A model generated the notes under the pieces. The model searched no databases. It was given only the letters and a program-made list of their open reading frames with translations, and was not told the DNA's origin. Shown here one piece after another: positions 1 through 64,000 of a DNA stretch of 64,000 bases (within the stretch, counting starts at the first letter, position 1; each line of letters opens with the position of its first letter). A program made the position numbers and the translations under genes. The stretch comes from Hyphomicrobiaceae bacterium. GTDB lineage: Bacteria; Pseudomonadota; Alphaproteobacteria; Rhizobiales; Hyphomicrobiaceae. The stretch covers positions 980,017 to 1,044,016 of the forward strand of contig CBDCYD010000016.1 of assembly GCA_965224045.1 (NCBI GenBank), given 5' to 3'.

Positions 1-2499
1 GACGAGCATGTCGATGCGATCTTCGCGCGGCCGAGCATTTCGGTGAAGCTTTCTGCGATCCATGCGCGGTTTGAACCGGGCAAGGACGCGCAGCTGCGGG
101 CCGAACTGCTGCCGCGTTTGGTCGAATTGGCGGGCGAGGCGCGTGCGCAGGGTCTCGGTCTGACGATCGATGCGGAGGAGCAGGACCGGCTCGATCTGAC
201 GCTCGGCTTGTTCGGTGAACTGTTTCTGTCGCCGGAGCTGCGTGGCTGGAACGGGCTCGGGCTGGCCGTGCAGGCCTATAGTAAGCGCGCCATTCCGGTG
301 TTGCGGTGGCTGCGGTTGCTGGCGCATCAGGGTGAGCGGCGGATTCCCGTACGCCTTGTCAAAGGGGCGTATTGGGACAGCGAAATCAAATGGGCACAGA
401 AGGACGGGCTGGCCGACTATCCCGTATTCACGCGCAAGCTGCACACGGATGTGTCCTATCTTGCCGCCGTGCGCCTGTTGTTGTCGGACCGCGGCGCGTT
501 TTATCCGCAGTTCGCCACGCACAATGCCCACACGCTGGCCACGGTTGCCGTCGCCGGTGGCGAGGCTGACTATGAATTCCAGCGCCTGCACGGCATGGGG
601 GACGTGCTATACGACCAGGTTCTGGAGGACGCGGCGATCGGCCGGACGTGCAGGATCTATGCGCCTGTGGGCGGCCATGAAGATCTGCTCGCCTATCTGG
701 TGCGGCGCCTGCTCGAGAACGGTGCAAACACGTCGTTCGTGAACCGGCTTGCCGATGACGAACTACCGATCCGCGAGATTATTGCCGATCCCGTCAAGAT
801 CGCCGAGGACGAACGCCAAAGCGGAGGCGGCACGCCGAGCCGGGCGATCGCAAGGCCGCCAGAGATGTTTGCGCCCGAGCGGCGCAATAGCCTCGGTTTG
901 GCGCTCAGCGAACCATCGGTGCGTGATGCGCTGCTCGATGACATGGGGGCGGCGCTGCGCAACGATTTCGAGGCCGCCCCGATCGTCGGCGGTGCCGTGC
1001 TGGCCCGGCCTGATGTGGGCGACTTCGCGCTCTGCCCGCACGACCGGCGCCAGCGGATGGGCCGGGTGGTCACCGCATCCGACGACGACGTGGAGACGGC
1101 AATCGGGGCGGCGGCCGGCGCCGCGCGATCGTGGAACCAACTTGGCGGTGCGGCACGTGCGGAACTCTTGGAAAAGACCGCGGATCTCTACGAGCGGCAC
1201 CGCGCACGGTTGATGGCGGTGATCGTGCGTGAGGCCGGCAAGACGCTGGGCAATGCTTTGGGTGACGTGCGCGAGGCGGTTGATTTCCTGCGCTATTATG
1301 CCGGTGAAGCGCGGCGGTTGTTCGGCCGGCCTGAGATGCTGTCCGGGCCGACCGGCGAGACCAACGCACTGTCGTTGCAGGGCCGAGGGCCGTTTGCATG
1401 CATCTCGCCTTGGAACTTCCCGCTGGCGATATTCACCGGTCAGATCGCGGGGGCCTTGGCGGCGGGTAACCCGGTGCTGGCCAAGCCGGCCGAACAGACG
1501 CCGTTGACGGCGTTTGCCGCGGTGCAGTTGTTCCACGAGGCCGGTGTGCCGGGCGATGTCCTGCACTTGCTTCCCGGTGACGGCATGATTGGCGCACGGC
1601 TGGTCGAAGATCACCGGGTGCGCGGCGTTGCCTTTACGGGATCGAACGCGACGGCATGGGCAATCCAACGGGCGCTTGCAGAGCGGCGCGGCGAGATCGT
1701 GCCGTTCATTGCCGAGACCGGCGGCATCAACGCGATGATCGTCGATTCAACGGCGTTGCCGGAACAGGTCACGCGGGATGTCGTGATGTCGGCGTTCGAT
1801 TCGGCAGGTCAGCGGTGTTCGGCAGCCCGTGTGATGTTCGTGCAGGACGATGCCGCGGATCGCATGATCGACATGCTCGTCGGGGCAACGGAGCTGCTCA
1901 GGATGGGCGATCCGATCGATTATGGCACCGACGTCGGTCCGGTGATTGACGAAGCGGCGCAGGACAGTTTGGAAGCGCACAAGGCACGGATGTATCGTTC
2001 CGCAAAAACGCTGGCCGATTGCAAGGTGCCGGAAGACTGCCGGTTCGGGACGTTCGTTGCACCGGCGGTTTTCGAAATCGGTGTGCTTGGCGATCTCGAG
2101 CACGAGGTGTTTGGGCCGATCCTGCACGTGATCCGTTACGAGCAAGGTCATCTCGACCGCGTGTGCGAAGCCATCAATGCGTCGGGTTTCGGGCTCACGC
2201 TTGGTATTCATACGCGCATCGAGCGTGTCGCGGCCGAGATCGTGGCGCGCACAGACGTCGGCAACGTCTATGTCAATCGCGATCAGATCGGGGCAGTGGT
2301 CGGCGTGCAACCGTTCGGTGGGCGGGGCCTGTCGGGAACGGGTCCGAAAGCCGGCGGGCCGCACTACGTGGCACACTTCGCGACGGAGCGCGTGGTGACG
2401 ACAGATATCACGGCAACAGGAGGCAACATCCAGTTGCTGAGCCTCGGCGAGCAATCGGTTGCGCGGGGCGCAGAGGACATCGAGGAAGCAACGCAGTAG
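1..2499 (+). CDS. putA: Bifunctional proline dehydrogenase / 1-pyrroline-5-carboxylate dehydrogenase PutA, C-terminal part (5' end lies outside the window)
   Basis: Frame 1 is open from base 1. The product has the proline dehydrogenase TIM-barrel end (VKGAYWD, NAHT, ENGANTSFV) followed by an aldehyde dehydrogenase domain (FTGS, ETGGINA, SAFDSAGQRCSA, PFGGRGLSGTGPKAGGP). Confidence 0.9.
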   Translation, partial: DEHVDAIFARPSISVKLSAIHARFEPGKDAQLRAELLPRLVELAGEARAQGLGLTIDAEEQDRLDLTLGLFGELFLSPELRGWNGLGLAVQAYSKRAIPVLRWLRLLAHQGERRIPVRLVKGAYWDSEIKWAQKDGLADYPVFTRKLHTDVSYLAAVRLLLSDRGAFYPQFATHNAHTLATVAVAGGEADYEFQRLHGMGDVLYDQVLEDAAIGRTCRIYAPVGGHEDLLAYLVRRLLENGANTSFVNRLADDELPIREIIADPVKIAEDERQSGGGTPSRAIARPPEMFAPERRNSLGLALSEPSVRDALLDDMGAALRNDFEAAPIVGGAVLARPDVGDFALCPHDRRQRMGRVVTASDDDVETAIGAAAGAARSWNQLGGAARAELLEKTADLYERHRARLMAVIVREAGKTLGNALGDVREAVDFLRYYAGEARRLFGRPEMLSGPTGETNALSLQGRGPFACISPWNFPLAIFTGQIAGALAAGNPVLAKPAEQTPLTAFAAVQLFHEAGVPGDVLHLLPGDGMIGARLVEDHRVRGVAFTGSNATAWAIQRALAERRGEIVPFIAETGGINAMIVDSTALPEQVTRDVVMSAFDSAGQRCSAARVMFVQDDAADRMIDMLVGATELLRMGDPIDYGTDVGPVIDEAAQDSLEAHKARMYRSAKTLADCKVPEDCRFGTFVAPAVFEIGVLGDLEHEVFGPILHVIRYEQGHLDRVCEAINASGFGLTLGIHTRIERVAAEIVARTDVGNVYVNRDQIGAVVGVQPFGGRGLSGTGPKAGGPHYVAHFATERVVTTDITATGGNIQLLSLGEQSVARGAEDIEEATQ

Positions 2500-2508
2500 A
2501 GTCCGGTC

Positions 2509-3300
2509 ATGAGTGAAAAACACGACAGCCGCGGTGGTGCGGACAAGGTCGCCGGAAAGCACGCACGTACAGAGCCGACGGCAGGTGTGCCTGCCGGCCG
2601 GACATCCAAGGGCGACGTGCAAGCAACCGAGCAGGGTGACGTTGCGTCATTCATCGCCAAGATGAAAGCGGTTGCGCCGGTTGCCGGGACCGGGCGCGGA
2701 CGGCTGATTTTTGCGATGGATGCGACGATGAGCCGGCAGCCGACGTGGGACATGGCGCTGGCGCATCAGGCCGAGATGTTCGGTGCCGTCGAGGAGGTTG
2801 GTGGTCTCGACGTGCAGTTGATCTATTTTCGCGGCGCCGGGGAGTGCAGGGCCTCCAAGTGGGTGTCGGACCCGCAGGCGCTGGCGCGGCTCATGACGAC
2901 GGTGCATTGTGCCGGCGGTCTGACGCAGATTGGCAAAGTCCTGCGCCATGCCCGCAATGAGACGGAAGAACAGCGCGTCAATGCGTTGGTCTATGTCGGG
3001 GACTGCATGGAGGAGGATATCGATCAGGTGTGCGGCCGCGCAGGTGAGCTGGCGCTCAACGGCCTGCCGGTGTTTGTCTTCCAGGAAGGCCGTGATGCGC
3101 AGGCGGAACGGGCGTTTCGCGAGATCGCGCGGTTGACGAAGGGGGCCTACTGCCGGTTCGATCAGGGGGCGGGCGATCAACTTCGTCAGTTGCTCGCGGC
3201 CGTGGCCGTTTATGCCTCCGGCGGACGGGCGGCGCTCGAGGATTTCAGCCGCGGCGGCGGCGGACGCGGGGCGCGGCTGCTGATCGAACAAATGAAATAG
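2509..3300 (+). CDS. VWA (von Willebrand factor A) domain protein with no signal peptide
   Basis: 263-aa ORF starting 10 nt after the putA stop. It has a MIDAS-like DATMS motif (LIFAMDATMSRQ) and a beta-alpha-beta pattern typical of VWA folds (LVYVGDCMEED). Confidence 0.65.
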   Translation: MSEKHDSRGGADKVAGKHARTEPTAGVPAGRTSKGDVQATEQGDVASFIAKMKAVAPVAGTGRGRLIFAMDATMSRQPTWDMALAHQAEMFGAVEEVGGLDVQLIYFRGAGECRASKWVSDPQALARLMTTVHCAGGLTQIGKVLRHARNETEEQRVNALVYVGDCMEEDIDQVCGRAGELALNGLPVFVFQEGRDAQAERAFREIARLTKGAYCRFDQGAGDQLRQLLAAVAVYASGGRAALEDFSRGGGGRGARLLIEQMK

Positions 3301-3312
3301 GTCGGGCCGGCG

Positions 3313-3999
3313 ATGCGCGTCACCTTCCTGGTGATCGGAGCAATTCTGTTTGCGGTGCTGGGCGTGGTCTGGTTTCTCAGAACGCCGCCAGGCCGCATGG
3401 CGCGGCAGTTGCGCATTGTCGGTGGGATCATCCTTGGTCTCCTTGCTTTGTTCTTCATCACGCGCGGTGCGATCAGCTATGCCCTGCCGCTTGCGACGTT
3501 GGCGCTGTGGTTATTTCTGCGCCAGTCCGGCGGCGGTCCTTCGGCGCCGTCCGATGGCCAGATGTCGCGCGTGCGGACCGCGCATCTCGAGATGGAACTC
3601 GACCACGAGACCGGCACGATGCGCGGTACGGTTCTCAAAGGCGTATTCGAGGGGCGCGCCGTCGAGCGTATGGCGCCGGCTGAGCTGGCGCTGCTCTGGC
3701 AGGACTGCCGCTTCGAAGACCCGCAATCAGCGCAGTTGCTCGAAGCCTACCTCGACCGCGTCCATCCGACTTGGCGGGAGGACATGGCAAAGGCGGAGTC
3801 GGAAGCCGGGGCCGGCGGAAAAATGACGATCGAAGAGGCCTACGAGATCCTCGGGCTGACACCGAAGGCGAGCGCCGAGGACATTCGCAAGGCGCATCGC
3901 GACCTGATGAAGAAACTGCACCCTGACCGCGGCGGATCGAGCTACCTGGCGGCGAAGATCAACGAAGCCAAGGAACTGCTCTTGAACAGGATGCCTTAA
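3313..3999 (+). CDS. Membrane-anchored J-domain protein (DjlA-like topology)
   Basis: Three N-terminal hydrophobic segments and a C-terminal J domain with the HPD motif (EAYEILGL...KAHRDLMKKLHPDRGG). It starts 12 nt after the VWA gene stop. Confidence 0.75.
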   Translation: MRVTFLVIGAILFAVLGVVWFLRTPPGRMARQLRIVGGIILGLLALFFITRGAISYALPLATLALWLFLRQSGGGPSAPSDGQMSRVRTAHLEMELDHETGTMRGTVLKGVFEGRAVERMAPAELALLWQDCRFEDPQSAQLLEAYLDRVHPTWREDMAKAESEAGAGGKMTIEEAYEILGLTPKASAEDIRKAHRDLMKKLHPDRGGSSYLAAKINEAKELLLNRMP

Positions 4000-4145
4000 A
4001 GCGCGTCGCAAGAATGCGCCTCGCTTTGGGTTTGATTGCCTCACGCCGCTATTCGCGCTGCGCGCGGCGGCTCCGGCGGGGCGGCCATTCGGCCGGGTCG
4101 CGTTGCTCCCTTATGGGTCAATCCGTCTTGCTGCGACATGCCTTA
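3993..4145. repeat. About 155-bp MITE-like repeat, copy A, bounded by GCCTTA direct repeats with imperfect terminal inverted repeats
   Basis: About 95% identical over roughly 150 bp to 63797-63953. The ends AAAGCGCGTCGCA and TGCGACATGCCTT are imperfect inverted repeats. It overlaps the TAA stop of the J-domain gene. Confidence 0.8.
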
Positions 4146-4379
4146 GCGTGCCGACGACAAACGGCAGCAAATGCCGATGCAAAAATGTGTTCGCGATAGG
4201 TGGATGCGCTTCAAGGCCGCAACGCGGCCCGCCGCACCAGTACACAGATGTTTCCCGAATGCGCGATTGATCGGGCCCATCGAAAACATGCGGCGGCGTG
4301 CGGGCGCAGGCCGGGGGCAGCGAGCAATAGCCGTGAGCGACATCGGCGGGATCATCACTCAATGCCGATCGAACATGAT

Positions 4380-5720
4380 TTAGTTCTGCCGCGCGACAAA
4401 ACACTCGATGCCGATACGCTGCATGGCTTTGCACGTGGCGTTGGCCGTGTCGGCGGCGAACCCCGTGTAGCGGGCGCGGAACACTTCGCGGTTGCGCGAG
4501 ACCGCCCGGATGGCCACGGGACGGGCTCCGGCCAGCAACGGACCGGCTTTGGCCTTGACGCGTTGCAACTGGTTTTGCGCTTCGGCGATCGACAGATAGG
4601 CGCCGACCTGGATTTGCGTATTGCCACCGGCTGCAGCAAGGCTGGCCTGGCGGTGGGGGGCTTGTGCGATCCTGCCGGGCGTGCGGCCTGCGAGCTGCAC
4701 GGCCTGGGTCTGCAATGTGCCGGGGCGTTGGACGTTACGCGCTGCGGGACGTGCCAGCTTTCGCTTGGGAACGCGGACGCGCGGCTGCCAGCCGGTGGAG
4801 GCCGCGATTTGCCTCGGTGCCCGAACAAGGTGCGGGCGCTTGCGCGCTGCGACGCGCACATGCGGCGTGCGGCTGCGGGTCTGCGATGCCAGCGGCATGA
4901 ACCTCTGCAACAGTCGGCGCATGGTTGCGTTGCGCTTGCGCGCGGTCTTGCCTCCCATCACCACCGCAACGACGTTCCTGCCGGATTGGCGTAGCGACGT
5001 GACGAGGTTGAAACCCGATGCGCGCGTGTATCCGGTCTTGATGCCGTCGACGCCGCGGTAGCGACCAAGCAAAGTATTGTGGTTGCGGTAGCGCCGGCCC
5101 TTATAGTGGAAAACGCGGGTTCGGAAATTGCCGAAGTGGTTCGGAAAGTGGTCGCGCAGGCGCAAGGCGAGTTGCGCCATGTCGCGGGCCGTTGTCACTT
5201 GGGCGGGATCGGGCAGGCCTGAGGCATTTCGAAACACCGTGTTACGCATTCCCAACTGACGGGCCTTGCGCGTCATCAGGCGGGCGAATGCCGGTTCACT
5301 GCCTGCGATATGTTCAGCTATCGCTGTGGCAACATCGTTCGCGGACTTGGTTACCAGGGCATGTACGGCCTGGCGCACGGTAATGCGATCGCCGGGCTTG
5401 AGGCCGATCCGGGACGGTGGCTGGCCGGCAGCTCGTGGCGTCGCCGTGATCTTGGAGTGGTATGTCAGGCGGCCATCTTCAATGCGCTCGAACACAAGGT
5501 AGAGCGTCATCATCTTGGTGAGCGATGCAGGATACCGCAGATCCGTCGCCTTGTCGGCGTGGAGGACAGCGCCCGTGTTCGCATCGACGACGAACGAGGC
5601 TTGGCGGCCCTTGACCGCGGCCTGGGCAGTTGGCGTTGCGGCCGCGCCTAGCAGCAGGCTCGCGATGGCGAGCGCGTGCAATGCAGCCTTGCGGATTCCC
5701 TCATGCATGGTGTCATGCAA
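4380..5720 (-). CDS. Serine-type D-Ala-D-Ala carboxypeptidase (PBP5/6 family) with a C-terminal SPOR domain
   Basis: Signal peptide, SxxK motif (ASLTKMMT), KTG motif (GIKTGYT), and a C-terminal SPOR-like segment (IQVGAYLSIAEAQNQLQRVKAKA...FRARYTGF). Confidence 0.8.
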   Translation of the reverse strand: MHDTMHEGIRKAALHALAIASLLLGAAATPTAQAAVKGRQASFVVDANTGAVLHADKATDLRYPASLTKMMTLYLVFERIEDGRLTYHSKITATPRAAGQPPSRIGLKPGDRITVRQAVHALVTKSANDVATAIAEHIAGSEPAFARLMTRKARQLGMRNTVFRNASGLPDPAQVTTARDMAQLALRLRDHFPNHFGNFRTRVFHYKGRRYRNHNTLLGRYRGVDGIKTGYTRASGFNLVTSLRQSGRNVVAVVMGGKTARKRNATMRRLLQRFMPLASQTRSRTPHVRVAARKRPHLVRAPRQIAASTGWQPRVRVPKRKLARPAARNVQRPGTLQTQAVQLAGRTPGRIAQAPHRQASLAAAGGNTQIQVGAYLSIAEAQNQLQRVKAKAGPLLAGARPVAIRAVSRNREVFRARYTGFAADTANATCKAMQRIGIECFVARQN

Positions 5721-6493
5721 TCCCGATCACGTGACCCGAGCGGGTCGAATGAAGTAGCCGTCGACGGTGATGTCCGGCCAGCGGAGCCCCCCGTCGACCG
5801 TTCGAGACCCTACTGAGCAAGCCAATCCGGCGCATTTGCGGCGGCAAGAGACTGCGTCTGGATTGGTGATCAATTTACTGCGCGCCAGTTAGACCTCGGT
5901 GAATATCCTCCCTAAAATGCGACCGATCGATGTTGTCTGCAGATTGCTTCAGCAGAAATCGGTGCAATCCGGGTCTCGGTGCAGCGGCAACGATCCAGTC
6001 TCACATGTGTGTGATATCGGATTCGCGGCCACACGAGGTGCGCCAAAAAGGAAAGTGATCGGTGCGAGCGCGATAAACGCCGACAATCGCAATCTCCAGC
6101 GGGCTGATTGTCGGGCTTGCCTTAGGATTGCGATATTTGTGCTCTGCACTGGACGTTCGGGCGGCGATACCCCATTTCAACGCCATAATGATAACGTTTG
6201 TGCGTGGCCCTTGGCGACACAGGCGGTGACGCTGCGGGCCGACGACCATGATCGATTGGCAAGTGGTGGTGTTCGGCGCGACGTTGATTTGCTAGATTGG
6301 TTGGCGAGGGGATTGCGTGACGTTGAGGCATGATATCTGATTGTGGTTCGGTTTTCGGGGCCCGGCAGCCTGCGGTATGTGCCGTCGTTTCCGTGCAGGA
6401 CGTGTGGATCAGGACTGGTCGCGACAGGGTCGTGAGGCCGAAAGTCAGGGAATGAGCACCAGGGTAATGATTGGAGATCGCGATACGCGCGTG

Positions 6494-6832
6494 ATGATGG
6501 CGAATGAGAACGGTCCGGGCGGTGATGACGACAGCGAAAGCCGGACAGGGATCGTTACCAAGACGCGTCCGAAGACAAAGAAGCCGAGCCTGTACAAGGT
6601 TCTGCTGCTGAACGACGACTATACGCCGATGGAGTTCGTTGTTCACGTTCTTGAGAAATACTTCAACAAGGGGCGCGAAGATGCGACCCGCATCATGTTA
6701 CAAGTGCACCAACAAGGCGTGGGCATTTGTGGCGTCTACACCTATGAGGTTGCGGAGACGAAGGTCACGCAGGTCATCGACTTCTCCCGTCAACACGGGC
6801 ATCCACTGCAATGCACAATGGAGAAAGAGTAA
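6494..6832 (+). CDS. clpS: ATP-dependent Clp protease adaptor ClpS
   Basis: [21 protein letters not shown]...[19 protein letters not shown] is a typical ClpS core, and the gene lies immediately upstream of clpA. The start is ambiguous (ATG at 6452, 6494 or 6497). Confidence 0.88.
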
Positions 6833-6838
6833 GCCGCC

Positions 6839-9301
6839 GTGCCATCATTTTCCCAAAGCCTCGAGAACACGTTGCATCGCGCGCTGGAGTTCGCCAACGA
6901 GCGGAGCCATGAATATGCAACGCTGGAACACCTGCTGCTCGCGCTGATCGATGACCGAGACGCGCTTGGCGTGCTCAAGGCATGCGCGGTCGACATCGAC
7001 ATGCTGCGCCAACGCCTCACCGACTACGTCAATACGGAATTCACCGATCTCGAAGTCGACGGCGTTTCGGAAGCAACGCCGACGACCGGTGTGCAACGGG
7101 TCATCCATCGTGCCGTGGTGCACGTGCAGTCATCGGGGCGCGAAGAGGTGACCGGCGCTAACGTTCTGGTTGCGATCTTTGCCGAGCGCGAGAGCCATGC
7201 CGCGTTCTTCCTGCAGGAGCAGGACATGACCCGTTTCGATGCCGTGCAGTACATCAGTCACGGCATCGCCAAGCGGCCGGGCATGTCGGAGCCGCGCCGC
7301 GTGCGCGGTGCGGACGAAGACGCCGGCGATGAAGAGGGTGGCGACAAGAAGGCTGCGGACGCGCTCAACACCTACTGCGTCGATCTCAACAAGAAGGCGC
7401 GGGATGGCAAGATCGATCCGCTGATCGGACGCGAGCATGAAGTGCTGCGCACGATCCAGGTGCTATGCCGGCGTCAGAAGAACAACCCGCTGCTGGTTGG
7501 CGATCCGGGCGTCGGCAAGACCGCGATCGCGGAAGGCCTGGCACGCAAGATCATCAAGGATGAAGTGCCGGAAGTGTTGCGCGATGCCACGATCTTCGCG
7601 CTCGACATGGGTGCGCTTCTTGCCGGCACGCGCTATCGCGGTGATTTCGAAGAGCGGCTCAAGGCGGTGATGAAGGAGGTCGAGAATTTCGAAGGCGCGA
7701 TCCTGTTCATCGACGAGATCCATACGGTGATCGGTGCCGGTGCGACGTCGGGCGGCGCGATGGACGCCTCAAACCTGCTGAAGCCGGCGCTGCAGTCCGG
7801 CACCGTGCGCTGCATCGGCTCGACGACGTACAAGGAGTACCGCCAGCACTTCGAGAAGGACCGCGCGCTGGTGCGTCGTTTCCAAAAAATCGATGTCAAC
7901 GAACCGACCGTCGACGATGCGATCGAGATCCTCAAAGGCCTCAAGCCCTATTTCGAGGACTACCACAAGCTCAAGTATTCCAACGATGCGATCAAGGCGG
8001 CGGTGGAACTCTCGGCCAAGTACATCAACGACCGTAAGCTGCCGGACAAGGCGATCGACGTGATCGATGAGACCGGCGCCTCGCAAATGCTGGTCGAAGA
8101 GGGCAAGCGCAAGAAGCGCATTTCGGTCAAAGAAGTGGAAGCCACGGTTGCCACGATGGCACGGATCCCGCCGAAGACGGTGACCAAGTCCGATGCCGAA
8201 CTGCTTTCCAACCTCGAGCGTGACATGAAGCGGCTGGTGTTCGGCCAGGAAAAAGCCATCGAGATGGTGGCGTCCGCGATCAAGCTCTCACGGGCGGGCC
8301 TGCGCGAGCCGGAAAAGCCGATCGGCTGCTATCTCTTCACCGGTCCGACCGGTGTCGGCAAGACCGAGGTCGCCAAACAGCTCGCCGCGCTGATGGGTGT
8401 CGAGCTGCTGCGGTTCGACATGTCGGAGTACATGGAAAAGCACACCGTCTCGCGGCTCATTGGTGCACCTCCGGGTTACGTCGGTTTCGACCAGGGCGGG
8501 CTCTTGACGGATGGCGTCGACCAGCATCCGCACTCGGTGGTGTTGCTGGATGAGATCGAGAAGGCGCACCCGGATCTGTTCAATATCCTGTTGCAGATCA
8601 TGGACCACGGCAAGCTGACCGATCACAATGGCAAGCAGATCGACTTCCGCAATGTCGTCTTGATCATGACGTCGAACGCCGGGGCTTCCGACATGGCGCG
8701 GCCGCCGATGGGCTTCAATCGCGACCGCCGCGAGGGCGAGGACACCGAGGCCGTGAACCGCATGTTTACACCGGAGTTCCGCAACCGCCTTGATGCGATC
8801 GTTCCGTTCTCGAGCCTGCCGACCGAGATCATCCAGAAGGTGGTCGAAAAATTCATCTTCCAGCTCGAGGCGCAGCTTGCCGACCGCAGCGTGACGATCG
8901 AATTGACCGACGAAGCGTCGAAGTGGATCGTCGAAAGGGGTTACGACGAGAAATACGGCGCCCGTCCGATGGCACGCGTGATCCAAGAGTACATCAAGAA
9001 GCCGCTCGCCGAAGAGCTGTTGTTCGGCAAGCTGGAACATGGTGGCGCGGTCAAGGTCGTCGTCGAAAAGGATGGCATGGAAAGCAAGATCGGGTTCGAG
9101 CTTTTTCCAGCCACGCCGAAATCGAAGTCGCGATCCGATGATGATGACGATGAGGGCGATGACAATGACGGCGAAAAGGCCCTGATCGAGGCGACGCCGC
9201 GCAAAGCGCTGCCGAGCCCGAAGGAAAAGAAATCACGGTCGTCGTCCAGTAAGACGTCCGGCACCGTGCCATCGGTGCCGCCGAAGAAAGGCAAGGACTA
9301 G
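6839..9301 (+). CDS. clpA: ATP-dependent Clp protease ATP-binding subunit ClpA
   Basis: GTG start. Clp N domain and two AAA+ modules ([26 protein letters not shown]) with a ClpA-type linker. It also has an unusual acidic/serine/lysine-rich C-terminal tail. Confidence 0.95.
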
Positions 9302-9375
9302 ATTTCAATTCGGTGGTCTGCGGCCTGGCACAAAATGCCGGTGCGCGGTATGCGACCATCGCCGCACCCTGGACG

Positions 9376-9409
9376 GGCCGAGGCTTTTCAGCTTCGGCCT
9401 TTCTTTTTT
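9376..9409 (+). terminator. Rho-independent terminator downstream of clpA
   Basis: GGCCGAGGC-TTTTCA-GCTTCGGCC forms a 9-bp stem with one G-U pair and is followed by TTTCTTTTTTG. Confidence 0.6.
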
Positions 9410-9548
9410 GGTTTGTTGCCGGATTGTGTGGCCGGCTGTTTCGCCAGCTTGTCCGTGGCAGTCCGGTTGCTCAGCTGTGGAAACATTGTGGCAAGGTGTT
9501 TGCGCTATAGGTTTGAACGTTGACGGGCAGACGCTGCGGAGTGGCGCG

Positions 9549-10373
9549 ATGGCGAACACCGGAGATCAATGGGGGTGGCCGGTCTGGCCCGACGTGACTT
9601 GGGGCGAAATCGAAAAACCGGTTGTGATCGCCGAAGGCCAAGCCCGGTCGCTGTCCTCGCATTCTGCACCGATTTCGGTTTCTTCGGCGTACATTATCGG
9701 CGTCAACGACAAGACCTTTCCTCAGGTGTGCGAGCGCATGCGCACGAACTCGCTGCATTTTTACGAGATGCGCGTTGGCAATCTCGATGGCCTGCGTCAG
9801 TTCGAAAACCTGCGCCATCTCTCCATTCGCTGGAACACCAAGATTACTGACATCACGCCGCTCGGCATGCTGCGGCAGCTCCAGACACTGGTGCTCGAAG
9901 ATGTGCCGAAAATCACTGAGCTGGCACCGTTGGCAACGCTCGATGAACTACGTGGGCTGGTGTATTCAGGCGGCATCTGGAACAAGAACAGGGCAAAGAC
10001 GCTGGCGCCGCTCGCCAAGTTGCGCCGCCTCGAAGACCTCCAGCTCTTAAACCTGACGGTCGCAGAAGGCGGGCTGCGTCCGTTGGCGGATTGCGCGAGC
10101 CTCAGGAAACTCGAGGTGTCGAACCAGTTCGAGACGGCCGACTACGCGTTTCTTTCCGTGCATTGCCCGGATCTGGTTTGCGATATGCTGGCGCCCTACG
10201 TTCGTCTCGGGCATCCGATCGAGGACAAGGACGTGATGGTTGTTGGCAAGCGCAAGCCGTTTCTGGATTCCCGAAAGGACGGTGAAAGGCTTGCGAAGTA
10301 CGAACGGGCGTTCGACAAGCTGCAAAGCCAGTTTCGTGTGGAGCGAAACGGGACTGCCGGAGAGCTGCCTTGA
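9549..10373 (+). CDS. Leucine-rich-repeat (internalin-like LRR) protein with no signal peptide
   Basis: Repeats of about 22 aa: LRHLSIRWNTKITDITPLGMLRQLQTLVLEDVPKITELAPLATLDELRGL. The start was chosen at MANTGDQ; the upstream part of the ORF is not protein-like. Confidence 0.55.
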   Translation: MANTGDQWGWPVWPDVTWGEIEKPVVIAEGQARSLSSHSAPISVSSAYIIGVNDKTFPQVCERMRTNSLHFYEMRVGNLDGLRQFENLRHLSIRWNTKITDITPLGMLRQLQTLVLEDVPKITELAPLATLDELRGLVYSGGIWNKNRAKTLAPLAKLRRLEDLQLLNLTVAEGGLRPLADCASLRKLEVSNQFETADYAFLSVHCPDLVCDMLAPYVRLGHPIEDKDVMVVGKRKPFLDSRKDGERLAKYERAFDKLQSQFRVERNGTAGELP

Positions 10374-10404
10374 GCGGGCACCGACACGGCGCGCTTCGCT
10401 GAAA

Positions 10405-11331
10405 TCACTCCGTTTGGCTTGACGCATGGGCCGTGCGCAGACAATCCAGAAAGACGCGGGCTATGCGCGCGGGCTTGGGGTGGCGCCTGACGACGGCGAA
10501 GAATTCCGTGTCGTAGCGGTAGCGGTCGGGTCGAACCTTTCTGATTGCCCCGCGTTCGATCAAGGGCTGGGCAAAATGATCGGGCAAAAAGCCGATGTAG
10601 CGCCCGGACTGTACGAGGATAGCCAGAGCCTCCTGATCATCGACCAGGGCATTTCGGTTGAGCCGCTCTTTCTGCGTGATCACCATGTTCGGCGAGTTGA
10701 ACTTGAGCCCTGCATATCGCGATGCCCTGATGTCGCGCGGTGAGATACTCTTGTCGTCGCGCGCGAACCATGGATGGGTTGCGCCGCAGAACAGAAACAT
10801 CCGCTCATCGTAGAGCGGGTAATAATCGAGGCTCGCCGATTTCCTGTGGTTCGGCACAATGCCGACATGTATTTCACCGTTGAGCAGCCCCTTTTCCGTG
10901 TCGTCCGTGCCGAGGATGGCGACCTGCAGATTGACGTCCGGGGCGCGTTCATCAAACCTGCGAAATGCGGCTGCCACCTGAGCCTTAGGATTGGTCATCG
11001 TCATGTCGAACAGTGCGATGGAAAGGCGTCCGACCAAACGGTTGTTGACCTCGTTGACTTCGAGAGCAAAGTTGTCGACCGAGGCCAGGAGATGGTTTGC
11101 CGCCTCGAATACCCGGCCACCTTCTTCCGTCAGGGCGAAGCCGCCGGGGCCGCGGTCGCACAGTTTGACGCCGAGGCGAAGCTCGAGGTCGCTGAGCTGG
11201 CGGCTGATGGTGGATCTGCCGATATTCAGGACCGCCTCGGCCGCCGCAATTCCGCCGGACTGGACGATCGTCTGAAACACGCGGAGCAGCCGGATGTCGG
11301 TTTGCTGGATGTGGCGCGGTCGCTTCGCCAT
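10405..11331 (-). CDS. LysR-family transcriptional regulator
   Basis: N-terminal HTH (LRVFQTIVQSGGIAAAEAVLNIGRSTISRQLSDLELRLGVKLCDRGPGG) and a LysR substrate-binding region. It is divergent from the aminotransferase-ald cluster. Confidence 0.8.
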   Translation of the reverse strand: MAKRPRHIQQTDIRLLRVFQTIVQSGGIAAAEAVLNIGRSTISRQLSDLELRLGVKLCDRGPGGFALTEEGGRVFEAANHLLASVDNFALEVNEVNNRLVGRLSIALFDMTMTNPKAQVAAAFRRFDERAPDVNLQVAILGTDDTEKGLLNGEIHVGIVPNHRKSASLDYYPLYDERMFLFCGATHPWFARDDKSISPRDIRASRYAGLKFNSPNMVITQKERLNRNALVDDQEALAILVQSGRYIGFLPDHFAQPLIERGAIRKVRPDRYRYDTEFFAVVRRHPKPARIARVFLDCLRTAHASSQTE

Positions 11332-11577
11332 GTCGTCCAAAGTTTCATGAATATGCAATCTAGTGTGTAAATTATCTGATTGTTGCAATCTTGTCATCGT
11401 GCAATTTTGATGGCGATGACAATCGCGGACGGGGCGTAACTGTGTCCCGTCCGAAGAACGGTGAAATTTGTATTGTCAGTCTCTGGCATTTCTACCTGCT
11501 GCCGGCACGCCTGCAACACCAAGCCGCGTCGGTCCAGCCGGTGTCGATAGCGTCACGGGACGGGAAAGCGCAAGGCC

Positions 11578-12963
11578 ATGCTGCATCAGGGAATGAACGA
11601 CTTCGAAAACGTGATCGAAGCTGATCGCGCCAACGTTTGGCATCATCTGGCACAACACAAGAAATTCGAGACGGCCGACCCGCTCGTTGTCGTTGAAGGC
11701 AAGGGAATGCGGGTGTGGAATGCCGCCGGGCGCGAGTATGTCGACGCCGTGTCCGGGGGCGTGTGGACAGTCAACGTCGGCTATGGCCGCGAGTCCATCG
11801 CCAATGCCGTGCGCGATCAACTCGTCAAGCTCAACTTCTTTGCCAATACCGCAGGCAACGTGCCGGCAGCCTTGTTCGCGGAAAGTCTTATCGCAAGGAT
11901 GCCGGGCATGAGCCGGGTCTACTATTCGAACTCGGGTTCGGAAGCGAACGAGAAGGCCTACAAGATCGTGCGCCAGATTGCGCACAACAAGTATGGCGGC
12001 AAAAAGCACAAGATCCTCTACCGCAATCGCGACTATCACGGTACGACGATCACGGCTCTGTCGTCGTGCGGCCAGGACCAGCGCAAAGACCAGTACGGTC
12101 CCTTTACGCCGGGGTTCGTCGAGGTGCCGCATTGCCTCGAATATCGGTCGCAGTGGGGCGAGGTCGACGATTATGGCGTCAGGGCCGCCAACGCTATCGA
12201 AGAGATCATCCTGCGCGAGGGTGCCGACACGGTTGGCGCGTTGATCCTGGAGCCGATCACGGCCGGCGGCGGTGTCATCTTGCCGCCGAAGGGGTATTGG
12301 GACCGCGTCCAGGAAATCTGCAAGGCGCACGACGTCTTGCTGATCATCGACGAGGTTGTCTGCGGCATGGGCCGCACCGGGACCTGGTTCGGCTATCAGC
12401 ACTACGGTATCGAGCCCGACATCGTGACGATGGCGAAAGGGGTTGCCTCGGGGTATGCAGCCATTTCGTGCACGGTTACGACCGAGGCGGTGTTCAATGA
12501 GTTCAAATCCGACCCCGACGATCCGATGAACTATTTCCGAGATATTTCAACGTTCGGCGGATGTGCCGGGGGACCGGCCGCCGCGCTCGAGAACATGCGC
12601 ATTCTCGAGGACGAAAATCTCCTCGAAAACTGCACCGCGATGGGTGCCTACCTGATGGACAAACTCGAGGAGCTCAAGTCACGGCATAAGATCATTGGCG
12701 ACGTTCGTGGCAAGGGCCTGTTCTGCGGCGCGGAGTTGGTAAGTGATCGTGATACGAAGGAACCGGTCGCCGAGAACGTCGTGCAGGCCGTCGTGGCGGA
12801 CTGCATGGCGCAGTCCGGTGTCATCATCGGTGCCACCAATCGGTCGCTTGCGGGCCTCAACAATACGCTGTGCCTGAGCCCGGCGCTGATCTGCAGCAAA
12901 TCCGACATAGACGAGATCGTCGCGGCGATCGACGGGGCGTTGGCCCGGGTCGTGGCGGACTGA
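11578..12963 (+). CDS. Class III (omega) aminotransferase, taurine/beta-alanine-pyruvate aminotransferase-like
   Basis: Class III PLP-enzyme motifs: SGSEANE, IIDEVVCGMGRTG, and the PLP lysine in TMAKGVASGY. GGVWTVNVGYGRE resembles pyruvate-dependent omega-transaminases. Confidence 0.85.
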   Translation: MLHQGMNDFENVIEADRANVWHHLAQHKKFETADPLVVVEGKGMRVWNAAGREYVDAVSGGVWTVNVGYGRESIANAVRDQLVKLNFFANTAGNVPAALFAESLIARMPGMSRVYYSNSGSEANEKAYKIVRQIAHNKYGGKKHKILYRNRDYHGTTITALSSCGQDQRKDQYGPFTPGFVEVPHCLEYRSQWGEVDDYGVRAANAIEEIILREGADTVGALILEPITAGGGVILPPKGYWDRVQEICKAHDVLLIIDEVVCGMGRTGTWFGYQHYGIEPDIVTMAKGVASGYAAISCTVTTEAVFNEFKSDPDDPMNYFRDISTFGGCAGGPAAALENMRILEDENLLENCTAMGAYLMDKLEELKSRHKIIGDVRGKGLFCGAELVSDRDTKEPVAENVVQAVVADCMAQSGVIIGATNRSLAGLNNTLCLSPALICSKSDIDEIVAAIDGALARVVAD

Positions 12964-13119
12964 TCAGGCAATGGCATGGCAGGTCGCCCGCACGGCGCAT
13001 GCCATGTCACACAAAAAATTCGAACTGTCACGGGCCACCCTGTTATTCTCACGGGGTGGCAATTCTACGATCATCCACCATCTGCCAGACGTTGCCGCAA
13101 GTGCGGAAGGAGGCTCTCG

Positions 13120-14235
13120 ATGCGCATTGGGGTTCCAAAGGAAATCAAGGTTCGCGAATATCGTGTCGGCATGACACCGACCAGTGTCCGCGAGGCTGTC
13201 AGCCATGGCCATGACGTTTTAGTCGAGGCCGGGGCCGGCGCCGGTATTGGCGTGACGAACGAAGACTACGAGCGCGCCGGCGCCACAATCGCGGCAAGCG
13301 CGGCCGAGGTCTTCGAGCGCGCGGACATGATCGTGAAGGTCAAGGAACCGCAAGCTGTCGAGCGGGCGATGTTGCAGGACGGCCAGATCCTGTTCACCTA
13401 TCTGCATCTCGCGCCGGACCCGGAGCAGACTGCTGATCTGGTGAACAGCGGTGCCATATGCATCGCCTATGAGACCGTAACGTCGGCGACGGGCGGACTG
13501 CCGCTTCTGGCGCCCATGTCGGAGGTGGCCGGGCGGATGTCGATCCAGGCCGGGGCTTACTTTCTGGAAAAAGCGCACGGCGGGCTTGGCGTGCTGCTCG
13601 GCGGTGTGCCGGGGGTCGACCCGGCCAAGGTTGTCGTGCTCGGTGGCGGGGTTGTCGGGACGCACGCCATCCACATCGCGCTCGGGATGGGGGCCGACGT
13701 GTGGGTGCTGGACCGCAATGTCGATGCGCTGCGTCGCCTGTGGACGCAATTTGATCGCCCGCTCAACACCGTGTACTCGACCGCCGATGCGATCGACCGG
13801 CATGTTGCCGAAGCCGATCTCGTCATCGGCGGGGTCTTGATCCCCGGGGCGTCGGCGCCGAAACTGATTACGCGGGACCATATCAAGATGATGAAGCCCG
13901 GTTCGGTGATTGTCGATGTTGCGATCGACCAGGGCGGGTGCACGGAAACCTCAAAACCGACCACGCATGACGAGCCGACCTACGTTGTCGACGACGTTAT
14001 CCACTATTGTGTTGCCAACATGCCGGGCGGCGTGCCCAAGACATCGACCTACGCGTTGAACAACGTTACGCTGCCGTTCACGTTGCAACTGGCGGACAAG
14101 GGGTGGCGCAAAGCGCTGGCGGACAATCCGCATCTCAAGGACGGGCTCAACGTTGCCTCTGGCAAGGTGACGTGCGAGCCGGTTGCCTCGGCGCTGGGCT
14201 ATGACTACACACCGGCGGACCAGATATTGGGGTGA
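13120..14235 (+). CDS. ald: Alanine dehydrogenase
   Basis: [21 protein letters not shown]-terminus, Rossmann motif VVLGGGVVG, and the 371-aa length typical of Ald. A GGAAGGAGG RBS lies 7 nt upstream of the ATG at 13120. Confidence 0.92.
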
Positions 14236-14434
14236 GGCTGGCCGGCGAGCAGGCAGGTGCCGGCGCTACGGCTGCCGCGGCAAGCCATACGACGCGCAAC
14301 CGGCGGCTGCCGCGAACGCCTTCCGTTTCGCGTGATCGCTGGATTGCCGTTCTATCGATTTGTTCCCGGCGTTGCATGAGGTAGTGTGCCGGAGGCCGGT
14401 CGGAACTTGGGCTCGGCGGAGGCAGGAGACGACG

Positions 14435-15319
14435 ATGCAGGATGTGGCGGCCAGCGGCCGAACTCTGAAGGTCTTGAAAGATGCGCAAGTGCGCGCCTAC
14501 GAGGAACATGGATTTCTCGGTCTGGAGGCCTTTGTCCAGGGCGAGTGGCTCGCCAATCTGCAGGACGTGACGCAGCGCATGGTCGAGGAAAGCCGCACCG
14601 TTACGAAGTCCGATGACAAGTTCGACGTCGAGCCGGATCACACGCCGGAAAAGCCACGCCTGCGCCGTTTGATGAAGCCGCAGGACTTCGACCCGGTCTA
14701 TACGGAGTTTGCCTTGAACGGGCCGATCGTCGATATCGCCGAGGACCTGCTCGGGCCGGACATCAAGTTCCACCACGGCAAATTGAACTTCAAGTGGTCC
14801 GGTGGCGGTGCTGAAATCAAATGGCATCAGGACATCCCGTTCTGGCCGCACACCGCCTATAACGTTTTGACGATCGGCGTGGCGCTCGATGATATCGACG
14901 ATGAAATGGGGCCAATGGGCGTCGTACCGGGCAGCCACAAGGGGCCTGTCTACGATCACTACGACCGCGACGGTGCGTGGTGCGGTTACATCGACGATGC
15001 CGACGTCGCAAAGATCGACATCGGCAGGACGCACTATCTCAAGGGACCGGCGGGCAGCGTCACCGTTCACCATTGCCGGTGCGTGCACGGTTCGATGCCG
15101 AACAACCACCCGACGCGTGCCCGGCCGTTTCTGCTGTTTGCCTATTCGGCGGCCAACTGCCTGCCGCTGATGCCCTACAACCAGCAAAGTCGGCACAACG
15201 GCGCCATCGTGCGCGGGCAGCATCCCGCCTATCCGGTGTTCGAGGGAGAACCGTGCAAGCTGCCGCCCATGCGCTCGAAGATGGCGCGATCAATCTTTCA
15301 GGCGCAGCAGGGCAATTGA
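14435..15319 (+). CDS. Phytanoyl-CoA dioxygenase (PhyH) family Fe(II)/2-oxoglutarate oxygenase
   Basis: PhyH-like N-terminus (YEEHGFLGLEAFV), an HxD motif (WHQDIPFW), and a distal His (TVHHCRCVHGS). An RBS (GGCAGGAGA) precedes the ATG at 14435. Confidence 0.75.
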   Translation: MQDVAASGRTLKVLKDAQVRAYEEHGFLGLEAFVQGEWLANLQDVTQRMVEESRTVTKSDDKFDVEPDHTPEKPRLRRLMKPQDFDPVYTEFALNGPIVDIAEDLLGPDIKFHHGKLNFKWSGGGAEIKWHQDIPFWPHTAYNVLTIGVALDDIDDEMGPMGVVPGSHKGPVYDHYDRDGAWCGYIDDADVAKIDIGRTHYLKGPAGSVTVHHCRCVHGSMPNNHPTRARPFLLFAYSAANCLPLMPYNQQSRHNGAIVRGQHPAYPVFEGEPCKLPPMRSKMARSIFQAQQGN

Positions 15320-15498
15320 TACCTTGCGGGCGCTGGTCGCGGGGCGCGCTGCATGTCAAAGCGCCTGTCGGCTCGCCAGCGTCGGCATGTTGAGCCTGCA
15401 TCCACATGCCGCTCCGGGACTTCGGAACAGGCCTGGTTCACGGCGGGAGTGCAGAACGCCTGGCGGCGTCTGCCGTTTCCCGCCGTTTCCTTGCGCGA

Positions 15499-15987
15499 TC
15501 AGGGTTTTATGTAGGTATAACCCTGGGCCTGCAGCTTGGCGAGTTCAGCTACCCCGCTTTGAACGATATCTTTCTTATCGACACCGTAAAGATGCTCTTC
15601 ATAGTTGATCTTGCGGCCTCGGAGCGTGTTGCCGCAGACGTGGAATGAAACGCCCTGCGTCTTCAATCCTTCAATCTTGGCGGTCATCTTGTTGTCGGCG
15701 TTGGCAAACTTCATTTTGTTCGTTTTGCCGAGAGATTCAGGTTCCAGCAGCAATGACAAGCCGTTGCCATGCAACACGACCTTCAGGTCCAAATTGTCGG
15801 CGCCGACGGCGTTGATGTGGTTTTGGATATTCCTGAGTGCGCCGGCTTGGGCTTTGGGGTTGTCGTAGTTGATGTGATAGACGACTTTCTGCTTGCCATA
15901 GCCCTCGGCCATCAGCGTGACTGGTTGAACCGCCAGCATCCCGATTGCAAGCATGGCGGCCAGCACCATTTTGATCATGCGTAACAT
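15499..15987 (-). CDS. DsrE/DsrF-like family protein with a signal peptide
   Basis: An AGGAGG RBS lies 6 nt before the ATG at 15987. Signal peptide MLRMIKMVLAAMLAIGMLAVQPVTLMA. The core KVVYHIN...LKVVLHGNGL...FHVCGNTL resembles DsrE-fold proteins. Confidence 0.6.
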   Translation of the reverse strand: MLRMIKMVLAAMLAIGMLAVQPVTLMAEGYGKQKVVYHINYDNPKAQAGALRNIQNHINAVGADNLDLKVVLHGNGLSLLLEPESLGKTNKMKFANADNKMTAKIEGLKTQGVSFHVCGNTLRGRKINYEEHLYGVDKKDIVQSGVAELAKLQAQGYTYIKP

Positions 15988-16258
15988 TGGTTTCCTCCTG
16001 TCGTCTTGATTGGCGGATCGATGCATCGCTCGTTCGCGCTGCGACAGAATGGACCTATGACGTGCAATATGCAATCACTTATTCGAATTTATGAATGTTT
16101 AAAGTGACGGCGCTTTGCGACGGACAACCTGGTGCGCGGCCTGAGGCATTTGTTGGTCGATGGACGGGCATCCGCGATGGCACGCAGCGCGAGTGCGATG
16201 CGTGCCGGCCCCGTGCTGCTGCTGCCGAACCTCGGATGACGCCAACGTTTTGCGTTGC

Positions 16259-17140
16259 CTACGCGACCACCTGATTGATCTCGATGAACCTTGCTTCCGG
16301 ATCGAACGTATAGACCTGACGGGTGCCGGCCATGGCGTAGGTGCCGGCGTCGGTGTAGAGGTGGCCGGCGGCGTCGAGGCGGGCCTTGACGGCATCGATG
16401 TCGGGAACCGTGATGGCATAGTGGCCGCCAATCGTCGGATTATGCATGAAGCCATTGTTCGTGGCGAAATCCGGCATCGGCTTGACGATGTGCAGGCCGC
16501 GGTTTTCCTTGCCGAAAATTGAGAGGTGTTCTGGATCGGTGTGAAACTTGCCGCGCTGTTTATCGTCGGGGAAGTGCCAGGCGTCTTGCGGCAGGCCGAC
16601 GACGTCGCGGAAGAAGGCGGTGGATTGCGGCACGTCGAAGGCCGGCAGGTTGACGTGATGGATGTACCAGCCGCCGGGCTCGACCCGAACATCGTGCGCC
16701 TCGCCGGTGCGTGGCGGCGTGCCGCCAATGTCGTCGACAATGGCATTGATTTCGATGACGTTCATCGCTGGATCGTAAAAGTAGATCTGGTGTGCGCCCG
16801 CCATGGCGTAGCTGCCGGCGTCGGAATAGACGACACCGGCCCGTTCGAGGCGGGCGCGCACGCCGTCGAGGTCGGATACCGTGATGGCGACGTGGCCGCC
16901 AACCGTCGGGTTGTGAAAGAAGCCGTTGTCGTGCGCAAACGTCGGGATCGGCTTGACGACGTGCATGCCGCGGTTGCCGGAACCGAACACGGCGATGGTG
17001 TCTTCGCTGTGATGGAGTTCGCCGGCGTTTTCCGGGTAGGTCCAGGTGCCGGGCTGCATGCCGATGATGTTGCGCAGAAAGGCGGCGGTGCGCTTGACGT
17101 TCACGGCGGGGGTGTTGATGTGATGAATGTACCAGTCCAT
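16259..17140 (-). CDS. Two-module VOC (glyoxalase/bleomycin-resistance/extradiol dioxygenase) family protein
   Basis: Two homologous halves of about 140 aa (WYIHHIN...GGHVAITVSDLD... and WYIHHVN...GGHYAITVPDID...), consistent with paired beta-alpha-beta-beta-beta modules. Confidence 0.7.
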   Translation of the reverse strand: MDWYIHHINTPAVNVKRTAAFLRNIIGMQPGTWTYPENAGELHHSEDTIAVFGSGNRGMHVVKPIPTFAHDNGFFHNPTVGGHVAITVSDLDGVRARLERAGVVYSDAGSYAMAGAHQIYFYDPAMNVIEINAIVDDIGGTPPRTGEAHDVRVEPGGWYIHHVNLPAFDVPQSTAFFRDVVGLPQDAWHFPDDKQRGKFHTDPEHLSIFGKENRGLHIVKPMPDFATNNGFMHNPTIGGHYAITVPDIDAVKARLDAAGHLYTDAGTYAMAGTRQVYTFDPEARFIEINQVVA

Positions 17141-17208
17141 TGGAGGCTCGATGATGGGGGTCTCGATGTTGGGCGCCGAGCGTGCACAGCGCGCTTCGCG
17201 TAGGTCGC

Positions 17209-17628
17209 CTAGGCGAGGACGGCGCGGATCTTGTCGGCGTTGGCCTTGAGGTCGGCCGGGTCCGCCATCTCGCCGGTGTGCGGGCGCAGCCTGACGCCAT
17301 CATGTCGCGGCAGGACATGATAGTGGAGGTGGAAGACCACCTGGCCTCCGGCGGGCTCGTTGAACTGCTGGATGGTCACGCCTTCGGCGCCAAAGGCCCG
17401 CATGACCGCGTGGCTCATTTTCTGTACCGTCAGCATACAGGCCGCGAGCTGTTCCGGCGTCGCGTCCAGAACGTTGCGGGCCGGCGTCTTGGGGATGACG
17501 AGCACATGGCCGTCGGTGCGCGGCATGATATCCATGATCACCAGCGTGTCGTCGTCTTCGTAAACGCGCTCGGACGGCATCTCGTTGCGCAGGATCTTGG
17601 CGAAGACGTTGTCATTGTCGTAGCTCAT
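17209..17628 (-). CDS. HIT (histidine triad) family protein
   Basis: The HIT motif HLHYHVLP is present, along with FAKILRNEMPSERVYEDDDTLVIMDI typical of Hint-like proteins. Confidence 0.88.
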   Translation of the reverse strand: MSYDNDNVFAKILRNEMPSERVYEDDDTLVIMDIMPRTDGHVLVIPKTPARNVLDATPEQLAACMLTVQKMSHAVMRAFGAEGVTIQQFNEPAGGQVVFHLHYHVLPRHDGVRLRPHTGEMADPADLKANADKIRAVLA

Positions 17629-17796
17629 GGCGATGGTGTCCTCTTTCGAAGCAACGTTGCAGATCTGGTTAGGCTCTTAAACGGTTTTTTCCGGTTTGTT
17701 TACAGCTATGCCAGCGCGACCGGTGGACACTGGCCGAAGTAGCGGCCGGCCGGCGTGCGGGAGAAGCGGATCACACAAGCAACACGGAAACTGGTC

Positions 17797-18096
17797 ATGG
17801 ATGAGCAATCGGAATTGGCGGTTGAGGACGATGAAGCGGCCTTCGATGTCAACGATCTTGGCGGTGCCTATCTGAGCGCGCGCCGGGTGCATCGCCGGGT
17901 TGTGCTGGTGTGTGCGATCAGCGGCGTCATCGGAACCGCGATCCTGGTCTACATGGCGCTTGGCGGCGCAACGCGCGGAAACATTCTCAAGCCGGTCGGT
18001 TTCGATCGCGGTGGGCGTACGGGTCACCCAGCCTCGTTGGCGACGTTGCGGTATGGTCCGTACTCAGCAAGGGCGGTGCGCGAACGCTCGACGTAG
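17797..18096 (+). CDS. Hypothetical small protein with one predicted TM helix (weak call)
   Basis: ORF with an acidic N-terminus and a hydrophobic stretch (VVLVCAISGVIGTAILVYMALGG). Its 3' end overlaps the convergent GNAT gene by about 70 nt, and no clear RBS is present. Confidence 0.2.
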   Translation: MDEQSELAVEDDEAAFDVNDLGGAYLSARRVHRRVVLVCAISGVIGTAILVYMALGGATRGNILKPVGFDRGGRTGHPASLATLRYGPYSARAVRERST

Positions 18097-19205
18097 GCGC
18101 GTTCATCTTCGAGATAGGCGGCGATGGCGCGGCGAAAGCTCGGGTTCGGAATATGGTGGGCCGAATAAGTGGCGGCCGGCATGTAACCGCGCGCCAACTT
18201 GTGATCGCCTTGGGCGCCGGCCTCGACCCGGTCGAGGCGGCGGTTGATCGCAAAGTCGATTGCCTGATAGTAGCAGACTTCGAAATGCAGGCAGGGGTGG
18301 TGCTCGATCGCACCCCAGTAGCGCCCATAGAGGCAGTCGCCGCCAACGAGGTTTAAGGCGCCGGCGATGTAATCTCCGTCGCGCGAGACCATGATCAACA
18401 GGCAGCGCTCGCGCAACACGTCGCCGAGCAGCGAAAAAAACGTCCGGTTGAGATAGGGCCGGCCCCATTTGCGGCTGCCGGTTTCCATGTAGAACATGTA
18501 CATGGCATCCCAGTGCGCCTCGGTGATGTCGCTGCCGGTGACCCAATCGATGGACAGGCCTGCATCGACGGCCTGGCGTCGCTCCTTGCGGATCGTCTTG
18601 CGTTTGCGCGAGGTGAGGCCTGCAAGAAAATCGTCGAAGGTTGCGTATCCTTGGTTCTGCCAGTGAAACTGCTGGTCGGTGCGCTGCAGGAATCCGAGGT
18701 CTGCAAGGCGTTGCCATTGGGCGCAGGTTGGAAAATTGACGTGCAGTGAAGATACATCGTAGCGGCGCACGAGTTCGGCGGCGCCGGCAACTAGCAGGGC
18801 TTCGCGCGCCTCGGCGTTGGGGCCGGGCCGAAGAAGCAGGCGTCGGCCGGGCACCGGCGTGAAGGGAACTGCCGAGACGAGCTTCGGGTAATAGTTGCCG
18901 CCGGCGCGCTCGAAGGCGTCGGCCCAGCCGTAGTCGAAGACGTACTCGCCCTTGCTGTGTGATTTCGCATAGAGCGGCATACATGCCTGGACGGTGCCGA
19001 CGGCGTCTTTGAGGAGCAAATGCTGGGGTTGCCAGCCGGTACGCGGATGAACCGTCTCTGCGTCCTCGAGCGCTTTCAGAAAGGCGTGGGAGATGAACGG
19101 ATCGAAGGTGGCGGGATCGGGATTGGCGCAGGCGTCCCATTCGGATGCCGCAACTTCCGACATCGCGCCTGCGACCTCAACAACCGCCTCGCTCTCGTCG
19201 CTCAT
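18024..19205 (-). CDS. GNAT-fold acyltransferase of the DUF482 / FemAB-like (COG3146) family
   Basis: About 393 aa. It carries strings conserved in this family as I recall it (FLSHAFLKALE-type FISHAFLKALEDA, YYPKLVSAVPFTP, YFEVCYYQAIDFAI). The start is ambiguous (19205 or 19211). Confidence 0.65.
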   Translation of the reverse strand: MSDESEAVVEVAGAMSEVAASEWDACANPDPATFDPFISHAFLKALEDAETVHPRTGWQPQHLLLKDAVGTVQACMPLYAKSHSKGEYVFDYGWADAFERAGGNYYPKLVSAVPFTPVPGRRLLLRPGPNAEAREALLVAGAAELVRRYDVSSLHVNFPTCAQWQRLADLGFLQRTDQQFHWQNQGYATFDDFLAGLTSRKRKTIRKERRQAVDAGLSIDWVTGSDITEAHWDAMYMFYMETGSRKWGRPYLNRTFFSLLGDVLRERCLLIMVSRDGDYIAGALNLVGGDCLYGRYWGAIEHHPCLHFEVCYYQAIDFAINRRLDRVEAGAQGDHKLARGYMPAATYSAHHIPNPSFRRAIAAYLEDERAYVERSRTALAEYGPYRNVANEAG

Positions 19206-19344
19206 CACCATCCTTTGCGTTGCGGTGCCCGCGGTTTGCCCGCGCCATTGATCTCTGCGGCATTGAAGCATGATATTGTCGATATTTTAACGTCAAATCC
19301 GGGGTAATCTTGGCAGCAGTCCTAGGAACAAGGCGAATACGACA

Positions 19345-20223
19345 ATGGTTGGTTGGATCAGAGCCAAACCGAAATCTGCGGCACGCGGCACTTTGGGGTC
19401 AGCACTGGTCCTGATGACGGTGCTGCTTCCGGGTGCGCCGGTTGCAGCGGCGGCGGGTGCCAAACTGGCGCCGCATCGCGCTGTCTACGATATGACACTG
19501 GAGCGGGCCGCATCGGGGTCAGGCGTGGTGCAGCTCACGGGCCGGATGGTCTATGAGATTCGCGGCGATGCCTGCCGTGGCTACACGCAAAACATGCGCT
19601 TCGTCACGCGATCGATCGATCGCACGGGCAAGACGTCGATCAACGACCTCAGGTCACGATTTTGGGAAGACGCCGAGGGCAACAACTTTCGTTTCGATAC
19701 CGACCAATACCGCAACGACAGGCTTTCGGATGAAACCTCCGGCAAAGTGCGTCGCAGCAAGGACAGCGACGGCATTACCGTGCGGCTCGCCAAACCGCGG
19801 CGCAAGCGCTTCAAGGTTGCGCGCAAAGTCCTGTTTCCGGTTCAACACACAGTTGAAATTCTGGCTGCCGCCCGCGCGGGCAAGACCGTCTTTACGTCCG
19901 ATCTCTACGATGGCTCTGAGAAGGGTGCAAAGATCTACACCACCACGGCCGTGTTTGGCAGCGAGGAGGCCGCCGGCAGCGGCCGGGCGCTGGACCGGGT
20001 CAAGAATGCCGAGGTGTTGGACGGGCTTTCGGCATGGCCGGTGTCACTGGGCTACTTCGAAAACAAGACGGGGCGGGCCGACGCACTGCCGAGTTACGAG
20101 CTGAGCTTCCTGTTCTACGAGAACGGGATCTCACGCCGGCTGTTGATCGACTATGGGAATGTCGCAATCCGCGGCAAGCTGACCAGGCTCGAACTTCTCA
20201 AGCAGGGCGATTGCAACAAGTAG
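19345..20223 (+). CDS. Periplasmic DUF1849 protein (EipB-like cell-envelope integrity protein)
   Basis: Signal peptide, about 290 aa, AVYDMTL...GRMVYEIRGDACRGYTQ N-terminal block, and a second Cys near the C-terminus (KQGDCNK). This matches the conserved Cys pair described for Brucella EipB. Confidence 0.55.
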   Translation: MVGWIRAKPKSAARGTLGSALVLMTVLLPGAPVAAAAGAKLAPHRAVYDMTLERAASGSGVVQLTGRMVYEIRGDACRGYTQNMRFVTRSIDRTGKTSINDLRSRFWEDAEGNNFRFDTDQYRNDRLSDETSGKVRRSKDSDGITVRLAKPRRKRFKVARKVLFPVQHTVEILAAARAGKTVFTSDLYDGSEKGAKIYTTTAVFGSEEAAGSGRALDRVKNAEVLDGLSAWPVSLGYFENKTGRADALPSYELSFLFYENGISRRLLIDYGNVAIRGKLTRLELLKQGDCNK

Positions 20224-20307
20224 TGTCGACGACGTGGTCCGCACGCAACGGTGCCGCGGTGATCGGACGGGGGTGAGCTGACGGGGGTTAGCGGACGGGC
20301 GGCAACG

Positions 20308-21228
20308 CTACTTGCCATACGTGTAGAGGCGCGCTGCGCCACGCACGCCGCTGGCGTCGCCCCATCTCGGCGGCCGGACGTCGACGGAGCGGTCGTCGGC
20401 AAATATGTAGGGCGCGATGCATGCCGGCAGTTCGCGATAGAGGTGATCGAGGCCGGACAGGCCGCCGCCGAGCACGATGACTTCCGGATCGACCATGTTG
20501 ACGACATGGGCAAGGCCACGCGCCAGGCGTGAGAGGTGGCGCTCCATGGTTGCCGTTGCGGCGTCGTCGCCCTGTTGCGCCCTTTTGGCGATGCTTTGCG
20601 TCGTCAGGCGCTCGCCAGTGCGGCGGGTGTGGTCGGCGGCGATGGCCGGTCCCGATAGCCACGTCTCGAGGCAGCCTTGGCGGCCGCACCAGCAGCGTGG
20701 GCCTGGTCGTTCTTCGCCGCTCGGCCATGGCAGCGGGTTGTGGCCCCATTCGCCGCCGATGTTGCGCGAGCCGTTGACCAACGTGTCTGCAATCAACAGG
20801 CCGCCACCGCAGCCGGTCCCGAGGATGACACCAAAGGCGGAGCCGGCACCACGGGCGGCACCGTCATAAGCCTCGGAAAGGATGAAGCAGTTGGCGTCGT
20901 TGGCGCATTTTACGGTGCGGGAAAGGCGCGCTTCGAGGTCGGCCTGAAACGGACGGGCGTTCAGCCAGGTCGAATTGGCGTTCTGGACGGTGCCGCTGCC
21001 AGGTGCGAGGGAGCCCGGCATGCCGACGCCGACGGTGAAGTCCAGCGGCGCCGTCGCCGTCAGTTCATCGACCATCCGGGCAATCGCGTCGAGCGTCGCG
21101 GTGTAGTTTTCGCGTGGTGTTGCAACGCGGCGTTGCGCGATGATCGCGTCATTGGCATCAAGTGCGATGCCGGCGATTTTGGTGCCGCCGAGATCGATGC
21201 CGACCCGCAAACGCGCATGTCGCCCCAT
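20308..21228 (-). CDS. ROK-family sugar kinase (N-acetylglucosamine/fructose kinase-like)
   Basis: Glycine-rich ATP-binding N-terminus ([13 protein letters not shown]) and the ROK zinc motif [15 protein letters not shown]. Confidence 0.82.
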
Positions 21229-21266
21229 TGCTGTGATCCTTCGGTTGCCGACGTGACGGTGTCGTT

Positions 21267-21566
21267 TCAGGTGTCAGTCCGGCCGTGCCGGGCCAGAGCA
21301 CGTTCGGCGTGCGCGATGGCATCCGGCTCGATGGCGGCATTGGCGCAAAACATCAGCAAAGCCGATTCGTCGTGCATCACCGCATCGAGGCAGGCATGCA
21401 GGACGTCGTGGTCGGTCGCACGTTGGTGCAGATCATCGAGAGAGATACCGCTTGATTCGATGAAAGTCTGCAGGCGAGCGGGCTCGCCGGCGATAAAGGC
21501 AAGAACCTGGAGGGCGAGAATTTCGGCGGTTTCGATGCCGGTATGGTTAAGTTTGTCTTTGGCCAT
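21267..21566 (-). CDS. DUF3572-like small protein
   Basis: 99-aa ORF starting at MAKDKLNH. The sequence ([33 protein letters not shown]) resembles DUF3572. It is divergent from divK. Confidence 0.5.
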
Positions 21567-21723
21567 GTTCGAATTCCGTACCGCGGCGGTTATAGCGGGC
21601 AGACTTAAGGTGTTGGTTACTGCTGTTGTTGCAGAGTGTGACTCTGTCATGTGGGGCGAATCAGGGCATGAACAAGCGGTTTTCAGAGGCATGCTGCTTA
21701 TGACCTATCAACAGCGAGCCGCG

Positions 21724-22128
21724 ATGACCGGGGATGCGCCATCAACGACTTCCGCCAAAGGCAAGTCGGTGCTGATTGTTGAGGACAACGAACTCAACAT
21801 GAAGCTCTTCCACGATCTGCTCGATGCGCACGGTTACGCGACCATCCAGACGCGAAGCGGCTTTGAAGCCATGGATCTGGCCCGCGCCCACCGACCGTCA
21901 CTCATTCTCATGGATATTCAACTGCCCGAGGTGTCGGGGCTGGAAGTAACGAAGTGGCTGAAGGACGATGAGGAACTGCGTGACATACCGGTGATCGCGG
22001 TGACGGCGTTCGCCATGAAGGGTGATGAGGAGAGGATCCGGGAAGGTGGTTGTGAGGCGTATCTCTCCAAGCCCATTTCGGTTGTCGGGTTCATCGATAC
22101 GGTGCGTCAGTTCATCGGCCAAGCCTAG
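21724..22128 (+). CDS. divK: Single-domain response regulator DivK
   Basis: [19 protein letters not shown]...[21 protein letters not shown]...[28 protein letters not shown] is nearly colinear with Caulobacter DivK. The start is ambiguous (21691, 21700 or 21724). The 483-aa ORF in the track is an artefactual 5' extension. Confidence 0.88.
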
Positions 22129-22167
22129 CCGGGCAAAAGCCGCAGTACAGGGAAGTGAAGGTGCGCA

Positions 22168-23538
22168 ATGACCGCGCGTGTGTTGGTAGTCGATGATATC
22201 CTGGCAAACGTGAAGCTGCTCGAGGCGCGCTTGCAGGCGGAGTACTTCGAGGTGCTGACCGCGTTCAACGGCCAGGAAGCGCTCAACGTGTGTGCGGGCG
22301 AGCGGGTCGACGTCATCCTTCTCGATGTGATGATGCCGGGTATGGACGGGTTTGAGGTTTGTCGCAAGCTCAAGGAAGATCCGGCAACACAGGACATTCC
22401 CGTCATCATGGTGACGGCGCTCGACCAGACATCGGACAAGCTTCAGGGTCTGGATGCCGGCGCCGACGACTTTTTGACGAAGCCGGTGGACGACATTGCG
22501 CTGATTACGCGCGTGAAAAACCTTGCCCGCCTCAAAACGCTCAACGATGAAATGCGCATGCGGGCCTCCACCAACAGTCAGTTCGGCCTTGGTGAGCGCG
22601 CCAGCATCGAGGCGGCGATCCAGCGCGATCAGGGTCGCATCTTGATTGTCGAAGACCAACAAAGGAGCGCCGAGCGGCTGTGCGCGAGCCTGATGCCGGC
22701 CCATGCAGCGGCCGCCGAGACCGATCTCAGCACGGCGCTCTTTGCACTCACTGAAAACGAATTTGACGTTGTCATTGTCAGCCTCAGCATTCAGGAGGCC
22801 GATAGTCTCAGGCTGTGCAGCCAGATCCGATCGCTGGAGCGGATACGTCATTTGCCGATCATCATTCTTGTTGAGCCGGGAGATGAGGCGCGGCTGTTGC
22901 GCGGGCTCGACATGGGCGTCAACGACTACCTGATGCGTCCGATCGACCAGAACGAACTGCTGGCGCGGGTTCGCACGCAGATCAAGCGCAAGCGCTACTC
23001 GGACTTTCTTCGCAATCGTCTCGAGCAAAGTGTCGAGCTGGCGATCACGGATGCGCTGACCGGCCTGCACAACCGCCGTTACATGGAAGCGCATCTGCAG
23101 GGGCTGGTGCGCAATGCCATTGATAGCGATCGGCCATTGTCGCTGCTTGTTGCGGATGTCGATCACTTCAAGCGGATCAACGATACCTACGGTCACGATG
23201 TCGGCGATGTCGTGTTGAAGGAATTCGCGGAGCGGTTTCGCCAGAATACGCGTGGTGTCGATCTCGCCTGCCGGCTCGGTGGCGAAGAGTTCTTGCTGGT
23301 GATGCCGGACGTCGATCTGCCGGCGGCATACCAGATCGCCGAGCGCCTGCGGTCACAGATCGCCGAGCGACCGTTCTTTGCCTCTGCGCAACTGATGGTC
23401 CCGATCACGGCGAGCGTCGGACTTTCGGCCATCGAGAGCGAAAATGATACGCCGGAATCCCTCTTCAAGCGGGCTGACAATGCCCTTTATGCAGCGAAAC
23501 GAGACGGACGAAATCGGGTCGCCGCTGCTGCGGCATAA
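22168..23538 (+). CDS. pleD: Response regulator / diguanylate cyclase PleD (REC-REC-GGDEF)
   Basis: Two receiver domains (VILLDVMMPGMDG) and a GGDEF domain with a GGEEF active site. An RxxD I-site (RGVD) lies 5 residues upstream. It is immediately downstream of divK. Confidence 0.92.
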   Translation: MTARVLVVDDILANVKLLEARLQAEYFEVLTAFNGQEALNVCAGERVDVILLDVMMPGMDGFEVCRKLKEDPATQDIPVIMVTALDQTSDKLQGLDAGADDFLTKPVDDIALITRVKNLARLKTLNDEMRMRASTNSQFGLGERASIEAAIQRDQGRILIVEDQQRSAERLCASLMPAHAAAAETDLSTALFALTENEFDVVIVSLSIQEADSLRLCSQIRSLERIRHLPIIILVEPGDEARLLRGLDMGVNDYLMRPIDQNELLARVRTQIKRKRYSDFLRNRLEQSVELAITDALTGLHNRRYMEAHLQGLVRNAIDSDRPLSLLVADVDHFKRINDTYGHDVGDVVLKEFAERFRQNTRGVDLACRLGGEEFLLVMPDVDLPAAYQIAERLRSQIAERPFFASAQLMVPITASVGLSAIESENDTPESLFKRADNALYAAKRDGRNRVAAAAA

Positions 23539-24264
23539 TGTCTTGCGATTTGATTAACGCTTTCAGCCTCTTGACTCCGTTTCCCGGTCTATTCCCGGCC
23601 GATATGAGGATTAGTGTCGGGTGGCCCGCGGCGCTGAAAGATTTCGACACGCGGCGTGATGGGGGCTCAGGTCGAATCGGAGCCTGTTGGCCTTGTCAAG
23701 ACTAAATATGTCTGTCAAACTTTGTTCATTGGTGTGAGCCCTGAGACGGGTTCGCGACCGGACGATGCGATCGCTGAGGTCCGGTATAGATCGTGCTTAA
23801 GGTGTTGTCAGGTCCGCCGCATCTCCTGATAGGCCTCAGCACGGAGCTGAGCGGGTGGCCGCCTCGCATTCGCGGGAAGATGCCGCAACGCACAGCAACC
23901 AGGCGCGACGGTCAACGCCCTCTTTGGCTTAGCGTTTGGTGTTTTGGTCAGGAAGCGTGGCAGGCGTGGAACATTTTACCCCGCTACTGCGTCGGCTGCG
24001 TTTCCTGGCCGATTGGCTGCCGGTTCGGCAACGTCAATCCTGATCCCCTTCGTCAACATGTGTTACCGAGAGCGCCTTCGTGGGCACCGTGGCCGGTCCT
24101 GGTGCGTGATCTGGGAAAGCCGTGCCACGCGCGATTGATCGGAGGCGTGCGCGTTTCGGATCAACCGGCTATTCCGCCTCCCGGCGCAAGCGTTCAAATG
24201 CGCCGCACACCTTTGCCGGGGGGCACGGGCGCCTGGCGTCAATCCGCAACGATACGCCGCGGTG

Positions 24265-24432
24265 CTACTTGATCTTGGCTTCTTTGAATTCGACGTGCTT
24301 GCGCGCGACCGGGTCATACTTGCGGAATGACAACTTTTCGGTGGTGTTGCGCGGATTTTTCTTCGTCACGTAGTAAAATCCAGTCCCTGCAGTCGACAGC
24401 AGTTTGACCTTTTGAATGACCGGCTTTGCCAT
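24265..24432 (-). CDS. rpmG: 50S ribosomal protein L33
   Basis: The 55-aa product [55 protein letters not shown] is a canonical L33. Confidence 0.95.
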
Positions 24433-24604
24433 TGTCAGTTCGCTCCAGCGGCGCCCAGGTTTCAAGGTGAGAATTGGCCGGACTGTACTCTCGATCGGCA
24501 TCCTGTCAAGGCGCGATGGAATTCGGGCGGCGATTTGGCCGGCCGGGCCGGTGCAGTGCGGACGGACTGAACTGCGCGATACGTCCGTGCGGTCGGCAGG
24601 GGCA

Positions 24605-25333
24605 TCAGCGGACATCGATCAGTTCGCGCAAAAATGTGCCGCGACGCTGGTGATAGTAGGGCACGGCCTTGCGGGAGGGGCCCAGCGGGCCGGCCTTGAG
24701 GTGGTCGCTCAGGTCTTCCAGGACAACGCGCGTGATCGGCGGTAGGTCAAGTTGGGCGCATTCTTCAAAGCTATACCAGCCGATATCACTCAGTTCCTCA
24801 TCGCGCTTGCCGGTATCGAGGCCGATATGGCGGGCGGGGATCGAGAAAAAACGGGTGTCGTAGCGGCGTGGCCGGCCGGGCGGTGTGATGGCCCGGGCGA
24901 AAAAGCAAAGCTTTGAGAGCGAGGGCAGAAATCCGTGATCGTAGAAGCTCTGCCAGCCGGGCTGGGCGCTTGAGGCACCAGACTTGGCCGCTTCACCAAT
25001 GATGATGCCTGTTTCCTCGAATACTTCGCGGATGCCTGCCAAGGCGATACCGCGGGCCCGGGCCGTGCTCGGGTGGCCCTTCATGTCGTGGAGAAGCTTG
25101 CGCGTCTCGTCGTCGGTCAGTTCGTCGGCGCTGGTTACGTCCTTGTCCGTCGGATCGACACGACCGCCTGGAAAGACGAATTTTCCGGGCATGAAGACCT
25201 GATCCATGCGGCGCTTACCCATGAGGACGCGGGCTTCCTCCTCCGTGTCGTCGACAATGATGAGGGTTGCAGCATCACGTGGACGCTGGGCTGTGGGTGG
25301 GCGCGCTGCGGCGTCTGGTTTGGTGTCGCTCAC
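24605..25333 (-). CDS. NUDIX hydrolase
   Basis: Nudix box elements PGGRVD...[11 protein letters not shown]. The GTG start at 25333 was chosen to avoid overlap with the upstream DUF983 gene; the start is uncertain. Confidence 0.7.
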
Positions 25334-25371
25334 GGTCGTTCTCGTTCGGCGTTGATTGGCGCTCCACGGGC

Positions 25372-25836
25372 TCAATCGCCGGTGCGCTGCTCGGGCGAAT
25401 GCGGGCTCTGTTCGCTTTCGAAGCCGTGCATGCGCAGCGCCCATTGCAGTGCGACCAGTGCGCCCTTTGCCCGTGGCAGGAACAAGAGCGACAGCAATAG
25501 CGTCAGCGGCACCCAAATTGCGGCATGCACCCAGGCTTCGGGGGCGTAGGCCTGCTCCAGGGCGAGGACGCCGGCAACGATGACGTGTCCGACCACGAAG
25601 ATCGTGAAATAGGGCGGGGCATCGTCGGCGCGGTGGTGATGTAGCGCCGTATGACAGATTTTGCAGGCGTGCGTGACCTTGAGGTAGCGCTCAAACATGC
25701 GTCCGACGCCGCAGGCGGGGCAGCGCTGGGCGAAGCCTCGCGTGACGGCATTGGAGACCGAGCGCTTGCCGTCTTCGGCGGTCGGTTCGCGCGTCCGTCG
25801 GGTGGTGACATGAATGCTCATGGCGGCATTGGCCAT
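25372..25836 (-). CDS. DUF983 membrane protein (zinc-ribbon plus 2 TM)
   Basis: CPACG...CKIC cysteine pairs, followed by DDAPPYFTIFVVGHVIV and a second hydrophobic helix. Confidence 0.65.
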   Translation of the reverse strand: MANAAMSIHVTTRRTREPTAEDGKRSVSNAVTRGFAQRCPACGVGRMFERYLKVTHACKICHTALHHHRADDAPPYFTIFVVGHVIVAGVLALEQAYAPEAWVHAAIWVPLTLLLSLLFLPRAKGALVALQWALRMHGFESEQSPHSPEQRTGD

Positions 25837-25991
25837 TGTGGCCCGTCATCCGTCAAGGGTGGAAATGGCCGCGCCGAGCGGGCCGGTTCGGCAGCCGTTA
25901 CGGGGGCCTCGGCGGTCGGCCGGGCAGGTGAGCATGCGCTGCCATCGCGCCAGCGGGCCGGTGATGCGCCTCCGCTTGTGGCGGAAATGAT

Positions 25992-28277
25992 CTACCGCCG
26001 GCGGCCACGGTGGCGTTTGGTCCCGCGCCAGCCCTTTGCAAGGGAGACGTGGCCGCGCTTACCTGTGCTCATCATCTCAAAGCGCAACGCGCCGGCTGTC
26101 GGCAGGGCTTCGGCGAGGCGCACCTCGACTTCATCGCCAAGGCGAAAGGCGAGGCCGGTGCGATCGCCGACCAGGGCGTGCTGGCTTTCGACGAAATGGT
26201 AGTAGTCGTCGTGCAGCGTACCAACCGGTACGAAGCCATCGGCACCGGTTTCGGCAAGGCGCACGAACAGGCCCGAGGTGGTGACGCCTGAAATGCGGGC
26301 GGTGAATTCGGCGCCGACACGGTCGGCAAGATGGCCGGCGATCAAGCGGTCGGCGGTGTCTCGCTCGGCGGCCATGGCGCGGCGCTCTGTCTGCGAAATA
26401 TGTTCGCAAACCTCCCCGAGGGTGCCGGCTGTCTCGTCGGTGAGGCCGTCGTTGCCAAGCTTCAAGGCGCTGATCAGGGCGCGGTGGACGATGAGGTCGG
26501 CGTAGCGGCGAATTGGCGACGTGAAATGCGCATAGCGGCGCAGGTTGAGGCCGAAGTGGCCGTAGTTTTCCGGCGTGTATTCGGCCTGGGCCTGTGCGCG
26601 CAGCACGACCTCGCTGACGAGGTCTGAAACCGGAAGATTGCGCGTGGTGCGCAGAATGCGGTTGAAGTTTTCCGGGCGCAACGTGGCCTGAGCAGGGATT
26701 TTCAGGCCAAGCGTTGCCAGGAATTCGCGAAGGGCGGCCAGTTTTTCCTTCGAGGGCTGGTCGTGGGCGCGGTAGACGAGCGGGCTGCGCCGGCGTTCCA
26801 GCGTTTCAGCAGCGGCAACGTTGGCCTGGATCATGAACTCCTCGATGAGCCTGTGGGCATCGAGGCGCTCGGGGACGACGACGCGGTCGAGTTGGCCTTC
26901 GGCGTTCAGGATGAGGCGGCGCTCGGGCAAATCAAGGTCGAGCGGTGCACGGCGCGTGCGGGCCGCGGCCAGTGCCTGATAGGCGTGCCAGAGCGGTACC
27001 AGGGTGGCCTCGTAGACGGGTTGGGCTTTGGCGCCGGGCTTGCCGTCAAAGGCTGCCTGGGCGTCCTCGTAACTCAGTTTTGCAGCAGAGCGCATGAGGC
27101 CGCGCTTGAACGTGTGACGGCGCTTGCTGCCGCTGCGGTCGAAAACAATCTCGACGGCCATACAGGGGCGGTCTTCGGCTTCGCGCAGCGAGCAAAGGTC
27201 GTTGGAAATGGCTTCCGGCAGCATCGGCACGACCCGGTCCGGGAAATAGACCGAGTTGCCGCGCTTTTGCGCTTCACGGTCGAGCCGGGTGCCGGCCCGC
27301 ACGTAATGGGCGACGTCGGCGATCGCGATCGTCACGATCCAGCCGCCGTCGTTGGCTGGATCGCTATCGGGAGCGGCATGGACCGCATCGTCGTGGTCGC
27401 GCGCATCCGCAGGATCGATCGTGAGCAGAGGTATCTCACGCAGATCCGTTCTTGCATCCGGATCGAGCTTCGGCAACGCATCGAGTTCGTCGAGGGCGGC
27501 GTCCGGGAACTCATCGGGTATGCCGTGTTCGTGGACGGCGATCAGGCTGGTCTGGCGCTGGTCGGAGGGATTGCCGAGGGACTCGACGACGCGCGCCTGC
27601 GGGGTCGTGCCACGGCCCCTTCGCGTGATGTCGAAGCGCACGAGGTCGCCGTCCTCTGCATCGCCGTCATCGCCGGCCTGGACGGGCCAGTCCCTGGTGT
27701 TTCGGCGATTGATCGGTGCGATCGTTCCGCCGCCGCGCACGTGGCGGTGAAAGATGCCGAGGAGGCGGCGGTGCTCGCGCGGCAGACGCTTGATGACGTC
27801 GCCTTCATAGGCAACGGCGTCGGCGCTGTCGGTGCGTTCTGAGATGCGCGCAAGCACGCGGTCGCCAATTCCGGGCGCACGATCGCGGTGCCTCGTGCGG
27901 CCGGCATTGGTGGTCGGGGTCGTCGGCAGCAAGACGCGCGGGCGCGGGCCTTCAGCCGTGTCCCAAACGAGCGGTTCGCCGAGGAGTTCGCCGTCATCAT
28001 CGAAGCCGGTGACCTCGAGCACGGTGACCGGCGGCAGTCTGCCGGGGCGTCTGAATTGGCGGCGATTGCCGACGAGCAGGCCTTCCTCGGCCATTTCAGC
28101 AAGCAGCGCCTTCAGGGCCCGGCGGTCGGCACCCTTGATCGCGAAGGCACGCGCGATATCGCGCTTGCCGGCGTTTTCGCCGGCGGTTGCGAGATAGGCG
28201 AGGATGTCTTCGCGGCTCGGGAGTTGGCCGCCCGATTGCGGCGCCTTGCGTGAGTTGCGGCTAGGGCGTTTCGCCAC
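25992..28277 (-). CDS. rnr: Ribonuclease R
   Basis: RNB catalytic domain (IDPADARDHDDAV), an S1 domain near the C-terminus and a basic tail. GTG start. Its position next to topA is typical for alphaproteobacteria. Confidence 0.92.
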   Translation of the reverse strand: MAKRPSRNSRKAPQSGGQLPSREDILAYLATAGENAGKRDIARAFAIKGADRRALKALLAEMAEEGLLVGNRRQFRRPGRLPPVTVLEVTGFDDDGELLGEPLVWDTAEGPRPRVLLPTTPTTNAGRTRHRDRAPGIGDRVLARISERTDSADAVAYEGDVIKRLPREHRRLLGIFHRHVRGGGTIAPINRRNTRDWPVQAGDDGDAEDGDLVRFDITRRGRGTTPQARVVESLGNPSDQRQTSLIAVHEHGIPDEFPDAALDELDALPKLDPDARTDLREIPLLTIDPADARDHDDAVHAAPDSDPANDGGWIVTIAIADVAHYVRAGTRLDREAQKRGNSVYFPDRVVPMLPEAISNDLCSLREAEDRPCMAVEIVFDRSGSKRRHTFKRGLMRSAAKLSYEDAQAAFDGKPGAKAQPVYEATLVPLWHAYQALAAARTRRAPLDLDLPERRLILNAEGQLDRVVVPERLDAHRLIEEFMIQANVAAAETLERRRSPLVYRAHDQPSKEKLAALREFLATLGLKIPAQATLRPENFNRILRTTRNLPVSDLVSEVVLRAQAQAEYTPENYGHFGLNLRRYAHFTSPIRRYADLIVHRALISALKLGNDGLTDETAGTLGEVCEHISQTERRAMAAERDTADRLIAGHLADRVGAEFTARISGVTTSGLFVRLAETGADGFVPVGTLHDDYYHFVESQHALVGDRTGLAFRLGDEVEVRLAEALPTAGALRFEMMSTGKRGHVSLAKGWRGTKRHRGRRR

Positions 28278-28324
28278 GACTGGCGGATCCTTTCAATTGA
28301 TGCCGCCGGACATTGGGCGGTGGA

Positions 28325-31018
28325 TCATTCTGCATCGGCGGCGGCATTGGCCTTTGCCGATTTCTTGGCAGCGGCCTTGGTCTTGCCGGATGTCGTCTTG
28401 GCCGAAGCGGGCTTTTTCTTCTTCGCGGCCGATTTCTTGGCCGGTGCCTTGGCTTTCGCCTTGGATTTGGCGCCGGCGCGGGACTTTTTCGCCGGCGCCT
28501 TCTTCATGCGTTCGGTGATCAGCGCGACGGCCTCGTCCACGGTCAGCTCGGAGGGGTCTTTACCTTTCGGGACGGTGGCATTGACCTTGCCGTATTTGAC
28601 ATACGGCCCGTAGCGTCCGTCCAGGACCTCCATCTTGCCGCCGTCGGGATGTTCGCCGAGTTCCTTGAGCACCTTGGCCCTGGGGCGCGAGAAGCGGCCG
28701 CCGGCTGCCTTCTCGGCGAGCAAAGCTACGGCGCGGTTGATGCCGACATCGAAGACCTCTTCGACGTTTTCAAGATTGGCGTACGTGCCATCGTGAAGGA
28801 CGAACGGTCCGTAGCGGCCAAGACCGGCGGTGATGATGTTGCCGGTTTCCGGATGGATCCCGACCTCGCGCGGCAACGCGAGAAGCTTCAGGGCATATTC
28901 CAGATCGACCGTGTCGGCGCTGACGCCACGCGGGAGCGATGAGCGCTTCGGCTTTTCGCCGTCCTCCTCTTCGCCGAGTTGGACGTAGGGCCCGAAGCGG
29001 CCGGTGCGCAGCGTGACGGCAAGGCCGGTGGTCGGCTCATAGCCCAAGAGCTTGCCGTCGGCGGTGGCCGCCTCGACAGGGCCGTCGATCTGCTGTGAGA
29101 GCTGGCGCGTGAAGCGGCATTCGGGATAGTTGGCGCAGCCAATGAAGGCGCCGAACTTGCCTGATACCTTCAGGCTGAGTCGCCCGGTGGCACATGCCGG
29201 GCACAGCCGCGGGTCGCCGCCGTCTTCCTTTTCCGGGAATATGTGCGGGCCGAGGATTTCGTTCAAGGCTTCGAGAACGTCGGCAACACGCAGTTCCTTG
29301 GTGTCGTCGATGGCAGCGGTAAAGTCGCGCCAGAATTCCTGCAGGACCTGCTGCCAGTTGAGTTTTCCGTCGGAGATCAGGTCGAGCTTGTCTTCGAGGC
29401 TGGCGGTGAAATCATACTCGACATAGCGCTTGAAGAAATTGGCGAGAAACGCCGTGACGAGGCGGCCCTTGTCTTCCGGCATAAGGCGTCGGCGGTCGAT
29501 GACGACATAGCCACGATCCTGCAGTACGGCCATGGTCGAGGCGTAGGTGGAGGGGCGGCCGATGCCCAGCTCTTCCATCTTCTTGACCAGAGTTGCCTCG
29601 GTGTAGCGCGGCGGCGGCTCGGTGAAGTGCTGCTTGGCTTCGACGGAGCGGTCCTTGAGGTGCTGGCCTTCGGCGAGCGGCGGCAGGCGGCGGGCGTTTT
29701 CGTCCTCTTCGTCGTCGCGGCCCTCTTCGTAGAGCTTGAGGAAGCCATCGAAGACAATGACCGAGCCATTGGCGCGCACGCGATAGTCCTTGCCGTCATG
29801 GCCCTTGACCACGATGTCGGCCGTGGTCTGCTCGACTTCGGCGGAGGCCATCTGGCTTGCGACCGAGCGCTTCCAGATCAGCTCGTAGAGCGCGGCCTGA
29901 TCCTTTGCGAGCACTCGGCGCAGAGCGTCGGGGCGACGCGAGGGATCGGTCGGACGGATCGCCTCGTGGGCTTCCTGCGCGTTCTTGGCCTTGGTCTTGT
30001 ACTCGCGGACAAACGGCGGCAGGTAGCGTTTGGAGTGTTCTGCTTCAACGAGGCGGCGGATCTCTGCGACCGCTTCGGGGATGATCTGGACGCCGTCGGT
30101 CCGCATGTAGGTGATAAGGCCAACCGTTTCGCCGCCAATGTCGACACCCTCGTAAAGGCGTTGGGCGACCTGCATGGTCTGTTTGGCGGAAAAGCCGAGC
30201 TTGCGCGAGGCTTCCTGCTGCAGCGTCGAGGTGGTGAACGGTGCGGAGGGGTTGCGGCGCACCGCCTTCTTTTCGACGCTGGCAACGCGATAGTCGGCCC
30301 CGGTGATTGCGGCCTTGATCGCGTTGGCGGTTTCGGCGTCCTTGATGTCGAGGCGCTTGAGGGTGGTCTTGTCGATGGCGACAAGGCGCGTGCGCACCTC
30401 GTGGCCATCGGGTGTCAGAAGCATGGCCTCGATCGACCAGTATTCCTCGCTCTTGAAAGCTTCAATCTCGGCTTCGCGGTCGCAAACCAGGCGCAAGGCC
30501 ACGGACTGGACACGGCCGGCGCTTCGCGCGCCGGGCAGCTTGCGCCAGAGCACCGGCGAGAGCGTGAAACCAACGAGGTAGTCGAGGGCCCGGCGGGCGA
30601 GATAGGCTTCGACCAGGGGCTGGTCGATTTCCCGCGGTTGTTCGAGGGCGGCCGTGACCGCTTGTTTGGTCACCGCATTGAAGGTGACGCGCTCAACCGG
30701 CAGGTCCTTTTTCAGGGCGCGCTTTTGTTCGAGCAGCTGCACCAGATGCCAGGATATCGCTTCGCCCTCGCGATCGGGGTCGGTGGCCAGGATCAGCTTG
30801 TCGGCGTTTTTGACCGCGGCTGCGATTTCCTTGACGATCTTGGCGGACTTGCTGTCGACATCCCAATGCATGGCAAAGGCGTTGTCGGGTTCGACCGAGC
30901 CATTCTTGGATGGCAGGTCGCGCACGTGTCCGTAGGACGCCATCACCTTGTAGGACGGGCCCAGATACTTGTTGATGGCTTTTGCCTTGGCGGCAGATTC
31001 AACGATGAGGACGTTCAT
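28325..31018 (-). CDS. topA: DNA topoisomerase I
   Basis: Toprim N-terminus (LIVESAAKAKAINKYLG), the active-site region, a zinc ribbon (CPACATGRL...CANYPEC) and a lysine/alanine-rich C-terminal tail. Confidence 0.95.
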   Translation of the reverse strand: MNVLIVESAAKAKAINKYLGPSYKVMASYGHVRDLPSKNGSVEPDNAFAMHWDVDSKSAKIVKEIAAAVKNADKLILATDPDREGEAISWHLVQLLEQKRALKKDLPVERVTFNAVTKQAVTAALEQPREIDQPLVEAYLARRALDYLVGFTLSPVLWRKLPGARSAGRVQSVALRLVCDREAEIEAFKSEEYWSIEAMLLTPDGHEVRTRLVAIDKTTLKRLDIKDAETANAIKAAITGADYRVASVEKKAVRRNPSAPFTTSTLQQEASRKLGFSAKQTMQVAQRLYEGVDIGGETVGLITYMRTDGVQIIPEAVAEIRRLVEAEHSKRYLPPFVREYKTKAKNAQEAHEAIRPTDPSRRPDALRRVLAKDQAALYELIWKRSVASQMASAEVEQTTADIVVKGHDGKDYRVRANGSVIVFDGFLKLYEEGRDDEEDENARRLPPLAEGQHLKDRSVEAKQHFTEPPPRYTEATLVKKMEELGIGRPSTYASTMAVLQDRGYVVIDRRRLMPEDKGRLVTAFLANFFKRYVEYDFTASLEDKLDLISDGKLNWQQVLQEFWRDFTAAIDDTKELRVADVLEALNEILGPHIFPEKEDGGDPRLCPACATGRLSLKVSGKFGAFIGCANYPECRFTRQLSQQIDGPVEAATADGKLLGYEPTTGLAVTLRTGRFGPYVQLGEEEDGEKPKRSSLPRGVSADTVDLEYALKLLALPREVGIHPETGNIITAGLGRYGPFVLHDGTYANLENVEEVFDVGINRAVALLAEKAAGGRFSRPRAKVLKELGEHPDGGKMEVLDGRYGPYVKYGKVNATVPKGKDPSELTVDEAVALITERMKKAPAKKSRAGAKSKAKAKAPAKKSAAKKKKPASAKTTSGKTKAAAKKSAKANAAADAE

Positions 31019-31256
31019 CGGGTCCTTAAAAACTGTTTGCTTTTCCGCATCAAACCCCGGTGCAACGCCGGCAGCGTTGCCGGCGTCGGCGCATGACCGT
31101 GTTCGTCATGCCGTGATCGGCAGGGAAAATGTGGGAAGGCGGGCCGGCTGTCAAACATCACACGTGTGGAGAAGCTGAATCTCTATTCTTGCAATAATTC
31201 TTTCATATAGTAGGATTAGTCATGCAACTGATTTGCTGCCGACGGAGTTTTGAGGT

Positions 31257-31508
31257 GTGATGATGCCAGGAACTTTCGACAACGGGTGGGAAAATCGTGA
31301 TGCGGAACCGGCCATGGCCCGTGATTCAACGCGTCGCAATCGACAATTTCAGGAGCTCTCGAAGTTCCAGATTCTCCAGTATGTCGCCGAAATGAGCGAA
31401 GAGATGTCGCAACTGGCGCAACAGGCACAATGTGCGAAACTCGCAGAGACGTTGCGTTCAGCGTCTTTCGAAGCGCGTGACATGTTGCCAAAAGACATGC
31501 CCGAGTGA
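31257..31508 (+). CDS. Hypothetical small acidic protein (weak call)
   Basis: 83-aa ORF in the topA-dprA gap with helical-looking sequence (QELSKFQILQYVAEMSEEMSQLAQQAQ). Third-position GC is lower than in neighbouring genes, and I recognise no homolog. Confidence 0.3.
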   Translation: MMMPGTFDNGWENRDAEPAMARDSTRRNRQFQELSKFQILQYVAEMSEEMSQLAQQAQCAKLAETLRSASFEARDMLPKDMPE

Positions 31509-31551
31509 GCTTTGGACATGCTTGCCTCTGCCGTCGGGCGAGCGCCTGTCT

Positions 31552-32753
31552 TTAGGCGATGCGTTGCGACACGAGGTTGTGGCCATGGTGCTCGACGCGT
31601 CCGGCGAGCGACAGTTCCAGCAATGCCATGCGGACGATTGACACGGGAAGGCCGGTTGCCCGACAGACCGCATCGATGGTGACCGGTGCCGCGCCCAACG
31701 CATCGAGCACGGTCCGTTGATCTTTCCCGGTTGCCGGAATTGGCGGCGGCATCGCCGCGGCCTGCGGCCTGGATGCATGGCCGGCCGTTTGGTTGGACCG
31801 AGGGTGGCTCGCGATGTCGCTCGCGCTTGGGATCGCAGGCGCGTCGGAAAGGGTTTGCGCAAGATCATGCAGGATGTCGTCGGCGGACGTAATCAGGCGG
31901 GCGCCGGATTTGAGGAGGCTGTTGGTGCCTTCCGCGCGCGGATCGAGCGGGTGGCCGGGTACGGCGTAGACGTCCCGACCCTGCTCGGCGGCCATCCGTG
32001 CCGTCGTCAGAGATCCGGAACGCCGTGCCGCCTCGATCACGACGACGCCATAGGATATGCCGGATACGATGCGGTTGCGTCTTGGAAAGTCCCGCCCTCG
32101 CGGGATGAAGCCCGGCGGTTGTTCGCTCACCAGGCAGCCGACACGGGCGATGCGGTCCTGCAGATCGCGGTGTTCCGGCGGATAGACCGTGTCGAGGCCG
32201 CCGGCCAGGACGGCGATCGTGCCGGTTGCCAAGGCCGCCTCGTGCGCTGCACCGTCGATGCCGCGGGCAAGACCGGAGACGATGGTGAGGCCTGCGGCAC
32301 CAAGGTCCGTGGCGATCTGCCGGGTCAGGGCCGCGCCGGCTGCCGAGCACTTGCGGGCGCCGACGATCGCCAGGGCCTTGCGCGCAAGCACGTCGACGTT
32401 GCCCTTGATGTAGAGCAACGGCGGGGGATGGGAAACGGCGGCAAGCGGCATCGGGTAGCCGGGCTCGATCGTGAACAGCAGCGTAATCCCGAGGTTTTGG
32501 GCTTTGTCGAGTTCGGCTTCCGCGGGTCGCACGCGGGCAGACTTTCACGCTGCGTTTCCGTCCGCCCCGGCGTGACAGCTCGGGCAGAGCCTCCAGCGCC
32601 GGGCCTGGCGCCACCGAAATGGTTGATCAGGGCCTGGAAGGTGGCCGGGCCGACGTTTTCAGACCGAATCAGACGCAGGCACGCCAAGCGTTCGTGATCA
32701 GCGAGGGTTGCCACCGGCACAGGTGAGGCGGTGAACAGATCGCCAGGCGGCAA
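31552..32753 (-). pseudogene. dprA: DNA-processing protein DprA (Smf), disrupted by two frameshifts
   Basis: DprA sequence is split over three reading frames. The N-terminus (ADHERLACLRLIRSENVGPATFQALINHFGG) ends near 32600. The middle part (ALEALPELSRRGGRKRSVKVCP) spans about 32597-32535. The remainder (AEAELDKAQNLGITLLFTIEPGYP...Rossmann-like domain...C-terminal wHTH) runs from 32532 to 31552. Confidence 0.8.
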
Positions 32754-32760
32754 GCGGGGG

Positions 32761-33366
32761 TTATGCGGATCGGCCAATCTTCGGCTCCTCGCCATCCAGG
32801 AGGCGCCGAATGTTATCATGATGCTTGCTGATTAACAGCACGCTCAGTAAGGCCATCGATATCCAGGTCGCGGTGTCGGACCAGGCCATGGCGGCGAGCG
32901 GGGCGGCGAGTGCCGCCAACAGTGCAGCGAGCGAGGAATACCGTGTCAGGGCTGCGACCGCGAGCCAGACAGCGCAAAAGACGACAGCGACCGGCCAGAC
33001 AAGGCCGATCAGGACGCCGATATAGGTTGCAACGCCCTTGCCGCCCTTGAAGCCGAGCCAGATCGGAAAGAGGTGGCCCAGAAAGGCGGCGATGCCTGCA
33101 ACGTGGGCTGATGTTGGGCCGGCGTCGGCCGGCACCGACGGCAGGAGTGATGCTGTAAGGATGACGGCGGCCGCACCCTTCAGGATGTCGAGTGCGAGTG
33201 TCGCGGCGGCGACCGGCTTGTTGCCCGTGCGCAAAACGTTGGTGGCACCGATGTTGCCCGAGCCGATCTTGCGAATGTCACCGAGCCCTGCCAGTCGGGT
33301 CAGTATGAGCCCGGTCGGGATCGAGCCCAGCAGGTAGCCAAGGGCGGCTGCCAACAACGGTGCCAT
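32761..33366 (-). CDS. plsY: Glycerol-3-phosphate acyltransferase PlsY
   Basis: [16 protein letters not shown] and FKGGKGVAT motifs, in a multi-TM protein of 201 aa. Confidence 0.92.
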
Positions 33367-33423
33367 GGGAGTCCTTCACAATTCCGGCACAAATCAGGTG
33401 CGCTGCAGACGCGTGAACCGTTT

Positions 33424-34743
33424 TCAATGGCGTGGAGGGTATTGGTAGACGGTTTGTCCTGCAACCATCGTGTGGAGGACACGGCCCGACATCTTGCTTT
33501 CATCGAAGGGTGAATTCTTCGAACGCGAGCGCAGGACGTCACGGTCGACGACCCACGGCTGGTTGATGTCGGCGACGATGATGTCGGCCGGAGCGCCCTC
33601 GGTGAGGCGACCGGATCGGAGGCCGAGCAGTTCGGCAGGTCTGACGGTCATGGCGCGCAGCAGTACCATGAGGTCGACCTCGCCGCTGTGATAGAGGCGC
33701 AGGGCTGCCGACAGCAGGGTTTCGAGGCCGATTGCGCCGTCGGCTGCCTCGGTGAAGGGCAGGCGCTTGACGTCGGCGCCCTGCGGGTCATGCGAGGATA
33801 CGATGACATCGATCGTGCCGTCGGACAGGGCCGCGACCAGCGCCTTGCGATCGTCCTCGGCCCGCAGCGGCGGGCGGACCTTGAAGAACGTGCGGTAGGA
33901 GCCGATGTCGTTTTCGTTCAAGGTGAGGTGGTTGATCGTGGCGCCGCAGGTAAACCTGAGGTTGCGGGCACGGGCGGCGCGCACAATCTCCATGCTCTGG
34001 GCGGTGGTGAGGGTCGCTGCGTGGTAGCGCGCGCCGGTCAATTCGACGAGGCGGAGGTCGCGTTCGAGGGCGATCGTCTCGGCCATGGCGGTGACACCGC
34101 TGATGCCGAGGCGGACCGACAACTCGCCCGAGTTCATGCTCGCTCCTTGCGACAGATAGGGGTCTTCGGTGTGATGCACGACGAGCGCGTCGAAGTCGCG
34201 CGCGTAGAGCAGGACCTGGTTCATGATTTTAGTGTTGGCGATGGCGTTCTTGGCATTGGAGAACGCGATCGCACCTGCGCGCTTGAGAAGGCCGAGTTCG
34301 GTCATTTCCTGGCCGGCGAGACCTTTGGTGAGTGCGGCCATGGTGTGGACATGGACAATGGCGTTGTCGCGCGCGCGGCGCTGGATGTAGTCGACGAGGG
34401 CGACCTGGTCGATGACGGGATCGGTGTCGGGCATGACGACCATCGTCGTTACGCCGCCGGCGGCGGCGGCGTGGCTTGCCGTCTTCAGCGTTTCGCGATG
34501 CTCGTAGCCCGGTTCGCCGGCAAACACCTGCATGTCGATGAGGCCCGGGCAGAGAATGTGGCCCTGGCAGTCGTAGACGGCGAAACCGTTGGGGGCGTTG
34601 CGGCGCAGGTGAGGCCCGAGGTCGGCAATCCTGCCGTCTTCGACAAGCAGGCCGCCGGGTTCGTCGCGCCCCGTTTCCGGGTCCATCAGTCGGGCATTGA
34701 TGAACACCGTTGGCGGGGTCTTTTCGGCCATGGCAGGGGTCAT
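33424..34743 (-). CDS. Dihydroorotase-like protein, probably the non-catalytic PyrC-prime type
   Basis: Amidohydrolase fold homologous to class I dihydroorotases and adjacent to pyrB. The HxH motif reads DMQVFAGEPG, the TDHAPH motif reads SSHDPQ, and the HxxH(V)S-type motif reads YHAATLT. Confidence 0.8.
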   Translation of the reverse strand: MTPAMAEKTPPTVFINARLMDPETGRDEPGGLLVEDGRIADLGPHLRRNAPNGFAVYDCQGHILCPGLIDMQVFAGEPGYEHRETLKTASHAAAAGGVTTMVVMPDTDPVIDQVALVDYIQRRARDNAIVHVHTMAALTKGLAGQEMTELGLLKRAGAIAFSNAKNAIANTKIMNQVLLYARDFDALVVHHTEDPYLSQGASMNSGELSVRLGISGVTAMAETIALERDLRLVELTGARYHAATLTTAQSMEIVRAARARNLRFTCGATINHLTLNENDIGSYRTFFKVRPPLRAEDDRKALVAALSDGTIDVIVSSHDPQGADVKRLPFTEAADGAIGLETLLSAALRLYHSGEVDLMVLLRAMTVRPAELLGLRSGRLTEGAPADIIVADINQPWVVDRDVLRSRSKNSPFDESKMSGRVLHTMVAGQTVYQYPPRH

Positions 34744-34750
34744 TGCGGCC

Positions 34751-35707
34751 TCAGTGGTTCGGCAGGTGGCGGGCGAGCGCTTCCAAAACCGCCATTCTGA
34801 CGGCGACGCCCATTTCCACCTGTTCCTGGATCACGCTGCGGGCGTGGTCGGCGACGGTCGAGGCGATTTCGACGCCGCGGTTCATTGGGCCTGGATGCAT
34901 GATCAGCGCGTCGGGCTTGGCACGACTGAGCTTTTCTTGATCGAGCCCGAAAAAATGAAAGTACTCGCGGCTCGAGGGAACGAATGTGCCCTGCATGCGT
35001 TCGCGCTGTAATCTCAGCATCATCACGATGTCGGCGCCGGCAATGCCGTCGGTCATGTTGGTGAACGCCGATACCCCAAGACGCTCCGCGCTGGCAGGCA
35101 GCAGCGTTGATGGCGCGACGATGCGGACGTTGGCGCCGAGAGCGTTCAAAACGTTGATGTTGGAGCGGGCAACGCGGGAGTGGCGGACGTCGCCGCAAAT
35201 GGCGACGATAAGCCCCTCGATGCGGCCCTTGGCGCGTCTGATCGTCAGCGCGTCAAGCAAGGCCTGGGTCGGGTGCTGGTGCGAGCCGTCGCCGGCATTG
35301 ACGACGGAGCAATCGATCTTTTCCGACAGCAACTGCACCGCGCCGGCCGCATAGTGGCGCACGACGATGATGTCGGGACGCATGGCATTGAGAGTCATCG
35401 CGGTATCGATGAGCGTCTCACCCTTTTGCATCGACGATGTCGAGACGTTCATGTTCATGACGTCCGCACCGAGGCGCTTGCCGGCGAGTTCGAAGGATGC
35501 TTGCGTGCGGGTCGAGGCTTCGAAGAAGAGATTGATCAGCGTGCGCCCGCTCAGCGTGTCGGCCTTTTTGCGCACTGCCCGGTTGGATTCGGCGGCCTTG
35601 TCGGCCAAATCGAGAAGCGACGTGATCTCGGGCGCGGTGAGCCCCTCGCACGTCAACAGGTGGCGCCTGGAAAAACCAAGGCCGGGGTTTGGGTTCTCAT
35701 CTGTCAT
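34751..35707 (-). CDS. pyrB: Aspartate carbamoyltransferase catalytic subunit
   Basis: [19 protein letters not shown] and [11 protein letters not shown] motifs. The start was chosen at MTDENPN (35707). Confidence 0.93.
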
Positions 35708-35957
35708 TAAAGGGGCTTCTATAGGGGCACTTTTCGGGGCCCGCAATAGATGCCGCGCAAAGGTGTGGGTATTTGTAGCGATCCGCGCCGCAGTGTGGCC
35801 GAGACGCCTGCTTCGGTTCCGCGCGCCAGGCTATCAAGGGGCCGTCACGTGGTGCCAACACGCGCGGTTGGGTGCGTGAGCCGGCCTGCAACAAGTCCCG
35901 GACGCGCCGAGGCGCGGCACAGGGCACACCATATCGTGGTGACAGACCGGTTGGCGG

Positions 35958-36455
35958 TCAGACGCCGCCTTCCGCGCGCGGATCACGGCGCGGCTTGACC
36001 TGGGCGCTGCTGATCGGGCCAAACGTGTCGATGATGTGCTGCAGTGCGCGAAGGAAGGTTTCGCGATCCTTGGTCGGGACGGCCTGCAGGAGGCGGTTTT
36101 CGCATTCCTGACGCGTCGGATCCGCCTGCTTCAGGGCGGCCTTGCCGGACGAGGTCAGGCGTACTGCGTACATTCTGGCGTCGTGCTTGGTGCGCTCGCG
36201 TTGGAGCAGGCCCCGCTCGACGAGACGGCGCACGATATCGGCGACCGTCGATCGGTCGATGCCGGTTGCTTCGACGAGGGCCGTCTGGCTGGCGTCGCCT
36301 GCCAGTGCCGCACTCTTGAGGACAATGTACTGGCGGGGGGTCAGCTGTGAGCTGTCGATTTCTGCGGAGAACAGATCATCGGCGCATTGGCCCGCACGAT
36401 GCAAGAGATGGATTGCGGACTTGGGAATATCTGATGATGTTGCGCCGTTGCTCAT
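35958..36455 (-). CDS. MarR-family transcriptional regulator
   Basis: A winged-HTH core (LTPRQYIVLKSAALAGDASQTALVEATGIDRSTVADIVRRLVERGLLQRERTKHDAR). Confidence 0.82.
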   Translation of the reverse strand: MSNGATSSDIPKSAIHLLHRAGQCADDLFSAEIDSSQLTPRQYIVLKSAALAGDASQTALVEATGIDRSTVADIVRRLVERGLLQRERTKHDARMYAVRLTSSGKAALKQADPTRQECENRLLQAVPTKDRETFLRALQHIIDTFGPISSAQVKPRRDPRAEGGV

Positions 36456-36623
36456 AAACTTCCCTTAACTTTATGCGAGTTGGCCGGACTTGGTCTGACC
36501 GGGTCTCGTCGATCCTCGGTTTTGTTTTGTTGTCCGAAAGCAGGCGTGCAGTTTGACAACTGACTTCTGATAGTTGGGAGCGCACGTGCTTGCATTGATA
36601 ATCAGATCATAAGAATTGTCTTT

Positions 36624-36645
36624 TAATGCGTTAATGCACGCATTA
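36624..36645. promoter_or_regulatory. Candidate operator palindrome in the divergent MarR/AraC intergenic region
   Basis: TAATGCGT-TAATGC-ACGCATTA has 8-bp perfect arms. It lies in an AT-rich stretch between two divergent regulator genes. Confidence 0.3.
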
Positions 36646-36676
36646 GCGTAAGATTTGAAAAGCGTTTAACTGGCGG

Positions 36677-37741
36677 TTGAGAGTGGTAGCGGGAAGAAGA
36701 GTTGGCGAGGTGGGCGGCGATCCGATCGGAACGCGTTTTCGGTCACCAGTGCTCGGTTGTCTTGGTCGATTCCTGACAGAGCAGGGGCTGAGGCCGCATG
36801 CGATCTTGCCGCGGGCGGGTGTCTCGGAGCAGCTCATCGGCGATGAGCGCACGGACATGGCGCTCGAGGACGTGGCTGAGGTGCTCGACATCATTGCCCG
36901 GATCGTTGGCGATAGTGCGTTCGGCCTGCGGTTTGGCGCATGGTCGCTGCCGGGCCAGGTCGGCGTTCTCGATCATCTTGTCCTCACGTCCGAAACCGTT
37001 CACGAGGCGCTCGAACGGATCGTCTCCTACCGCGAAGTCATGATGTTTCCGTTTGATATTGGTCTTGCAACGGCGGGTGAGCGTGCCGTGCTGACCGGGC
37101 GGATTCCGGCAAGCGCACAAGTGCCCAGTGCACAGTTCGTCGACATGGTGCTGGCGATCTTCGTTTCCCGGCTGCGGCTGGCGTTTGCGCCAGACTGGCT
37201 GCCGCTGGCCGTCGATCTCCCGCGGCCGCATCCGGATGATTTGGGCGCCTATCATGCCGTATTTGGTGCAGCGGTGAGGTTTCAGACGTCGCAGTTCGCG
37301 ATTGCGCTGTGGCGGCGGGATCTCCAGGCGAGGCTACCGGCGGCGTGGCCGCAGCTGAGCGCGACGGTGCAGATGGCCGCCGACCAGATCCTCGCCGCCC
37401 ACCAGGCGCAAAGTGATTTTTCCGGTCGCGTGCGCCAGGCGATCATGGATCATTTGGCGGAGGAGCGCGATGTCCGGCTGGCGCACGTTGCGCGCAGTCT
37501 CGGCCTGTCGCCACGGGCGGTGCAGTGGCAGCTCGGCCGCAACAACGAGACCTTCGCCGGTATCGTGCGTGAGGTGCGGTTGAATACGGCTGAAAAGCTG
37601 CTTGGCGATCGAGCCGTGCCGATCAAGAAGATCAGCCAGCGGCTGGGATTTTCCGAAGCCAGCACGTTCGTTCGATGGACACGCCGGCATTTCGGGAAGA
37701 CGCCGCGCGCCTACCGTCTCGACCTGCTTGACCGGCAGTGA
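36677..37741 (+). CDS. AraC-family transcriptional regulator (N-terminal arabinose-binding-like domain)
   Basis: C-terminal double HTH (ARSLGLSPRAVQWQL...ISQRLGFSEASTFVRWTRRHFGKTPRAYR). TTG start as in the track; the true start is uncertain. Confidence 0.75.
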   Translation: MRVVAGRRVGEVGGDPIGTRFRSPVLGCLGRFLTEQGLRPHAILPRAGVSEQLIGDERTDMALEDVAEVLDIIARIVGDSAFGLRFGAWSLPGQVGVLDHLVLTSETVHEALERIVSYREVMMFPFDIGLATAGERAVLTGRIPASAQVPSAQFVDMVLAIFVSRLRLAFAPDWLPLAVDLPRPHPDDLGAYHAVFGAAVRFQTSQFAIALWRRDLQARLPAAWPQLSATVQMAADQILAAHQAQSDFSGRVRQAIMDHLAEERDVRLAHVARSLGLSPRAVQWQLGRNNETFAGIVREVRLNTAEKLLGDRAVPIKKISQRLGFSEASTFVRWTRRHFGKTPRAYRLDLLDRQ

Positions 37742-37755
37742 GCCGGGTTTGGCGC

Positions 37756-38259
37756 CTACGACGGGCGGTGGGAGTCGAGCGCGTTTTGCAGGATTAAGGT
37801 CGCTGCCAGTTTGTCGATGACTTGCGAGCGGCGGGCACGGGAAGCGTCGGCCTCGAGCAGAACGCGCTCGGCGGCCGCCGTGGTCAGGCGCTCATCCCAA
37901 AGCAGAATTGGCAGCTGCAACCGCCTCGACAGGTTTCGTGCAAAGGCCCGCGTTGCCTGGGCGCGCGGGCCTTCGCTGCCGTCGAGGTTACGCGGCAGTC
38001 CAAGGACCAGGCCGACGACCGTGTGCGCGTCACAGATCTCGGTGAGGCGGTCGGCATCGCGTGTGAACTTCGAGCGTTTCAGGGTGTCGAGGCCCGAAGC
38101 GATCATGCGCGAGATGTCGGACAGCGACAAGCCGATCGTCTTGGTGCCGAGATCGAGGCCCATGAGACGGCCGGCCGGCGGCACGGCCGCGTAGAAGGCG
38201 TCGAGGTCTTCGATGACCGGCGCGGGTGCGGGGCGATGATCGGCTGTTTGATCAGGCAT
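37756..38259 (-). CDS. ruvX: Holliday junction resolvase-like / pre-16S rRNA nuclease RuvX (YqgF)
   Basis: RLMGLDLGTKTIGLSLSD N-terminal motif and LPILLWDERLTT are typical of YqgF. Confidence 0.87.
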   Translation of the reverse strand: MPDQTADHRPAPAPVIEDLDAFYAAVPPAGRLMGLDLGTKTIGLSLSDISRMIASGLDTLKRSKFTRDADRLTEICDAHTVVGLVLGLPRNLDGSEGPRAQATRAFARNLSRRLQLPILLWDERLTTAAAERVLLEADASRARRSQVIDKLAATLILQNALDSHRPS

Positions 38260-38378
38260 GCGGCTTGAGCGAATGGGGTTGCGGCGCTTAAGGTACGGCC
38301 GGTTTCAACATAGCATTATCCGGTGCCCGGTCGAGCGCAACCGGGCCGGACCACCGAGCACAGGGAGCTGGCACAGCG

Positions 38379-39068
38379 ATGAAGATCACTTGGTACGGAC
38401 ATTCAACCTATCGCGTTGAAATCGGCTCGAGCGTGCTGCTGATTGATCCGTTTTTGAAGGGCAACCCGACGTTCGAGGGCTCTGGCGTTGCCTGGGACGA
38501 TGCCGTTGCGGGCGCCACCCAAATCGCTCTGACCCACGGCCATGATGACCATATCGGCGATACCGCCGAGATTGCCAAGTCATCTGGAGCGACCGTTTAT
38601 GCAATCTACGAACTGGCGCTTCACATGGGCTCCAACGGGGTCGAGAAGCTCGAGCCGATGGGTCAGGGCGGCACGGTCGCCTCGTCCGATTTCGACGTGA
38701 CGTTGACGCATGCCCAGCATTCATCGTCGTCCAACGGCGTTTATCTCGGCACCGCCTGCGGCCTGGTGATTACGCCGAGGTCGGGCAAGGTGCTCTACCA
38801 CATGGGCGACACCGATGTGTTTGCGGGGATGGACCTGATCAATACGCTCTACAAGCCGCAGATCGGGATCGTGCCGATCGGCGATCGGTTCACGATGGGG
38901 GCGCGGACCGCGGCGCATGCCTGCAAGACCTACTTCAATTTCGAGACCATTCTGCCCTGCCACTTCGGAACATTTCCGATCATCGATCAAAGCGCCGACA
39001 AGTTCGTCGGGGAAATGTCCGGCCACAACGTGGTCGTGCCGAAGGTCGGCGAGCCGGTCGAACTTTGA
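38379..39068 (+). CDS. Metal-dependent hydrolase, UPF0173 family (metallo-beta-lactamase fold)
   Basis: MKITWYGHSTYRVE N-terminus and an HGHDDH metal-binding motif. Confidence 0.8.
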   Translation: MKITWYGHSTYRVEIGSSVLLIDPFLKGNPTFEGSGVAWDDAVAGATQIALTHGHDDHIGDTAEIAKSSGATVYAIYELALHMGSNGVEKLEPMGQGGTVASSDFDVTLTHAQHSSSSNGVYLGTACGLVITPRSGKVLYHMGDTDVFAGMDLINTLYKPQIGIVPIGDRFTMGARTAAHACKTYFNFETILPCHFGTFPIIDQSADKFVGEMSGHNVVVPKVGEPVEL

Positions 39069-39101
39069 GCTAGGCGTGGCTCCAGAATAGGCACGACGGG
39101 C

Positions 39102-39590
39102 CTATCGGACGTCGATGACCGTGGCTTCGGCAGCCGCGCGCAGCGCTTCCGGTGCCACCGGGAAAACGCTGTTCGGCGTGCCGGCTGCCGCCCATACAAT
39201 TTCGAAGTCGAGGAGATCGCGGTCAATGTATGTGGCGATCGGGTTGTCGTGGGCGAGCGGGGGAATGCCGCCGATGGCGAAGCCGGTCACATCGCGAACG
39301 AAGGCTGCGTCGGGGCGCTTCAGGCGTTCGCCGATCGTGGCCGCTACGCGTTTTTCATCGACGCGGTTGGCGCCGGAGACGAGGAGCAGGACCGGCGTAC
39401 CGGTGTCGGCCCCGCGAAAGACCAGGGACTTGACGATCTGGCCGACCGCACAGCCGCAGGCATCGGCTGCATCTTCGGCCGTCCGGGTCGAGGCGGCCAT
39501 CTCGACGATCTCGATATCAAGTCCGCGCGCGGCAGCCGCGGCCAGCACGCGGCGCGATGCGTCTTTCAGGCCGGGTGGTGGTTCAGGCAT
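39102..39590 (-). CDS. YbaK/EbsC-family aminoacyl-tRNA editing (deacylase) domain protein
   Basis: VKSLVFRGADTGTPVLLLVSGANRVDEKRV and GFAIGGIPP strings typical of YbaK/ProX. The start was chosen at MPEPPPG (39590). Confidence 0.72.
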   Translation of the reverse strand: MPEPPPGLKDASRRVLAAAAARGLDIEIVEMAASTRTAEDAADACGCAVGQIVKSLVFRGADTGTPVLLLVSGANRVDEKRVAATIGERLKRPDAAFVRDVTGFAIGGIPPLAHDNPIATYIDRDLLDFEIVWAAAGTPNSVFPVAPEALRAAAEATVIDVR

Positions 39591-39682
39591 GCCGTGGCTC
39601 CCGTAGAGGTGCTTGCGCCGTGATCTGCGAACGAATACACGATCGTCACTGCTGACTGCAAAAACGACATTTGCGAGGCGAC

Positions 39683-39970
39683 ATGGACGTTGATGACAAG
39701 ACCGTCCAGGAGATTGCACGGCTGGCGCGGATCAGGATCTCCGATGACGAAGCAGAGAGCCTGCGGGCGGAATTATCATCGATCCTCGACTGGGTCGAAC
39801 AACTCGAGAAGGTCGACACCGAGAACGTCGAACCCATGATGCGCGTCGTACCGGTGGCCCTGCGGCAACGGAAAGATGCGGTAACAGACGGCGAAAGGCC
39901 GGATGAAGTCATCGCCAACGCGCCGGTAAGCGATAAAGGCTTCTTCGTGGTGCCGAAGGTTGTCGAATGA
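39683..39970 (+). CDS. gatC: Asp/Glu-tRNA amidotransferase subunit C
   Basis: The 95-aa product MDVDDKTVQEIARLARIRISDDEAESLRAELSSILDWVEQLEKVDTENVEPM is a canonical GatC. Confidence 0.92.
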   Translation: MDVDDKTVQEIARLARIRISDDEAESLRAELSSILDWVEQLEKVDTENVEPMMRVVPVALRQRKDAVTDGERPDEVIANAPVSDKGFFVVPKVVE

Positions 39971-40027
39971 TGCATGCGCCGCAGCGTCGGCGATGGCTTG
40001 GCGTTCGGTGACCAAATGGAGATGAGG

Positions 40028-40348
40028 ATGGCAGTCAAGCAACCTTCGCAATGCAAGGATATGAACGATGTGCGTGCCGAAATCGATCGGCTCGATACGG
40101 CCCTGGTCGAGTTGATCGGGGAGCGCTTCGGTTATGTGGAGCGGGCGTGGCAGATCAAGCTCGCCGAAAATGCGGCAGCCAACGTGCCGTGGCGCAACCA
40201 GCAGGTGGTGGACCGGGTGCGCGCCAAAGCGGAGGCCGTCGGCGTGCCGCCCGACCTGTGCGAGGCGCTGTGGCGGCAGATGATCGGATGGTTCATCCAG
40301 TACGAAGAGGAAAAGCTCAAAGCGGAGCTTGGTGGCAAAGACGACTGA
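40028..40348 (+). CDS. Chorismate mutase (AroQ / type II, monofunctional)
   Basis: VRAEIDRLDTALVELIGERFGYVERAWQIK matches the CM_2 helix-1 pattern (R..ID..D..L..L...R). The start is ambiguous (39974, 40016 or 40028). Confidence 0.68.
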   Translation: MAVKQPSQCKDMNDVRAEIDRLDTALVELIGERFGYVERAWQIKLAENAAANVPWRNQQVVDRVRAKAEAVGVPPDLCEALWRQMIGWFIQYEEEKLKAELGGKDD

Positions 40349-40354
40349 GTTTCG

Positions 40355-40654
40355 ATGGTGGCTGGCTTTGACCCCAATCTCGACCCCCTCGTCCTGTTGG
40401 TGACGGCGGTCGCAAACCCTGTCGTGATCGTCGTTGCGTTTTATCTCGGTTGGCGCGCGGATCAGTGGCAGAAGCTGGTGATCGCCGGGTTCGGGGCGGC
40501 AATTGCCGGGGCCTTTGCGATCTGGTGTGCGACGTTTGCAGGCCTGCTTGCGCCGCGGCCGTTCGGAAGTGATGCCGGGGTGTTTGTGTTCAGCTTCGTT
40601 TATGGCATTGCGGTCGCCGCGGCGGGTTATGTCCTGGTGCGCCGGAACCGGTAG
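40355..40654 (+). CDS. Hypothetical small membrane protein (3 predicted TM helices)
   Basis: 99-aa hydrophobic ORF starting 7 nt after the chorismate mutase stop. No recognisable family. Confidence 0.45.
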   Translation: MVAGFDPNLDPLVLLVTAVANPVVIVVAFYLGWRADQWQKLVIAGFGAAIAGAFAIWCATFAGLLAPRPFGSDAGVFVFSFVYGIAVAAAGYVLVRRNR

Positions 40655-40749
40655 CGCGTGGACTGCGCGCTTTGTCCCAGATTTGATTTCGGCAACGCGA
40701 CGGTCTTTGGCAGAATGCGGACGGTTGTCGACGGAAAGCGGAGGCCTGC

Positions 40750-41202
40750 GTGATGCGGTTCGGTTCCTCAGGCACGATCGTATGGGTGCTGTTCGCGGTG
40801 CTCTCGTGGCCGTCGTGGGCCGCTGCTCAAAGCACCAACATGTCCGTTGACGAGGCGCATCGCCTGGCTGTCAATGGTGACATCGTCTTGATCGATATAC
40901 GCGCACCGAAGGAATGGCGCCAGTCTGGTGTGCCAGCCAGTGGGCGGACGATAACGATGTACCAGTGGCCGCAAGGCTTTGTGTCGGCGCTCAAGGCTGC
41001 AGCCGGTGGTGATGGCGCCAAGCCGATCGCGCTGATCTGTGCGACCGGGGTTCGCTCGCTCTATGTGCAAAAGGCATTGCGGCAGGCGGGGTTCAAGTCC
41101 GTTATCAACGTGGTCGGAGGGATGTTCGGTACCAAGCGCCATCGCGGTTGGCTAAAGGCCGGTCTGCCGACCCGGACATGGTCGAAACCCAAGACGCAGT
41201 GA
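40750..41202 (+). CDS. Rhodanese-domain (sulfurtransferase-like) protein with a signal peptide
   Basis: Signal peptide (VLFAVLSWPSWAAA), LIDIRAPKEW, and an active-site loop CATGVRS. Confidence 0.7.
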   Translation: MMRFGSSGTIVWVLFAVLSWPSWAAAQSTNMSVDEAHRLAVNGDIVLIDIRAPKEWRQSGVPASGRTITMYQWPQGFVSALKAAAGGDGAKPIALICATGVRSLYVQKALRQAGFKSVINVVGGMFGTKRHRGWLKAGLPTRTWSKPKTQ

Positions 41203-41368
41203 GCGAGCGCCGTTTTGCAGGTCAGATTATCCTGGTGCGGGACGGCGTTCGTGAATGGGCTCCGTGATGAACACGCCTGACGCGGGGCGTTTGCGTGAGA
41301 CGAGGTGGTTTGATAAGCACGGGGCGCGCTGCGCGGAGCTGGCGCGGAAGAGTTTGTGGGAAGCGGGC

Positions 41369-42847
<1,479 letters not shown>

Positions 42848-42889
42848 CGCGCGGCAGAGCGCGGGTGTGCCGGGGCAAGGGGGAATGCC

Positions 42890-45226
42890 ATGAGGCGGGC
42901 CGTCGACCGTCCGCGATGCGCGGTTTCTTTGTGGTTCAGCCACGGCGTTGGTCTGGTGCTGGCGTTGTTGGTTGCCGGGCTTGGCGATGTTTACGCACAA
43001 CAAAGCGAAGGCGGCACGTCGGTAGCGCAGCGGCCGTTGCGGCTGGGCGTGCTGATCAGTTCCGATTCGGATCGCTGCTACGATGCGGGCGTGTTCAAGG
43101 CGATCCGCAATTTTGCGCGCGAAGAGATCAACGAGATCAACCGCACAGGCGGTATCGGCGGTCGGCGCGTCGAGCTCAGGCTGTTCGACGATGGCGAAGA
43201 CGTCGAAAAGACCGTCGCCTTCGTCAAGCAGGCGGTGGATGATCCCGACATGATCGGGCTGGTTGGGATCAGCAGTTCGACGCGCGGCAATATCGTGTTC
43301 GGACGGATCGGTGCCGAGGTCGGTGCAAGCGCGCTGCCCTTGGTTACCGACATTTCGCTGAGCCAGATCTACGCGCCCTACAAGAACGTGTTTTCGATGG
43401 CCAGCGCGGTCGCCGATGAACTCGAGGTGGTGCGTACGCTGTTGAAGGATCGCGGGTTCAAGCGGCCGGCCTTTATCGGCATCAAAGGCGATCTCTACAG
43501 CGCCTCGCTCGGCGACGGCCTGGCGGCGGCCGGCAGCGAGCCGCCACTGGCGCTCGACCGTCGTGTAACGGTGAAGGACTATCGCATCGACCAGGGCGAT
43601 GTTGCGCCGGTGGTGCGCGATATCCAGGCCGCCGAGGCGGACCTCGTGATCCTGGCGATCCACAGCGCCCCCGGTGCGACGGTGCTCGGGCAACTGCTCA
43701 AGGCCGGCTACAAGGTGCCGGTCCTGGTACTCTACGGGCGCATCGCAACCATCCTGCGGCTTTCCGACAAGCTTCCGGACGATCTCAAGTTCTTCCAGCT
43801 GGCGCGCGATGGTGTGCCCTACGTCTACAATGAGCGCTTGCGGCAGTTGATCTGGCAGTCGCAATCCGCGCGCTGGATTTTCGAGGATACGCCGAACGCA
43901 GCCAACCGAGCGGGCTGGGAAAGCGGCCTTTGCAAGCCCAAGAAGGACACTGCCAAGCGACAGATCTTCGATGGCGGCAACCGGCGCGCGATCGGCCGTG
44001 GCATGCAGTACCGTGACGTCCTGCACTTGATGGCGACGCTCGCGCGGGAGGTGCCCGCGGGCGCGGATGTCGCCGCCATCCGCCGCCATGTCAGCCGAGA
44101 GCTCGGCGGTTTCGTCGAGGGCAAGAAGGTTTTCAAGGGCCTGTGGCAGGACTGGACTTTTACGAGCAACCGTGCGGCCGCAAGCGACATCCTGATCACG
44201 ACCTCGGGCAGCGATCCGAAGTCGGCGGCCCTGGCGCCTATCCAGTACCGCCGGGTCAATGCCACGCTGGTGCGCAGTCCGGTTGTGGACATGTCAATCG
44301 ATCTGATCCGGATCGCCGGCATCGATTCCAACGAGCGGCGCTTCGATGCCGAGTTCTATCTCTCGCTCAAGAGCGTGGACAACAAAGTCTCGATTGCCGC
44401 GGTCGATTTCACAAACGCGGCGCGGTCGCATTTCAGTCGCGATCGACTGATCAGCAGCCGGGCGATTCACGAAGGTGAAGGCGGCTCGAAGTTTCCGGTC
44501 GGGGTCAAGGTCTACAAGGTCGCCGGCACCTTCCAGTTCAATCCGGACCTCGGTGCCTATCCGTTCGATACCCAGCGGCTTTCGGTGTCGTTTCAGGCGC
44601 GCAGCGCGGCTAATCCGTTCTTGATCCAGCCGCCCGCTCAGGTCTTGCGCCAGGCCAACGGCGAGGTCGACGGCTGGGTTCTGCGCGATCAGTACGTGGG
44701 TTCCGAACAGGATATCATCTCGACGATTGCCGAGGATGGTGTCGGACGTCACGTCGTGCCGATCTACAAGTTCAATCAGACCTGGGTGGTGCGGAGGATT
44801 TCGGTCGACTACTATATCCGTGTCGTGGTGCCGCTGGCGTTCATCTTGCTGGTAACCTATTTCTCCGTCTATCTGCCGGCCTCCCGGTTCGATTCGACGG
44901 TTGCCATCCAGGTGACCGCTCTGTTGTCGTCGATTGCGCTCTATCTAGCGCTCCCCAAGGTCGAATCGGATCAAGCGACGCTCTCGGACAAGATGTTCAT
45001 CATGACCTATGCGGCTGTCGCGCTGATGATCGGGCTGACGATCCTCAAGGATGCGCGCTGGCTGGCCGGGTTCGGTGCCGTGCGCCTCGTCGTCGTCGGC
45101 TTTCAACGGGTGGCGTTTCCGGCCGCGACGGCAGCAATCGTGCTCTACCTGATGTCGACGGCCGACCGCCAGGGTGGTGATTTGGCACAAAGCCTGCGCG
45201 ACCTGTGGCAGTCGTTTGCCGGCTGA
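42890..45226 (+). CDS. Fusion protein: signal peptide + LivK-type (type 1) periplasmic binding domain + prokaryotic pentameric ligand-gated ion channel (Cys-loop receptor superfamily)
   Basis: Residues about 45-430 look like a Leu/Ile/Val-binding-protein fold (LRLGVLISSDS...INRTGGIGGRRVELRLFDDGEDVEK...LVGISSSTRG). Residues about 465-640 form a beta-rich ECD with the signature loop YPFDTQ at 44558-44575. From 44813 there are 4 TM helices. M1 is YYIRVVVPLAFILLVTYFSVYL, and M2 is RFDSTVAIQVTALLSSIALYLALPK, colinear with ELIC/GLIC M2 ending in LP(K/R). Confidence 0.8.
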   Translation: MRRAVDRPRCAVSLWFSHGVGLVLALLVAGLGDVYAQQSEGGTSVAQRPLRLGVLISSDSDRCYDAGVFKAIRNFAREEINEINRTGGIGGRRVELRLFDDGEDVEKTVAFVKQAVDDPDMIGLVGISSSTRGNIVFGRIGAEVGASALPLVTDISLSQIYAPYKNVFSMASAVADELEVVRTLLKDRGFKRPAFIGIKGDLYSASLGDGLAAAGSEPPLALDRRVTVKDYRIDQGDVAPVVRDIQAAEADLVILAIHSAPGATVLGQLLKAGYKVPVLVLYGRIATILRLSDKLPDDLKFFQLARDGVPYVYNERLRQLIWQSQSARWIFEDTPNAANRAGWESGLCKPKKDTAKRQIFDGGNRRAIGRGMQYRDVLHLMATLAREVPAGADVAAIRRHVSRELGGFVEGKKVFKGLWQDWTFTSNRAAASDILITTSGSDPKSAALAPIQYRRVNATLVRSPVVDMSIDLIRIAGIDSNERRFDAEFYLSLKSVDNKVSIAAVDFTNAARSHFSRDRLISSRAIHEGEGGSKFPVGVKVYKVAGTFQFNPDLGAYPFDTQRLSVSFQARSAANPFLIQPPAQVLRQANGEVDGWVLRDQYVGSEQDIISTIAEDGVGRHVVPIYKFNQTWVVRRISVDYYIRVVVPLAFILLVTYFSVYLPASRFDSTVAIQVTALLSSIALYLALPKVESDQATLSDKMFIMTYAAVALMIGLTILKDARWLAGFGAVRLVVVGFQRVAFPAATAAIVLYLMSTADRQGGDLAQSLRDLWQSFAG

Positions 45227-45267
45227 GCGCTGCGCTGCGCGATCGTCGAGAGTGAGCGACGGACGGC

Positions 45268-46212
45268 TCAGGCCGCCGTGTCGGTCTTTGGAGCTGCCAG
45301 CCGGTCGAGATCGAGGCCGGTGTTCCAATAGGGGTCGGAGCCGTAGAGTTCACTGAGGAACTCGATGAAGACATTGACCTTGGAGGGCATGAATTCGCGG
45401 CTGGGGTAGACGGCGTAAATCGCGACGTTGGAGGATCCGCGATACTCGGGCAGGACGATGCGCAGGTCACCGTTGTTGAGTTCCGGACCGATATCCCAGG
45501 TCGAGCGCAGGCCGATTCCGAGCCCTGCAACGATGGCCTGGCGCGTGAACTCCGCCGAGTTGGATCGGATGTTGCCGCTCAGGCGGAGCTGATGGGGACC
45601 GTCCGGACCGTCGAGACGCCAGACGTCCTGGGCGCCGGCGGAAAGGCAGTTGTGGGCCTGGAGATCGGCAAGCGATGCCGGCGTGCCGGCCTCGTCCAGA
45701 TATTTCGGCGATGCACAGATGACGCGGGTGTCGGCTGCCAGTTTCTTTGCAACGAGCGAGGAATCCTCCAGCTCGCCAATGCGGATGGCAAGGTCGAAGC
45801 CGTCGCGAATGATGTCGAACATATCGTCCGTGATCTGGAAATCGAGATCGATCTCCGGATACTTGGCGACGAAATCGGCGAGATAGGGTGCGATGTGCAG
45901 CCGGCTGAAGGTCGTCGGGGCGGTGATCTTCAAGAGACCACGCGGCGTCGTATTGCGCCGGCTCACGAAGTCCTCGGCCTCCTCGACCAGGCTCAGGATG
46001 TCGACAACGCGCTTGAAATAGCCTTCGCCGGTTTCCGTCAGCGTCAGATGCCGGGTGGTGCGCTGGAACAGGCGGGCGCCAAGGCGCTCTTCCAGCAGGC
46101 TCACGCGTTTCGACACGACGGCGGGCGACAAGCCCATTTCGCGACCTGCCGCCGACATGTTGCCGGTGCGAGCAACGCGTGCAAAAATGTCCAGGTCACT
46201 AATCGCGGTCAC
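45268..46212 (-). CDS. LysR-family transcriptional regulator (divergent from glcDEF)
   Basis: HTH DLDIFARVARTGNMSAAGREMGLSPAVVSKRVSLLEERLGARLFQRTTR followed by a LysR substrate-binding domain. Confidence 0.85.
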   Translation of the reverse strand: MTAISDLDIFARVARTGNMSAAGREMGLSPAVVSKRVSLLEERLGARLFQRTTRHLTLTETGEGYFKRVVDILSLVEEAEDFVSRRNTTPRGLLKITAPTTFSRLHIAPYLADFVAKYPEIDLDFQITDDMFDIIRDGFDLAIRIGELEDSSLVAKKLAADTRVICASPKYLDEAGTPASLADLQAHNCLSAGAQDVWRLDGPDGPHQLRLSGNIRSNSAEFTRQAIVAGLGIGLRSTWDIGPELNNGDLRIVLPEYRGSSNVAIYAVYPSREFMPSKVNVFIEFLSELYGSDPYWNTGLDLDRLAAPKTDTAA

Positions 46213-46421
46213 GAGGGAGTCCTCCGGTTGGAATTGGCTGCTTTGGGCGCAACACTTTCTTCCAATTGTGAAATATCGGATTGATTGTCGAATATGTGTC
46301 CGGCAACTCCGGATTTTGCATTAGTGAATTTCCAGTTCGTTGAACTGGTGCGCTGCAATAGGCTGTGCAATTGTGCTGTTGCGATGCAACAAATCAGGAT
46401 GCGAGCAGAAGGGATTAGATC

Positions 46422-47867
46422 GTGGCAATCGAGCTGCCAAGCCCTAATTCTACTACGATAGAGCAGAAGGATGCCATCATCAGAGAGCTGATGGGGCTGG
46501 TCGGCGAAGAGGCCGTCATTGCGGACGTTGATGGACGCCGCGCCTTTGAAACGGATGCCCTGACAGCTTATACGCGGTTGCCGCTGGCAGTGGTTCTGCC
46601 GCGTACAACAGAAGATGTCTCCAAACTGTTGCGATATTGTCATTCGCGGCGGCTCAAGGTGTTTCCGCGTGGCGCCGGAACCTCGCTTTGCGGCGGTGCG
46701 CTGCCCTCGGAAGACGGCATCGTGATTTGCATTTCCAAGATGAACAAGGTGCTGGAGGTCGACTTCACGGACCGGTTCATGCGGGTCGAAGCCGGCATGA
46801 CCAATCTCGGGATCTCCCAGGCGGTGGAGGACAAGCGCTACTTTTATGCGCCCGACCCCTCAAGCCAGCTGGCGTGCACCATCGCCGGCAATATCGCGAT
46901 GAATTCCGGTGGCGCCCACTGCCTTAAGTACGGCGTCACCTTAAACAACGTGCTCGGCCTTAGGATGGTGACCATCGAAGGCGAGGTCATCGATATCGGT
47001 GGGCCGTATCTTGACGCGCAGGGTCTTGATCTGCTCGGCATGATGATCGGCTCCGAGGGCCAGTTCGGGATCGTGACCGAGGCGACCGTGCGTATCCTTC
47101 GGTGCGCCGATGGGGCCCGGCCGATGATGGTCGGATTTCATGCGTGCGAAGATGCAGGTGCCTGCGTGGCAGCGATCATCGGCGCCGGCATCGTGCCGGT
47201 TGCTATCGAATACATGGACAAACCGGCCATCCACGTCTGTGAGGACTTCGCCAAGGCCGGCTATCCGCGCGATGTCGAAGCACTGCTGATCATCGAAGTC
47301 GAAGGCAGCGAGGAGGAGATCTCGCTCCTGCTCGACCGCATCGAAGGCATAGCCCAGCGCTATAACCCGGCGACGATCGTGATCAGCGAGAGCGAGGAAC
47401 AGAGCGCGCGGATCTGGCGCGGTCGCAAATCGGCGTTTGGTGCCATCGGCCGAATCTCGGAATACTACTGCATGGACGGTACGATCCCACTCGGCCGCCT
47501 GCCCGAGGTGCTGACGGGGATATCCGAGATCTGCGCGCGCCACGGCCTCAAGGTGGCGAACATCTTTCACGCCGGAGACGGCAACCTGCATCCCCTCATC
47601 CTCTATGATGCCAACAATCCGGAAGAGGCGCACAGGGCCGAAGAGGCGGGTGCCGAAATTCTCACGCTGTGCGTCGAGGTCGGCGGGTGCCTGACGGGCG
47701 AGCATGGTGTCGGTATCGAAAAACGCGATCTCATGCGCGTGCAGTTCAGCGAGTCCGATCTGGCACTGCAGATGCGGATCAAGGCGATGATGGACCCGCA
47801 CTGGTTGCTCAATCCGGGCAAGGTGTTTCCTCTCGATGTCGATCAGGATCAGGCGGCAGCAGCGTAG
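46422..47867 (+). CDS. glcD: Glycolate oxidase subunit GlcD (FAD-linked oxidase)
   Basis: FAD-binding PCMH domain (VFPRGAGTSLCGGALP), about 480 aa, followed by glcE and glcF. GTG start. Confidence 0.9.
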   Translation: MAIELPSPNSTTIEQKDAIIRELMGLVGEEAVIADVDGRRAFETDALTAYTRLPLAVVLPRTTEDVSKLLRYCHSRRLKVFPRGAGTSLCGGALPSEDGIVICISKMNKVLEVDFTDRFMRVEAGMTNLGISQAVEDKRYFYAPDPSSQLACTIAGNIAMNSGGAHCLKYGVTLNNVLGLRMVTIEGEVIDIGGPYLDAQGLDLLGMMIGSEGQFGIVTEATVRILRCADGARPMMVGFHACEDAGACVAAIIGAGIVPVAIEYMDKPAIHVCEDFAKAGYPRDVEALLIIEVEGSEEEISLLLDRIEGIAQRYNPATIVISESEEQSARIWRGRKSAFGAIGRISEYYCMDGTIPLGRLPEVLTGISEICARHGLKVANIFHAGDGNLHPLILYDANNPEEAHRAEEAGAEILTLCVEVGGCLTGEHGVGIEKRDLMRVQFSESDLALQMRIKAMMDPHWLLNPGKVFPLDVDQDQAAAA

Positions 47868-47915
47868 CAGGATGGCGCGCGCGGCGGCCGTCGGGGATGG
47901 TGTGAGGGCTGGAAT

Positions 47916-49136
47916 TTGAACGCAATCGTGAGGCCGGCTGCCGATTGGGAACTGGCGCGTGTTTTGCGCGAGGCCTGTGAGAGCCAGATACCGGTTGAAG
48001 TCATTGGCGGAGGATCAAAGCGAGACGCCGGTCGGCCATTGCAGGTCGGCACCATCATTTCGACCCATGTGCTGCGCGGAATCCGACTTTACGAGCCGAG
48101 CGAACTGGTGATGTCGGCGCAGGCGGGAACATTGCTGAGCGAGGTTGAAAAGGAGCTTGCCGCGAACGGCCAGATGCTCGCATTTGAGCCCGTTGATCTC
48201 GGCCCGGCGCTGGGCCAGGGGGCGGGCCTGGGTACGGTCGGCGGCATGTTTGCCACCAATATTTCGGGCAGCCGGCGGATTGCGCTCGGTGCAGCGCGTG
48301 ATCATCTGCTGGGCGTCAAGGCCGTGACGGGAAACGGTGAGATCTTCAAGTCCGGCGGCCGGGTCCTCAAGGACGTCACCGGCTACGACCTCGTCCGTGC
48401 CGTCGCCGGCAGCTGGGGTACGCTGGCGGCAATGACGGATGCCACGTTCAAAGTGCTGCCGCGCCCCGAAGAGACGGCGACCGCAGTGATCGTCGGGCTT
48501 TCGAATGAACTGGCGGTCGAGGCGATGTGTGCTGCGATGGCGACGCCGCTGGAGGTCTCGGGCGCGGTGCATCTGGAGGCGGAACTGGTCGGGCGCCTCA
48601 TGCACGATGAGTTTCGCAGTGCCGGCAACGCGGTGACGGCGATCCGGCTCGAGAACTTTTCCAGCTTCGTGGCAAAGCGCATGGAGCGGCTGCAGGCAGC
48701 GCTGACGGCCTACGGTGAAATCCATGTCGCCGGCAACGAGGACTCGCTCGCGTTCTGGTCGGAACTGCAGCAGCTCTCCCCGATGGTCAATCGGACGGAT
48801 CAACTGTGGCGCATTTCGACCCTGCCGAGCAAAGGGGCCGACTTCGTCGCCGACATCCAGCGCTACATGAATGCGCATGCCTATTTCGATTGGTCGGGCG
48901 GGCTGATCTGGCTTGCGGTGCAGGAGGCCGCGGACGCGGGCGCAACGGACATTCGCCGCGTCATTGCGAGCTATGGCGGGCATGCGACCTTGATCCGGGC
49001 CGCCGCCGACGTGCGCCAGACCGTCGAGGTGTTCCATCCGCTCGACCACGGCAACGAAAAGATGACGCGCAGCCTGAAGAACGTGTTTGATCCTGCCGGA
49101 GTACTCAATCCCGGCCGGATGTATGCGAATATCTGA
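47916..49136 (+). CDS. glcE: Glycolate oxidase FAD-binding subunit GlcE
   Basis: FAD_binding_4-like domain (VIGGGSKRDAGRP, VLKDVTGYDL) positioned between glcD and glcF. TTG start as in the track. Confidence 0.85.
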   Translation: MNAIVRPAADWELARVLREACESQIPVEVIGGGSKRDAGRPLQVGTIISTHVLRGIRLYEPSELVMSAQAGTLLSEVEKELAANGQMLAFEPVDLGPALGQGAGLGTVGGMFATNISGSRRIALGAARDHLLGVKAVTGNGEIFKSGGRVLKDVTGYDLVRAVAGSWGTLAAMTDATFKVLPRPEETATAVIVGLSNELAVEAMCAAMATPLEVSGAVHLEAELVGRLMHDEFRSAGNAVTAIRLENFSSFVAKRMERLQAALTAYGEIHVAGNEDSLAFWSELQQLSPMVNRTDQLWRISTLPSKGADFVADIQRYMNAHAYFDWSGGLIWLAVQEAADAGATDIRRVIASYGGHATLIRAAADVRQTVEVFHPLDHGNEKMTRSLKNVFDPAGVLNPGRMYANI

Positions 49137-49174
49137 GCCGGGCCCCGGGGGCCGCCGATCAGCCAGAGGCAGCG

Positions 49175-50542
49175 ATGCAAACCAATTTCACGCCCGAACA
49201 ATTGCAGGACCCGCGCATTGCCGATGTCGACCGCATTTTGCGCCGGTGCGTGCACTGTGGGCTGTGCACTGCGACCTGTTCGACCTACGTGCTGCTCGGC
49301 GATGAGCGAGACAGCCCGCGCGGCCGCATCTACCTGATGAAGGATATGTTCGAGCAGGACCGCGGCACGACGCCTGAAGTGCAGCATCATGTCGACCGCT
49401 GCCTGTCGTGCTTGTCGTGCATGACGACGTGTCCCGGTGGCGTCGACTACATGCACCTTGTCGACCATGCCCGCGCCTATATTCATGAACATGGCAAGCG
49501 GCCGTGGCGGGAGCGGATCGTGCGCGCGCTTCTGGCGGCCGTCGTGCCCTATCCGCGCCGGTTCGGATGGGCGCTTCGGGCGGCGCCGCTGGGGCGGCCG
49601 TTCCTTGGCACGATGCGCGCACTCGGCTTCGAACAGCTGGCCGCGATGGTTGAGCTGGCGCCGAATGAATTTCAGCGCAGCAGCAAATATGACGGGCCGG
49701 GAACGGCGGAGAGCAAGCTGAAGCGCCAGGCACGCGTGCTGATGCTGCCGGGATGTGCACAACAGGTGCTGCGGCCCGAAATCAATGATGCCACGATCCG
49801 CCTGCTGGCCCGGCGCGGGGTCGACGTCGAGGTCTCGGCCGGGGTCGGGTGTTGCGGCGCGCTGGTGCATCACATGGGACCCGAAAAACGCGCGATGGAT
49901 TTCGCCAAGCGCAACGTCGATTCCTGGTGGAAGTCGATGCAGCGCGAACCGGTTGATGCGGTTATCGTCAACGCCTCGGGGTGCGGCACGACGGTCAAAG
50001 ACTACGCCCACATGCTGAAGGGCGTCGATGACTATGCAGAACGCGCCCAGGCGATTGTCGACAAGGCGATGGACGTGACCGAGTTTCTGACCTCGCATGA
50101 TCTCGGGCCGCCAATGCGCTGGTCCTCACTCAAGGTCGCCTACCATTCAGCCTGCTCGATGCAACACGGACAGCGGATCACCGATGAGCCGAAGGCGCTG
50201 TTGCGCAAGGCAGGGTTCACGGTCGTCGATGTTCCGGAAGGGCACATCTGCTGCGGCTCTGCCGGGACCTACAACATCATGCAGCCGGAGATCGCCAACG
50301 ATCTGCGCGACCGCAAGGCACAGAATATTCGCAGCGTCAAACCTGACCTGGTTGCGGCCGGCAACATCGGCTGCATCACGCATCTTGCCGGCGGCATGGA
50401 GTTCCCGATCGTGCACACGGTCGAGCTGCTGGACTGGGCGTACGGCGGGCCGGTGCCGCGCGGATTGGAGGCGCTCAAATCGTTCATCAACGATGTTCCG
50501 ATCCCGCCCGGCCGAACGGCCGAAGACTACATTGACGTCTGA
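49175..50542 (+). CDS. glcF: Glycolate oxidase iron-sulfur subunit GlcF
   Basis: Two 4Fe-4S motifs (CVHCGLCTATCSTY and CLSCLSCMTTCPGGV) and two CCG domains (GCCG, ICCGSAGTY). Confidence 0.92.
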   Translation: MQTNFTPEQLQDPRIADVDRILRRCVHCGLCTATCSTYVLLGDERDSPRGRIYLMKDMFEQDRGTTPEVQHHVDRCLSCLSCMTTCPGGVDYMHLVDHARAYIHEHGKRPWRERIVRALLAAVVPYPRRFGWALRAAPLGRPFLGTMRALGFEQLAAMVELAPNEFQRSSKYDGPGTAESKLKRQARVLMLPGCAQQVLRPEINDATIRLLARRGVDVEVSAGVGCCGALVHHMGPEKRAMDFAKRNVDSWWKSMQREPVDAVIVNASGCGTTVKDYAHMLKGVDDYAERAQAIVDKAMDVTEFLTSHDLGPPMRWSSLKVAYHSACSMQHGQRITDEPKALLRKAGFTVVDVPEGHICCGSAGTYNIMQPEIANDLRDRKAQNIRSVKPDLVAAGNIGCITHLAGGMEFPIVHTVELLDWAYGGPVPRGLEALKSFINDVPIPPGRTAEDYIDV

Positions 50543-50549
50543 CGTTGCG

Positions 50550-51800
50550 ATGCAGTTGGTCCTTCCGGATTTCGGTGCGGTGCTGCTGATCGCCGCGAGC
50601 GCAGCAGATGTCGGTTTGCTGGCCGATCGCCTGTTTGCGCGCGAAGACGTGGTCGATGCAACGGACCACGGCCGTATCGAGCAGCGTCTGCGGGCGCGTG
50701 AACTTGTGGTGATCCGTGCGCTCTCAAGCGATCGCGCGGCGCGCGACGGCGTCGTTGAGGTCGCGGCGCGGTGCTTTGCCGGGGTCGTTGCGATCGTGCT
50801 TGGTGCGCCGCTTGCAAGCGGCAAAAAAGTTTCGCCAACTGCGCGCGGGTGTCAGACAGCCGGTGTATCCGTGGGACAGCTCAGATGCGAACTGGCGGAC
50901 TTGGCCGGTGCCGGCTTTCGTGACGTTCATCTGGTGCCGCGGGCCGCGTTGGCGCGTGCCAGATTGGTTCCAACGCCACTTGCTTGCGACCGGCGGGAAC
51001 TGGCGGGACCGTTCGACATCATCGGCGATGTTCACGGCTGTCGCGATGAGCTGGTCGCCCTGCTCGACCGGCTCGGGTATGGCGTGTCGATCAAGGGCAA
51101 AGGCGCGCGACGCCGTGCGACGGTGACGGCACCGCCCGGACGGCGCGCCATTTTCGTCGGCGATCTCGTCGACCGCGGCCCGGCGGCGCCGGACGTATTG
51201 CGTATCGTGATGGGGATGGTTGCGGACGGCAGCGGCCTGGCGGTGCTCGGCAACCACGATTCCAAGTTCATGCGGTGGTTGCAGGGGCGCAATGTGGCGC
51301 TCAATCACGGGCTCGAGAAAACCGTGGCGCAAATGCGCCAGGAGCCCGATGGGCTGCGTGGCGACGTGCGCCAGTTCCTCGAGGCACTGCCCTACCAGCT
51401 GTGGCTCGATGGCGGCCGGTTGCTGGTTGTCCACGCGGGCGTGCGGGCGGATATGATCGGGCGCCAGGGGGCGGGCGTGCGCGATTTCTGCGTCTTCGGC
51501 GACCGCAGTGGCAAAAAGGATGCCCAGGGGCTGCCTGAACGCTATCACTGGGCGCTTGATTATGGGGATGAGACAGCGGTGATCTACGGGCATACGCCGG
51601 TTGCGCGGGCGGACTGGGTTAACGCCACGCTTTGCATTGACACCGGGTGCGTGTTCGGCGGCTCGTTGACGGCTTTCAGGTGGCCGGAAATGGAGATTGT
51701 CGCCGTACCCGCCAAGCGGGCCTATGCAAAGCGTTTGCGGGCGTTTGGACACCCGCCGCCGCGGCCCAAGGCGGCGGATGGCGCCGGGGTTGAGACCTAG
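50550..51800 (+). CDS. Calcineurin-like metallophosphoesterase (PrpE / Pnkp-phosphatase-like) with a degenerate kinase-like N-terminal domain
   Basis: The C-terminal half has GDVHGC, GDLVDRGP, GNHD and GHTP metallophosphatase motifs. The N-terminal ~170 aa aligns in position with a P-loop kinase domain but reads LLIAASAADVG instead of GxxxxGK(S/T). The ATG at 50550 lies 8 nt after the glcF stop. Confidence 0.7.
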   Translation: MQLVLPDFGAVLLIAASAADVGLLADRLFAREDVVDATDHGRIEQRLRARELVVIRALSSDRAARDGVVEVAARCFAGVVAIVLGAPLASGKKVSPTARGCQTAGVSVGQLRCELADLAGAGFRDVHLVPRAALARARLVPTPLACDRRELAGPFDIIGDVHGCRDELVALLDRLGYGVSIKGKGARRRATVTAPPGRRAIFVGDLVDRGPAAPDVLRIVMGMVADGSGLAVLGNHDSKFMRWLQGRNVALNHGLEKTVAQMRQEPDGLRGDVRQFLEALPYQLWLDGGRLLVVHAGVRADMIGRQGAGVRDFCVFGDRSGKKDAQGLPERYHWALDYGDETAVIYGHTPVARADWVNATLCIDTGCVFGGSLTAFRWPEMEIVAVPAKRAYAKRLRAFGHPPPRPKAADGAGVET

Positions 51801-51930
51801 CACCGCGGCGCCGTCGCCGGCGACCCGGGTTTACGTCCCTAGCGTTCGCGGGTTTTCGCTGTAGGTGCATTGAATTATAAGGCGGCAAGAACGTGGCCCG
51901 TCGAAAAACAACGCGGACGATCCGGACATC

Positions 51931-53433
51931 ATGGCAAAGAAACAAAAAGTAAGGCGGCCGGCCGCCAGGCTGCCGAAAGGTTTCCGCGATATCGGTGCGG
52001 CCGAACTCCGGCGCACGCAGCGCATGCTGGCAACAATCGGCGCGGTCTACGAGTCCTACGGGTTCGAGCCGCTGGAAACGCCGGCGTTCGAGTATACCGA
52101 TGCTCTCGGCAAATTCCTGCCGGACACAGATCGACCCAACGAAGGCGTGTTTTCACTGCAGGATGAAGACGAGCAGTGGATGTCGCTGCGCTACGATATG
52201 ACGGCACCGCTGGCGCGCCACGTTGCAGAAAACTATCAACATCTCGCAAAGCCGTTCCGGCGCTATACGTCGGGCCCGGTTTGGCGCAACGAAAAACCGG
52301 GTCCGGGACGCTTTCGTCAATTTACGCAATTCGATGCCGACACCGTCGGGACCGAGAACGTCGCCGCCGATGCCGAGATCTGCATGCTCGCCGCCGATAC
52401 GATGGAGCGCCTCGGGTTTGCGCGAGGTGAATATGCCATCCGGGTCAACAACCGCAAGATTCTGGACGGCGTGCTCGAGGGCATGGGCATCGACCCGGAC
52501 AGCGCGGAGCAGGCCGGACGGCGTCTGATCGTGCTGAGGGCGCTCGACAAGCTCGACCGGCTCGGGGTCGATGGTGTGCGCGCGTTGCTCGGGCCCGGCC
52601 GCAAGGATGAGTCCGGTGATTTTACGGACGGTGCCGGGCTCGGCGATGACACCATCGAAATCGCAATTCGTTTTCTCGAAAGCGGGCACGAGAGCCGCGG
52701 TGCAACGATCGATGCGCTGCAGAAACTGGTCGGTAGCAGCATACGCGGAGGTGAGGGCATCACTGAATTGCGCGGCATGGATGACCTGTTGCGGGCAGCG
52801 GGTTTTGCAGAGGACCGCGTGGTCGTCGATCCCTCGGTGGTGCGTGGGCTCGACTATTACACGGGGCCCGTGTTCGAGGCGGAACTGATGTTCGAGGTGC
52901 GCAACGAGGATGGCGACATCGTCCGTTTCGGGTCAGTTGGCGGCGGTGGGCGGTATGACGACCTGGTTGCGCGTTTCACCGGCCAGCGGGTGCCGGCCAC
53001 CGGGTTTTCGCTCGGGGTGTCGCGATTGCAGTCGGCACTGGCGCTGCGCGAGGCCGGCAAAGGTGAAGCGGTTGCGGGGCCGGTGGTTGTGCTGGTGATG
53101 GATCGCGGAGAACAGGCTCGGTATCAAGACATGGTGCAGAAGCTGCGCGCCGCCGGGATCCGGGCGGAAATGTATCTCGGCACGTCGGGCATGAAGGCGC
53201 AGATGAAATACGCGGACAAGCGCGGTGCACCGTGCGTCGTCATACAGGGCGGGGATGAACGTGCGGCAGGCGAGGTGCAGATCAAGGACCTCATCGAAGG
53301 AGCGCGACTGTCCGAAAGCATCGCGGACGCCAAGGAATGGCGCGAGGCGCGTCCGGCGCAGTTTTCCGTGCCCGAGGACGAGCTTGTCACGGCCGTGGCG
53401 CACGTCCTCGACCGCTACCGTCAGACGGTATAG
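51931..53433 (+). CDS. hisS: Histidine-tRNA ligase
   Basis: Class II aaRS motifs ([37 protein letters not shown]) and a C-terminal anticodon-binding domain. Confidence 0.93.
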
Positions 53434-53444
53434 GCAGTTCAACC

Positions 53445-54623
53445 ATGTCAGCCGAAACCGCGCACAAATTCCAAGCCCTAGAAGACCAGGCGCAGAGCCT
53501 GCTCAGGATCTTTGCAGCGGCAGGCTATGAGGCCGTTGCACCGTCGATCCTGCAGCCGGCGGAGATCTTTCTCGACGTCGTCGGTGAAGATCTGCGCGGG
53601 CGGACCTACGTCTTTACCGACCCGGAAGGCCAGGAGCTCTGCCTGCGCCCGGACCTGACGGTGCCGACATGCCGGCTGCACTGGGAACGGCACGGGCGGG
53701 CTGATGCCGCCGGGCGCTACTGCTACAACGGACCGGCGTTCCGCTTCCAGCCGGACGGCGGTGATACGTCCCATCCACGCGAATTCCGCCAGGCCGGAAT
53801 CGAGCATTTCGGGGCCAGCCATTACGCCGATGCCGAGGCCGAAGTGCTCTCGCTCATCCTCAAAGGGCTCGCGGAAGCCGGGCTCGATGATTACACGGTG
53901 ATGATCGGGGACCTTGGAATTTTCGAGGCCTTACTTGGCGTGCTCGAGATGCCGGCCGGCTGGCGGCAAAGGCTGAGATCCCAGTTCTGGCGGCCGGCGG
54001 CATTCCGGGCGGAGCTAGAGGAGTTGTCGTCGCGCCCGGCCGCGGTCATCGACGGGCTGCCCGACGAACTCATGCGCGCAATCCGTGGGGCCAAGCCGGA
54101 GGCCGCTCAGCAGATCGTGTTCGATTATCTCGACCGCAATGGTATCGAGCTGTTCGGTGCACGGTCGTTGTCCGAAATTGCGGAAAACCTATGCGCGGTG
54201 GCTGAGGATGCCTCGGCTGAACCGTTGGCGGCGGAGACCCGCGAACTCATCGAAAGTTATCTCGGCGTGGCGGCGCCGGCTCGCGCTGCTGGCGCGCGCC
54301 TGCGCGATCTGCTGCAGACCACGTCCTATGATCTTTCCAAGTCGCTCGATGCCTACGAGCGACGGCTGAAGGGGTTCGCCGCTGCCGGCATCGATCTTAG
54401 CAAGTTGCAGTTTTCCGCAGAGTTCGGCCGAAGTCTCGAATACTACACGGGCTTCGTGTTCGAAGTTCGGGCTCCGGGTTTCGACCAAAAGAGCCCGATT
54501 GCCGGCGGCGGGCGTTACGACAAGCTGATGCGCGTGGTGGGTGCGACCGTTGACGTGCCGGCGGTCGGTGCCATGATCCACACCGAGCGCCTGCTCAGGG
54601 CCGTGCAGGGAGAAGGCTCATGA
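53445..54623 (+). CDS. hisZ: ATP phosphoribosyltransferase regulatory subunit HisZ
   Basis: A HisRS paralogue lacking an anticodon-binding domain ([18 protein letters not shown]), located between hisS and the short-form hisG. Confidence 0.88.
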
Positions 54624-55327
54624 GCGAGAAGCTACAGCTCGCCATACCGTCCAAGGGGCGGTTGATGGAGGCGAGTGTGGATTTCCTTGCCAAAGCCGGT
54701 CTCGAACTGCGCAAATCAGGCAGCGAACGCGGCTACCGTGGCGAGATCGTCGGACTGGAAGACGTCGAAGTCGCGTTCATATCAGCAGCGGAGATTGCGA
54801 ATGCGCTCAGGACCGGGCGCGTCCACCTCGGGATCACCGGCGAGGATTTGGTGCGCGAGGAAATCACCGATGCCGATGAGCGTGTGCAGTTTCTCAGCGA
54901 ACTCGGTTTTGGTCACGCCGACGTGGTTGCCGCCGTTCCGGATTGCTGGGTCGACGTGCGCCGGATGCGCGATCTCGATGCCGCTGCCCAGGCCTACAGG
55001 CGCAAGCATCAGCGGCGCATGCGGGTTGCCACGAAATATCTGAACCTGACGCGCCGCCATTTCACGCGGTTCGGGGTCAGCGACTACCGTATCGTCGAAA
55101 GCCTCGGTGCGACGGAGGGGACGCCGGCGGCCGGTACCGCGGATCTGATTGTCGACATCACCAGCACGGGGGCGACGCTGACCGCCAACGGACTGCGCAT
55201 TCTCGACGGCGATGATGGGGTCATCTTGCGCTCGCAAGCCAATCTCATCGCGTCGAAGACCGTGGCCTGGTCACCGCAGACCCGGGCCGCCGAAAACGAG
55301 CTGCTGTCGCGCTTGGGGCTCGGCTAG
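54620..55327 (+). CDS. hisG: ATP phosphoribosyltransferase, short form
   Basis: [24 protein letters not shown] and the 235-aa length. There is a 4-nt ATGA overlap with hisZ. Confidence 0.92.
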
Positions 55328-55580
55328 ATCAATTCCGCCTCAGGCGGACTCGCATCGCCGGCCCACTCCCCCGCCCGGCCGCCCATGCAATCGTGGTTTT
55401 GGGCGGCCGGGCGGGGGAGTGGGACGGTTCCAGCTAAACCTGAAACGCTCTAGATCAATTCCGCCTCAGGCGGACTCGCATCGCCGGCCCGCTCCCCCTC
55501 CCGACCACCCACGGCATCCTTGTATTGGGCGGTCGGGAGAGGGAGCGGGATGGTTTCAGCCAAATCAGCCAAACCTGAAA
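55324..55580. repeat. Two tandem copies (about 126 bp and 131 bp) of a REP-like palindromic intergenic element
   Basis: The units start at 55324 and 55450 with CTAGATCAATTCCGCCTCAGGCGGACTCGCATCGCCGGCC. Each has a 6-bp hairpin (TCCGCC-TCA-GGCGGA) and a 23-bp GC-rich stem (55362-55384/55401-55423 and 55488-55510/55527-55549). They lie between the convergent hisG and recQ genes. Confidence 0.85.
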
Positions 55581-55608
55581 GACCATAAGCTTTGCCGGTG
55601 CCGGGCGC

Positions 55609-57786
55609 TCAGGCGATTTCGGCCAGCAGACATTGGAGGATGCCATAGTCGTAGCGTCCGCCAAGATGGGCGTGTGCGGGGCCGAGCTTGCCAGTTTCAA
55701 GCGTATTGGTGTCTTCGAAGGCTGCGAGAATTTCCTCGATTTCGGTTTCGTCAATGGCGAGCACGGCGTGGGCTTCGACGAGGCCGGCCTCGATGGCCTC
55801 GGCGAGATGGCCGTAGACCGTATTGATTTCGAGCCCGCGCTCGGCGGCAATCGCTTCGGCATCGTTGCCATCAAGGAGCAGGGCGAGCGAGCGATTGACG
55901 GTCGCCGACAAGTGGTTTTGCAGTGCCGGTTCTCCGGCAAACTGCGCAATTACGGCGAGCAGGGCGGCGCCATAGCTGGCGATCTTCTTCGTGCCGAGGC
56001 CGGTGATGCCGGACAGCGCGTCGATCGTGTCCGGGCGCGCGGTAGCGAGTTCGCCGAGGGTGCGATCATGGCAGATGACGTAGGGCGGTACTTTAGCCTT
56101 GGCGGCGAGTTCCTTGCGCAGGCTCTTCAGGGCATCGAACAGGCCCTGGTCTTCCGGCGAGAGCTGCAACGCCGGTGTACGGGTGCGCTGGCTGCGGCTT
56201 GATTTTGCGGCGGTTGCGCGCGGCCGGCGGACTTCGACCGACTGTTCGCCACGCAAAACGGGCCGGGCGGCCTTGGTCAGCGACAGTGTTCCGTACTCCG
56301 GGTCCGGGGTCAGGTAGCCGGCAGCGACGAGTTGGCGAAACAGGCTGCGCCAGCCCTGCGTGTCGAAGTCCGAGCCGATGCCGAAAACGGAGAGCTGGTC
56401 GTGACCGTTGTCGCGAATGCGTTTGTCGGACTTGCCGCGCAGTACATCGATGACGTAGGTGACGCCGAAGCGTTGCTCAGTGCGGTAGACGGCGGACAGC
56501 GCCTTTTGTGCCGCCACGGTCCCGTCACAGGTCTCGGGCGGTGTCAGGCAGTTATCGCAGTTGCCGCAGGCGCCGTCGCGGTGTTCTCCGAAATAGGCCA
56601 GCAGTGCGCGGCGGCGGCACGACGTGCTCTCGCACAGACCGATGAACGCATCGAGGCGGCGGCGTTGGAATTGCTTGAACTCCTCGCTGCCTTCGGACTG
56701 GGCGATCCATTGGCGCTGCTGGACAAGGTCCTGCAGCCCGTAGGCCATCCACGCATTGGCCGGTTCACCGTCGCGGCCGGCGCGGCCGGTTTCCTGATAG
56801 TAGGCCTCGACCGACTTGGGCAGGTTGAGATGGGCGACGAAGCGCACGTCCGGTTTGTCGATGCCCATGCCGAAGGCGATCGTGGCAACGACGATGAGAT
56901 CGTCTTCGCGCAGGAACCGGTCCTGGACTGCGCGGCGTGTTTCCGGCGGCAATCCGGCGTGGTAGGCGAGGGCGCGCCGTCCGCGCCCGGTGAGCCAGGC
57001 AGCCGTCTCTTCGGTGGCACGCCGCGAGAGGCAATAGACGATACCTGAGTCGGAAGCGTGCTCTGCTTCGATGAACTGCCACAGGCGCTCGCGCGTGCCC
57101 ATGCTGCCGGTTTCGGCGATGGTGTAGCGGATGTTGGGACGGTCGAAGCTCGAGACGAAGCGCGCTGCCTCACCGAGTGACAACTCGCTGGCGATTTCTT
57201 CGCGCGTGCGCGGATCGGCGGTTGCGGTGAGGGCGACGCGCGGGACGTTTGGAAACTGTTCCGCGAGGATGCGCAGCTGACGGTACTCCGGGCGGAAGTC
57301 ATGGCCCCATTGCGATACACAGTGGGCTTCGTCGATGGCGAACAGAGAGATCTGGCAACGTGAGAGCAAATTCAGCGTGCGGTCCTGCACGAGGCGCTCG
57401 GGGGCAACGTAGACGATGTCGAGGGCGCCGGCGCGCAGTTCGGATTCGATTGCGGACTGCGCGTCGCGGTCGAGGCTGGAGTTGAGGTAGGCGGCGCGGA
57501 CGCCGAGCTGTTCGAGCGCATCGACCTGGTCGTGCATCAGGGCGATCAGCGGTGAGACGACGATGCCCGTGCCGCCGCGAACCAGGGCGGGTATCTGGTA
57601 GCACAGAGACTTGCCGCCGCCGGTCGGCATCAAAACCAAGGCATCCCCGCCGTTCAACACCGTTTCGATGATGGCCTGCTGCTGGCCGCGGAACGCGCGG
57701 AAGCCGAACGTGCTTTGGAGGATTTGATGGGCCTCGGTCAGGTGGGGTTCTGAAATCGGTGTTGGTTCAGAGGCAACGTGCGTCAT
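55609..57786 (-). CDS. recQ: ATP-dependent DNA helicase RecQ with a C-terminal HTH-like extension
   Basis: Helicase motifs ([32 protein letters not shown]), a zinc-binding RQC region ([12 protein letters not shown]...CGNCDNC) and an HRDC domain. About 100 extra C-terminal residues follow. Confidence 0.93.
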
Positions 57787-58123
57787 ACCGGATAGGCTTC
57801 CATCGCAATTGAGGGAGGGCTTTGCACCTTAGCTACCTGATTCTGCAGGTGCAGCCCGTCATCGCCATTGCCTGTGACAACAGGTGAGGCGGGCGTTGTA
57901 GGGAAACACCAATTCAGTCGTTTTTGTCCGGCCGGCTGTTAAGGAAAAGGGGGAAAATGGTAGTGTTCGCGGTGAGGAATAGTGTTCAGGGTGAGTTCAT
58001 ATTGACGGGGCTAGGGTATCGGCGAAGTTCAGGGCGTGCGGCTTTGACCTGCAACCTATTCGGGTCACCACCGCACGGCGAGGGCCGCGGAATACCTCCG
58101 CGGGGAAAGAAACGAGGCTAACG

Positions 58124-58402
58124 ATGGACCATATTCTGCGCACTGGTGCTGCGCTTGCCGCTGCAACGTTGCTTGGTATGGCGACGGCGACGACGGTTTC
58201 AGCACAGGCCAACTGTGAAACTTATGGCAAACTGGCGGTTAAGCAGTCGCAAGAGGCTGCCCAGAAAAAGTGCGGATTTACCGGGCCACGATGGAGCCTG
58301 GAACTGATTCCGCATATCACCTGGTGCGGCACCGTCGGCCCCGACCAATGGCGCAGCGAACTCAAAACGCGGGCATTGCAACTCAAGACCTGCAAAGGCT
58401 GA
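58124..58402 (+). CDS. Hypothetical small secreted protein with four cysteines
   Basis: Signal peptide (AALAAATLLGMATATTVSA), a GAGG RBS 6 nt upstream, and a good terminator downstream. No family recognised. Confidence 0.5.
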   Translation: MDHILRTGAALAAATLLGMATATTVSAQANCETYGKLAVKQSQEAAQKKCGFTGPRWSLELIPHITWCGTVGPDQWRSELKTRALQLKTCKG

Positions 58403-58474
58403 TTGGCTTTTTGCCGAGCCAGGGCGGATTATCTCCGGCCCACGGCTGAGAAACTTTCCACGAATTGGCATTGT

Positions 58475-58509
58475 CGGGCGGCCGCGCATGGCGCGGGCCG
58501 CCCTTTTTT
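58475..58509 (+). terminator. Rho-independent terminator
   Basis: CGGGCGGCCGCGC-ATG-GCGCGGGCCGCCC is a GC-rich hairpin with one bulge, followed by TTTTTT. Confidence 0.7.
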
Positions 58510-58711
58510 GCGTGGTCCGCTTCCGGTGCCATGCACAACCCGTTACAGTTGGCCGGAACGGGCCCGCACAAGGACACACCTGCCGCAGCGGGACGGGCGA
58601 TATCGCAATTTCGCCTTGTCCCTGGCCGATGTCGTAAACGCCGGCCCGTGAGAATGAACCGAGGCGTTGCGCGTCATTGGCGTGCCGACGCTCACCCGGG
58701 GGAGTATCGAC

Positions 58712-59437
58712 ATGAAGCGGCTGCTGCTGATCATCCTGTTTGCCCTCCTGGCATTCTACATCGCCTGGCCGGCGATCTCGGCCTGGCAGATCCATGGTGC
58801 GATCGAGGCGGAGGATCCGGCACGACTTGCCACAAAGGTCGACTTCCCGAGTGTCCGCGAATCGATGCGGCCGGCTGTCGAGCGCAAGATCACCGAGAAG
58901 ATCGAGGAGCTGAAATCAGGCGGCGGCAGCACTGCTGCGATCGTTGCCGGACTGGTGCGGGGCGGATTGCTGGAAAACGTGACCACGGTTGTACTGCAGA
59001 GCATCGTGACGCCGGAAAACATGATCCGGTTGGTGCGTGAGCCGGGGACACTGCCGGAAAAGATCGACCGTATCGTCAAGCGACAAATGGGTTCGGCCGG
59101 TATCGGGCAGCCGGCCGGTCGCCTCGGCAGCGGCAGCGGTGCGGTGGGCTCGATCGTGAAGAACCTCAACACGGCGAGCGGCGTGCGCGATGTCGTGAAA
59201 ACGATTGGTGGCGACAAGGCCGAGGGCAAGACCGGTTCGGTGAAAAATCGCGAGGGCGGCTCCGGCGCCCCACGGCTCGGTCTAGCCAACATCAAGAGCT
59301 TTGGTTTTGCCGGCCCGTTCGCGTTTGACATCGGGCTTGCACGTGATGCTTCGGCAGCTGCTCCCGATTTGACGGCGCGCATGGAGTTCAAGGAATTCGA
59401 CTGGAAACTCAGTCGGGTGGTGCCGCATTTGAAGTGA
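58712..59437 (+). CDS. DUF2939-like protein (N-terminal membrane anchor)
   Basis: MKRLLLIILFALLAFYIAWPAISAWQIHGAIEAEDPARLATKVDFPSVRESM resembles the DUF2939 N-terminal block. A GGGGGAG RBS lies upstream. Confidence 0.55.
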   Translation: MKRLLLIILFALLAFYIAWPAISAWQIHGAIEAEDPARLATKVDFPSVRESMRPAVERKITEKIEELKSGGGSTAAIVAGLVRGGLLENVTTVVLQSIVTPENMIRLVREPGTLPEKIDRIVKRQMGSAGIGQPAGRLGSGSGAVGSIVKNLNTASGVRDVVKTIGGDKAEGKTGSVKNREGGSGAPRLGLANIKSFGFAGPFAFDIGLARDASAAAPDLTARMEFKEFDWKLSRVVPHLK

Positions 59438-59604
59438 TCCGCGCGAAGCTCGGCAGAGATCGCTGATGCAGGTCATCGCGCAAAGAATCCGGCCGGCCGT
59501 CCAGCAGCGCTTTCCCGGCGTCATTCCGGTTGCTATGGTGACAGCGGAAAGAACCAAGATTTTCGGGGGCGCCGGCCTGCGCCCCCGCGTTCCCGGAGGA
59601 CACC

Positions 59605-60933
59605 ATGGCACCGCTGGACATGAAGCCGAATGAGCTAGAATCTTACTGGCTTCCGTTTACCCCGAACAGGGCCTTCAAGAAGCGTCCGCGCCTGTTTTCC
59701 GGCGCCAAGGACATGCACTACCTGACGCCGGACGGGCGCAAGGTGATTGACGGGTCATCGGGGCTGTTCTGCGTCAATGCCGGCCACGGGCGCGAGCCGA
59801 TCGTCAAGGCGATCCAGGCGGCAGCGGCGGAACTCGACTTTGCACCGCCGTTCCAGTACGGCCACCCGCAGCAGTTCAAACTATCGTCACAGCTGGCCTT
59901 GATGGCGCCCGGCGACCTCGATCATGTGCTCTATGCCAACTCCGGCAGCGAAGCGATCGACACCGCGCTCAAGGTGGCGCTTGCCTACCATCGCAGCCGT
60001 GGCGAGGGCAGCCGTACCCGCTTCATCGGCCGTGAGCGCGGCTACCACGGCGTCGGGTTCGGCGGAATTTCGGTCGGCGGAATGGTCGCCAATCGTAAGA
60101 TGTTCGGCAACATGCTGGCGGGTGTCGATCATCTGCCGACAACCTACAATCGCGCCGAGCAGGCATTCTCGTCGGGCGAGCCGGAATGGGGTGCGCATCT
60201 AGCCGATGAACTCGAGCGGCTGATCGGGCTGCACGATGCCTCGACGATCGCAGCCGTTGTTGTTGAGCCGGTTGCAGGTTCGACCGGCTGCCTGCCGCCG
60301 CCCATAGGCTATCTCAAGCGGTTGCGCGAGATTACCGAGAAGCACGGCATCCTGTTGATCTTCGATGAAGTGATTACCGGCTTCGGTCGGATCGGGCACG
60401 CCTTCGTTTCCGAACGCTACGGTATCGTGCCGGATATGATCACGTTCGCCAAAGGCGTTACCAACGGTGCCGTGCCGATGTCCGGGGTCATGGTGCGCGG
60501 CGGCATCTACGAAACCCACATGGACGGGCCCGAGCACGTGATTGAGCTGTTCCACGGCTACACCTACTCTGGCCATCCCCTGGCCGTGGCGGCCGGGCTG
60601 GCGACGCTCGAGCTCTACAAGGAAGAGGGGCTGTTTGAGCGCTCGCTGGCGAGCGAGGCGGCGTTCTGCGATGCGATGCTGAGCCTCAAGGATCAGCCGA
60701 ATGTCGTCGATATCCGACCAATCGGCATGATGTGCGGCATCGATCTCGATGCGGCCGACGGCAAGCCCGGCGTGCGCGGCTATGAGGCGATCGAGCGCAT
60801 GTATCACGAGCATGACCTTTACTGCCGCGTGACCATGGACACCTTGATCGTTGCGCCGCCGTTGATCGCAACGGAAAGCGATATCGGTGATATCCGCGAT
60901 CGTATCGCGGCCGTTCTGAAGGCCGTGGACTAA
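59605..60933 (+). CDS. Class III aminotransferase, omega-amino acid (beta-alanine)-pyruvate aminotransferase-like
   Basis: YWLPFTPNRAFKKRPR N-terminus typical of omega-amino acid-pyruvate transaminases, SGSEAIDTALK, IFDEVITGFGRIG, and the PLP lysine in TFAKGVTNG. Confidence 0.85.
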   Translation: MAPLDMKPNELESYWLPFTPNRAFKKRPRLFSGAKDMHYLTPDGRKVIDGSSGLFCVNAGHGREPIVKAIQAAAAELDFAPPFQYGHPQQFKLSSQLALMAPGDLDHVLYANSGSEAIDTALKVALAYHRSRGEGSRTRFIGRERGYHGVGFGGISVGGMVANRKMFGNMLAGVDHLPTTYNRAEQAFSSGEPEWGAHLADELERLIGLHDASTIAAVVVEPVAGSTGCLPPPIGYLKRLREITEKHGILLIFDEVITGFGRIGHAFVSERYGIVPDMITFAKGVTNGAVPMSGVMVRGGIYETHMDGPEHVIELFHGYTYSGHPLAVAAGLATLELYKEEGLFERSLASEAAFCDAMLSLKDQPNVVDIRPIGMMCGIDLDAADGKPGVRGYEAIERMYHEHDLYCRVTMDTLIVAPPLIATESDIGDIRDRIAAVLKAVD

Positions 60934-61180
60934 GCCCAGGAATCCTTTTGGACGGGGCGCGCGCGGCGAACTCCCCGAGGCGGTTGCCTCCAGACCTCTT
61001 ACGCCGCGGCCAAGGCCGCGGCTTTTCATTGTGCTGACGGCCGGATGGTCGGAAATGTCTGCGTTTTCCTGGTGATAGATCGCGCTTGGCGATTGCAGTG
61101 GGTAGTCCCAATCGGGAATGCTTTAAGTCGTGATTCGTTGCATTGGGGGTCGTCCGGGTGATCCGGACGAAGAATCGGTC

Positions 61181-62626
61181 ATGGCAGACACGCAGGTTGC
61201 GCGTCGCTCGTACGCCAGCGACATCGTGGTGATCGTATCAATGATCAGCGTGGCGGGAGCCGTGCTGGTAGGATTGATCGTGGAACTCGGTTTGGCGCCG
61301 CGGGTTGCTGCAGCGCTCACGGTGACGGGGCTGCTGGCCACGATCACGAGCCATCTTCTGTTGCGGCGCAACGAGTCGCTGGCAAGCCCGCGTGCCGAAA
61401 TCGGCGGCGGTGCCGGCCCTGAAATGGATGAAGATGCCGTCGATCCCTTTGCCCCCGCTGGGGCGCGACGCGAACCAAAACTGGTGTCCAAGCCCTCACC
61501 GGACAATGCGGCTGAAACCGATGAGGATGGCCTGGCGCGCTTGCGCGTTCCGCCGGTATTGCAACCAGTCGGCGCCGATGACGGCAAGCCGAAACGGGAA
61601 GCACGGGCGGCGGAGACAGTTGCCATCGAGGGTATCATTCGTCGGCTTGCGGAAGACATCGAGAGCGGCCGCCAGCCCGAGGCCGACACGGCGACTGCCA
61701 ACGCGGCGCAGCCGCAGCCGCTGACGGCCGAGGACTTCGGCATTGGCCAGGAGCCGCCTGCACCGCCGCCGTTGCCTCATCAAGCAACACATAGAGAAGA
61801 TCGGGCAGATGATAGGGCGCTCGAGCCAGCGGATGCGGCTGACCGACTGGCTGCGGTGGCAGAGGCGCTCAGCAAGGAGCGCATCGAGGTGTTCCTCGAG
61901 CCGATCCACGGACTGGCCGATCGGCAGGCGCGACACTACGAGGTCACCATCCGGCTGACGCTCGAAGATGGCAACCAGCTGGGGCACGACGCCTACTCGT
62001 CGGTTACCGCCGGCACCGCACTGTTGCCGCTGATCGATGCGGTCAAGGTATCGCAGGCCAAGAAGGTCGGCATGCATCTGCTCAGGCGCGGTCAGTCCGG
62101 CGCGTTGATTTCGCAGATCAATGGCCAGTCGGTGAGCGGCGATGATTTCAGTGCCGATCTGGCGACGATCATGGGGCACGATCAGATCATGGCCGGCCGC
62201 CTCGTGCTGTCGTTCGCCCAGAATGATTTGCGCGGGTTTTCGCCCGGACAATGGGCGGCCATCGACCGCATAGGCCAGATTGGGTTCCGCTTTGCCGTCG
62301 ATGACATCACCAGCCTTGACATGGACTTCGAGATGCTCGGGCGCAAAGGCTTCGCGTTTGCCAAGCTCGATGCCGATGTGTTTGCAAACGGTCTGCCGGC
62401 CGGTCAGGTGCTGGTGCCGCCGACCGATGTCTGCCGTCATCTGGCGGGCGCGGGACTGACGCTGATTGTCGATCATCTGAACGATGACCGCCAACTTGCC
62501 GAAGTGCTCGGGTTCGGGGCACTGTTCGGCAAGGGCGAGCTCTTTGCGGCACCTCGCCCGGTCAAGAGCGAAGCATTGGGCGCAGCGGCAAACTCGCCGC
62601 TCGCCAATCACGCTGAAATGCGTTAG
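61181..62626 (+). CDS. Membrane-anchored protein with a degenerate EAL domain (TipF-like architecture)
   Basis: Two N-terminal TM helices, a low-complexity/acidic linker, and a C-terminal EAL-fold region. It retains DD(ITS) and K(L)D but has SFAQ in place of E(L)TE and VDHLN in place of AEGVE. Confidence 0.6.
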   Translation: MADTQVARRSYASDIVVIVSMISVAGAVLVGLIVELGLAPRVAAALTVTGLLATITSHLLLRRNESLASPRAEIGGGAGPEMDEDAVDPFAPAGARREPKLVSKPSPDNAAETDEDGLARLRVPPVLQPVGADDGKPKREARAAETVAIEGIIRRLAEDIESGRQPEADTATANAAQPQPLTAEDFGIGQEPPAPPPLPHQATHREDRADDRALEPADAADRLAAVAEALSKERIEVFLEPIHGLADRQARHYEVTIRLTLEDGNQLGHDAYSSVTAGTALLPLIDAVKVSQAKKVGMHLLRRGQSGALISQINGQSVSGDDFSADLATIMGHDQIMAGRLVLSFAQNDLRGFSPGQWAAIDRIGQIGFRFAVDDITSLDMDFEMLGRKGFAFAKLDADVFANGLPAGQVLVPPTDVCRHLAGAGLTLIVDHLNDDRQLAEVLGFGALFGKGELFAAPRPVKSEALGAAANSPLANHAEMR

Positions 62627-62681
62627 ATCACCGTGCCTTGAGTTGGACCGCTGTCGCGGCTCCAACTCAAGGCACGGTGAT
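62627..62681. other. 21-bp perfect inverted repeat (long hairpin) immediately after the EAL-gene stop
   Basis: ATCACCGTGCCTTGAGTTGGA (62627-62647) and its exact reverse complement (62661-62681) are separated by a 13-nt loop. No T-tract follows. Confidence 0.6.
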
Positions 62682-62846
62682 GATCGCCTCTAAAGAATCG
62701 AGCAACGTCTGCTTTCATTCGGAATCATCGGACCGATTCCGCGTTGAAGCAGGTTGCATTAGTGGCCCGTCACAGCAGCAAAATTGTAGGACACCGTCGT
62801 TCGGCGATGGTGCCGGAGGGCGCGGCTGAAGGGTCGTGAGACGGGT

Positions 62847-63704
62847 GTGCAGCGTATTCCAATAATTTCGTCGATCGGTGATCTGGCCGACGGTGCCGAT
62901 GCATGGTTGGTCGATGTCTGGGGTGTCATGCACAACGGTGTCGCGCCGTTTGACAATGCCGTGGCGGCCTGCAGTGAGTTTCGAAAGCGCGGCGGCTACG
63001 TGCTGCTGCTGACCAATGCGCCGCGGCCGGCAGATGCCGTCGTTGGCCAGCTCGACAGGGTCGGCGTGGCGCGCGCAGCTTATGATGCGGTGTTGACATC
63101 GGGCGATGTCACCCGCGGGCTGGTCAAGGCGTGGCAGGACCGGCGCATCCATCACGTCGGACCGGAGCGCGACCTCGGTGTCTTCGCGGATATCGACGTC
63201 AGCTTCGCAACGTCGCTCGATGCTGAAATCGTCGTTTGTACCGGCCTTATCGATGATGAAACGGAAACGCCGGAAGACTATGCGATTGCACTGAAAGGCT
63301 TTCAGCGCCGCGGCTTGGTGATGATTTGCGCAAATCCCGACGTGAAGGTCGAGCGCGGTGATCGCATCATCTACTGTGCCGGTGCGCTGGGCCGGGCCTA
63401 CGAAGGCTTCGGCGGCGAGGTGGTCTACAGCGGCAAACCGCACCTGCCGATCTACGATCTGGCGATGGACACCGTCGCCCGCGGGGTCGGGCGCGAGGTG
63501 CCCAAGGAACGCCTGTTGGCCATCGGCGATGGTTTGCAAACCGACATTGCAGGCGCGTCGGCGGCCGGGATCCGGTCGGTGTTTACAGCATCCGGCATCC
63601 ATGTCGATCGGGGCAGAGGGTTTGGTCAGGATGTGCTCAATGACGTGTTTGCAGGATTTTCCGGCCAGCTGCCGATCGCTGCCATGGAAAACCTGAGCTG
63701 GTAG
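62847..63704 (+). CDS. HAD-superfamily hydrolase, subfamily IIA (TIGR01459-like)
   Basis: DVWGVMHNG (the DxxG-type HAD motif I variant seen in this subfamily), LLLTNAPR, NPD, and GDGLQTDIAGA (motif IV). GTG start. Confidence 0.72.
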   Translation: MQRIPIISSIGDLADGADAWLVDVWGVMHNGVAPFDNAVAACSEFRKRGGYVLLLTNAPRPADAVVGQLDRVGVARAAYDAVLTSGDVTRGLVKAWQDRRIHHVGPERDLGVFADIDVSFATSLDAEIVVCTGLIDDETETPEDYAIALKGFQRRGLVMICANPDVKVERGDRIIYCAGALGRAYEGFGGEVVYSGKPHLPIYDLAMDTVARGVGREVPKERLLAIGDGLQTDIAGASAAGIRSVFTASGIHVDRGRGFGQDVLNDVFAGFSGQLPIAAMENLSW

Positions 63705-63796
63705 AGGTGGCGGGGTTCCAGCATCGGGTATCGGCGACGGTCGGCGCGGTGCCCGCGCCACCGCGGTTGCCCTTTCGGATGATCGCGATCATTTCC

Positions 63797-63953
63797 GCCT
63801 TAAAGCGCGTCGCAAAAAAACTGCGCCTCGCTTTGGGTTTGATTGCCTCACGCCGCTATTCGCGCTGCGCGCGGCGGCTCCGGCGGGGCGGCCATTCGGC
63901 CGGGTCGCGTTGCTCCCTTGTGAGTCCAATCCGTCTTGCTGCGACATGCCTTA
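63797..63953. repeat. About 155-bp MITE-like repeat, copy B (same family as 3993-4145), inserted in a REP-like element
   Basis: Near-identical to copy A except for a small indel (GCAAGAATGCG versus GCAAAAAAACTGCG) and a few substitutions. It is bounded by GCCTTA on both sides. Confidence 0.8.
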
Positions 63954-64000
63954 GGCGGAATAGCATCGCCGGCCGCTCCCCTCCCGGCCGCCCACGGCAT
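63954..64000. repeat. Third copy (interrupted and truncated by the window end) of the REP-like palindromic element
   Basis: GGCGGAATAGCATCGCCGGCCGCTCCCCTCCCGGCCGCCCACGGCAT matches GGCGGACTCGCATCGCCGGCCCGCTCCCCCTCCCGACCACCCACGGCAT of unit 2 at 55473-55517. The partner arm TTTCCGCC lies at 63792-63799, on the other side of the MITE-like insertion. Confidence 0.7.

What the first reader, a model, noticed from the sequence alone, without database searches (positions are those of the whole stretch)
42890..45226. Periplasmic-binding-protein domain fused to a prokaryotic pentameric ligand-gated ion channel
One 778-aa ORF encodes three parts in order. First comes a signal peptide. Second is a ~390-aa domain with the look of LivK/LIVBP-type (type 1) solute-binding proteins. 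Third is a complete Cys-loop-superfamily channel. The channel has a beta-sandwich ECD carrying the signature loop YPFDTQ (no flanking cysteines, as in GLIC/ELIC), then M1-M4 with a very short M3-M4 loop. Its M2, RFDSTVAIQVTALLSSIALYLALPK, aligns residue-for-residue in length with ELIC M2 (R...LPR). N-terminal accessory domains on bacterial pLGICs were noted bioinformatically (Tasneem et al. 2005) and seen structurally for DeCLIC. To my knowledge, a LIVBP-type Venus-flytrap module gating a pentameric channel has not been characterised. The arrangement parallels the LIVBP-like amino-terminal domains of eukaryotic iGluRs and class C GPCRs, but on a different channel scaffold. The ligand is unknown (amino acid, amide or urea-like?), as are ion selectivity and physiological role. 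The gene sits alone, 42 nt after gatB and convergent with a LysR regulator.
Basis: partly seen in the sequence, partly recalled or inferred. Interest (0 to 1): 0.75.

Follow-up and report, generated by a model that had tools for sequence, protein, structure and literature searches.

The report
Binding-protein domain fused to pentameric channel
One bacterial gene encodes a nutrient-sensor-like clamshell domain joined directly to a complete acetylcholine-receptor-type ion channel; the design was noticed by computer analysis in 2004 but has never been tested, and databases mislabel it as a transporter component.

Summary
ORF 42890..45226 (+) encodes 778 aa in four parts: a Sec-type signal peptide, a LIVBP/LivJ-type (type 1) periplasmic binding protein (PBP) domain, a cysteine-free beta-sandwich with an invariant YPFDxQR Pro-loop, and M1-M4.

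- **PBP half:** Pfam Peripla_BP_6 at E 1.7e-17; Foldseek matches to LivJ-like proteins at E ~1e-15.
- **Channel half:** no Pfam pLGIC model matches at E<=1. Four other lines establish it: a family profile against the PDB (DeCLIC 8e-6, GLIC ~2e-4 over the full ECD+TMD), a confident AF2 model (pLDDT 84) matching GLIC, ELIC, DeCLIC and GABA-A at E ~1e-15, bridging sequences that carry Neur_chan domains, and direct similarity to B. japonicum blr0080.
- **Not a join artefact:** the fusion is full-length in 77 of 81 loci, and a ~670-aa tier is homologous end to end (hhalign E 3e-71).

The novelty claim is overstated. Tasneem et al. (2004/5) explicitly described PBP-I + pLGIC fusions in alphaproteobacteria. 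The window protein is a divergent branch of that architecture (24% identity to blr0080's channel half), largely Hyphomicrobiaceae, with no conserved neighbours.

No member has been characterised. Ligand, ion selectivity and role remain unknown; an invariant acidic 2' ring suggests cations.

The parts
42877..42885 (+). Shine-Dalgarno-like AAGGGGGAA, about 5 nt upstream of the ATG, inside the 42-nt gap after gatB
   Evidence: Sequence read. No promoter-like or terminator-like site lies in the gap, so co-transcription with gatB is possible in this genome.
42890..45226 (+). Whole gene: 778-aa PBP-pLGIC fusion protein (stop codon 45224-45226)
   Evidence: ORF. Full-length homologues: 38 clusters, 287 genomes.
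42890..42997 (+). Sec-type signal peptide, residues 1-36 (cleavage predicted after V-Y-A36)
   Evidence: Read from the sequence. AF2 gives a helix at 12-38 with low pLDDT. This is the least conserved segment (0.26). Homologues share an A-x-A-Q-like end. Inference only; no predictor was run.
43031..44257 (+). Type 1 (LIVBP/LivJ-like, Peripla_BP_6) periplasmic binding protein / Venus-flytrap domain, residues ~48-456
   Evidence: Pfam PF13458 E 1.7e-17. Family profile vs PDB: 3lop 1.5e-9, 4q6w 2.4e-8. Foldseek: LivJ-like proteins at E ~1e-15, TMt up to 0.75. Alternating beta/alpha elements at pLDDT ~90-96. Invariant cleft-region motifs and the invariant pair C63/C348.
44264..44797 (+). pLGIC extracellular beta-sandwich domain, residues ~459-636, joined to the PBP by only ~2-3 residues
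   Evidence: All-beta in the AF2 model. GLIC residues 17-310 align to profile positions 464-753. Foldseek matches GLIC, ELIC and DeCLIC. No cysteine in this domain.
44558..44578 (+). Pro-loop signature Y557-P-F-D-T-Q-R563 (the Cys-loop equivalent, without cysteines)
   Evidence: Y557 is nearly invariant; P558, F559, D560, Q562 and R563 are invariant in 34 sequences. The motif is conserved across the wider clade and aligns to ELIC FPFDRQ.
44801..44866 (+). M1, residues 638-659, preceded by the invariant pre-M1 Arg R636 and containing the invariant M1 Pro P648
   Evidence: (mean conservation 0.82).
44879..44950 (+). M2 pore helix, residues 664-687: R666=0', D668=2', A672=6', V675=9', L679=13', I682=16', L686=20'; followed by P689=23', K690=24'
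   Evidence: Same length as ELIC M2. Conservation 0.81: 2' acidic in 32/32, 9' V and 13' L in 32/32.
44981..45049 (+). M3, residues 698-720
   Evidence: 0.72.
45074..45163 (+). M4, residues 729-758, after an M3-M4 loop of only ~8 residues
   Evidence: 0.41, as expected for a lipid-facing helix.
45167..45220 (+). Extra C-terminal helix after M4, residues 760-777 (would be periplasmic); present only in the closer subfamily
   Evidence: AF2 helix 760-777 at low-to-moderate pLDDT. Absent in P0022-24 and P0027-37.

Best explanation
The gene encodes one subunit of an inner-membrane pentameric ligand-gated ion channel. The periplasmic side of each subunit carries a LIVBP-type clamshell (Venus-flytrap) binding domain.

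**Shown here**
- After a signal peptide, a two-lobed type 1 PBP domain (residues ~48-456) runs with essentially no linker into beta-1 of a Pro-loop-receptor extracellular domain (~459-636), followed by M1-M4.
- The gating-interface residues common to pLGICs are invariant: Pro-loop D560, pre-M1 R636, M1 P648 and M2-M3 P689.
- M1, M2 and the M2-M3 loop are the most conserved parts of the protein.
- The fusion is old. It is inherited as one unit with a fixed junction length, and it has no conserved operon partner.

**Inferred**
- Five subunits assemble around a pore lined by D/E 2', A/T/G 6', V 9', L 13' and I/V 16'.
- A periplasmic small molecule binds the conserved PBP cleft. An amino-acid-like or other small polar metabolite is the best guess.
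- Clamshell closure is passed through the rigid junction to the top of the beta-sandwich, biasing the ECD twist and opening the 9'-16' hydrophobic gate.
- The invariant acidic ring at 2' makes the pore cation-selective.
- The resulting ion flux or depolarisation gives the cell a fast, transcription-independent response to a periplasmic solute. Tasneem et al. proposed chemotaxis.

Identity as a PBP-pLGIC fusion: about 0.95. PBP-controlled gating, as agonist site or as modulator: about 0.55. Cation selectivity: about 0.55.
For: - PBP domain.
- pLGIC fold and sequence: ELIC E 2e-4 over residues 535-751; profile: DeCLIC 8e-6, GLIC ~2e-4 over the full ECD+TMD; pLDDT 84.4, pTM 0.78; GLIC, ELIC, DeCLIC, GABA-A at E ~1e-15.
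- Bridges to curated families: the channel half hits P0180 at 3.9e-11, and P0180 has Neur_chan_memb at 33.3 bits against a cut-off of 28.1. It also hits stand-alone P0153 and P0170, which have near-threshold Neur_chan_LBD.
- Direct similarity to the published blr0080 channel half: 24% identity over 310 residues, 69.7 bits.
- The fusion is real and old: (hhalign E 3.4e-71 over PBP+ECD+TMD).
- The pore is under the strongest selection: M1 0.82, M2 0.81, M2-M3 0.82, against PBP 0.57-0.60 and M4 0.41. Position 2' is acidic in 32/32.
- The PBP cleft region is conserved: S57-S58, SSTR 129-132, P150...T/S153-D/E-I-S/T156, Y/F203, D251, G283-R284, W329-x-F331.
- ELIC's loop-B aromatic F133 aligns to the variable R571, and loop-C Y175 to the variable E617. 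This fits a sensor located in the PBP rather than in a classical aromatic box.
- No conserved ABC-transporter or other neighbour in 81 loci.
Against: - Nothing functional was tested. Pentamer formation, ligand binding, gating and selectivity are all inferred by homology.
- No model coordinates were available. I could not check the PBP-ECD interface, the fit of five PBPs on one pentamer, or the C63-C348 distance.
- Pfam pLGIC models do not match.
- LivJ's alpha-ammonium-binding E226 aligns to a non-acidic, variable position (Y/L/T/A 282), so a canonical amino-acid ligand is doubtful. That alignment is at about 15% identity and is approximate.
- The ECD keeps many invariant polar and aromatic residues (F507, N509, H527, Y542, W596, Y602, D608, K627), so an ECD site of its own cannot be excluded.
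- Close relatives carry P-A-R at -2' to 0', the motif of anion-selective Cys-loop receptors, which conflicts with the cation reading.
Confidence: 0.65

Rival explanations
1. The PBP domain is an allosteric modulator, not the agonist site. It would work like the NMDA-receptor amino-terminal domain or the DeCLIC NTD. The channel would be opened by something acting on the canonical ECD (a ligand at the subunit interface, protons, or divalent-cation removal), and the PBP would tune kinetics or sensitivity.
For: - The only characterised NTD-bearing pLGIC, DeCLIC, uses its NTD to accelerate gating, while Ca2+ acts in both the NTD and the ECD (PMC12664993).
- The ECD retains many invariant polar and aromatic residues.
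- ELIC loop-C F188 aligns to F628, which is Phe in most members.
Against: - The loop-B aromatic and the loop-C Tyr equivalents are variable.
- The junction has essentially zero linker and a fixed length. That suggests tight mechanical coupling rather than a loosely tethered modulator like the flexible DeCLIC NTD.
Confidence: 0.3
2. Ligand hand-off, as Tasneem et al. originally proposed. The PBP captures and concentrates a solute and passes it to the channel's own ligand-binding domain, which is the true gate trigger.
For: - Proposed in PMC549065.
- Other bacterial pLGIC genes sit in operons with stand-alone PBP-II or Cache proteins (same paper), which suggests cooperation between two binding modules.
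Against: - There is no precedent for PBP-to-ECD ligand transfer.
- The classical aromatic-box positions are not conserved here.
- A rigid fusion offers little freedom for the PBP cleft to dock onto an inter-subunit site.
Confidence: 0.08
3. The public annotation is right in spirit. The protein would be a membrane-tethered substrate-binding protein serving an ABC transporter, and the C-terminal module would be only an anchor or a non-conducting scaffold.
For: - Sources name it 'ABC transporter substrate-binding protein' or 'substrate-binding family protein'.
- Only the PBP half is recognised by Pfam and NCBIfam.
Against: - The pore-forming helices are the most conserved part of the protein, with invariant 9' V, 13' L and an acidic 2'. 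A passive anchor would not be constrained this way.
- The full ECD+TMD pLGIC fold is present.
- No ABC permease or ATPase gene is a conserved neighbour in 81 loci.
- The names are automatic transfers from the single recognised domain.
Confidence: 0.04
4. The ORF is two genes (an SBP gene and a channel gene) joined by a sequencing or assembly error near 44150-44280.
For: None was found.
Against: - 77 of 81 loci from independent assemblies have one continuous ORF.
- 34 homologues align without a break across the junction.
- A distant tier is collinear over all three modules.
- In the exhaustive search the channel starts at residue ~360-520 of proteins 640-860 aa long.
Confidence: 0.01

Closest known systems
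PBP-I + ART-LGIC fusions of alphaproteobacteria: Bradyrhizobium japonicum blr0080 and Magnetospirillum magnetotacticum Magn021056 (Tasneem, Iyer, Jakobsson & Aravind, Genome Biol 2004/5, PMC549065)
   Same: - Same domain order and size: signal peptide, then a ~400-aa type 1 PBP, then a pLGIC ECD and 4 TM helices. blr0080 is 754 aa with its LBD from residue 422; Magn021056 is 733 aa with its LBD from 405.
- Same bacterial class.
- The channel halves are detectably homologous: blr0080 24% identity over 310 residues, 69.7 bits.
   Different: - It is a separate, more divergent branch. Identity in the channel half is only 20-24%.
- The published pair group with P0180, P0160 and P0161, and Pfam's Neur_chan_memb model detects P0180. 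The window's family gets no Pfam pLGIC hit in 34/34 members.
- M2 differs: the window family has an invariant acidic 2' and an LPK M2-M3 start, whereas blr0080 has E at -2' and a GDVGY M2-M3 loop.
- The PBP halves could not be compared, because the supplement holds only the channel halves.
- Neither protein has been characterised experimentally.
DeCLIC (Desulfofustis pLGIC with an N-terminal domain; PDB 6v4a, 9ftg and others)
   Same: - A prokaryotic pLGIC whose subunit carries a large periplasmic N-terminal domain about as big as the channel.
- It is the best PDB sequence match for the channel half with the family profile (E 8e-6) and also matches by fold (9ftj).
   Different: - The DeCLIC NTD is two jelly-roll lobes that bind Ca2+ and are flexible (PMC12664993). 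Here the NTD is a two-lobed alpha/beta clamshell of the LivJ type, joined by a junction of fixed length.
ELIC and GLIC (stand-alone bacterial pLGICs)
   Same: - Pro-loop without cysteines, a short M3-M4 loop, a 25-residue R...LP(K/R) M2 and the pre-M1 Arg.
- Full-length fold match at TMt ~0.61-0.67.
   Different: - They have no N-terminal domain.
- ELIC's amine-binding aromatics (F133, Y175) are not conserved here.
- The acidic ring is at 2' rather than -1'/-2'.
LIVBP-like amino-terminal / Venus-flytrap domains of eukaryotic iGluRs and class C GPCRs
   Same: - A type 1 PBP clamshell placed N-terminal to, and controlling or modulating, a membrane signalling module.
- 14 of 34 family members hit Pfam ANF_receptor.
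   Different: - The membrane scaffold is different: a pentameric Pro-loop channel, against a tetrameric P-loop channel or a 7-TM receptor.
- This is an analogy of design, not membership. Tasneem et al. already drew the parallel.
LivJ/LivK and other HAAT-family ABC-transporter substrate-binding proteins
   Same: - Fold and Pfam family. The closest solved structures are Leu/Ile/Val binders (3hut, 4q6b, 4n0q, 4gnr, 1z15).
   Different: - It is not a free periplasmic protein, and no ABC transporter partner was found.
- It has a family-specific ~30-residue insert and an invariant Cys pair.
- The LivJ E226 equivalent is not acidic.

Membership tests
Pentameric ligand-gated ion channels (Cys-loop / Pro-loop receptor superfamily) | Subunit fold: a ~200-residue beta-sandwich ECD followed by four TM helices, with M2 amphipathic | tested here: met
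   - AF2 model: beta strands at 435-636, then helices at 638-659, 664-687, 698-720 and 729-758.
- Foldseek: GLIC E 1.2e-15, TMt 0.65, 326 columns against a 311-residue target; also ELIC, DeCLIC and GABA-A.
Pentameric ligand-gated ion channels (Cys-loop / Pro-loop receptor superfamily) | Pro-loop/Cys-loop signature (aromatic-P-aromatic-D) in the beta6-beta7 loop, plus the conserved pre-M1 Arg that pairs with its Asp | tested here: met
   - Y557 (nearly invariant)-P558-F559-D560 and R636 (the last four invariant in 34 sequences).
- The motif aligns to ELIC FPFDRQ and is conserved across the wider clade.
Pentameric ligand-gated ion channels (Cys-loop / Pro-loop receptor superfamily) | Significant match to the curated Pfam models Neur_chan_LBD (PF02931) and Neur_chan_memb (PF02932) | tested here: not met
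   - No hit at E<=1 for the window protein or for any of 34 relatives.
- In the wider clade, 4 of 71 hit Neur_chan_memb and 2 of 71 hit Neur_chan_LBD.
- I read this as a model blind spot, because the sequence links below are significant.
Pentameric ligand-gated ion channels (Cys-loop / Pro-loop receptor superfamily) | Significant sequence similarity to bona fide members | tested here: met
   - Single sequence vs PDB: ELIC at E 1.9e-4 to 5e-4.
- Family profile: DeCLIC 8e-6; GLIC ~2e-4 across GLIC residues 17-310.
- Channel half vs P0180 at 3.9e-11; P0180 has Neur_chan_memb above its cut-off.
- blr0080 at 69.7 bits.
Pentameric ligand-gated ion channels (Cys-loop / Pro-loop receptor superfamily) | Assembly as a pentamer around a central M2-lined pore | not testable with these tools
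   Only monomer prediction was available, without coordinates. This needs AlphaFold-Multimer, SEC-MALS or cryo-EM.
Pentameric ligand-gated ion channels (Cys-loop / Pro-loop receptor superfamily) | Stimulus-gated ion conduction | not testable with these tools
   Indirect support only: M1, M2 and the M2-M3 loop are the most conserved segments, with invariant 9' V and 13' L and an acidic 2'.
Type 1 periplasmic binding proteins (LIVBP-like; Pfam Peripla_BP_6 / ANF_receptor clan) | Match to the curated family model above its cut-off | tested here: met
   - PF13458 at 64.6 bits against a cut-off of 31.7.
- 34 of 34 relatives match; 14 of 34 also hit ANF_receptor.
Type 1 periplasmic binding proteins (LIVBP-like; Pfam Peripla_BP_6 / ANF_receptor clan) | Two Rossmann-like alpha/beta lobes forming a clamshell | tested here: met
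   - Alternating beta/alpha elements at 50-405 with pLDDT ~90-96.
- Foldseek to LivJ-type structures: E ~1e-15, TMt 0.59-0.75, ~410 columns.
Type 1 periplasmic binding proteins (LIVBP-like; Pfam Peripla_BP_6 / ANF_receptor clan) | Small-molecule binding in the inter-lobe cleft; for amino-acid binders, the LivJ S79/T102/Y202/E226 set | tested here: inconclusive
   - The recalled LivJ sequence was verified against 1z15 and aligned to the family.
- Ser/Thr-rich loops and the aromatics Y/F203 and F331 are conserved.
- The E226 equivalent is Y/L/T/A and the Y202 equivalent is H/G/Q.
- The alignment is at ~15% identity and no coordinates were available. The LivJ contact list is from memory.
PBP-I + pLGIC fusion architecture (Tasneem et al. 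2004/5) | One polypeptide with an N-terminal PBP-I domain followed by a complete pLGIC core, in a bacterium | tested here: met
   -.
- Architecture as described in PMC549065.
- Channel-half homology to blr0080 and Magn021056 shown directly.
ABC-transporter substrate-binding protein (the public annotation) | A free or lipid-anchored SBP encoded with, and delivering substrate to, an ABC permease/ATPase | tested here: not met
   - The PBP is covalently fused to a 4-TM pLGIC module.
- No conserved ABC transporter neighbour in 81 loci.

The most novel reading that the evidence does not exclude
In this Hyphomicrobiaceae-centred clade the canonical inter-subunit agonist pocket of the pLGIC has degenerated, and the LIVBP-type clamshell is the sole agonist sensor. 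That would make it a natural 'glutamate-receptor logic on an acetylcholine-receptor scaffold', in which clamshell closure is coupled through a zero-length junction to ECD twist and pore opening.

The clade is also large: at least 463 clusters at 50% identity, and at least 287 species genomes for the window's own family. It is almost invisible to Pfam's pLGIC models, so censuses that rely on those models would undercount prokaryotic pLGICs.
Probability: 0.35. Interest if true: 0.7.

Novelty: new member of a known kind. Interest (0 to 1): 0.45.

Why it matters
- **Experimental opening.** How accessory N-terminal domains control pentameric channels is known from a single case, DeCLIC, whose NTD is a flexible jelly-roll pair. 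A clamshell-bearing pLGIC has a well-understood open/closed switch and a rigid junction. It would be a cleaner system for asking how a distal binding event is passed to the pLGIC gate, and a natural template for engineering ligand-gated channels with swapped PBP specificities.
- **Annotation.** Every public name found for this family is 'ABC transporter substrate-binding protein', 'substrate-binding family protein' or 'hypothetical protein'. Pfam's pLGIC models miss 34 of 34 close and about 94% of wider relatives. A sizeable bacterial channel clade is therefore filed under transport.
- **Biology.** The protein would give soil and water alphaproteobacteria (Hyphomicrobium, Filomicrobium, Rhodomicrobium, Devosia) a direct electrical response to a periplasmic solute. 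That physiology is essentially unexplored.
- **Limit.** The architecture itself is not new. It was described bioinformatically in 2004/5.

Tried and rejected
- **Pfam and NCBIfam on the protein.** Only the PBP half is recognised. NCBIfam gives only sub-threshold urea and LivJ SBP matches, which are no use for predicting the ligand.
- **Exact-sequence contig look-up for the window protein.** Nothing on record, so the source organism could not be named. Nearest relatives and synteny (gatB-gene-LysR-glcDE in L001-L004) point to Hyphomicrobiaceae.
- **Gene-neighbourhood clustering over 81 loci.** No conserved partner, so context gives no functional clue.
- **Profile search of the named protein database with the distant tier.** It returned 8 close relatives of the first sequence and no organism names, a dead end for taxonomy.
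- **Mapping LivJ ligand contacts.** The alignment around the beta3 and beta4 loops is ambiguous by 1-2 residues at ~15% identity. Without model coordinates I could not settle it, so I make no ligand call beyond 'small polar metabolite, amino-acid-like at best'.
- **Model coordinates.** None are exposed, so the PBP-ECD interface, the C63-C348 distance and pore geometry could not be measured.
- **Hu et al. 2020 (DeCLIC, PMC7306758).** Not held in the library. Jaiteh et al. 2016 contains no mention of PBPs or N-terminal domains.
- **Rfam and promoter/terminator scans.** No riboswitch or other RNA element. The terminator-like hits inside the ORF are within shuffle expectation (4 found against 1.8 +/- 1.5).
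- **Rejected readings.** The sequencing-error fusion, the antisense 636-aa ORF as a real gene (no family hit), and the ABC-SBP annotation.

Full report
**Observation**

The window has one uninterrupted ORF at 42890..45226 on the + strand, 778 aa. A purine-rich AAGGGGGAA lies about 5 nt upstream of the ATG. gatB (GatB_N + GatB_Yqey) ends 42 nt upstream, and no promoter-like or terminator-like site lies in that gap. A LysR-family gene is convergent 41 nt downstream, followed by glcD/glcE-like FAD oxidase genes. A 636-aa antisense ORF overlapping the 5' half has no family match and is the usual high-GC artefact. No Rfam family matches anywhere in the window.

**The PBP half**

- Pfam Peripla_BP_6 matches residues 66-291 at 64.6 bits, against a cut-off of 31.7.
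- All 34 aligned relatives match that family, and 14 also hit ANF_receptor.
- A family profile finds LivJ-like solved structures at E 1.5e-9 to 1e-6.
- The AF2 model (mean pLDDT 84.4, pTM 0.78; pLDDT ~90-96 across this domain) has alternating beta/alpha elements from 50 to 405.
- Foldseek returns Leu/Ile/Val-binding proteins (3hut, 4q6b, 4n0q, 4gnr, 1z15) at E ~1e-15, TMt 0.59-0.75.

Aligning verified LivJ places the end of the PBP fold at about residue 432. Two further strands run straight into beta-1 of the next domain. The junction differs by at most one residue in length across 34 sequences down to 36% identity.

**The channel half**

The predicted Pfam hits did not appear. Neither Neur_chan_LBD nor Neur_chan_memb reaches E<=1 for this protein or any of the 34 relatives. 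Four independent lines still establish a complete pLGIC subunit:

1. *Sequence against the PDB.* The single sequence hits ELIC at E 1.9e-4 to 5e-4 over residues 535-751. The family profile hits DeCLIC at 8e-6 and GLIC at ~2e-4 across GLIC residues 17-310, which is the whole ECD+TMD.
2. *Fold.* GLIC (5mzr) matches at E 1.2e-15, TMt 0.65, over 326 columns against a 311-residue target. ELIC, DeCLIC and GABA-A receptors match at similar scores.
3. *Bridging sequences.* An exhaustive phmmer of residues 455-778 against 1.84 billion representatives finds 463 proteins at E<=1e-3. These include P0180 at 3.9e-11, which carries Peripla_BP_6, ANF_receptor and Neur_chan_memb above its cut-off. They also include stand-alone ~330-aa channels with near-threshold Neur_chan_LBD.
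4. *Hallmarks.* Pro-loop P558, F559, D560, Q562 and R563, pre-M1 R636, M1 P648 and M2-M3 P689 are invariant, and Y557 is nearly so.

**Is the fusion real?**

Yes.

- 38 homologue clusters are almost all 730-830 aa.
- 287 species-representative genomes encode a relative.
- 77 of 81 loci have one long ORF, median 787 aa.
- A distant ~670-aa tier is collinear over PBP, ECD and TMD (hhalign probability 100%, E 3.4e-71, 638 columns).
- In the exhaustive search, nearly every full-length hit has the channel starting at residue ~360-520.

This channel clade has therefore carried its N-terminal domain for a long time. Carriers are overwhelmingly Hyphomicrobiaceae (Hyphomicrobium, Filomicrobium, Rhodomicrobium) and Devosia, and some genomes hold two paralogues. 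No neighbour is conserved: gatB appears in 6 of 81 loci and LysR in 5.

**What constrains the protein**

Conservation is highest in M1 (0.82), M2 (0.81) and the M2-M3 loop (0.82). It is lower in the ECD (0.63) and the PBP (0.57-0.60), and lowest in lipid-facing M4 (0.41). That pattern fits a working pore, not a membrane anchor.

With P689 taken as 23', the pore positions are:

| Position | Residue(s) | Frequency |
|---|---|---|
| -1' | variable, non-acidic | |
| 0' | R / H / N | 22 / 8 / 2 |
| 2' | D or E | 32/32 |
| 6' | A / T / G | |
| 9' | V | 32/32 |
| 13' | L | 32/32 |
| 16' | I / V | |
| 20' | L | |

The wider clade keeps an acidic residue at about -1'/0' instead. An acidic ring at the cytoplasmic mouth is the classical cation-selectivity determinant, which is established knowledge of nAChR, 5-HT3, GLIC and ELIC. 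I therefore favour a cation channel. The caveat is that close relatives show P-A-R at -2' to 0', the anion-channel motif.

In the PBP, cleft-region motifs are strongly conserved: S57-S58, SSTR 129-132, P150...T/S-D/E-I-S/T, Y/F203, D251, G283-R284 and W329-x-F331. The family probably shares one ligand class. The position aligned to LivJ's ammonium-binding E226 is not acidic, so a canonical amino acid is doubtful.

ELIC's amine-binding F133 and Y175 align to variable positions (R571 and E617). This weakly favours the PBP as the sensor. The ECD does retain many invariant polar and aromatic residues, so a site of its own cannot be excluded.

**Mechanism**

*Shown:* the domain order, the folds, the gating hallmarks, the rigid fixed-length junction, the conserved pore, and stand-alone inheritance.

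*Inferred:* homopentamer assembly; a periplasmic solute closing the clamshell; transmission to the ECD and opening of the 9'-16' hydrophobic gate; cation flux as a fast response to that solute.

The main rival is that the PBP is a modulator, as in the NMDA-receptor ATD or the DeCLIC NTD, rather than the agonist site. Ligand hand-off (Tasneem's proposal), a tethered ABC substrate-binding protein (the public annotation) and a sequencing-error fusion are progressively less likely. The last is refuted.

**Comparison with what is known**

Tasneem et al. (PMC549065) explicitly reported that alphaproteobacterial pLGIC homologues from M. magnetotacticum and B. japonicum carry an N-terminal PBP-I domain. 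They drew the iGluR/mGluR parallel and proposed a chemosensory role.

Their supplementary alignment gives the channel halves of blr0080 (754 aa, LBD from residue 422) and Magn021056 (733 aa, LBD from 405). Against the window protein these are 24% identical (69.7 bits) and 20% identical (38.5 bits) over residues 465-753. They sit closer to P0180, P0160 and P0161, and Pfam detects the channel domain in P0180.

The window protein therefore has the same architecture but belongs to a separate, more divergent branch. That branch has its own M2 signature: an acidic 2' and LPK at the start of the M2-M3 loop.

I found no experimental work on any PBP-pLGIC in the held literature. Papers from 2022 and 2025 still call DeCLIC the only pLGIC whose NTD has been structurally or functionally characterised. 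Jaiteh et al. 2016 does not mention such domains.

**An annotation blind spot**

Only 4 of 71 wider-clade representatives reach Neur_chan_memb at E<=1e-3, and only 2 reach Neur_chan_LBD. None of the 34 close relatives reaches either model even at E<=1. Every public name retrieved is 'ABC transporter substrate-binding protein', 'substrate-binding family protein' or 'hypothetical protein'. This is the most useful new point from this stage.

**Verdict**

It is a new, divergent member of an architecture described bioinformatically two decades ago and still uncharacterised. A specialist would find it moderately interesting: not a surprise, but a good and overlooked experimental target.

Noticed in passing
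window 42179..44089 (- strand): A 636-aa antisense ORF overlaps the 3' end of gatB and the PBP-coding half of the gene. It has no Pfam match and is most likely a high-GC artefact, not a gene.
   Followed up: partly
window 43076-43078 (C63) and 43931-43933 (C348): After signal-peptide removal the protein has exactly two cysteines, both invariant in 32/32 relatives. C63 lies in the first strand-loop of the PBP. C348 lies in a ~30-residue family-specific insert relative to LivJ. They probably form a periplasmic disulfide stapling the insert to lobe 1. This could not be checked without model coordinates.
   Followed up: partly
window 45167-45220 (residues 760-777): An extra helix follows M4, on the periplasmic side. 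It is present only in the closer subfamily (P0001-P0021) and absent from P0022-24 and P0027-37. Its function is unknown.
   Followed up: no
L051/L060 (CAWHUM010000010 and CAWHUM010000009), L023/L075 (CAVONB010000015 and CAVONB010000003), L038/L066 (CAYWBS010000096 and CAYWBS010000281): Some genomes carry two paralogous PBP-pLGIC genes on different contigs. This hints at diversification of ligand specificity, or at heteromeric assembly.
   Followed up: no
A1, A4; proteins P0001-P0187: Pfam's Neur_chan_LBD and Neur_chan_memb models miss this channel clade almost completely: 0 of 34 close relatives, and 4 and 2 of 71 wider relatives. All source names call these proteins ABC-transporter substrate-binding, substrate-binding family or hypothetical proteins.
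   Followed up: yes
L056 (JBLNBZ010000021.1): A copy at 40% identity sits in a MAG labelled Bacteroidota, whereas nearly all other carriers among the 80 listed loci are Alphaproteobacteria. This could be bin contamination or horizontal transfer.
   Followed up: no
P0026, P0037 (alignment A1, columns ~590-830): These two homologues lose register partway through the ECD/TMD and continue as unrelated sequence. They look like frameshifted gene calls in metagenome contigs. I excluded them from the conservation statistics.
   Followed up: partly
P0019, P0020 (alignment A1, columns 256-320): Two relatives carry a low-complexity insertion of ~45-60 residues (Ala/Gly/Asp/Ser-rich) in the second PBP lobe.
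   Followed up: no
window 39974..41202 and 46422..49136: The flanking genes are ordinary housekeeping or metabolic genes: chorismate mutase (CM_2), a secreted rhodanese-domain protein, gatB, a LysR regulator, and glcD/glcE-like FAD oxidase subunits. The gatB and LysR neighbours recur in only 6 and 5 of the 81 loci, the closest relatives.
   Followed up: partly
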